DNA of 64,000 bases from the NCBI GenBank assembly GCA_000004985.1, contig GG738850.1, one strand, 5' to 3'. Below, one piece after another: positions 1-64,000 of the stretch. The notes beneath the pieces are model-generated. The model saw nothing but the letters and a program-made list of their open reading frames with translations. It searched no databases and had not been told where the DNA came from. Origin of the DNA: Naegleria gruberi. Lineage: Eukaryota. The position numbers and the translations under genes were made by a program. Positions within the stretch are counted from its first letter, which is position 1. Each line of letters starts with the position of its first letter.

Positions 1-272
1 TTATTATTAATTCAAATAACATTATGATGGTATTATTGTGTTGAATGTTTTGATGATGAAATGTTTACATGTTAAAACACATTTCGATCATTGATGATAT
101 TATTTGATGGATAACAACAAAACTATTATGACTTGATGTATCATCCTCTCAATCTTCTAATATTCACATTATTTTGCTATTATTATTATTTACTACAACA
201 ACAACAACATTTCAAAATGTAATAATATTATAACAACAATTCTACTTACATATCAATTAATAGGTATTTGGA

Positions 273-1595
273 ATGACGTTTGCAGGGTGTATACTATTGA
301 TCATTCCATTCGATGCTTGGAATACTAGATATAAAGGAGGAATAGGAAGTGCTTTGGAAATTATTTGGCAAGTTTTGTTTGGCGTTGTCGGATTGTTGGT
401 TTGCCTTGTTATTCCATGGGCACTCATCTATTATGAATCCTATGATGAAGATAAAGCTGGTACACCAAAAGGTTTCCTTCGTCAATGCCTCTGTGGTTTG
501 ATTGGTTCTCTCATCACTTTTGGATTGTGTGCATTGATTATTGGTGTCACTTATATTTGGTTGGGTATTGCCCGAATTGATGTGAAAGAGTATACAGGTT
601 ACTATGTTGCTGATGATAGAATTTCTGCATATTCTCTATTGCCTGATAAACCCAGTCAGTATGGTACTACTTTTGATGTGAGAATGTCATTCCTGGTTTA
701 CCTTATTGCCTTGTTAAGTTTGGCTGGTTGGTTTTGCTTACTAATTTGTGGTGGTTGTGGCCTGACAGCTGTTCCTCTAGAATTGATATTGTGGTTCGTT
801 TATCGTCCAAAGAAGATTTCCAAGTCTGAATTTATTGAACAACAAAAGAAATATGCTGCACGTGCCCACAAATTGATTGAAATTGGTAAGAGATTGGATG
901 ATTTGAGAAAACAACCTGGTAATCGTGCCAAACCAAAATCTATTCGTAGTTACCGTGCCTTTAAGGATGCTGTCTATCAATTGGATGATGATTTCAAGAA
1001 GGTCAAGACTGCCTTTGAAAGAGGAGGTGGTTGGATTGTTTTGTACATTTTCTCATTGGGTTTAGGTATCGTTTTGGCAATTATTACAGTTTTGTGGATT
1101 GTTCACTTGATTGTTTACACACTTCCAACTGTTCCATTGTGGGGAGGTCTTAATCAATTCTACATTTGGTTCGATACTGCTTTCCCACTTTTCGGTATGC
1201 TTTTGTACAGTATTTTCGCATTCTATTTATTGTTCAGTATTTTGGCCGGAAACATTTTGATTGCTGGTAGAATTCCAATTTGTTCAGTTTATCCAATTAG
1301 ATGGAAGGATACTTTTACTAGTAGTTTCCTTTTCAACACTGGATTATTATTGCTAGGTTCTTTAACAGTTGTACAATTCTGTGCCTCAACTTTTGAAGCT
1401 TACGTCCAAAATTCAGTTATTGACTCAATGATGAATACCTATGTCAAACACATTCTTGGTCTTGGATATGTATTCCAATATTTGGATAAGATCTTCTTTG
1501 GTTTTATTTTCCTTGGTTTCTTCTTGGCTATTTGTAACATTGCTATCAAACAAAGAAAGTCAGAAAAGGAAATTGAAGCCATCCTTAACAGCTAA
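273..1595 (+). CDS. LMBRD1: LMBR1-domain multi-pass membrane protein (LMBRD1-like); 5' exon(s) probably missing or upstream
   Basis: A 440-aa ORF with about 9 predicted TM helices. The N-terminal 'ILLIIPFDAWN...IPWALIYYESYDEDK' matches the LMBRD1 'LLPVDIFL...IPFVYFYYEEKDDDD' region. An in-frame stop lies at 261-263 and an AG at 262-263, so an upstream exon encoding TM1 is likely. Human LMBRD1 has about 50 aa before this point. Confidence 0.6.
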   Translation: MTFAGCILLIIPFDAWNTRYKGGIGSALEIIWQVLFGVVGLLVCLVIPWALIYYESYDEDKAGTPKGFLRQCLCGLIGSLITFGLCALIIGVTYIWLGIARIDVKEYTGYYVADDRISAYSLLPDKPSQYGTTFDVRMSFLVYLIALLSLAGWFCLLICGGCGLTAVPLELILWFVYRPKKISKSEFIEQQKKYAARAHKLIEIGKRLDDLRKQPGNRAKPKSIRSYRAFKDAVYQLDDDFKKVKTAFERGGGWIVLYIFSLGLGIVLAIITVLWIVHLIVYTLPTVPLWGGLNQFYIWFDTAFPLFGMLLYSIFAFYLLFSILAGNILIAGRIPICSVYPIRWKDTFTSSFLFNTGLLLLGSLTVVQFCASTFEAYVQNSVIDSMMNTYVKHILGLGYVFQYLDKIFFGFIFLGFFLAICNIAIKQRKSEKEIEAILNS

Positions 1596-1667
1596 GCTTT
1601 GTAATAAAATAAAAGATTTTCTAAGGTCGCCTATTCATATTCATCCAGAATGATTGCAGTCATAAAA

Positions 1668-1785
1668 GACTACAGCACCACAGGTTCCCAAGTTGTCTCC
1701 AACCTCAGTACTGATGTGGCTCGACGATGCTTAACTTCTCAAATCGGACGGGATGAGGTGCATTCATCGTGATATGGCCGTAGCC
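1668..1785 (-). rRNA. 5S ribosomal RNA
   Basis: Reverse complement reads ggctacggccatatcacgatgaatgcacctcatcccgtccgatttgagaagttaagcatcgtcgagccacatcagtactgaggttggagacaacttgggaacctgtggtgctgtagtc followed by TTTT. The 5'/3' ends pair as 5S helix I, and the sequence aligns with yeast/human 5S internal motifs (CCGTCCGAT, AAGTTAAGC, GGGAA, TGCTGTAG). It differs from the copy at 52669 by 1 nt. Confidence 0.85.
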
Positions 1786-2325
1786 ATTCATAACCCTAAA
1801 ACAATGAATGTAAAGAATATTGAAAATCTTAAACTCCATATTTAAGAAATTACAAATCTTCTTCTCGATATTTTGTGGAGGTTTGTACCACTTACAGAAC
1901 CTCCAAATGGTCCAATGGTGGGATAAATTGGATCAAATCTATTTAAAATTAGATCCTTTGTCAACAGAGCTGTTTTTCTATACATTGGCTTGTTTTAGTT
2001 CAATAAATAATGATATTTTATATGGCACAACAGGTCTAAAACAATATGAGCAAAAAGGCATGGGTGGAGTTACGCCACCAACACTTCAGAGAAATGAGCT
2101 GATCGTGATGTTAGAATTACACTACATGCCTCAAATTCAGTACTAGTTTGCAATCTCTCTTACCTTCAGATGGTTGAAAACATTCATTTCATTATGGTAT
2201 TATTCTTTCTTTAAAACCAACTCTGAAATGGAAGTTTCATGCTTCTATTAATAAATTAATGGGTTTGCTTGCCCAACAGACATTATACTAAGGAGAATTA
2301 AGGGCCCATACCCATCTTGATGTAA

Positions 2326-2396
2326 TCGGGTGTGGTATAGTGGTAGCATTCCAGACTGTCACTCTGGCGACCCGGGTTCAATTCCCGGCACTCGAG
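2326..2396 (+). tRNA. tRNA-Asp (anticodon GTC)
   Basis: A 71-nt cloverleaf: acceptor tcgggtg/cactcga (one G-U), D-arm gtat-agtggta-gcat, anticodon stem ccaga/tctgg with loop cTGTCac, and T-arm ccggg-ttcaatt-cccgg. It closely resembles metazoan and fungal tRNA-Asp. Confidence 0.85.
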
Positions 2397-2703
2397 AATA
2401 GTTTTTTGCTTTATCTCCAGGATTTGAGTTTTAATTTTTTCATAGTAGCAGGTATGATATGTAGTCGAGCTAATTACCATTTTTCAAAGTTTCATCTCTT
2501 AAAACCACCGAGAAAATAATCAAAGATTATATACTTTCATTTTTTTTAAAAATATTCCAAGTTCTTTTCAGCTGCCTGCAGTTCCATGCCTTAATTTCAT
2601 TTACATTAAACTTGTTAATTAAATATTATATATTTATTAATATTTAATTAACACAATATATTTACAACGGATTTCAATGAAACTAGCAAACTACCTATTT
2701 CAA

Positions 2704-2750
2704 AAAACACGTGTTTTTTACAATATTCTTAATCACGCAACACGTGTTTG
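2704..2750. promoter_or_regulatory. paired palindromic CACGTG (ACGTG-core) motifs about 80-120 bp upstream of the ER Hsp70-like gene
   Basis: aaaacacgtgtttttta at about 2704-2719 and aacacgtgttt at about 2739-2749 share the 11-mer aacacgtgttt. CACGTG is an E-box/G-box bound by bHLH/bZIP factors, and an ACGTG core occurs in the yeast UPRE-2. Confidence 0.25.
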
Positions 2751-2825
2751 AAAATCATCTTGCAATATTATAAACCATTTTAAAGAAGTAGTTACAAAAT
2801 TGTTAAATAAATATTACTAAAAAAA

Positions 2826-4478
2826 ATGATGAAACAAGTAATTGGAAGGAAAGCAACATTGTTGGTGTTGATTTTGGCTTTATGCACAATATTTGTTATG
2901 GGAAAGGAATCGAATAATGATCCAATTATTGGACTTTCTATCGGAAATACACACTGGAGAGCTGTCATTATTAGAAATGGTAATGTTGAATGGATTAGAG
3001 ATGGAGAAGGGCAGATTGAACACAAATCTTTTGAGAATATTAACAAAATAATAGGAAAAAATTACAAATCCATTCAATTTAAAGATCCATACTTGTTGGA
3101 ATCGAATAAGATTTTTGAAAGAAATGGAAAGGTTTATTGTAAATTTGATGTAGATGGAGTTGTGAAGGAAATGACACCAGAAGATATTTATTCAAACATT
3201 CTGCTTGATGTAAAGCAAGCAACTTTAGAATATTTAAATGAGAATATTACAAGAATCTACATTTCAGTTCCTGTTTATTTTGGTCCTGATCAAAGAAATG
3301 TTATTCGAAATGCTGCTTCAGAGCAAGGTTTAAAAATTGAAAGATTTCTTCTAGATCCAGTCAACACGGCAACATTCAATACCAAGGAATACGAATCAAA
3401 TAATTCAGCTAACATTCTAGTTGTGGACATGGGAAGAAAATCATTGGATGCAACTGTACTGAGTAGAAATAATAGCGTGTTTGAAGTTTACCAAGCTGAA
3501 TCGAATGGCCAATTGGGATCTGAAAAGTTTCATATGAAATTGAGAGATTTATTTGTTTCGAAATTTAAGAAACAACATGAATCATTAAGAGATGTGAATT
3601 TATTGGAAAATCAACAGGTGAATGACTTGTTAATGAGTCATGCTGAGATAGCAATGATAGCCCTCTCGAATGATTGTAAATATCATATTGTAATACCATC
3701 TCTCTATGAAGGAAAGGATTTCACATACACTCTAACTCGTGATTACTTTGAAAAACATTGTAAAGACCTTCTTGATGAAATTTCCAAGTTGATTTACAGC
3801 ATTATTACAGAGACAGTTTTTTACTTTGAGACTGTTGATTCGGTCATTCTCTCAGGTGACTCAACCAATAACCCGTTAATAAGGAAGTCAATTACTAATC
3901 GTTTTCCATTTTCCAAAGTTGTACATGGGCAAAATCCAGAGGTTGGTGCTGCTATTCAAGCTTACATGAGAAATCATCCTGAATCAAGTGTTCCGACTTT
4001 ATTTCTTGCGCCATTTTCCATTGGAATTGAAAATTCAGATCATCAATTGGTGAAGATTATTCAAAGGGGTGACTTGTTACCAACTGTGAAACGAGTAATC
4101 TTTTCAAATTTGGATGATTTTAGTGAATCTGCTCATTTGAAGATTTTCATTGGTGAATCTGTGGTTAATATTGGACCAAGGAATGTTCATATCGGTGATT
4201 TGATTCTGAAAGGAATTGAATTGACTGAGAGCGGGAATGCACAAATTCAAATTTCCTTTCAAATTGATGGAGAGTATAATCTCACAGTTACAGCTCTCGA
4301 TTTGAAAACCAACGCCAAGAGTGAAACTGTGATTTCTCTTCACAGTTTTGCCAATAATCTTGAACTAATTGATGAATTATTAGAGGATGGAATTCAAGAA
4401 GTCACAGATAATGTTAAAACTGAAAAGCTTATTTCCAGTTTCATCGTGGATCCAATTAAAAATCATGACGAATTTTAA
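2826..4478 (+). CDS. Hsp70-family (actin-like ATPase) protein with N-terminal signal peptide; divergent, no canonical substrate-binding domain (STCH/HSPA13-like)
   Basis: A 550-aa single ORF. 'IIGLSIGNTHWRAVIIRNG' aligns to the Hsp70 phosphate-1 motif, 'ILVVDMGRKSLDATVLS' to the connect-1/DLGGGTFD motif, and 'VILSGDSTNNPLIRKSI...NPEVGAAIQA' to the adenosine motif. A hydrophobic N-terminus 'ATLLVLILALCTIFVMG' is present. Confidence 0.7.
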   Translation: MMKQVIGRKATLLVLILALCTIFVMGKESNNDPIIGLSIGNTHWRAVIIRNGNVEWIRDGEGQIEHKSFENINKIIGKNYKSIQFKDPYLLESNKIFERNGKVYCKFDVDGVVKEMTPEDIYSNILLDVKQATLEYLNENITRIYISVPVYFGPDQRNVIRNAASEQGLKIERFLLDPVNTATFNTKEYESNNSANILVVDMGRKSLDATVLSRNNSVFEVYQAESNGQLGSEKFHMKLRDLFVSKFKKQHESLRDVNLLENQQVNDLLMSHAEIAMIALSNDCKYHIVIPSLYEGKDFTYTLTRDYFEKHCKDLLDEISKLIYSIITETVFYFETVDSVILSGDSTNNPLIRKSITNRFPFSKVVHGQNPEVGAAIQAYMRNHPESSVPTLFLAPFSIGIENSDHQLVKIIQRGDLLPTVKRVIFSNLDDFSESAHLKIFIGESVVNIGPRNVHIGDLILKGIELTESGNAQIQISFQIDGEYNLTVTALDLKTNAKSETVISLHSFANNLELIDELLEDGIQEVTDNVKTEKLISSFIVDPIKNHDEF

Positions 4479-4508
4479 TAAGGTAATAAATACTATAAAT
4501 CAATTTAT

Positions 4509-4946
4509 TATTGTGGTTTTCGAGAATCCTCGGACCGAGAAAAATTGCAATTTATTGATATTGCAAGGAGCAAAATTCGAAAAACGCATTTTTTACCAAT
4601 AAATTGCGATGAACAAAATCGCAACAAACCTCAATTATTGGTGTATGTTTTCATTCAAGGTTTTCAATTTTTCAGCCTAGTTTCCAATAACTTTTGCATA
4701 ATTTTCTTCCCATTGTTGAAAGGTGAGTAAGGACTTGATGTACACAATGAATACCACCTCCTTTTAGCAAACTCGTAATATCATCTTTAATGTAAAAACA
4801 ACCAACATTGTGCATCGTGATTTATCAAAAATGCACAATCTCAATTTTATTGGCAAAAATGTGAAATGAAAAAAATTCACAATTTCGCGATTTTATCTAA
4901 TATCAAAAACGCAAACACGGTCCGAGGATTCTCGAAAACCACAATA
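4509..4946. mobile_element. MITE-like non-autonomous DNA transposon (Tc1/mariner/Stowaway-like)
   Basis: Perfect 27-29-bp terminal inverted repeats: ttgtggttttcgagaatcctcggaccg at 4511-4537 and its exact reverse complement cggtccgaggattctcgaaaaccacaa at 4918-4944. Each is flanked by TA (4509-4510 and 4945-4946), consistent with a TA target-site duplication. The roughly 440-bp AT-rich interior has sub-terminal inverted repeats and no ORF. Confidence 0.7.
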
Positions 4947-5192
4947 TTTTATAGAAATTTATCTGAAATATGGTACAATGTCTTTGCTCGCTTTGCTATA
5001 ATGTTAAATTGATCAAAGATCAAATAACAAGTAGTTGGATATTTCAACCATTCTTCGTTTTGAATGAGTATCAATTCCACACTTCTATGGTTACAATTTC
5101 TTGGATTCAGACTCAAAATCTAGGATTTGAATCCAACTAGCAATATTTGCATTCTTTCCACCAAACAACTTGGTTAATTCATCAACAACAAG

Positions 5193-5921
5193 TTATTTAC
5201 AACTAGTGTAAACTGGACAAATTGGTGGCAATCTAAACATGGTCGAGTCTACAATCGTGCTTGGAATGTAAACGTTCTGTGAAAGATTCACTTGTGGCAG
5301 AGTGAGTTCAATACTCAAAGGAAAACAATACTGCTCTGGTTGAGTTGGTTTTGTCGTCCATTGTGAATAGGTTTTGGTAAAGATATGAGTTGCTTCAAAT
5401 TCTCCATGCTTCTTTCCAAATGAATTCTTACTATCCAACGGATAGCAAACCAAATCCCAATCAATTTTCTCCTTCAAAATCCTACAAGAGCAATGTCCTC
5501 TCATTACATGATATTCATAATCATTGGAACCTAATCTAAAATAATAACGACTCGCATTGATTGGTTCACCATTCGGATTGATACTCACAGAATCGATACG
5601 TTTTCTCATGGTTTCTCTATCGATCCATGTCTGGCTATTGGTTGTTGAGATGTGTTGGTGATGGTCATGTGTGGAATTCTTTCGTGTGAGACTACTTGTC
5701 ATTATCATGGAATATCTTGGTGGTAAACAACATTTAGAGTCCCCAGAAGGTAAACTCTGCTTCCATGCCTGATGTATTGTCCTTCTCAGTGACTCATCTC
5801 TAATGAGTGAAAAATCTACGCATTCAACTTGATTCTCACCTCCACATATGAATATTGTTGTGAACAAGACAATTATCAGTATAATATTCCTCATCTTTAT
5901 ATCTTCAATATTGCTCCTCAT
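5193..5921 (-). CDS. secreted cysteine-containing protein of unknown function
   Basis: A 242-aa ORF. The second Met opens a signal peptide 'MRNIILIIVLFTTIFICG'. There are 9 Cys and a His-rich stretch. No domain recognised. Confidence 0.45.
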   Translation of the reverse strand: MRSNIEDIKMRNIILIIVLFTTIFICGGENQVECVDFSLIRDESLRRTIHQAWKQSLPSGDSKCCLPPRYSMIMTSSLTRKNSTHDHHQHISTTNSQTWIDRETMRKRIDSVSINPNGEPINASRYYFRLGSNDYEYHVMRGHCSCRILKEKIDWDLVCYPLDSKNSFGKKHGEFEATHIFTKTYSQWTTKPTQPEQYCFPLSIELTLPQVNLSQNVYIPSTIVDSTMFRLPPICPVYTSCK

Positions 5922-6308
5922 CCTTCAAATAACTTGATGAGAGAAGTGATGTGGTGTGGTTCTTTTTTTTTCTCTGTGGAATAATAGAAGGTAGCTTGAA
6001 TCATATCTCTGCCTCTAATTACAGTAACCTTAAAAGTAAAGTAAATTCTCTATTAAGGTAGGTTATGAGTACGAATGGGCTATTCTAAGGAACCAAAATA
6101 CAATGATGAATCACTTGTAGTGAGTCCTAAAACTCACGTACAGAACATCACATCTCTATTACTGTTTATCATATTTATGACTTGTACAAGATGTATCCAC
6201 ACAAATATGAAGATGACGAGACTTTTAAGGTTGAATGGATCCTTTTAATTGGAATTTTAATATTTCCTGTGGTGATATTATTTTCCTTAATTGTACGTAG
6301 TATAGACT

Positions 6309-6767
6309 TTATTGCTTTGGAGATTCGAGATGTTCAATAAGTGATTGAATTCCGCCACGATAGGCCGAGTGCACAATCTGAGTCAAATCCTCACTTCTCT
6401 CTGCAGGACAATTGAATCGAACACTCCACTCAAAGAAAGTTTGATTGGTGAGTGTAATTTCACTGACCTTGATGGTTGCTGTGTAGTTTTGCAGCTCAGC
6501 AAAGGCCCCACCAGCTTGCAATAGTTTGTAAGTAAAAGTGTGATTGATTTGATCAAGGGCTATTAATTCCTCCCTTGCTGGTGTTGAAACTCCTCGAATT
6601 TTGAGACAGCGAATGGAGCCAATGGTTTGTGGATTTACAGAATTCTCAATAGTGCTCTCTTCAACAACAGCTGACCATTTTGGGGAGCCATCGAATTGAC
6701 TAACGAGTGGCCACACAGTTGAGATGGAGGCTGGTAAGACACCTGATTCGTAGACTTGATAAGACAT
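6309..6767 (-). CDS. SRPBCC (Bet v1/START-like, polyketide-cyclase-like) small protein
   Basis: A 152-aa ORF with an ATG start. Length and pattern fit the Polyketide_cyc2/SRPBCC fold. Assigned by family resemblance only. Confidence 0.5.
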   Translation of the reverse strand: MSYQVYESGVLPASISTVWPLVSQFDGSPKWSAVVEESTIENSVNPQTIGSIRCLKIRGVSTPAREELIALDQINHTFTYKLLQAGGAFAELQNYTATIKVSEITLTNQTFFEWSVRFNCPAERSEDLTQIVHSAYRGGIQSLIEHLESPKQ

Positions 6768-6961
6768 TTTTTTCCAATTTACTTGAAAATGTTAACACTT
6801 CTTTGTGGACATTTAATTGGACTTTAATTATTAAGCGCGGGCTATTTATTTTGAAACTCCCAAGATATTTTCCCACAACTTGCACATGTGGAAAAGAATC
6901 ATTAACATTGAAATTGCAACAGTCTTTATGATTCCAATCTGATAAAACTTTATTCCACATA

Positions 6962-9298
6962 TTAATTCTTTCTTCTCTTGTAAATTAATTCACTTCTCAT
7001 CAAATATTTAGTGCCACTCTTGAGAACTGAGCCATAGTGAAGAATATTGTGTGGGAAAATGATGCACAGACCTGGTTCTGGCTCAACGTGTCCCTTGATT
7101 TCAAATGGTGGTGCAGGTGGGAAGGTATGTGATTTGATAAATGTGGTTCTTCCCTCTTCATAATCACCATTGAGATAGAACATGAATGTGTAAAAACTAC
7201 GAGTATCACCATCGAGCTCAATACAACCATCATAGTGAGGAGCAAGGAAGTGTTGACCTGGTGTGTATTTGCAGAATCGCCATCTAGAATTGAGGAATGC
7301 CAAGTCCCAGGTATCTCCTGATTCTGGATCGACGTAAACTTGAGGAGCCATTGATTTTACTCTTTCGAATAGAATTTGTGCAGAAATCTTGTCTTCAACA
7401 ATGACTCTCTTATTAGATCTGTATTCCTTAGCATAACCATACAAATCCTCATAGCTTAATTTTTCTGTTTGCTCGATCAAGTGTTGACATTCTTCCTCAC
7501 TCAATAAATTATGAATCAGGTAACTGGTATTCTTGGTGAATTTGGTGCCAATTAATTTATCATCAAATATTCCCTCCAAGAATGTTACACATTGAATTGG
7601 TTTTCTCTCAGTGCATGGTTTGGCATGGTCAATGCTGAAATCTTTGAATATTTTCAGGTAGGCATGATTGGTGTGATCGTATTGCAAATCATCCGTTCCA
7701 AGTTCAAAATCTGAAGGATACTCCCATTCATATCTTGGACTAAATTTGACAAAAAAGATGGCAGAATCTGAGAGACCCAGCAAAAGAATTGACTGATCTG
7801 GAATCAACAACATGGAATTACATTGAGATCCACTACAATCCAACTCGACTGTTTCAGTTAAACTCAAAGAAGAACCACTCTTTCCAATGTAGAACAATCT
7901 CACTGTACAATCTCTGCATGAACAAATAAGCTTCTCTGGAGTGAGAACAATATTGGTGCATGAGCTTGGCAAGGATTCATTGTGTTGTAAAGAATGAATG
8001 CTCGATAATTTTCCATCCTCAAATCGTAATTTACAGGATATCACCTGTAATGTCTTGTCTTGGTAGGAAATGGAGATTATAAACTCTTCATCAGATCGTT
8101 GTGTTACCTCACAAGTTATCTTGACCCTTCCAGAATTGGATTGTTCCGCTATTAAATATTGTTTCCATGATTTGATATCTTCCATTGAATCTTCTTTACA
8201 ATAGCTCATTACCACTGAACCATTCATATCCACACTCAAGAGACATACCATTTCACCAAAATTCAAAACTCTCAAAGAATTATTAATTGGAGAAGTGTGC
8301 AAAGTTGACACTTTTCCTATCACTTCTCCATTCTCAATGTTGGAGATGCAAACAAATGAATCTAATCCACTCGTTGCTACCAACTTGCTACTCGATGTCA
8401 ATTTGACAATTTTTGCTATATTATAATTATGGAACTCGCTAATCGACTCTATTTGATGAATTCTTTCATACTTTTCATCAACCAATTTCCAAACATTCAA
8501 ATTATTGGAAGTTGAATTCACAACCCATTCAACATTGAAATGTTCAAAATCAGAAACCTTTGATTCAATACCAGATTTAGATTCATTCAATCCACTATGA
8601 ATGAAATATTTCACAACACCATCTGACGGATCAAAAACAATCAACGATGAATGAGACCCATCACTCTCATTACCACTCGAACATGACAAACACAAGTGTC
8701 TCTTTTCACATTGATCATTATGAGGAGAGATGGACATGACAACATCAGATTCTCCCACCACTTGCTGAGGTTCATAATCAAAAATCTTTAAAATCTTTCC
8801 CTCATCTCCACTATGAAAATCAATGGATTTCATTTGGAGAGTAGATCTCAAATCCCATTGACACAAACAAGCTTTCATATCACCAGAAAACAATGTTGGG
8901 ATGTTAATTGTTGTCTGCTTCTTCAATTTGGAGAAGCACATTGCTTGAACTGCTGACAAGTGTCCTTCCAGACATGTCAAATGATGTAAACCCTTCTTAT
9001 ATCTCTGCATTATTTGTAATTGTTGAATGAACAATCTCTTATAGCCCTTTTCATTGATAATCAAGTGAGAAGATTGCTTCAAAACTTGAGAATACTCCCT
9101 CTGACACAACTCCTTCCAAACCATCTCATCATTTCCCATGAATTTAGAGTAAATCTTCGGAGAGAGTAGGAAGAGAGAATTGATCCACTCCGTGGGCTCT
9201 ATCATGAGCATTAGCTCGGAGAGAATGGATGGTTCTTGTACCAATAGAGAAATCAAGTTCATAGTTGTTAGTTGAATTTGTGTTTTAAAATCTCTCAA
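6962..9298 (-). CDS. F-box-like / beta-propeller / C-terminal 2OG-Fe(II) oxygenase (prolyl-4-hydroxylase-like) fusion protein
   Basis: The ORF begins on TTG, and the first ATG is at 9262 ('MNLISLLVQEPSILSELMLMIEPTEWINSLFLLSPKIYSKFMGNDEMVW', F-box-like). The central roughly 450 aa are beta-strand-rich propeller-like repeats. The C-terminus carries the 2OG-oxygenase triad 'HYDG' (HxD), a distal 'ILHYG' His and 'KYLMRSEL' (RxS). Confidence 0.6.
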   Translation of the reverse strand: MRDFKTQIQLTTMNLISLLVQEPSILSELMLMIEPTEWINSLFLLSPKIYSKFMGNDEMVWKELCQREYSQVLKQSSHLIINEKGYKRLFIQQLQIMQRYKKGLHHLTCLEGHLSAVQAMCFSKLKKQTTINIPTLFSGDMKACLCQWDLRSTLQMKSIDFHSGDEGKILKIFDYEPQQVVGESDVVMSISPHNDQCEKRHLCLSCSSGNESDGSHSSLIVFDPSDGVVKYFIHSGLNESKSGIESKVSDFEHFNVEWVVNSTSNNLNVWKLVDEKYERIHQIESISEFHNYNIAKIVKLTSSSKLVATSGLDSFVCISNIENGEVIGKVSTLHTSPINNSLRVLNFGEMVCLLSVDMNGSVVMSYCKEDSMEDIKSWKQYLIAEQSNSGRVKITCEVTQRSDEEFIISISYQDKTLQVISCKLRFEDGKLSSIHSLQHNESLPSSCTNIVLTPEKLICSCRDCTVRLFYIGKSGSSLSLTETVELDCSGSQCNSMLLIPDQSILLLGLSDSAIFFVKFSPRYEWEYPSDFELGTDDLQYDHTNHAYLKIFKDFSIDHAKPCTERKPIQCVTFLEGIFDDKLIGTKFTKNTSYLIHNLLSEEECQHLIEQTEKLSYEDLYGYAKEYRSNKRVIVEDKISAQILFERVKSMAPQVYVDPESGDTWDLAFLNSRWRFCKYTPGQHFLAPHYDGCIELDGDTRSFYTFMFYLNGDYEEGRTTFIKSHTFPPAPPFEIKGHVEPEPGLCIIFPHNILHYGSVLKSGTKYLMRSELIYKRRKN

Positions 9299-9600
9299 TG
9301 AAAACAGTGATGGTTTAACAGTTGCAATTTTTTTGATTTTGGAAATAATAAAGAAAGTGTATTATTGGAAATTTAACTTGAAGGTGCTATTCTGAATTTG
9401 AAGTTGAATCAGGTTCATTTTCACAAGTGAATATGTTCAATTTGATTTCCCGCCAAAAACAATGACAAAGAAGCAGATTTTTGGGAAAATGGTGCAAGAC
9501 ATCAGGTAGAGCTTGTTCTGAAAAATTCTTTGGATTTAATGTTGTTTTGAAATTAAGGAGCCAATTTTTTACCACTGTGTTGACATACAACTTTATGTTT

Positions 9601-9634
9601 ATGAGGTGCTTGAATCGTGATATGGCTGTACCCA
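9601..9634 (-). pseudogene. truncated 5S rRNA-like fragment (5' ~33 nt only)
   Basis: The reverse complement gtgggtacagccatatcacgattcaagcacctcat matches 5S positions 1-35 (ggctacggccatatcacgatgaatgcacctcat) at about 85% identity. There is no similarity beyond the fragment and no terminator. Confidence 0.4.
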
Positions 9635-9806
9635 CTAATTTTCTTGATTTATGGAATATTAATCATACCATGAATTTAGGTTCTTAGATTTGAATAAAAT
9701 TGAAATGCAATATTAACAAGGATTTAAGCTATTCATACTGAAATCAAAGAAATGGTACAGTTTGACAGATGATTTTGTGCTCAATCAAAATTGTTTACAA
9801 AAAAAA

Positions 9807-10661
9807 ATGAAAAGATTCCTCAACACTTCATTGCTGCCATCATCAAGATCAACTCCTCGAAATGTAAAAGGTATTAACATGTCAAAATCCAATACATTAA
9901 AATCTTGTAAAAAACACTTCATAGAAACTTATAATCCTTTCAATGTCAAGTCAACAATAACACGATCATTTTCCATCAATCAATTGAATAGATTTAGTCA
10001 ACAGAATAATTTTCCGAGAACAACCTTTATCACTATTCGTACAACTTGTGCCTTGTGTGGACATGAAGGCCAATTTGATCAAGTTACTTCAACAAGTTCA
10101 TTTGGGAATTGTGATTTAGATATGAGACCAGCTCCTTTGGCAAGACATACATTGGTGGATGAGGTTCAGGAGTGTGAGTCGTGTGGTTTCGTCAATCAAT
10201 CCGTTGGAAAATGTGAAAATATTGAGGAAATGAAAAATATTGTCAAGTCTGACAAGTATCAAGAAGCATTGAAAGACGATAATAGCTTCCTTCTTTATGC
10301 ATTAATCAAAGAAGAGGAGCAGAATTACCTTGCATGTGCATGGAGTTATGTAAAATCAGCTTGGATTTTTGATGATAGAAATGAGAATGATAAGGCATCT
10401 ATTTCAAGAAGGAGAGCCATTGAATTCTTTGAAAAGAGTACAACTTGCCTAACTTTGGAGCAAAAGATGCTTATTGTTGACCTTTATCGAAGAACTTCTC
10501 AATTTGATAAGGCCTCCAATCTTGCAAATGATTTGTTGAAAAATGAAAAAATTGATAGCAAATTTCTAATTGGAATTTTGGAATATCAAAAGGATTTATG
10601 TAGATATAAGGATGTGGATTGTCATGTTTCTCCTGATGAAAATAAGATTTTCTTTCGTTAA
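9807..10661 (+). CDS. hypothetical protein with CxxC...CxxC motif
   Basis: The track ORF starts at 9762 on TTG, and the first in-frame ATG is at 9807 ('MKRFLNTSLL'). 'CALCGHEGQF...CESCGF' looks like a zinc-ribbon. No family assigned. Confidence 0.4.
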   Translation: MKRFLNTSLLPSSRSTPRNVKGINMSKSNTLKSCKKHFIETYNPFNVKSTITRSFSINQLNRFSQQNNFPRTTFITIRTTCALCGHEGQFDQVTSTSSFGNCDLDMRPAPLARHTLVDEVQECESCGFVNQSVGKCENIEEMKNIVKSDKYQEALKDDNSFLLYALIKEEEQNYLACAWSYVKSAWIFDDRNENDKASISRRRAIEFFEKSTTCLTLEQKMLIVDLYRRTSQFDKASNLANDLLKNEKIDSKFLIGILEYQKDLCRYKDVDCHVSPDENKIFFR

Positions 10662-10671
10662 ATAAAAAAAT

Positions 10672-10744
10672 TGCCGACACCAGGGATCGAACCAGGGACC
10701 TTAAGATCTTCAGTCTTACGCTCTCCCAACTGAGCTATGTCGGC
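10672..10744 (-). tRNA. tRNA-Phe (anticodon GAA)
   Basis: The reverse complement gccgacatagctcagttgggagagcgtaagactgaagatcttaaggtccctggttcgatccctggtgtcggca is near-identical to eukaryotic tRNA-Phe. The anticodon loop is ctGAAga. The T-stem has one U.U (cctgg/cctgg) where human has U-G. Confidence 0.85.
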
Positions 10745-11065
10745 TTCTTATTCAACTATTATTGAATGTTGTTATAAAACAATTTGTTTTCTCAGTTACA
10801 ACAAACTTTGTTCAGAACTCATCATTAACGAGCAGCATAATCTCAAATGTTGTTTCAAAATGATACAATGGGTAAAACCATATTATCCTTCCGATTATTG
10901 TTTGACGATCAAACTGTTTTACAACCATTATTCCTGAACTCCTGTCTCCGAACTTTTAAACTTGTTGTTGATTGGTTCGTGTGGTGTGATTGATGAAGAT
11001 AAACGATTGTCTCCTTCAAAAAGTGCTCCTTGTAACAAGCGCCAAAAATTCTTAGCGAAAAAAAA

Positions 11066-12274
<1,209 letters not shown>

Positions 12275-12520
12275 ATTGATTAAATGAATTTTTTAATTAA
12301 TTATTGTTTTTTATTTTTTGTAAAAGGTAACTTTAATTACTCTTGTTACCAGTGGAATTTATTCTAACTGTGCAACACATTCATGAAATGAAACTTTCTC
12401 GTTAATTAATTAAATAACAACAAAGGAAAATTTTACAATTTTCATTGTAAAAACAAATCATCAGTTAAAAGATTTTTCACCCAATCTATCACCTTAATTA
12501 TCCATTCAACGCCCTAAGTT

Positions 12521-13450
12521 TTAACCACCATAAAATCTATAAAGATATACCAATTTGGAATTACTGTCAATTTCCAATTCTTTCAATGTTTTAGCATATT
12601 CACTTAAAGGAATTAACTTTGATTTGTTAGCTATTACAACGTTTTGATCTGTTACACACAATCTATCTTCTAATCTATTGATAAACATTTCAAACGTATC
12701 ATTTGGATTCATATAAACTTTCATTTTCTTTCTAATTAATGATTCGATAGTCAGTTCAATTGAGCTGACTTGTGGGGAAAATTTGGAAATTTCCTCATTT
12801 TTCAACAAATCTTCACCAACAAATCTGAAAGCATTTGGATCTTGATTCAAAGCTGTCAACACAATTTCCCTGTCATTCTTGAGAGATTCTCCAACAAATT
12901 CCAATAATAATCCAGAGTGTCTCACAATTTCCAATATAAAACGTCTATCATTCAATAAATCTTGATTGGAAACAAATTGAATAGCTCGTGGATCACATTT
13001 AACAGCAACTCTGCAAATTTCCTCATCTTCTCTCATCTCAACACTCAAATTTTTAAATAGAATCCAATTTTTCTGAACTAATTCCTTGTTAACTACTTTG
13101 GGATCTCTTATTTTCAATCTTTTCTCAAATTCATCATGTAAAATAGCTTGAGAAATTAGTTCAGTGTCATTTCTCAAACTTTTGTGTAAATATTCGAAAC
13201 CTTTACTTCCATACTTGTTAATAACAGCAAGAGCCACCTCCCGATCTAAACTAAAATCGAATGGTTTCCGACTCGGAATGAAGGGCACATTCGAATTTCG
13301 CATCTGATTTATAACCATCAATTTTCTAGAGAGCTGATTTAATCGTTCCTTTGATTTCTGTAGCATTTCAATTCTAATAGATTGTAGTAATGGATCATCA
13401 TTATTACTGACAAAGTCTATGAGTAAAATTGTTACACAGTGTTCTTGCAT
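12521..13450 (-). CDS. DUF4116-repeat protein with C-terminal ubiquitin-like domain ending in Gly-Gly
   Basis: A 309-aa ORF with an ATG start. It has tandem repeats of about 35 aa ('EICRVAVKCDPRAIQFV', 'RFILEIVRHSGLLLEFV', 'REIVLTALNQDPNAFRFV') typical of DUF4116. The last 67 aa, 'MKVYMNPNDTFEMFINRLEDR...KLVYLYRFYGG*', align to the ubiquitin beta-grasp, and the protein terminates in GG immediately before the stop. Confidence 0.55.
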   Translation of the reverse strand: MQEHCVTILLIDFVSNNDDPLLQSIRIEMLQKSKERLNQLSRKLMVINQMRNSNVPFIPSRKPFDFSLDREVALAVINKYGSKGFEYLHKSLRNDTELISQAILHDEFEKRLKIRDPKVVNKELVQKNWILFKNLSVEMREDEEICRVAVKCDPRAIQFVSNQDLLNDRRFILEIVRHSGLLLEFVGESLKNDREIVLTALNQDPNAFRFVGEDLLKNEEISKFSPQVSSIELTIESLIRKKMKVYMNPNDTFEMFINRLEDRLCVTDQNVVIANKSKLIPLSEYAKTLKELEIDSNSKLVYLYRFYGG

Positions 13451-13506
13451 TCTTTTTTATTTTTGGATTTTTTAATATTATTCACTATTAATAGTTTAGT
13501 TTCGAT

Positions 13507-16500
13507 TTACTTTTTTCTACTGTCCTGCATTTCCCACTCACTATCCATTGGATTTTCCTCCAAATCAACTTCTCCAATCTTGACCAATTTCTTGGCAAAC
13601 TTTGGATTTAAAGCAAAATTCTTATATTGCATTTCAGGTTTAGGTTTTTCAATTTTAGTTTCTGGTTTAAGGCAACCAATTAGAATAAAGATACAACAAG
13701 TGAACATTAGAATGACTATCAAAACTGCCATGACAACAAGAGGGATCCATAGAATATCATTACCAGAGAATGTTTCAGGAAGAATAATTGGTTTAGCTTC
13801 TTCCACAATAATGATCTCTCCCCTTATTTCTAAAATACCTATCATTTGATTATCAAAACATGTGCAAACGCCTGTTGAGTTATCAGCCAGAGAAAATGAA
13901 CATGAAGGTGCATTAGTAATCTTTCCATCACTTAAAGTCTTGCATTCATATTTGTAAAAAACGTTTGAATTATTGTAGCCAACTTGTTCAGTAAGTGGAA
14001 TGAAAAACATGATAGGGGCTGTTAAGTTGTTCATATTTACCACTTGATTACTCGAGTTGACTATTGAAAGGAAAACAGTTGTTTTTGATTTGATGCTTGT
14101 TTTTGACTTGATAACTCGTTTAGGTTCTACAACCACAAACGAATCTGAATTGTATATTCCTTGATTATTAATGGAATATAATGAATAACTCCATGGTTTC
14201 ACGCTTGAGAGGGCAAGTTTTGGTAAAGTGACTTTTACACTCTGTGATGTAATATACATTTCTGAAAGCTCATCAGCAAAATGTCTATTTGAAGTAATGG
14301 TTGAATAACCAACATTGCTACTAGATGGCTCACTCCCTAATATCATATTTCTTTTGGATAATTCTGAAATGTAAGTTGAAAATTTCAAAAACTCAGAATC
14401 ATATTTCAAGTTGAATTCTAATTTGTTCACATTTTCGAACAATACTGAAATAAATCCTGACAGCAACTTTTCAACTCCATCTAAGAGTAAAATGTTCTTA
14501 TTTGAATAAGCTTCGCTCAAACATTTTTCAGAAGCATGAATCAAAAGCGACAATCTACCCTCATCTAGGGAGCTTACACTTTTAGAAAGTGAAAATGCTG
14601 AATAAATAAAGCTGGTGACAGATTCAGTAGTTAATGGATTAAGAGATTTTTCCCTTCCAACTTCTTCATTAGCCAAATTGGTTATAAAATCAAATTTAAG
14701 CTCCTCTATCAATGCATCAACATTTGAAGTGGAGGTAATTCTTTTTGTTGTTGAGTTTGACAATAGTTGGTCCTTAATCATTGTAACAATTGAGGTGATG
14801 GTTGCCGTGTTAAATACATTTTGAGAAAGAGTTTCTTCTTGCTTTTCCTGGATAGATCTTCTTGTCCAAGTCGAAATGAGGGATTTCAATTCTGTAATTT
14901 CACTAACAGTTGGTGGAATAATGGCGACACTGGTTTTGACAATCATATCAGTGTCGGTATCATGATCTACAATCTTAATATAGAGATCTAAGGTTCCAGA
15001 ATTTGATACTGGTAAATATTGAGACATTGATTTGTTTGATGATTGAGCAGAGCTGGAGGCTATTGGGATATTCAAACCTGAATAATTATCAATAAAACCA
15101 TATTCAAAATCAAAGGAGGGTTCTGTTTCACAATTTGGACATCTAAAAGAAAATTCTGTGCTAAGAGCATAACCAAGAGAAGGGGTTACTGAACATTCAC
15201 ACAGCTTTGGGAATTTCACAACCCTGAATTGATAAGACAAAGTTGAAGATAACCAACTAGATTCATCATCCACTCTTAGAGTGAGAATATAAACGCCTTC
15301 ATCCATATATTGAGTATCTATAATAATAGAGTTTGAGATAGACAATGGATTTCTCATTTTCTTTAGCAATGCTTGATCTATTTTAGTCCCATTAATCCTC
15401 CAAATTCTTTGAACGCGATTGATATCTTCAACTCCTTGAATTCCAACTTGAAGATTTAAAATCTCACCCTTTTTTACACTCTTTGGGTTCACAGAGCTGT
15501 AGAGAAGATTAATGACTGGTGGAATGCCAAACTTTGAATCTAAAGGGAAATTAATTTGTAAAGAGGAGGAGACATTCCTAAAACCTTTCACCACATTAAG
15601 GTTTATATCTATAGGAGCATTCCAAAAGCTTTGATTGTCTGGCTTGAAAATGGTTACATAGTTTGGTTCAGAATTGAAATTTAACAGAGAAGAACAAGTG
15701 TCCCCGTTCATAAAACAAGACCATAACATCTGTTCCTTCTCTGTTGTGTGGTCATTGTCAGTGAGGGAATATGCAAGAACGTATTTTGTCGAGGAGGCTT
15801 CTACTGCGAATAATTGCAAATCCAACTCTGAAATTCTAGTTTGAATGTTAAAGGTTGATGTAAATTTAGATGTTAAATACTCATTCATCGAGTTAAATTC
15901 AATTGAAAATGAATAGAGAGAATCCATCAGTGTAGAATATCTTGAAATAACCAAGTTGTTATAGTTATTTACAGAGAATGTTAGAGGAGGCCCATCTACC
16001 TTGGCATAGCTTGTAGTATAGGTAAAGTTAGAGGATACACAATTTGGATTGATTGTCTTTTTGAATACAATCGGTAAATCACTCACACTAACAACTTTGG
16101 AACCAATGAATACAGGAGGTTGTGGATCCGAGTTCATATCAAATGTGAAGGTAGTTTCACTTTCTGTTTTGAATAAGGTACTTTTCACTTTCAGTTTGAA
16201 AATGTGAACACCTCTGGAGTAGTCATTGAATTTGAAGAAGACAGTCTTAGCACCATTATTGTTGGCTTTCTGGAGGATAGTGTTAATCTTTGAATCTAAA
16301 GAGATAACACTCCACTCAAAAATGACAGGCTTTACATCTCTACTATAACTCTTCGATCCATCCAGAATGAAATCATCACATAATGAGTGTTTCTCTATTC
16401 TCACAGTAGGTGCCAATGGGGATGATGGAGGACTAACATTCATTTCAACAAAGGAGCCATTTGAATTCTCTCCTAGTACTTCCACATTGATATATAGGAT

Positions 16501-19500
16501 GCCCCCTAGTCTTAATGTAAAATCTTCACCAAGATTAATATAAAAGGTGCTATTTTTCCATTCACAAGACGGGAGAGTTCCTAAAAGCTCATTATTCAGA
16601 ACCACTTTTTTACAATCCACATAGTAAAGAGAAGGAAAAAATCCATTAGTTTCTAGGGAAATCTTATCGCCATTGTCTGAGAATTTCAAACCTGATTTAA
16701 AGCTCAACTGGCATTTGGCACCAAAATAGTTTTCCAAACAAGTCTCGCATTTAGTTCCTTTCCAAAATCCATTTTTCTGGTTCGAATAACATATACATGT
16801 TCCATTCATTTGGCATTCACCATGATAGGAACAAGATGAAGGTGAACTACATGGTGTTGTTTTACATTCTTCTCCAAAATAAGGATGCATGCATTGATCA
16901 CATTTATCTCCACTCCAGTATCCCTTAATATCATCTTGATAACAGGAGCAAGAATTCAGTTGTTTACATTCTCCATGACGACTGCAGACACTAGTATTTG
17001 AATACTCAATACCAAAGCAATAAAAGTTTTTACATTCTTTACCATAGAAACCATCTCTGCATTCACAAATATCAGGAGATTTACAATAGCCTTGACTTGA
17101 ACAAACATTATAACTCTGTGAAGATTTTCCATAACAGTTGAACAGATTGCATTCAGCTCCATAAAACCCTTCTTTGCAAGAACAATTATTTGGAGAAGTA
17201 CATATTCCATTTGATGAGCATACATTTTCACTGGCGAAATCTATGCTAAAGCAGGAATAATTGCTGCACGTTAATCCTTCATATCCATTTTCGCATTTGC
17301 ACAAGTTTGGGGCAATACATTCTCCATTTGAATGACAAGTTCCTGGATCATTATTTGAAATATTAAAACAATCAAATTGTTCACATTCATCACCGTAGTG
17401 ACCTATGTTGCAGGAACAATTGTTAGGACCTGCACAGGACCCGTTTGAAGAGCAAGCTATGGAATCATTCCTTTCAATCCCAAAACAGGAGAAGTCAGAG
17501 CAATCAACACCAAAGTAACCACTAGTTGTACAATTACATACATCCCTTGAGACGCAATCACCATTACCTGAACAAACATTGGTATTATTATTCAAAACTC
17601 CAAAGCAGTAGAAATTTTCACACCTATCTCCAAAGAAGTCAGAGAAACAATCACACTCATTTGGTTTGATGCACACTCCATTTCCTGAGCAGACCTCCTG
17701 GCTTGTATTCACAACCCCAAAACATGACGCAAATTCACAACTATCACCACTGAAACCATCAAAACAGGAGCAATTATTGTAATCAAAACATTGCCCTAAT
17801 GAAGAACATGCTAAGGAATGGTTTGAGGGATATCCAAAACATGTAAATTCATCACATTTTTCTGAAAGATATCCTTCAAAGCATAAACACTCATCACTAG
17901 AGACACATTTACCATTCCCACTGCAAACATTTGAGCTATTAGAAGAGTAACCATAACAATCGAAAAGAGAACATTCCAGTCCATGATATCCATCATCGCA
18001 TGAACAGTTATTAGGTCCTAAACACATTCCGTTTGAGGAACATACAGATGTCTCTGTTTCATTCTTTCCAAAGCATTCAAAGTGTTCACAATTATTGCCA
18101 TAAAAACCTTCCAAACATGAACAGTTACCTGGGGATACGCATAGACCATTAGATGAACATACAGCTGTTGAATTGTTTTCCAATGAGAAACAGGTAAACT
18201 TTTCACATTGGTTTCCATAATAACCTTCATAACAAGTGCAGTTGTTTGGTGAGGAACAAAGACCATTTCTTGAACAGGAATCCACTGTTGAACTCTCAAT
18301 CCCAAAACAATCATAAAAAGTACACTCTAAACCATAATATCCACTGAAACATGTGCAATTATTTGGGGAATGGCAATCACCATTTGAAGAGCAAACTGAA
18401 CAGTCCGTTTCATTCTTTCCAAAACATTGATGGTACTGACAATTATTTCCAAAATATCCTTCTTCACAAGTGCAGTTATTTGGAGAGTTACACTCACCTC
18501 TCGAAGTACAGACTAAGGTTGAATTGTGTTCAATGTTAAAACATTGATACATGTTGCACTCTATTCCATAGTATCCTTGATGACAGGAACAATTATTATA
18601 AGAAGAACAACAGCCATTATACGAGCATACTTCCTCTCTTGAATGCTCAATACCAAAACAATCGAATAATGAGCAATCCGTTCCATAGTATACTCCTTCA
18701 CAGGAACAATTATTTGGACTTGAGCAAATACCATTCCCAAAGCAAACACTGGAGTTATCTTTCCTTATTCCATGACAATTAAAATATTGACACATATCTC
18801 CATAGTAATTGGGACTACATGAACAATTATTGACAGTCACACACAACCCTCTCCCACTGCAGACTCCCGAAAAGTTAGCAGGAATATTGAAGCATTTAGG
18901 TATTTCACAACTACTTCCTATCCAAGAATCATTGCATGAGCAGGAATTAGGAGAGGAGCAATTACCATGATTGCTGCACACTCCGCTCTCTCCATTGGTT
19001 TTACCAAAACAAACAGGAGAACTACAATCTTTTCCTGTCCACATTGTAAAATCTGAACATGTACAATTATTAGGAGACACGCATGTTCCGTGTCCAGAGC
19101 AAGTTGCTGGGAGGTCTTTTTCAATTGAGTAACAATAGTAATTTTGGCAAAGGTTTCCACTATAGCCATTTGAGCAATCACAATGGTCAATGTAAGAGCA
19201 AACTCCAAACGAAGAGCAAACAGTTGAATTATTCCATAAAACTCCACCACAGCTGGTATGGGTCAATTTTCTAACTCTAAAATTCGAAGTATCTGCAATG
19301 AAAACTTCATTAGAAATATTTGAATACGAAATTGAGTAAACTGAATCAATTTGAGCAGACAGAGAATCTGTTCCATCACCCACACTCCCTGAATTCCTTG
19401 CAGATCCAGCAATTGTTCGTATAATTCCATTTGAATAAACCTTCCTTATTACATAATTATCACTGTCAGAAATAAGCATTTCACCTGCTGATGTAAAGGC

Positions 19501-20400
19501 TATTGATGTTGGACTGCTTAATTGAGCTTGTTTAGCTTGACCTCCATCTCCTAAATATCCACTCACACCTGTACCAACAACTGTGATAATCTTGTTATCT
19601 AATCCAACCTTTCTAATAACATTATTGCCAGTGTCAGCAATAAACAACTCGCCCGTTGTTGGTGATATGGCAACATCGTTAGGGCTGTTGAGTTTAGCAC
19701 TTGTGGCAACACCATTATCTCCACCATATCCTAACAGAGAACAAGTGCCTGCAGCTACACTCACAACCGTTCCACTAATTTTACCAATACAATGATAGGT
19801 ATAATCTGAAAAGTATAAGACTCCACTCGAAGAAACTGCCAATCCCAATACTTGACCAATAGTAGAACTGGTTGCAGTTCCTTCAGTCAAAGCTCCTTTT
19901 GTTCCTTTTCCAATAACTGTGGAAATAATTTGATTCGTTGATATCTTTCTAATTCTATAATTTAGAGAATCACCCAAATACAAAGTCCCGTCTCCACTAT
20001 AAAAAGCCAAAGCTTGAGGTTTGTTGAGCTTGGCAGATGTCGCTACACCATTATCACCAAAATACCCTCCTGAAGATCCAGTTCCTGCTATTGTTTTGAT
20101 AATTCCATTCGATACTTTCCTTATTCTGTGATATGTTTTATCGGCAATGTACAAATCTCCATTCGATCCTACTTCAATAGCATCTACATAACCAATTGAA
20201 GCATGACTAGGGGATACACCATCTCCAGAATTTCCCTCATTACCATCCCCAACATAGGAGGTGATAGTAAATCGCTCGATTTGATCTGTGACTACTACAC
20301 CATTAAGGCTATTCAATATGATTAATATTAATATAACAATATACATCACTCGGCTATTACGGATTATTGTACAACCATCCGATCCTTTTGACTTCATCAT
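13507..20400 (-). CDS. giant type-I membrane protein: signal peptide, NHL-repeat beta-propeller, ~30 tenascin-type EGF-like repeats, large Ser/Thr-rich ectodomain, single TM, short cytoplasmic tail (teneurin/attractin-like)
   Basis: A single 6.9-kb ORF of 2297 aa. The signal peptide begins at the third Met ('MYIVILILIILNSLNG'). Six NHL-like repeats follow ('YIADKTYHRIRKV', 'YFSDYTYHCIGKI', 'FIADTGNNVIRKV', 'LISDSDNYVIRKV', 'FIADTSNFRVRKL'). About 30 'CxxxxxCSGNGxCxxxxxCxCxxGYxGxxC' EGF repeats run through roughly 17.2-19.3 kb, and a TM helix 'ILWIPLVVMAVLIVILMFTCCIFILIGCL' lies about 55 aa from the C-terminus. Antisense ORFs within the gene are spurious. Confidence 0.75.
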   Translation of the reverse strand: MMKSKGSDGCTIIRNSRVMYIVILILIILNSLNGVVVTDQIERFTITSYVGDGNEGNSGDGVSPSHASIGYVDAIEVGSNGDLYIADKTYHRIRKVSNGIIKTIAGTGSSGGYFGDNGVATSAKLNKPQALAFYSGDGTLYLGDSLNYRIRKISTNQIISTVIGKGTKGALTEGTATSSTIGQVLGLAVSSSGVLYFSDYTYHCIGKISGTVVSVAAGTCSLLGYGGDNGVATSAKLNSPNDVAISPTTGELFIADTGNNVIRKVGLDNKIITVVGTGVSGYLGDGGQAKQAQLSSPTSIAFTSAGEMLISDSDNYVIRKVYSNGIIRTIAGSARNSGSVGDGTDSLSAQIDSVYSISYSNISNEVFIADTSNFRVRKLTHTSCGGVLWNNSTVCSSFGVCSYIDHCDCSNGYSGNLCQNYYCYSIEKDLPATCSGHGTCVSPNNCTCSDFTMWTGKDCSSPVCFGKTNGESGVCSNHGNCSSPNSCSCNDSWIGSSCEIPKCFNIPANFSGVCSGRGLCVTVNNCSCSPNYYGDMCQYFNCHGIRKDNSSVCFGNGICSSPNNCSCEGVYYGTDCSLFDCFGIEHSREEVCSYNGCCSSYNNCSCHQGYYGIECNMYQCFNIEHNSTLVCTSRGECNSPNNCTCEEGYFGNNCQYHQCFGKNETDCSVCSSNGDCHSPNNCTCFSGYYGLECTFYDCFGIESSTVDSCSRNGLCSSPNNCTCYEGYYGNQCEKFTCFSLENNSTAVCSSNGLCVSPGNCSCLEGFYGNNCEHFECFGKNETETSVCSSNGMCLGPNNCSCDDGYHGLECSLFDCYGYSSNSSNVCSGNGKCVSSDECLCFEGYLSEKCDEFTCFGYPSNHSLACSSLGQCFDYNNCSCFDGFSGDSCEFASCFGVVNTSQEVCSGNGVCIKPNECDCFSDFFGDRCENFYCFGVLNNNTNVCSGNGDCVSRDVCNCTTSGYFGVDCSDFSCFGIERNDSIACSSNGSCAGPNNCSCNIGHYGDECEQFDCFNISNNDPGTCHSNGECIAPNLCKCENGYEGLTCSNYSCFSIDFASENVCSSNGICTSPNNCSCKEGFYGAECNLFNCYGKSSQSYNVCSSQGYCKSPDICECRDGFYGKECKNFYCFGIEYSNTSVCSRHGECKQLNSCSCYQDDIKGYWSGDKCDQCMHPYFGEECKTTPCSSPSSCSYHGECQMNGTCICYSNQKNGFWKGTKCETCLENYFGAKCQLSFKSGLKFSDNGDKISLETNGFFPSLYYVDCKKVVLNNELLGTLPSCEWKNSTFYINLGEDFTLRLGGILYINVEVLGENSNGSFVEMNVSPPSSPLAPTVRIEKHSLCDDFILDGSKSYSRDVKPVIFEWSVISLDSKINTILQKANNNGAKTVFFKFNDYSRGVHIFKLKVKSTLFKTESETTFTFDMNSDPQPPVFIGSKVVSVSDLPIVFKKTINPNCVSSNFTYTTSYAKVDGPPLTFSVNNYNNLVISRYSTLMDSLYSFSIEFNSMNEYLTSKFTSTFNIQTRISELDLQLFAVEASSTKYVLAYSLTDNDHTTEKEQMLWSCFMNGDTCSSLLNFNSEPNYVTIFKPDNQSFWNAPIDINLNVVKGFRNVSSSLQINFPLDSKFGIPPVINLLYSSVNPKSVKKGEILNLQVGIQGVEDINRVQRIWRINGTKIDQALLKKMRNPLSISNSIIIDTQYMDEGVYILTLRVDDESSWLSSTLSYQFRVVKFPKLCECSVTPSLGYALSTEFSFRCPNCETEPSFDFEYGFIDNYSGLNIPIASSSAQSSNKSMSQYLPVSNSGTLDLYIKIVDHDTDTDMIVKTSVAIIPPTVSEITELKSLISTWTRRSIQEKQEETLSQNVFNTATITSIVTMIKDQLLSNSTTKRITSTSNVDALIEELKFDFITNLANEEVGREKSLNPLTTESVTSFIYSAFSLSKSVSSLDEGRLSLLIHASEKCLSEAYSNKNILLLDGVEKLLSGFISVLFENVNKLEFNLKYDSEFLKFSTYISELSKRNMILGSEPSSSNVGYSTITSNRHFADELSEMYITSQSVKVTLPKLALSSVKPWSYSLYSINNQGIYNSDSFVVVEPKRVIKSKTSIKSKTTVFLSIVNSSNQVVNMNNLTAPIMFFIPLTEQVGYNNSNVFYKYECKTLSDGKITNAPSCSFSLADNSTGVCTCFDNQMIGILEIRGEIIIVEEAKPIILPETFSGNDILWIPLVVMAVLIVILMFTCCIFILIGCLKPETKIEKPKPEMQYKNFALNPKFAKKLVKIGEVDLEENPMDSEWEMQDSRKK

Positions 20401-20727
20401 TTCTTCCGTGATGATATTGAAGGTAAGGTTATTAAATTCCTCACTAACTTGTTGTTGAGGCTTTTTTTACAGTATTTTACTGTAATGTGACTTACTGCAG
20501 GCGAAATATTAATATTGAATTACTAAGTAACCATTCCAAATGGAACAAATTCATTTCACAATCAATTCATCTCGAAAGTTGTCAATCAAATAATATTGGA
20601 GAAATAAAAATCACAGCATTTTTTTTATTGTTTTTTTCAATATTGTTATTCAAGTATGGTCCTTAAGAGGTCTTTGTAAACAAGTGGTTCTTCAATCATT
20701 CTAATTGAAATACTCAAATATAAAAAA

Positions 20728-21648
20728 ATGTCTCAAAAGCTTGTGCTAATTACTGGTGTTTCTCAGGGCATTGGAAATGCATTGATGAGAAATCTATTGG
20801 CTAAGTCTTCATATAAGATTATTGGAACTGTTAGAAATGCAAGTGATAAAGAGAAAGTCATGCAATCACTTGTTTCCGATCGGACTAAAAGTAATTTGGA
20901 TGAAAGAGTGACCCTTGTAAATATTAATTTTCTCAAAGAATTGCAGAATAAGCAAGAAGCCAATGATTGGATCAAGTCAATCAGTGCAGATGCTTCTAAA
21001 CATTTCCAAAATACCTTTACTGCCCCAAATATTCTCATCAACAATGCAGGAATAATGTTGAAAAATGATGAAAATTTCAAGAACATGTCAACTGTTCAAT
21101 TGGTGAGAGATACATTGAAGGTTAACTTTTTTACTCCATTCTATTTGAGTGAGAGTTTATTGGACATTAGTTCCTCATCAGCTCATTCCCCAACCATCTT
21201 GAATTTGGGAGCCAGAGTATGTAAATTATCAACCAACAATTATCTGAAATCAATTCCAGAAATTGGAGAAACTCTCAAAGATAAAGTATTCACTCCAGAA
21301 AAATCTCAACTCACCTCAGAAGATTTATATCATCTTCTCACTCAATCAGTTATGAAAAATCCAGATTACATGTCTACTGAAAGAATATCCAAAATTCCAG
21401 CAGCACTTCCAGATGCTCCCTATCTTGTTTCAAAGGTTTTCCTTCATGCATTGACTAAAATTGAGGGAACAACTCGTCAAAACGCTCAAGTCAATGCTGT
21501 AGATCCTGGTTGGGTCAACACTAGATTGACCTCCTTTAAGGCTCCACTCACACCAGATAAGGCAGCTCAAAACATTCTCCAACTCTTAGACACACCTCTT
21601 CAAAATGGACAACTCTATGGAGATGGAAAACTCATCACTTATGTATAA
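20728..21648 (+). CDS. short-chain dehydrogenase/reductase (SDR, carbonyl-reductase-like)
   Basis: A 306-aa ORF. It has the Rossmann motif 'LITGVSQGIGNAL' (TGxxxGIG), an 'NNAG' motif and a catalytic 'YLVSK' (YxxxK). Confidence 0.75.
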   Translation: MSQKLVLITGVSQGIGNALMRNLLAKSSYKIIGTVRNASDKEKVMQSLVSDRTKSNLDERVTLVNINFLKELQNKQEANDWIKSISADASKHFQNTFTAPNILINNAGIMLKNDENFKNMSTVQLVRDTLKVNFFTPFYLSESLLDISSSSAHSPTILNLGARVCKLSTNNYLKSIPEIGETLKDKVFTPEKSQLTSEDLYHLLTQSVMKNPDYMSTERISKIPAALPDAPYLVSKVFLHALTKIEGTTRQNAQVNAVDPGWVNTRLTSFKAPLTPDKAAQNILQLLDTPLQNGQLYGDGKLITYV

Positions 21649-21878
21649 AAACCATTGTAAAACATTGAATGTGTTGTTTTTTTCAAGAGAATGAACTTGT
21701 TCCTTTGCATCTCCTTCGAACATCTCAGAACATCCAAAGCAGCTATTTTAGGAACTCACTCAAATCTATTCAACATTTTTTCAATCACAAAAAAATATCA
21801 TCATTTAAAATCTGGTGTTGTTTTGATCAAATTGAAAAAATAGATCATCTTGTAAATTAAAGAGAATATATAAAGACA

Positions 21879-46520: not shown

Positions 46521-48350
46521 ATGCAATACTATCAATGTACAGTGAACCTACTTGATCTTCCTCAGGAAATTATCTACAAAATATTCGAGTATGTGATCCC
46601 TTCCGAGTTTTATTGTGATGCGAAGGATATTCCTCCATCGGAAGAGGATGATGCAGTACTGAGGTGGTTTGGTAGCAAAATACAAAGGTCACAGTATGGA
46701 TATATTATTCCTTCGAATAGATTAAATTTATTCAATGAATTTGAACGATTACAAAATTATTTATTGATTCATAGGGATTTGTTTTATAGAAATTTGATTG
46801 AATGTCATTGTAACAGAAATTTCATTGGTGTTTGGAAGAAAATTTTGTTAATGCATTATTTGGCTTATAATTCGGAAAGCAGATCATCGCAATTTAGTTG
46901 CACGATGGATATTAAGAATCTATTGAACAGTGCAAAAACTGGAGATCATCAGTCAGTTCATAAGTTAGTTGGAGAAGTACTGAACAGATTTAATGGATCA
47001 AGAACACTTTTACAGACATTTTTCAAAGTTGAATTTTCAGGAGAGGAAACCAAATATCCCTATTATGTTTACCAAAGCTATGAAATAATGTTTGATATCT
47101 TGAAATCTGATGATGATAGTGGAATTAAGAAAGTTGAATATTTGAAAGGCCTGCTAGCAAGATGTCCTTCTTGCACAAAAAATCCAAAATTTTTCTTTGC
47201 CATCATACACCAAGTGTCCTCCTTCTTTGTTTCACAATCAATTTATTCAAATGAGATTAGGAAAATTAAGAAAAAATCTAGTGAACTCAAATCTTTGAAA
47301 GAATTTCTACTTTTACTATTTTCTGATTGTGGTGTAGTTCCTTTTTATGCAGGCAGTATTGAACACTTGAGAATAATTATGGCAACAATCAAGCTAGTTG
47401 GACTAGACGATTTATTTAAGCAATTAATGTACAAATGGGTTTTGAATAACCCATGTAATGCAGGATCTCATAATGCATACTTGATACTATTTGGAAATAA
47501 GAATGGGGCAAAGACCTTAAATGGCTTCGAATATTGTATACTGGAATCATATGTAGTCAAGTGTGAATTCGATGAATTGGCACTTGTAATTTCTAAACTA
47601 GAAAAAGAATCCCCAAAGAATATTATTGGTGGAGTGGAATATATTATTTCCATCTTCTTTAAAAGATATGAATTGTTTCAATCAAACCTTGAGGAAAATT
47701 CTCAAAAATTGATGAATCTGATACGAGCTTGTTGGAACCTATTCGACAGATATTGTGAAGAATCATTTATTCTAATCTTGGAATCACTGGTATCCAATGC
47801 CTGTAGAAAGGCCCTTACCTTTAAAGACGAGAAGCCAATTGTCACATCTATTGAATATTTCTATTTTGAATTATTTTCAAAGAAATTTTTGGGCTCACAT
47901 CTTTCCTCTATGGATAATATTATTGAAAAATCAAAAATTCTAAATCAGGCTATTGAACATCCAGCTATATTCAAGCATTTCATGGAAAATATGGGAAATA
48001 AGAAAGCCTATAAGAATCAACTTAGAAGGGTTTGTAAAGACTCTAGTATACTCAGCTCAATATTGGATTGCACAGCACATTTTATGGGCAATTCAGATAA
48101 TGTAACCTATTCCTATAAGTTAAGAATTGAATCTAATTTATATGATTCATACGATTTGTTCGAGAAGAGAATGAAGCTTGTTAAAGAGTATCTCCAAAAT
48201 GATTCCCTTCTTCAAAAAGCACTCTCTGACAAGTCAACTAAATTCAATAAGGACATTGAGAAAATCCTGCGCTATTGTAATACCTTTGACAGTATTATTC
48301 CATTACACAAAACAATGAACAGGATTGGAGATTACTTAAAAACTTTGTAA
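46521..48350 (+). CDS. F-box-like domain protein of unknown function
   Basis: A 609-aa ORF. The N-terminal 'LLDLPQEIIYKIFEYVIP' is F-box-like. The rest is alpha-helical with no recognised domain. Confidence 0.5.
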   Translation: MQYYQCTVNLLDLPQEIIYKIFEYVIPSEFYCDAKDIPPSEEDDAVLRWFGSKIQRSQYGYIIPSNRLNLFNEFERLQNYLLIHRDLFYRNLIECHCNRNFIGVWKKILLMHYLAYNSESRSSQFSCTMDIKNLLNSAKTGDHQSVHKLVGEVLNRFNGSRTLLQTFFKVEFSGEETKYPYYVYQSYEIMFDILKSDDDSGIKKVEYLKGLLARCPSCTKNPKFFFAIIHQVSSFFVSQSIYSNEIRKIKKKSSELKSLKEFLLLLFSDCGVVPFYAGSIEHLRIIMATIKLVGLDDLFKQLMYKWVLNNPCNAGSHNAYLILFGNKNGAKTLNGFEYCILESYVVKCEFDELALVISKLEKESPKNIIGGVEYIISIFFKRYELFQSNLEENSQKLMNLIRACWNLFDRYCEESFILILESLVSNACRKALTFKDEKPIVTSIEYFYFELFSKKFLGSHLSSMDNIIEKSKILNQAIEHPAIFKHFMENMGNKKAYKNQLRRVCKDSSILSSILDCTAHFMGNSDNVTYSYKLRIESNLYDSYDLFEKRMKLVKEYLQNDSLLQKALSDKSTKFNKDIEKILRYCNTFDSIIPLHKTMNRIGDYLKTL

Positions 48351-48532
48351 GCTCCAAGCAAGATCATTCAATCAACAACGATTTCAACCTTGTAGGTACG
48401 AGTGAAGACTTTCTCTAGGAATTGGTGGCAGGAAACGTAATAAACATTACAAAAAAAACGCCACAAACACGTGTTAACTAACATACTGCATACAGATCAT
48501 TTAAACTATTTAATATCTCAACCACACAACAA

Positions 48533-49042
48533 ATGAACAATTCCGAAGCTCATCAAACATTTGAATCGTCACCTATTTCTGCAGAAATGACCAAACATAC
48601 CTCGGAAACTCCACTCTATGATATGTTTGCCAAAAACATTGAACAATTTATTGATGCTGTTCAGAAAAACCAATACAACAGACCAGCTAATTTGTCCAAT
48701 TTGGCAAACATGTTTTCATTGCAAATGTTCTTAATTTTTGTAGTGTTAATGTTTTCGATATTTTACTCCCATCCTCCTCCTGCATGGCTTGTCTTGTTGT
48801 CGATTGCTGGTCTTGGATGTGGTTTTTATTCGATGGCAACAAGGGATCCACTTGGCATGTTCATTTACAGCCTATTTAATTTTATTGGATTCGTTTATTG
48901 TTTTATTTATTTAGGTTATGACAGCTCCATTGCAATGTCCTTCATCTTGTTATTATTGAATCAGGTTAAATCTGTTGGATATGTCATTGAATTTGGAAAG
49001 GCAAAACTAGAGAAAAGACAAGTATTCGAAGCCAACATTTAA
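48533..49042 (+). CDS. small membrane protein, hypothetical
   Basis: A 169-aa ORF with three predicted TM helices in its C-terminal half. No homology recognised. Confidence 0.35.
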   Translation: MNNSEAHQTFESSPISAEMTKHTSETPLYDMFAKNIEQFIDAVQKNQYNRPANLSNLANMFSLQMFLIFVVLMFSIFYSHPPPAWLVLLSIAGLGCGFYSMATRDPLGMFIYSLFNFIGFVYCFIYLGYDSSIAMSFILLLLNQVKSVGYVIEFGKAKLEKRQVFEANI

Positions 49043-49114
49043 ACATTACAGTAAAATAAAACAAATATTAGTTGTTTAATAGGTTTTAGAGGGCTAATTT
49101 TTGATAAAACAACA

Positions 49115-49203
49115 GGGTGGTTAGCTCAGCGGTAGAGCACCGGATTGCAAAGATATTTGCAGCAGACATCCGATGGTCACGTGTTCGATCCACGTACCAC
49201 CCT
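49115..49203 (+). tRNA. tRNA-Cys (anticodon GCA) with 17-nt intron
   Basis: Acceptor gggtggt/accaccc, D-arm gctc-agcggta-gagc, anticodon stem ccgga/tccga, loop ttGCAa|[agatatttgcagcagac]|a, T-arm acgtg-ttcgatc-cacgt, discriminator t. The exon sequence resembles yeast tRNA-Cys. The intron (49151-49167) sits at the canonical 37/38 position and can pair with the anticodon (ttgcaa/tttgcag). Confidence 0.7.
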
Positions 49204-49262
49204 ACCTTTTATCTCTTACAACAATTTGATACTTCATCAACTCTCTTTCAAAAACAAAAAAA

Positions 49263-52200
49263 ATGAGAAGTAGAGAGTTGAGTAGAGAAGAATGTTTTTC
49301 CATCCTCCAATTTGAACCTTCCTTGTTTTCTCTAATGACCGGAAGGCTGATCTGTAAAAATTTCTATGAGGCTTGTGTATTGTTGCAGCTCAGAATTAAA
49401 TTTAAAACTCGGAAGGAAATTTTAGCCTTTGCCAAGTTGTTGGATCGAAGAATATTGAAAAAAGTGGTAGAAATCAGTGCCAAGAATTGTGATCTTGAAG
49501 ATGATGATATGCAAATCATCGGATCAATGTTTGATAATTTACAAATTTTAAATTTAGAGAATAATTTATTGACTTTGAATGGATTGCACTGTTTGGAGGG
49601 CAGTGGAATTGTTAATTCTCTTAGGGTAATCAATATTAGAGGAAATCAAGGAAGTTTAGATATTGATGTATTTAAAAATTTGAAAATTCTTGAATGTGAA
49701 AAAGTAGATAAACCAAAAAAGATTCATCAGTTGGAAGCTTTAACTACCAGTAGCATTTCAAATCAAATTGTTGAAAGTTTACCCCATTTAAAACATATTA
49801 CAATAACTAGAGGTAAAATTGGTGCTTGGGACTCTCTATCTAAACTTTCTAATTTGGAAACTCTTTCATTGCAATGCGCTATTGGGAATAATGTTTCTAT
49901 TTTCAAAAATTTGAAAAAGTTGTTAATTCAACATGTCTCTCTCACCATTGAGACTGTTGAAACTATTGCTAAGAATCTAGATCACGTAGAATCTTTAAAA
50001 TTATTGTATATTGCAATACAAGGAGATGATATTATTACAACATTATGTAATTTGAAAGTAACTGAGAGAGTTAAAACACTCCATTTGGTTGCTAATAATA
50101 TTTCTGATGTTGGTGTTGATTTTCTAATTTCAAATTCAAACCTTGAAAAATTAACATCACTAGATCTCTCTTTTAATAAGATAACTGAAAATGGTATCAG
50201 ATCTATAACTTGTACTTCAAAACTTACAAATTTAAGAAAGCTGTCACTTAAAAGGTCGAAGGGAAGTTTATACTTGGGTCACTTTATGAACAGTCATTTA
50301 AAAAATTTGACTTCATTGAATATTAAATCAGAAGATCATGCTTTCGAAGGTATAGATGACTTTTTACTTTCCCCATTTGCAAAGAAACTTCAAAAGTGTA
50401 GAATTTTCAGCAAAGATATTCCAAAATGGAGATTCTCAAGAAAAATCAACATTCTAAAAGAGAATGAGGCCAGTGTTGACACTCTCCTACAATTTATGCT
50501 AGACAGGCCATCAATAGAAAATTCAATTGGTATTAATCATGAACTTCCTGATACTATTAGAAATGTGAATGATCATTTTAGAGTTCTACTGAATTATATT
50601 GATAATTTATTACCTAGCCATTTAGGATTCCATCCTTCTGGGCGTATTATGATAGTGATTGAAGCCGAAATATGTTATGGCACTACTATTATTGAAAAAT
50701 GTTCTGAAACATTCTCATGTGATTATTCCATGTCGATCAATTGCAATCATTACTTCAACTTTGCCAAACGTTTGGTAGAATTACCATTAGAGAGTGTCTT
50801 GAAAATCAAAATTTTCGTCTTGAAACTCTCATCAATGGGAAAGAAACAAGTAGCACATTCTATAACGCCAATATTCAATAGGAATGGAAAACATATTAAT
50901 GGCATCATTCAAAATGCTATGCATAGCAGTTTTACACCAAAGGAATTTAAGATGATGACAACCTTTGATAAGTATGATGATTGTGTTGGTCCTTTTGAGG
51001 GAGATTTAGCTGAATTACATGAACTCTCAAACAGTAAAGAACTACCAAGCAATTTTGAAGAATTATTAACAAAGAAAGTGCTGACTGATGAAGAAAAAAA
51101 CATGATTTGGAGTTTAAGAAAAATTATCCCAAAAACTCATCTAGGTTTGAGAGTTTTGATGGAAAGCTTTCCCTTTATGAATCAGCATGCCCTCGAATAT
51201 ATGAGAAACCAAATCAGAGAACTTGTCAATACCTTCTCAAATCCATGCCAATATTTGGAATTATTAGGAGAACCATTTATTGATACTGAAATCAGAGATT
51301 TAGCATATAAGGCCATTAATCAAATGACAGATAGCCAATTATTCAATTCTATGAACATTATTATAGAATTATTGGCTTGTGAAATGGAATTAGACAATCC
51401 ACTCTCACAAATTCTCTTGAATCGAGGATTAAATAATGTGGATATAGGAAGACATTTATTCTGGTGCATTCAGGGCAACCTGCACAATTCCAGCATTAGA
51501 GGCAAACTAGCTTGGTTAGCAGTACAATTTTTGAACAATATTACCCATGAAAGACTGTTGGAATTTTACAATCAGTGTCTCTATATTTATCAAATAGAAG
51601 AAATCGATTTGAATATCAAAGAAACACCAAGAATTAACTTGTCGACACATACAGAATTATTGGTCCAAAGAGTATCCGAGTTGGCATTCCCTACACCATT
51701 CATTCTCCCTTACCCACCTTACAGCTCAGTTCAACGTATCATTGCTGAAAAGACAAGCCTTACTGACTCAAGAAATAGAGCAGTGATAATCACATACGAA
51801 TCGAATGGGAAAACTGGTCAACTTCTAATGATCAGCCGTGAAAATAAGGTTGATAGTTACATGTCCTCAACACTAAGAATTCTTTCAGATATGTGGAATA
51901 GCACCTACCCAAATGAAGAGAGAACTTTTGTGCAAGGTTCGGTTATCCCTATTGATAATGATATTTGCATTTATGAAAAGGCCTCCCAATCCCTTTATGA
52001 AATTCAGGGCAGTAATTTGTCAAGAATTTCTGATCCAAGCTCCTGGATAGAAATTGGAAACAATCAATTTCCAAATTTTGAAAGAAATCTTTTACGATCA
52101 TATGCGTTTCACGCTATTTTTGCAATGACTTTAAAGATTAGAGATTTGCACAATGACAATATTGGAATCAATGAAGAAGGATTTCTCAGCTTATATGATA

Positions 52201-52550
52201 AGAATTCTATCCTAGCACCTCCCAAGTTTGGTTTCCTTTCAAGAAGAAAAGGATTCTTTGGTGGTATGGGATTACTCAAACTTTTGAAATCCGATGAATT
52301 CAGAGACCATGCTGTAAAAAATTTATTCCTGCTTTCTCAAAATTCTCGATTACTTTATGCACTAATGTGCGAAATGGTTCGGTTAGATTTGAGAAATGAC
52401 ATTACGTATCAAATAATAGTCAACCAATTCAAGGAAATGTTAGATGATAACGATACTTTTAAAAAGTGTCAGCATGCAGTTGATAAGTTTATTAAGGAAG
52501 GAACAAATCTACTTAACACCGATTTTATTCACATGCTAAGACATGATTGA
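49263..52550 (+). CDS. leucine-rich-repeat protein with C-terminal PI3K/PI4K-like catalytic domain (catalytic motifs degenerate - probable pseudokinase)
   Basis: A 1095-aa ORF. The N-terminal half is RNI-type LRRs ('[16 protein letters not shown]', '[16 protein letters not shown]'). The C-terminal '[35 protein letters not shown]...[14 protein letters not shown]' aligns to PI3K '[21 protein letters not shown]...HIDFG...LFALMRAAGL'. DRH is replaced by DLH and DFG by YDK. Confidence 0.55.
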   Translation: [1095 protein letters not shown]

Positions 52551-52668
52551 GTAAACATAAACATATCACTCACATTTTGATGGAATAATATTGGATAAAT
52601 TACACAAGGCAATTACAATTTATAAATATTCATAGATAGCTCATTAACTTAATTTTGATATCTTGGAT

Positions 52669-52787
52669 GGCTACGGCCATATCACGATGAATGCACCTCA
52701 TCCCGTCCGATTTGAGAAGTTAAGCATCGTAGAGCCACATCAGTACTGAGGTTGGAGACAACTTGGGAACCTGTGGTGCTGTAGTCT
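52669..52787 (+). rRNA. 5S ribosomal RNA
   Basis: ggctacggccatatcacgatgaatgcacctcatcccgtccgatttgagaagttaagcatcgtagagccacatcagtactgaggttggagacaacttgggaacctgtggtgctgtagtc, 119 nt, followed by a TTTT Pol III terminator. It is identical to the minus-strand copy at 1668-1785 except for one substitution. Confidence 0.85.
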
Positions 52788-53134
52788 TTTGTACATTTTG
52801 AGCCACAGAAGTGTAGTATTGGCATAAACACTCAATAATTAAAAGCGATTTCAGAAACATTACAAATATTGATCTTCCATAGGACGTAGACGAACTTGAA
52901 GAACAAATCAAGTTTCGGAAATGAAGATTTTGGATGATTACAGTTCGTTGTGTTTGTTCTGAAACTCCATTAAAAACAAGCCCATTTTGATAGTACCTTG
53001 TAATTGAACTCTTAAATTGGAATGTGTTTCATCCACTTTCATTCCTCTTTTATGAAATATCCAAATGAATGGAATTTGAGATTCCTTTAAATTGCATTCA
53101 ATTTCTGAATAATAAATTTCATAAACAAAGCAAA

Positions 53135-53572
53135 ATGAAAAGATTTATTTCAAATCTCTTGATTGCATTAACTTTGGCAATTTTGGCTCTCACATTGACT
53201 GCTGACAATGTCAATGCAGAACAACAAACAATGTCCTTGTACATTAAAAAGCACCACAAGAAAAATCAAAGAAAACTCAGAAAGGTATTGAAAAAGAACC
53301 ACAAGAGAAGAAACAATAGAAAGGTTCACAAGTATTTGGATTCCTACAAGCATAATAGAAAGGGAGCAGTTGCTCATGTGTTGGGTAATAATGGAAAGAA
53401 GAAAATTATCAGAAAGAAGATTGACATTTATGGAAAAAAGAAGAGAAGAAATAATAAGAGAAAAATCGACACCTACAAAAAGAAGAAGAACAATAGAAAG
53501 AATAGAAAGATGAGAAAGAACAAGAAAAGTGGAAAGAGAAACAAGAAAGTTGATCTCTACAAACGTAAATAG
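53135..53572 (+). CDS. small secreted lysine/arginine-rich repeat protein
   Basis: The upstream ATG at about 53069 is unlikely, and the signal peptide 'MKRFISNLLIALTLAILALTLTADNVNA' begins at 53135. The mature protein is about 117 aa and roughly 50% K+R, with degenerate repeats 'KKIDIYGKKKRRNNKRKIDTYKKKKNNRK...KKVDLYKRK' and no Cys. Confidence 0.45.
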   Translation: MKRFISNLLIALTLAILALTLTADNVNAEQQTMSLYIKKHHKKNQRKLRKVLKKNHKRRNNRKVHKYLDSYKHNRKGAVAHVLGNNGKKKIIRKKIDIYGKKKRRNNKRKIDTYKKKKNNRKNRKMRKNKKSGKRNKKVDLYKRK

Positions 53573-53718
53573 ATTTCTTTATATAGAAAAAGAATATTGT
53601 AAAGTTTGAAACAACAATTTTGTCAGATACGATATTTATCAATAAACTTGTGTGAGGAACAATTTGTGAAAAACGTAGTCTTAATAATTTCAATAATCGA
53701 ATACAAAATAAAAGGAAA

Positions 53719-53801
53719 TGCCAGCGGTGGGGTTCGAACCCACGAACCCATTCGGGATAAGATCTTAAGTCTTACGCATTTGACCACTCTGCTACGCGGG
53801 C
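53719..53801 (-). tRNA. tRNA-Leu (anticodon TAA), class II with long variable arm
   Basis: The reverse complement gcccgcgtagcagagtggtcaaatgcgtaagacttaagatcttatcccgaatgggttcgtgggttcgaaccccaccgctggca has anticodon stem taaga/tctta with loop cTTAAga, a variable arm ccc-gaat-ggg, T-arm gtggg-ttcgaac-cccac, and one C.U mismatch in the acceptor stem (4:69). Confidence 0.7.
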
Positions 53802-53930
53802 TGGTGATCATTTTGAAAAATTTCTTATCTGGTGACTAAGGGAGGATGAATGACTTACTCTAATTGCAAAGTAATTGATTATTCAAAAGTAATTGATTAT
53901 TCAGCCATCTTTTGAAAATAAACACATTGT

Positions 53931-55160
53931 TTACTCGTCATTACATTCAATTATTATATCAGAATTATTCCTTGATTGGTATTGAGAAAAGATTTTGGCT
54001 TTGAACTGTTTTTCTCCCTTGCTTTCATTAAATTCTGGATCCAAACAGTAAAATGTAAAATGTCCTCCAGCAATAGGTTTGTTCACTTTGATCACTCCAT
54101 TATCTAGTACATGCTCTGTTTTGAATTTTTCATAAGTGGATCTGCTTTGAGTATCCCCAAGTCCTTTAAACAACTAATATACTTTCAATTCCCATGTAAA
54201 TTACTTACCTAATCCACCATAATTATTAAATCCACAACAGAAAATAGTCCCATCAGATAAAACTACAAATGATTGCTGATATCCAACTGTTAAATAATTA
54301 ATTTGAACATTATTCGGCACTGAAAATGTTGCCTTCACCCATTCAGTCTTATCTCCAACTGAACCATCACCTAGCTCTCCAACTGCATTCCATCTAGATG
54401 GAATTAAGATGAGTGTCAAATATATTTTAGGATCATTGAAAACTTACCCTACTCCAAATATTTCATTTTCTACAGTAACGGCAATGGTGTGAAAATAACC
54501 ACACTCTGCAAACTTTATAGGACTCTTGACAATGGTCTTATCTATCATGATAAATTCAGTTGGCGTAATCATCGGTGCTATGCCTAATTGACCGTAAGTA
54601 TTTGATCCTGTTGTATATAAATTTCCACTTTCCGATAATATTAAGGAATGAGAACTATTTCTATGGTTATAGAAACTGAAAATAAATAATTACCTTCCAA
54701 AACTGGCATGAGAAAATTTTGAATCCTTTGCTGTTGATACTTTTTTGAAAGCTTTTCCATAATTTTCACAAATATACAATTCAGAATTATGTGTGATAAG
54801 AGCAGTACCATCAAACTTGGAAATTAATTTTTTTACATGTTTAGGATTAATTTCTAACTCAAGTTTTTTGTATTCTCTGAATATTGACTTGTCAGTCATG
54901 ATTATGAACGAATGACCAGCAGCAATTTTTAGAACATTTCGATCATCAAGAGGTAGATTTTTAACAAGATCAGTATTCTCTACATCTTGCAACATGATCA
55001 ATTTGTTTTCCGAAGTGAATAAAAAAACCTTTGATGATCCAACAGCTACTTGTTTAATGAACAAAGTTCTGGAAAGAGTTAATTTGTTTAACAGTGACGA
55101 ATTGTTATATGTACTCGATGAAATAATATCTCCTGACAGGAAACAATTGTTGGTATTCAT
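53931..55160 (-). CDS. RCC1-repeat (regulator of chromosome condensation-like) protein, 4 exons
   Basis: Exons are 54694-55160, 54448-54654, 54209-54393 and 53931-54163, with introns of 39, 54 and 45 nt (gtaatt...aaatag, gtaagt...catctag, gtaagt...gtttaaag). Splicing restores RCC1 signatures across the junctions: 'ASFGSSHSLILSESGNLYTTGSNTYGQLG', 'EIFGVGWNAVGELGDGS' and 'CCGFNNYGGLGLGDT'. Confidence 0.75.
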
Positions 55161-55296
55161 TTTTTTATCTTTGATATCGTATTGGAGGTGATATTATTAT
55201 CAAATATAATGTATTGATGATTATTAAATACAAGTATTATCAAGTAATTACATTTTGATTTATAGAATTTTTTGTTTTAAATTATTTATTGGTAAT

Positions 55297-55719
55297 TTAG
55301 ACAACGCATGAAGCAGATGAAGCAATACGTGGCCACATATCAGCACATTCCTTAGCAACTGGACCGGCAACAGCAGAACCCTTCATTTCACCCTTGTTGT
55401 TGACAATGACACCAGCATTATCTTCGAAGTAGATGAAAGTACCATCACGTCTTCTCCATGGCTTTCTTTGTCTAATAACGACAGCAGGCATGACCTTCTT
55501 TCTGAGTTCTGGCTTACCCTTCTTAACGGTAGCCATGACCATGTCACCGACACCAGCAGCTGGCAATCTGTTCAATCTACCTTGAGTTTGATTGACAGCA
55601 ATAACGTAAAGGTTCTTAGCACCACTGTTGTCAGCGCAGTTCATGACAGCAGCAGTTGGCAAAGCAGTAGAAATTCTGAACTTGTTACCAAGACCACCGG
55701 TAGCTCTCTTTGATGCCAT
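55297..55719 (-). CDS. RPL23: 60S ribosomal protein L23 (uL14), single exon
   Basis: The 140-aa product '[42 protein letters not shown]...' is near-identical along its length to eukaryotic RPL23. It uses strongly biased yeast-like optimal codons. Confidence 0.9.
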
Positions 55720-56060
55720 CTATTATTCAATGATGAAGAGTGGAAGACTTGCGTAAGAATAAAATGAGGATGAATGCAAACTTACATTTTGATATTTTTT
55801 TTCAACAAAACTTTAAATTTTTCGTGGTTTACTAGAAGAGTCAGAAGTTTACAACCAAATTTTTACCAAGCAAAAATAAATATTTTGCTGCTCAAACTTT
55901 TGCAACCAACAACTTGATATTGAAATTCAACACATTTGCAAAGATGTTTTATCTGAGTATCATTATATAACGTTGTTCTTCTTGTAGTCAACAACACGCA
56001 GATAACACGGAGAAGATTACTCTGCAAGTACTTCATCATCACCACACAACAATAAGAAAA

Positions 56061-64000: not shown

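Follow-up and report, generated by a model that had tools for sequence, protein, structure and literature searches.

A probable non-autonomous DNA transposon with perfect terminal inverted repeats between two convergent genes of Naegleria gruberi

A 64-kb stretch of Naegleria gruberi nuclear DNA (positions 1-64000, hereafter the window) contains, between two convergent genes, a segment (4511-4944) that is probably a single copy of a MITE, a non-autonomous DNA transposon of the cut-and-paste type, which has inserted into their spacer. Judging from its termini and flanks, IS630-Tc1-mariner is the most likely superfamily of this element. A MITE had already been proposed at this location in a first-pass annotation, and all of the features that can be seen in a single copy, namely the terminal inverted repeats (TIRs), the flanking TA dinucleotides, the size, the lack of coding capacity, the sub-terminal repeats and the long spacer in which it lies, fit this reading. 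The element would be an ordinary kind of object, MITE-like and at most representing a new family, and it may already be present in Repbase.

Structure and coding capacity of the element

The left TIR (4511-4537; + strand) reads TTGTGGTTTTCGAGAATCCTCGGACCG, incorporates three CpGs and a small CGAG-AATC-CTCG hairpin, and recurs as its exact reverse complement in the right TIR (4918-4944; - strand; 27 nt, 100% identity), in agreement with the perfect pair described in the first-pass annotation. As TA is its own reverse complement and lies outside both 27-nt arms, the perfect palindromic match reaches 29 nt once the outer TA dinucleotides (4509-4510 and 4945-4946) are counted. In 30 first-order Markov simulations, by comparison, perfect inverted repeats with loops of up to 1 kb were at most 12 to 19 nt long. 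No match to the 27-mer TIR was found in the shuffled window, and no second long inverted repeat of high identity occurs elsewhere in the 64 kb. The TIR observation is thereby confirmed as real and lies far beyond chance.

The TIRs enclose an interior of 380 bp (4538-4917; 30% GC; nine CpGs; CpG observed/expected ratio (O/E): 1.07), shorter than the roughly 440 bp first ascribed to it, while the complete element measures 434 bp, or 438 bp when both TAs are included, and falls within the size range of MITEs (below about 800 bp). The interior had also been described as AT-rich, yet the adjoining spacer sequence is just as AT-rich (28.6% GC), and the GC content of the window is only slightly higher (about 34%; range 31-39%).

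Inward of the TIRs, a left sub-terminal arm (4545-4671; + strand) is complementary to a right sub-terminal arm (4769-4914; - strand). These sub-terminal inverted repeats, which had likewise been noted from the sequence, are real but weak, with a local alignment score of 52 compared to 32.6 +/- 5.7 in shuffled sequences, of which 2/300 scored as well. Beyond the 29 perfect bases the complementarity of the arms is faint, requires many gaps and reaches to about 130 nt. An identity of 100% over the terminal 29 nt followed by a sharp drop is the pattern expected if only the transposase-binding ends are constrained, unlike that of a recent plain inverted duplication. Several short motifs are repeated within the element. 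The left arm contains repeated ATTGCR (ATTGCA/ATTGCG) and GCAATTTATTG/CCAATAAATTGC motifs, while the hexamer CACAAT, or its inverse ATTGTG, which also constitutes the terminal hexamer, is found six times in the element (13.7/kb, compared to 1.2/kb in the window, an approximately eleven-fold enrichment). In the right arm CACAAT starts at positions 4834 and 4878 and the inverse ATTGTG at 4807, with additional CACAAT copies starting at 4743, just outside this arm, and at 4940, the terminal copy within the right TIR.

All six reading frames of the element are interrupted by stop codons, the longest open frame, which enters from the left end, comprising 72 codons. Furthermore, its concatenated six-frame translation retrieved nothing at E <= 10 from 5.8 billion protein clusters, indicating that there is neither a transposase remnant in the element nor a predicted protein, those of the N. 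gruberi gene models included, that overlaps similar sequence. The non-coding character proposed for the interior is thus borne out. Two open reading frames (ORFs) had been placed inside the element as spurious; this holds for 4545-4730, while 4387-4602 begins out of frame within the coding sequence of the upstream Hsp70-like gene and runs into the element. No tRNA was identified in the element with ARAGORN, and an E-value search against Rfam yielded no family and two sub-threshold chance matches only, giving no support for a tRNA-derived SINE or a known RNA gene. The likeness of one part of the TIR, GGTTTTCGAGAATCC, to a Pol III B box was dismissed as coincidence.

Target site and superfamily assignment

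When the element is taken to span 4511-4944, TA is present on both flanks (4509-4510 and 4945-4946), as had been reported, and may represent a target-site duplication; alternatively, these two nucleotides may be the outermost part of a 29-nt TIR. The probability of TA occurring on both flanks by chance is about 0.4-0.8% on the basis of the dinucleotide frequencies of the window or the spacer, and nearer a few percent when TA is counted within 20 nt on either side, where the sequence contains little other than A and T. The claim of a TA target-site duplication made in the first-pass annotation holds in so far as TA is found on both sides, but the duplication is not unique. Shifting each boundary outward by one nucleotide (4510-4945) gives ATT/ATT with a perfect TIR of 28 nt, and shifting each by three (4508-4947) gives TTTA/TTTA with a TIR of 30 nt that has one mismatch at its tip. 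No perfect duplication of 5-12 bp exists at any of the seven boundary settings considered. TA is the only one of these readings that fits a strict known target rule. As the ATT and TTTA duplications also fit, the assignment to Tc1/mariner is regarded as likely, at a level below demonstrated.

As the main alternative, the element could be a non-autonomous TIR transposon outside Tc1/mariner, in which the TA, or its inner base, forms part of the TIR and the duplication is ATT or TTTA. We consider this unlikely, although several observations speak for it. Both of these duplications are perfect in the sequence, and the internal repeat is CACAAT rather than CACAA, the pentamer being followed by T in 6/6 cases in the element compared to 35% in the background, a hint that the end of the element may include the T of the flanking "TA". 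The element also carries many short sub-terminal repeats, and abundant repeats of this type are commoner in hAT, Mutator, PIF and P-type elements than in most mariner-type MITEs. Furthermore, the Naegleria elements documented in the papers found, Kolobok, which generates TTAA duplications (PMC9587614), and MuDRF, which generates 9-bp duplications (PMC3164196), are both non-Tc1/mariner. Three- and four-nucleotide matches are, however, cheap where the flanks consist almost entirely of A and T, and the individual superfamilies fit poorly. A PIF/Harbinger (Tourist) origin requires a 3-bp TWA duplication, whereas the flanks read TTA and TAT and the sole 3-bp reading is ATT. A piggyBac or Kolobok origin requires TTAA, which is found at neither boundary and which TTTA does not match, and hAT, Mutator and Merlin elements are not supported in that no duplication of 8, 9 or 10 bp is present. 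The termini do not fit those of a CACTA-like element. A Transib-like reading of the CACAAT ends was also rejected, because CACAAT points out of the element at its 3' end instead of into it at its 5' end, and because the flanking 5-mers differ (TATTA and TATTT).

Genomic context

The element is located 3' of an Hsp70-like gene, as the first-pass annotation had placed it, and more precisely in the spacer that separates this gene from a convergent neighbour. The upstream gene (2826-4478; + strand; 550 codons; stop codon 4476-4478) encodes a protein with a Pfam HSP70 domain (E = 2e-60) that shares 100% identity over 96% of its length with an NCBI "predicted protein [Naegleria gruberi]". The left TIR starts 32 nt past its stop codon, and between the two lies an AATAAA hexamer (4485-4490; + strand), a possible poly(A) signal of the Hsp70-like gene, with the TIR 20 nt further on. 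On the other side, the stop codon of a convergent ORF (5193-5921; - strand; 242 aa; without a Pfam family) is found 246 nt from the right TA. From stop to stop this spacer measures 714 bp, compared to 246, 176 and 186 bp for three other convergent pairs in the window, and 278 bp would remain after removal of the element and one TA. The surplus over the other convergent spacers thus roughly equals the element in size, as an insertion would predict. With the element removed, the flanks fused through a single TA read AATCAATTTATTATTTTATAGAAATT.

Several additional observations concern the Hsp70-like gene itself. Its ORF extends 24 codons (2826-2897) upstream of the NCBI model (526 aa; starting at M25), and these encode a hydrophobic, signal-peptide-like stretch, KATLLVLILALCTIFV, while the C-terminus of the protein reads HDEF (4464-4478). 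The combination of a signal-peptide-like N-terminal stretch and an HDEF end suggests that the product is an ER-resident, BiP-like divergent Hsp70 and that the annotated gene begins too far downstream. Other than itself, the closest database matches of the protein are 27% identical. Located 150 nt ahead of the insertion, a 31-nt segment of the Hsp70-like coding sequence (4333-4363) shows 84% complementarity to 4841-4871 in the right sub-terminal arm of the element. The two have the 12-mer TTTTGCCAATAA in common (blastn within the window: E = 0.002), a similarity that is probably due to chance in AT-rich sequence.

The placement of the element also bears on a second alternative, that of an immobile single-copy element of the host (29-bp stem, 380-nt loop) that would serve a role at the DNA or RNA level. 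At the DNA level it could act as a cruciform or as a barrier between the convergent genes, and at the RNA level a read-through hairpin could affect 3'-end formation or feed RNA interference. The element is placed exactly at the meeting point of the convergent transcription units, 20 nt past the AATAAA hexamer, and no second copy is known from the window, the protein clusters or the viral, metagenome and prokaryote collections, both of which are in keeping with a host structure. The whole element also folds with a z-score of -9.2 relative to shuffled sequences. The interior alone, however, has a z-score of -2.3, showing that the folding excess is almost entirely derived from the terminal stem. 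Moreover, the other convergent spacers of the window contain nothing similar, no Rfam family is matched, and the foreign CpG signature of the element, together with the excess spacer length, favours inserted DNA over host DNA that has evolved in place. A host structure of this kind is as such improbable.

Base composition and age

The element contains 15 CpGs (O/E: 1.32), ranking first by both count and ratio among 3135 sliding windows of 438 bp. By contrast, the O/E of the host region is 0.42 (0.43 +/- 0.21 across 438-bp windows), and about five CpGs would be expected in the element at the host ratio. The AG/CT value is likewise divergent, at 0.53 in the element compared to 0.99. A dinucleotide signature so unlike that of the host suggests that the element is foreign or young DNA. 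Across the window, CpG is strongly depleted (O/E: 0.42) and TpA is likewise underrepresented (0.62), whereas GpC stays close to normal (0.85). Besides the element, the least CpG-depleted windows are those harboring tRNA genes or a set of tandem paralogues at 43.3-45.2 kb. Methylation at cytosine (5mC) in N. gruberi is sparse (0.28%) and not specific to CpG, although repeats and young transposable elements are enriched in it (PMC12344493).

With identical ends and without the CpG deficit typical of its host, the element looks young. The first-pass annotation had concluded that perfect TIRs imply a recent insertion, but the identity of the ends provides a loose bound only (below about 5.5% divergence per site), and youth is better indicated by the CpG excess. 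Ends that are intact and a CpG ratio three times that of the host (1.32 compared to 0.42) further raise the tentative, and on balance doubtful, possibility that the element represents a still mobilisable DNA-transposon family that reached N. gruberi very recently, possibly through horizontal transfer. If this were the case, and if an active transposase partner exists, it would constitute a natural transposon system in Naegleria.

The composition also weighs against a third alternative, a local inverted duplication or foldback generated by replication template switching or repair without a transposase. This is highly improbable, since, even though some complementarity of the arms extends to about 130 nt and a single copy is seen in the 64-kb window, a uniformly high arm identity would be expected instead of 29 perfect bases followed by weak, gap-rich similarity, neither arm copies nearby host sequence, and the CpG content differs from that of the host. 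A transposon accounts better than either the host hairpin or the plain inverted duplication for the base composition, for the surplus length of the spacer and for the abrupt fall in identity along the arms.

Search for copies and relatives

Neither a second copy of the TIR (with up to three mismatches) nor a copy of the interior was identified in the 64-kb window, and no transposase, integrase or reverse transcriptase gene is encoded in it. A 21-nt core of the TIR had no matches in a viral collection (2.9 million contigs), in metagenomes or in a prokaryote collection comprising one genome for each of 185,579 species, the metagenome and prokaryote sets being without the N. gruberi assembly. Two shorter cores of 17 nt gave five and zero matches, respectively, in the viral contigs, and an 18-nt core (TA plus 16 nt) gave 23 matches in metagenomes and 14 in prokaryotes. 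All of these short-core matches are single sites, in numbers that chance predicts, and as none extends past the search pattern or has an inverted partner, they are attributed to chance.

The TIR strings do not occur in the literature searched or in the supplements of PMC12344493, and the literature search retrieved no description of a Naegleria MITE or of a Tc1/mariner element in Naegleria. In the N. gruberi genome, the share of classified transposable elements is approximately 0.28% (bioRxiv 10.64898/2026.06.24.734286), and this poverty lowers the prior for reading the element as a transposon. Both DNA transposons and retrotransposons are present, and most of the repeats are unclassified (PMC12344493).

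The window is otherwise rich in long ORFs coding for ordinary eukaryotic proteins, including LMBR1, 6PGD, G6PD, actin, DOCK and a PI3K-like protein. The genes for 6-phosphogluconate dehydrogenase (26485-27735; - strand) and glucose-6-phosphate dehydrogenase (29205-29981; + strand), both of which catalyze steps of the pentose-phosphate pathway, adjoin each other in divergent orientation. Three tandem paralogous ORFs without a Pfam family (40875-44974; - strand; 349, 400 and 399 aa) have common blocks of 63-90% nucleotide identity and a CpG content that is unusually high for the region. Two dispersed full-length 5S rRNA genes (1667-1785, - strand; 52669-52787, + strand; Rfam: 105-106 bits) are each accompanied by a tRNA gene at a distance of about 1 kb or less, namely tRNA-Asp (2326-2396) and tRNA-Leu (53719-53801). 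A further tRNA match of 89 nt (49115-49203; + strand; Rfam: 54.7 bits) was missed by ARAGORN, and this tRNA presumably carries an intron.

Comparison with known elements

The closest structural parallels are with MITEs derived from Tc1/mariner elements, both those of the plant Stowaway type and those derived from mariner in animals and protists. The N. gruberi element has the same small, non-coding form with 27-bp TIRs and TA flanks, and is also alike in its strong hairpin potential and its insertion close to genes, but its host is a heterolobosean amoeba and TA is not the sole reading of its flanks. The term "Stowaway-like", applied to it in the first-pass annotation, is appropriate in a structural sense but does not extend to the termini. 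The TIR consensus of plant Stowaway elements is CTCCCTCCGTT, to which the TIR of the element (TTGTGGTTTTCG...) is unrelated, and with ends that read TTGTGGTTTTCGAG..., a Stowaway element in the strict sense was rejected.

The "submariner" MITEs of Pandoravirus salinus and Acanthamoeba are young elements with TA flanks and near-identical ends. The N. gruberi element resembles them in its TA flanks, its identical ends and its amoeba host, but its TIR is without a match in the 2.9 million viral contigs and there is no evidence of a viral link. Similarly, the insertion sequences of the bacterial IS630 family and their MITEs have short TIRs and a TA duplication, the latter being putative in the element, but no related TIR was found among the 185,579 prokaryotic species. 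Foldback-type elements are alike in that their halves are partly complementary past the TIRs. The arms of the N. gruberi element, however, are mostly diverged and gappy, surround a large non-palindromic centre and lack tandem sub-repeats. The Kolobok and MuDRF elements of Naegleria occur in the same host genus and are likewise cut-and-paste transposons with TIRs, but neither the TTAA nor the 9-bp type of duplication is present at the element.

Proposed transposition and significance

The sequence itself shows how the element is built, where it lies, that it encodes nothing and that its composition is foreign, while its superfamily, its TA duplication and its mobility are inferred. Its putative transposition can be outlined by analogy with the established mechanism of the IS630/Tc1/mariner superfamily. 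A DDE/D transposase, encoded elsewhere, would recognise the 27-bp ends, which are identical, and might in addition bind the CACAAT sub-terminal repeats. It would pair both ends and excise the element, which would then be inserted where a TA dinucleotide has been cut in a staggered fashion, and subsequent gap repair would duplicate this TA.

Taken alone, the element carries little weight, since MITEs are commonly found near genes and the present one lies past the putative poly(A) signal of its neighbour. An intact element with a composition unlike that of its host nevertheless points to recent, and possibly ongoing, DNA transposition in a heterolobosean. Its value lies in the fact that few classifiable transposable elements have been reported in N. 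gruberi, and we suggest that the family to which it belongs could aid in assigning those repeats of this organism that attract 5mC and are as yet unclassified.

Follow-up and report, generated by a model that had tools for sequence, protein, structure and literature searches.

A Naegleria gruberi protein combining a divergent F-box-like segment, a predicted WD40 propeller and a prolyl-4-hydroxylase-like domain

Does a single gene of Naegleria gruberi encode an F-box-like segment, a β-propeller and a 2-oxoglutarate (2OG)/Fe(II) oxygenase, and what might such a protein do? The question comes from an original prediction, made from the letters of one stretch of DNA, which read these three modules out of a long open reading frame (ORF) and suggested a hydroxylase that is either associated with an SCF ligase or recruited to its substrates through the propeller. 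The whole stretch analysed, 64 kb in length, is referred to here as the window; it is gene-dense, with approximately 34% GC and long uninterrupted ORFs.

Extent of the gene and occurrence of its architecture

The ORF under study lies on the minus strand at window positions 6962-9298, and is single and uninterrupted, with 778 codons without a stop. All of the sequence strings quoted in the original prediction are present in it, and the statement that no ATG precedes residue 13 also holds, as the first in-frame ATG is codon 13, at window position 9262. This ATG is most likely the translation start of a protein of 766 amino acids (aa), and residue numbers given below are counted from it.

6962..9262, minus strand: proposed complete coding sequence of 766 aa; first ATG at 9262, TAA stop at 6962-6964

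The gene is already public, as the protein P0001 is 100% identical to the ORF, and is annotated only as a '2OG-Fe(II) oxygenase family protein'. The start of this public model is set at the third Met (MGNDEMVWKE), which is aa 42 counted from the first ATG, so that 41 codons are omitted; this is too far downstream, and the F-box-like segment is truncated. In a comparison with N. lovaniensis, the 19 codons upstream of the annotated start show 7 differences that are only synonymous and 7 that are non-synonymous, and a block that is kept at the protein level in both Naegleria species, P[TS][ED]W[IL].SLFLLS.KIY..F, lies 5′ of the annotated start. Because of this protein-level conservation, we take the upstream segment to be translated. 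In the Willaertia and N. lovaniensis proteins the motif lies 9-22 residues after the start, so that the ATG at 9262 is adequate. An upstream exon, which had been suggested earlier, is unnecessary and was rejected, since the N-terminus read from the first ATG agrees with the orthologues in both length and sequence.

The same layout is found in other organisms, where the original prediction had proposed to look for it. The alignment of the Willaertia magna protein P0004 (776 aa) covers aa 27-765 as a single stretch (E 1.6e-106), and P0005, P0006 and P0007, from three unrelated eukaryotic contigs, have an identical domain layout, each in a single ORF. The contigs that carry proteins of this architecture differ in GC content (29-49%). 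No N. fowleri protein came up in either of the two protein searches. The layout of F-box-like segment, WD40 propeller and prolyl-4-hydroxylase (P4H)-like domain is conserved across several protist lineages.

These orthologues also bear on whether the long ORF could be an artefact of annotation or assembly that joins two genes, an explanation that we find scarcely credible. The public N. gruberi model lacks the first 41 residues, and in N. lovaniensis the annotation divides the orthologue between two genes, P0011 (204 aa) and P0002 (582 aa), as might be expected if two genes had been joined. However, both of these proteins follow the N. gruberi ORF collinearly, and all that separates them is a shift of the frame by one base within an A-rich run; homology resumes in the other frame beyond it, and the shift is likely an assembly indel. 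The 778 codons without a stop and the collinear architecture in Willaertia and on the three unrelated contigs likewise contradict the case, raised in the original prediction, of an N-terminal region that belongs to a different gene.

The C-terminal oxygenase domain and its family

The following features are assigned to the C-terminal part of the protein.

6965..7531, minus strand: P4H-like 2OG/Fe(II) oxygenase, aa 578-766 (Pfam PF13640 and family profile)
7229..7237, minus strand: H676-Y-D678, HxD of the Fe(II) facial triad (H676 and D678 each 99% conserved in 149 domains)
7037..7039, minus strand: H742, the distal Fe(II)-binding His (99% conserved in 149 domains)
7007..7009, minus strand: K752 (His742+10), the probable 2OG C5-carboxylate-binding Lys (99% conserved in 149 domains)
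6995..6997, minus strand: R756 of 'RSEL', a family-specific conserved Arg (97% conserved in 149 domains)

The Pfam family PF13640 (2OG-FeII_Oxy_3) scores 27.8 bits with the whole protein and 29.6 bits with the C-terminal fragment, at a cutoff of 27, and no JmjC family is found among the Pfam matches of the protein at E<=10. When a profile of 30 domain sequences was compared with solved structures, Bacillus anthracis P4H was the best match (1.9e-13), followed by the PBCV-1 viral collagen P4H (8e-8) and Chlamydomonas P4H-1 (1.5e-7). Weaker matches were obtained with Pseudomonas PPHD (8e-4), human P4H-TM (1e-3), and P3H1 and LH3 (about 1e-2), and Dictyostelium PhyA (6t8m) came last of the listed structures, at 0.025. 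The double-stranded β-helix fold is closest to that of prolyl hydroxylases, and the top structural neighbours are nearly all protein prolyl hydroxylases. A PhyA-like identity was considered and rejected, as PhyA and EGLN are not the most similar P4H clade; PhyA and the PHD/EGLN enzymes have in common with the Naegleria domain the fold of cytoplasmic protein prolyl hydroxylases, and the target of PhyA is Skp1, the F-box partner.

In the collagen P4H, the Lys that binds 2OG sits ten residues after the distal His (His483/Lys493). K752 is placed in the same way, and is aligned to the Lys of 'GEKWIA' in the B. anthracis enzyme. Given this alignment and its conservation, K752 is probably the residue that binds 2OG, and replaces in this role the arginine of the 'RxS' motif. 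The oxygenase of the original prediction is thus upheld in its HxD...H motif and by a Pfam match above the cutoff, but not in the use of 'RxS' as a 2OG motif.

H676, D678, H742 and K752 are all retained, together with about 30 further positions that are invariant in the family. The oxygenase is also the best-conserved part of the protein, with 62-74% identity to the Willaertia and N. lovaniensis sequences, compared to 31-46% for the propeller. The domain is collagen-P4H-like and, as judged from its residues, apparently catalytically active. It is very unlikely, in our view, that it is an inactive pseudo-enzyme, a mere binding module on an FBXW-type receptor: Pfam scores barely above the cutoff are all that could be cited for this idea, for which there is nothing specific, and both the kept Fe(II)/2OG ligands and invariant positions and the high conservation of the domain speak against it.

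An exhaustive HMMER search gave 3436 relatives, of which 1395 reach E<=1e-10; for almost all relatives, the match is confined to aa ~578-765, with 35-50% identity. The motifs YRSNxR, NxxxRxxxY and KYxxRS are invariant in the oxygenase family, and the names of its members are limited to 'hypothetical', 'prolyl hydroxylase family' and 'PKHD-type hydroxylase'. By sequence, the oxygenase belongs to a distinct, uncharacterised clade, which is separate from that of the collagen-type P4Hs and differs from these in having invariant motifs of its own. The collagen-type P4Hs also differ in their setting: PBCV-1 vCPH, Chlamydomonas P4H-1, B. anthracis P4H and human P4H-TM stand alone, as secretory or membrane proteins, and carry neither F-box nor propeller.

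Among the other long relatives, 20 of 39 have a WD40 propeller, with the oxygenase N-terminal and the propeller C-terminal; among these 20 are the N. gruberi paralogue XP_002675901.1 and the Myxococcota protein MFO0724149.1. Two further proteins, P0066 and P0088, join the oxygenase to a strong F-box (42 and 30 bits, respectively) and an actin-like domain. The oxygenases of these four proteins are 35-40% identical to the domain studied here, and are of the same family. Compared with the N. gruberi protein, the order is reversed in P0066, P0088 and the oxygenase-WD40 relatives, whose oxygenase is N-terminal, and none has all three modules. That the same two partner domains recur in different orders argues, in our view, that this hydroxylase family is tied functionally to targeting by a propeller and to Skp1. 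The bacterial oxygenase-WD40 relatives, on the other hand, show that a propeller and an oxygenase can work as a pair without any SCF.

The propeller and the N-terminal segment

Upstream of the oxygenase, the protein is divided as follows.

7532..7744, minus strand: inter-domain segment, aa 507-577, with the motif SPRYEW.YP...YD...HAYLK (conservation)
7745..8986, minus strand: eight-bladed WD40-type β-propeller, aa 93-506 (predicted model)
8987..9094, minus strand: helical linker from the F-box-like segment to the propeller, aa 57-92, with the motif KRLFIQQ..RY..G (model helices H58-90)
9095..9235, minus strand: divergent F-box-like segment, aa 10-56 (EPSILSELMLMIEPTEWINSLFLLSPKIYSKFMGNDEMVWKELCQRE) (orthologue-based profile evidence)

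The propeller-like middle region of the original prediction is modelled, over aa 93-506, as a closed eight-bladed WD40 propeller with repeated four-stranded blades. At the sequence level, phmmer with the whole protein found only marginal WD40 matches in the PDB, and the full-length alignment search for homologues was dominated by generic WD40 proteins. The motif of the inter-domain segment is common to all proteins of the same architecture and to some stand-alone relatives. The Pro-Pro of 'YD..HAYLKPP' in this segment was considered as an obligatory auto-substrate; this is unlikely, as N. gruberi reads LKIF there.

For the N-terminal segment, the evidence from N. gruberi and that from its orthologues were assessed separately. 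The first 95 aa of the N. gruberi protein give no F-box match in Pfam even at E<=10, and a match to Gcn1_N was discarded as spurious. A profile of the two Naegleria N-termini likewise found no F-box protein in the PDB, returning noise of the NatA/TPR type. The canonical Leu-Pro is missing from all six orthologue N-termini. AlphaFold confidence is low for aa 1-60 (pLDDT 47-64), although helices are predicted within this low-confidence region at aa 11-20, 23-33 and 35-42. These results are what would be expected if the N-terminal helices were what remains of an F-box, degenerate or re-purposed and no longer able to bind Skp1, in a propeller-targeted hydroxylase with no SCF link. Such a reading also fits with the finding that oxygenase and WD40 without an F-box are the commoner combination in the family, including in the Myxococcota protein. 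We regard it as possible, if on the unlikely side.

The orthologues point the other way. When the orthologue N-termini are searched against Pfam, that of P0005 reaches 24.6 bits with the F-box-like family PF12937 (cutoff 24.3), that of P0004 reaches 19.5 bits with the F-box family PF00646 (cutoff 20.5), and that of P0007 gives an F-box match at E 0.012; no Pfam F-box match was obtained for the N-terminus of P0006. An HMM built from the four non-Naegleria N-termini matches the N-terminus of N. gruberi with 39.3 bits (E 2.7e-11 in a set of 694 ORFs). F-box proteins emerged in the PDB profile searches only once distant orthologues were included. With the profile of six N-termini, compared to 177,635 PDB sequences, 9 of the 15 matches at E<10 are F-box proteins, aligned at their F-boxes, and include FBXO3 (0.0098), an FBXW-like mouse protein (0.012), FBXW21, FBXO31 and FBXW7. 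With the four-sequence non-Naegleria profile the fraction is 11 of 14, again aligned at their F-boxes, with beta-TrCP1 and FBXW11 among them. The single E-values of these family profiles with PDB F-box proteins are marginal (0.01-1.5). In hhalign, the six-sequence profile was compared with three Pfam-certified F-boxes that had been found independently of the profile, those of P0066, P0088 and P0159, and gave P 0.0012 and a probability of 19%, with LP..E.L..IL and LWK in register.

The match to known F-box proteins continues beyond the segment itself. The alignment with Fbw7 spans the F-box, the linker, and the region up to the first WD 'GH', and the linker motif is kept in 6/6 orthologues. The structural overlap with Cdc4 and Fbw7 is about 40-90 residues longer than that of propeller-only matches (residue ranges not shown). 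We conclude that the family has what appears to be a true F-box, though a divergent one, and after it a linker resembling that of Fbw7. The F-box-like N-terminus of the original prediction is in this way supported through orthologue profiles and hhalign, but not by a Pfam match of the N. gruberi sequence, and as this sequence fails the Pfam test when taken alone, the case for N. gruberi comes from its homologues. What speaks against a mere remnant is that the N-terminal segment is under purifying selection and is kept in distant orthologues, some of them at or near Pfam F-box cutoffs, that the structural overlap with Cdc4 and Fbw7 appears to reach past the propeller, and that the oxygenase family has been fused to an F-box independently, in P0066 and P0088.

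The SCF substrate receptors Cdc4 and Fbw7 have the same layout of F-box, helical linker and WD40 propeller. Compared to these, the Naegleria protein adds a C-terminal extension of about 260 residues that contains the P4H-like oxygenase, and its F-box is very divergent, without Leu-Pro and without a Pfam match of its own.

Proposed function

We think it fairly probable that this non-secretory protein of 766 aa, with its F-box, WD40 and P4H-like modules, is a Skp1-docked, propeller-targeted protein hydroxylase. The F-box would dock the protein on Skp1, which might be part of an SCF ligase or, as for Dictyostelium JcdI, of a Skp1 complex other than SCF, and the WD40 propeller would bind a protein partner. 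The P4H-like domain would then use O2 and 2-oxoglutarate to hydroxylate a residue on this partner or on a neighbouring protein; the target is most probably a proline, because nearly all of the top structural neighbours act on proline in proteins. Hydroxylation and Skp1/SCF-dependent control would be held on one scaffold. We only infer that the protein binds Skp1 and acts on a protein proline, and the same holds for any tie to ubiquitylation. The SCF-associated or propeller-recruited hydroxylase of the original prediction draws partial support from the presence of all three modules in one ORF, but its catalytic domain proved not to be PhyA-like.

To our knowledge, F-box proteins with a 2OG oxygenase of their own are known only with JmjC domains, as in KDM2A/B and Dictyostelium JcdI. 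Human KDM2A and KDM2B (FBXL11 and FBXL10) are F-box proteins with a JmjC 2OG dioxygenase and without a WD40 propeller. The F-box protein JcdI (Fbxo13) has a JmjC 2OG dioxygenase domain and is an active, O2-dependent enzyme; it contacts Skp1 directly through its F-box, affects development that depends on O2, and has been tied to oxygen sensing through Skp1 (PMC9485057). It resembles the Naegleria protein in joining an F-box to a 2OG/Fe(II) dioxygenase, but its dioxygenase is JmjC and not P4H-like, and the partner domains are not WD40. As the F-box of JcdI is dispensable for its O2 phenotype (PMC9485057), an F-box on an oxygenase need not imply that the substrate is ubiquitylated.

For this Naegleria protein, a further step would be a self-contained module for O2-dependent degradation, in which the P4H-like domain places a hydroxyproline mark, the propeller holds or recognises the partner, and the F-box delivers it to SCF; we consider this improbable. 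In the PHD-VHL pathway, prolyl hydroxylation is coupled to the substrate receptor of a cullin-RING ligase, and the hydroxylase and the BC-box receptor are separate proteins. By functional analogy, the Naegleria protein would have both on one polypeptide, with a hypothetical coupling. The logic of PHD plus VHL in a single chain, with an independent origin in Heterolobosea and other protists, is what this doubtful reading would amount to.

It has also to be asked whether Skp1 or another SCF subunit might itself be the hydroxylation substrate, which would make the protein a functional analogue of PhyA. PhyA hydroxylates cytoplasmic Skp1 in Dictyostelium (PMC9485057) and in Toxoplasma (PMC6437050), the F-box-like segment would bring the catalytic domain close to Skp1, and there are two F-box fusions of the same oxygenase family. 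The idea is weakened by the non-PhyA catalytic domain and by the large propeller, and we hold it to be quite unlikely.

The searchable literature yielded no account of a protein with F-box, WD40 and P4H-like domains together, and nothing relevant on DDB_G0285501 or on Skp1-modification genes of Naegleria. The architecture is well supported and conserved, and what it says about oxygen sensing and proteolysis is suggestive. With an FBXW-type receptor joined to a domain of prolyl-hydroxylase type, an O2-consuming protein hydroxylase would have been wired to Skp1/SCF a second time, independently, and the protein can be tested as a candidate for proteolysis under oxygen control in Naegleria and related organisms. 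The recurrent pairing with F-box and WD40 domains also provides a concrete functional lead for an uncharacterised oxygenase family of more than 1000 members. That the architecture went unnoticed may be explained by the truncated N. gruberi model and the split N. lovaniensis gene.

Gene models in N. gruberi and N. lovaniensis

The public N. gruberi model of the target gene, P0001, is 725 aa long. Its first residue is the third in-frame Met, at window ~9139, and it leaves out the following stretch, inside which most of the F-box-like motif falls.

Window 9140-9262, (-): 41 conserved residues left out of P0001

The N. lovaniensis orthologue has a divided annotation.

L001:5342-7749 (PYSW02000032.1): N. 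lovaniensis orthologue of the target, annotated as two genes of 204 aa and 582 aa

The split corresponds to a one-base frame change at an A-rich run near L001:5905-5925, past which homology carries on in the new frame. The frame change is probably an assembly indel, and it is less likely that the orthologue is a pseudogene. No N. fowleri orthologue of the target was found among the matches of two protein searches.

Sequence features in and near the oxygenase domain

Two short features were seen in and near the C-terminal domain of the target.

Window 7600-7680, (-), aa ~528-552: conserved motif YD...HxY(L/M)KPP...(W/F)
Window ~7085-7120, (-), aa ~715-726: proline-rich insertion in an oxygenase-domain loop, in the two Naegleria proteins

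The motif precedes the oxygenase core by ~40 residues and is common to all F-box/WD40 members and to some stand-alone relatives (P0012, P0024); in the N. gruberi target, LKIF replaces its LKPP. The insertion reads TFPPAPPFEIKG in N. gruberi and GPPQPPFSEVG in N. lovaniensis; Willaertia and the other relatives lack it.

Domain arrangements across the oxygenase family

The oxygenase domain has two or more paralogues in N. gruberi, P0224 (XP_002675901.1) and P0219 (partial) among them. One N. gruberi paralogue (568 aa) has an N-terminal oxygenase and a C-terminal WD40 propeller, the reverse of the target, and lacks an F-box. A second F-box fusion within the family is found in P0066 and P0088 (metagenome/Logan contigs), wherein a strong F-box, scoring 42 and 30 bits, comes after the oxygenase and before an actin-like domain. 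We also see a member of the family fused to two NADAR domains (PF08719, E 2.5e-49) in P0033, a transcript from the euglenid Ploeotia vitrea.

Neighbouring genes

Immediately upstream of the gene for P0006, which has the layout of the target, is a gene for a HECT-domain (ubiquitin ligase) protein (L004:985-2100); its position may be a coincidence. Several further genes and ORFs were identified in the window.

6309-6767, (-): SRPBCC/polyketide-cyclase-like gene, 152 aa, directly downstream of the target
11726-12274, (+): 182-aa ORF matching a papain-family cysteine protease profile
13507-20400, (-): teneurin-like protein, 2297 aa, with NHL, many EGF and REJ domains
21879-24809, (+): 976-aa ORF, VIT domain at the N-terminus, plus a TPR-like region
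49263-52550, (+): PI3K accessory-domain protein, 1095 aa
57093-63995, (+): DOCK-family GEF, 2300 aa, with DOCK-C2 and DHR-2 lobes A-C

Since the 182-aa ORF matches profile positions 48-218, it probably represents a single exon of a gene with introns. The VIT-domain ORF, at a distance of 12 kb from the target gene, probably has no connection with it; in Dictyostelium, a cytoplasmic vWFA/VIT protein reportedly works together with a WD40 F-box protein (PMC10539598).
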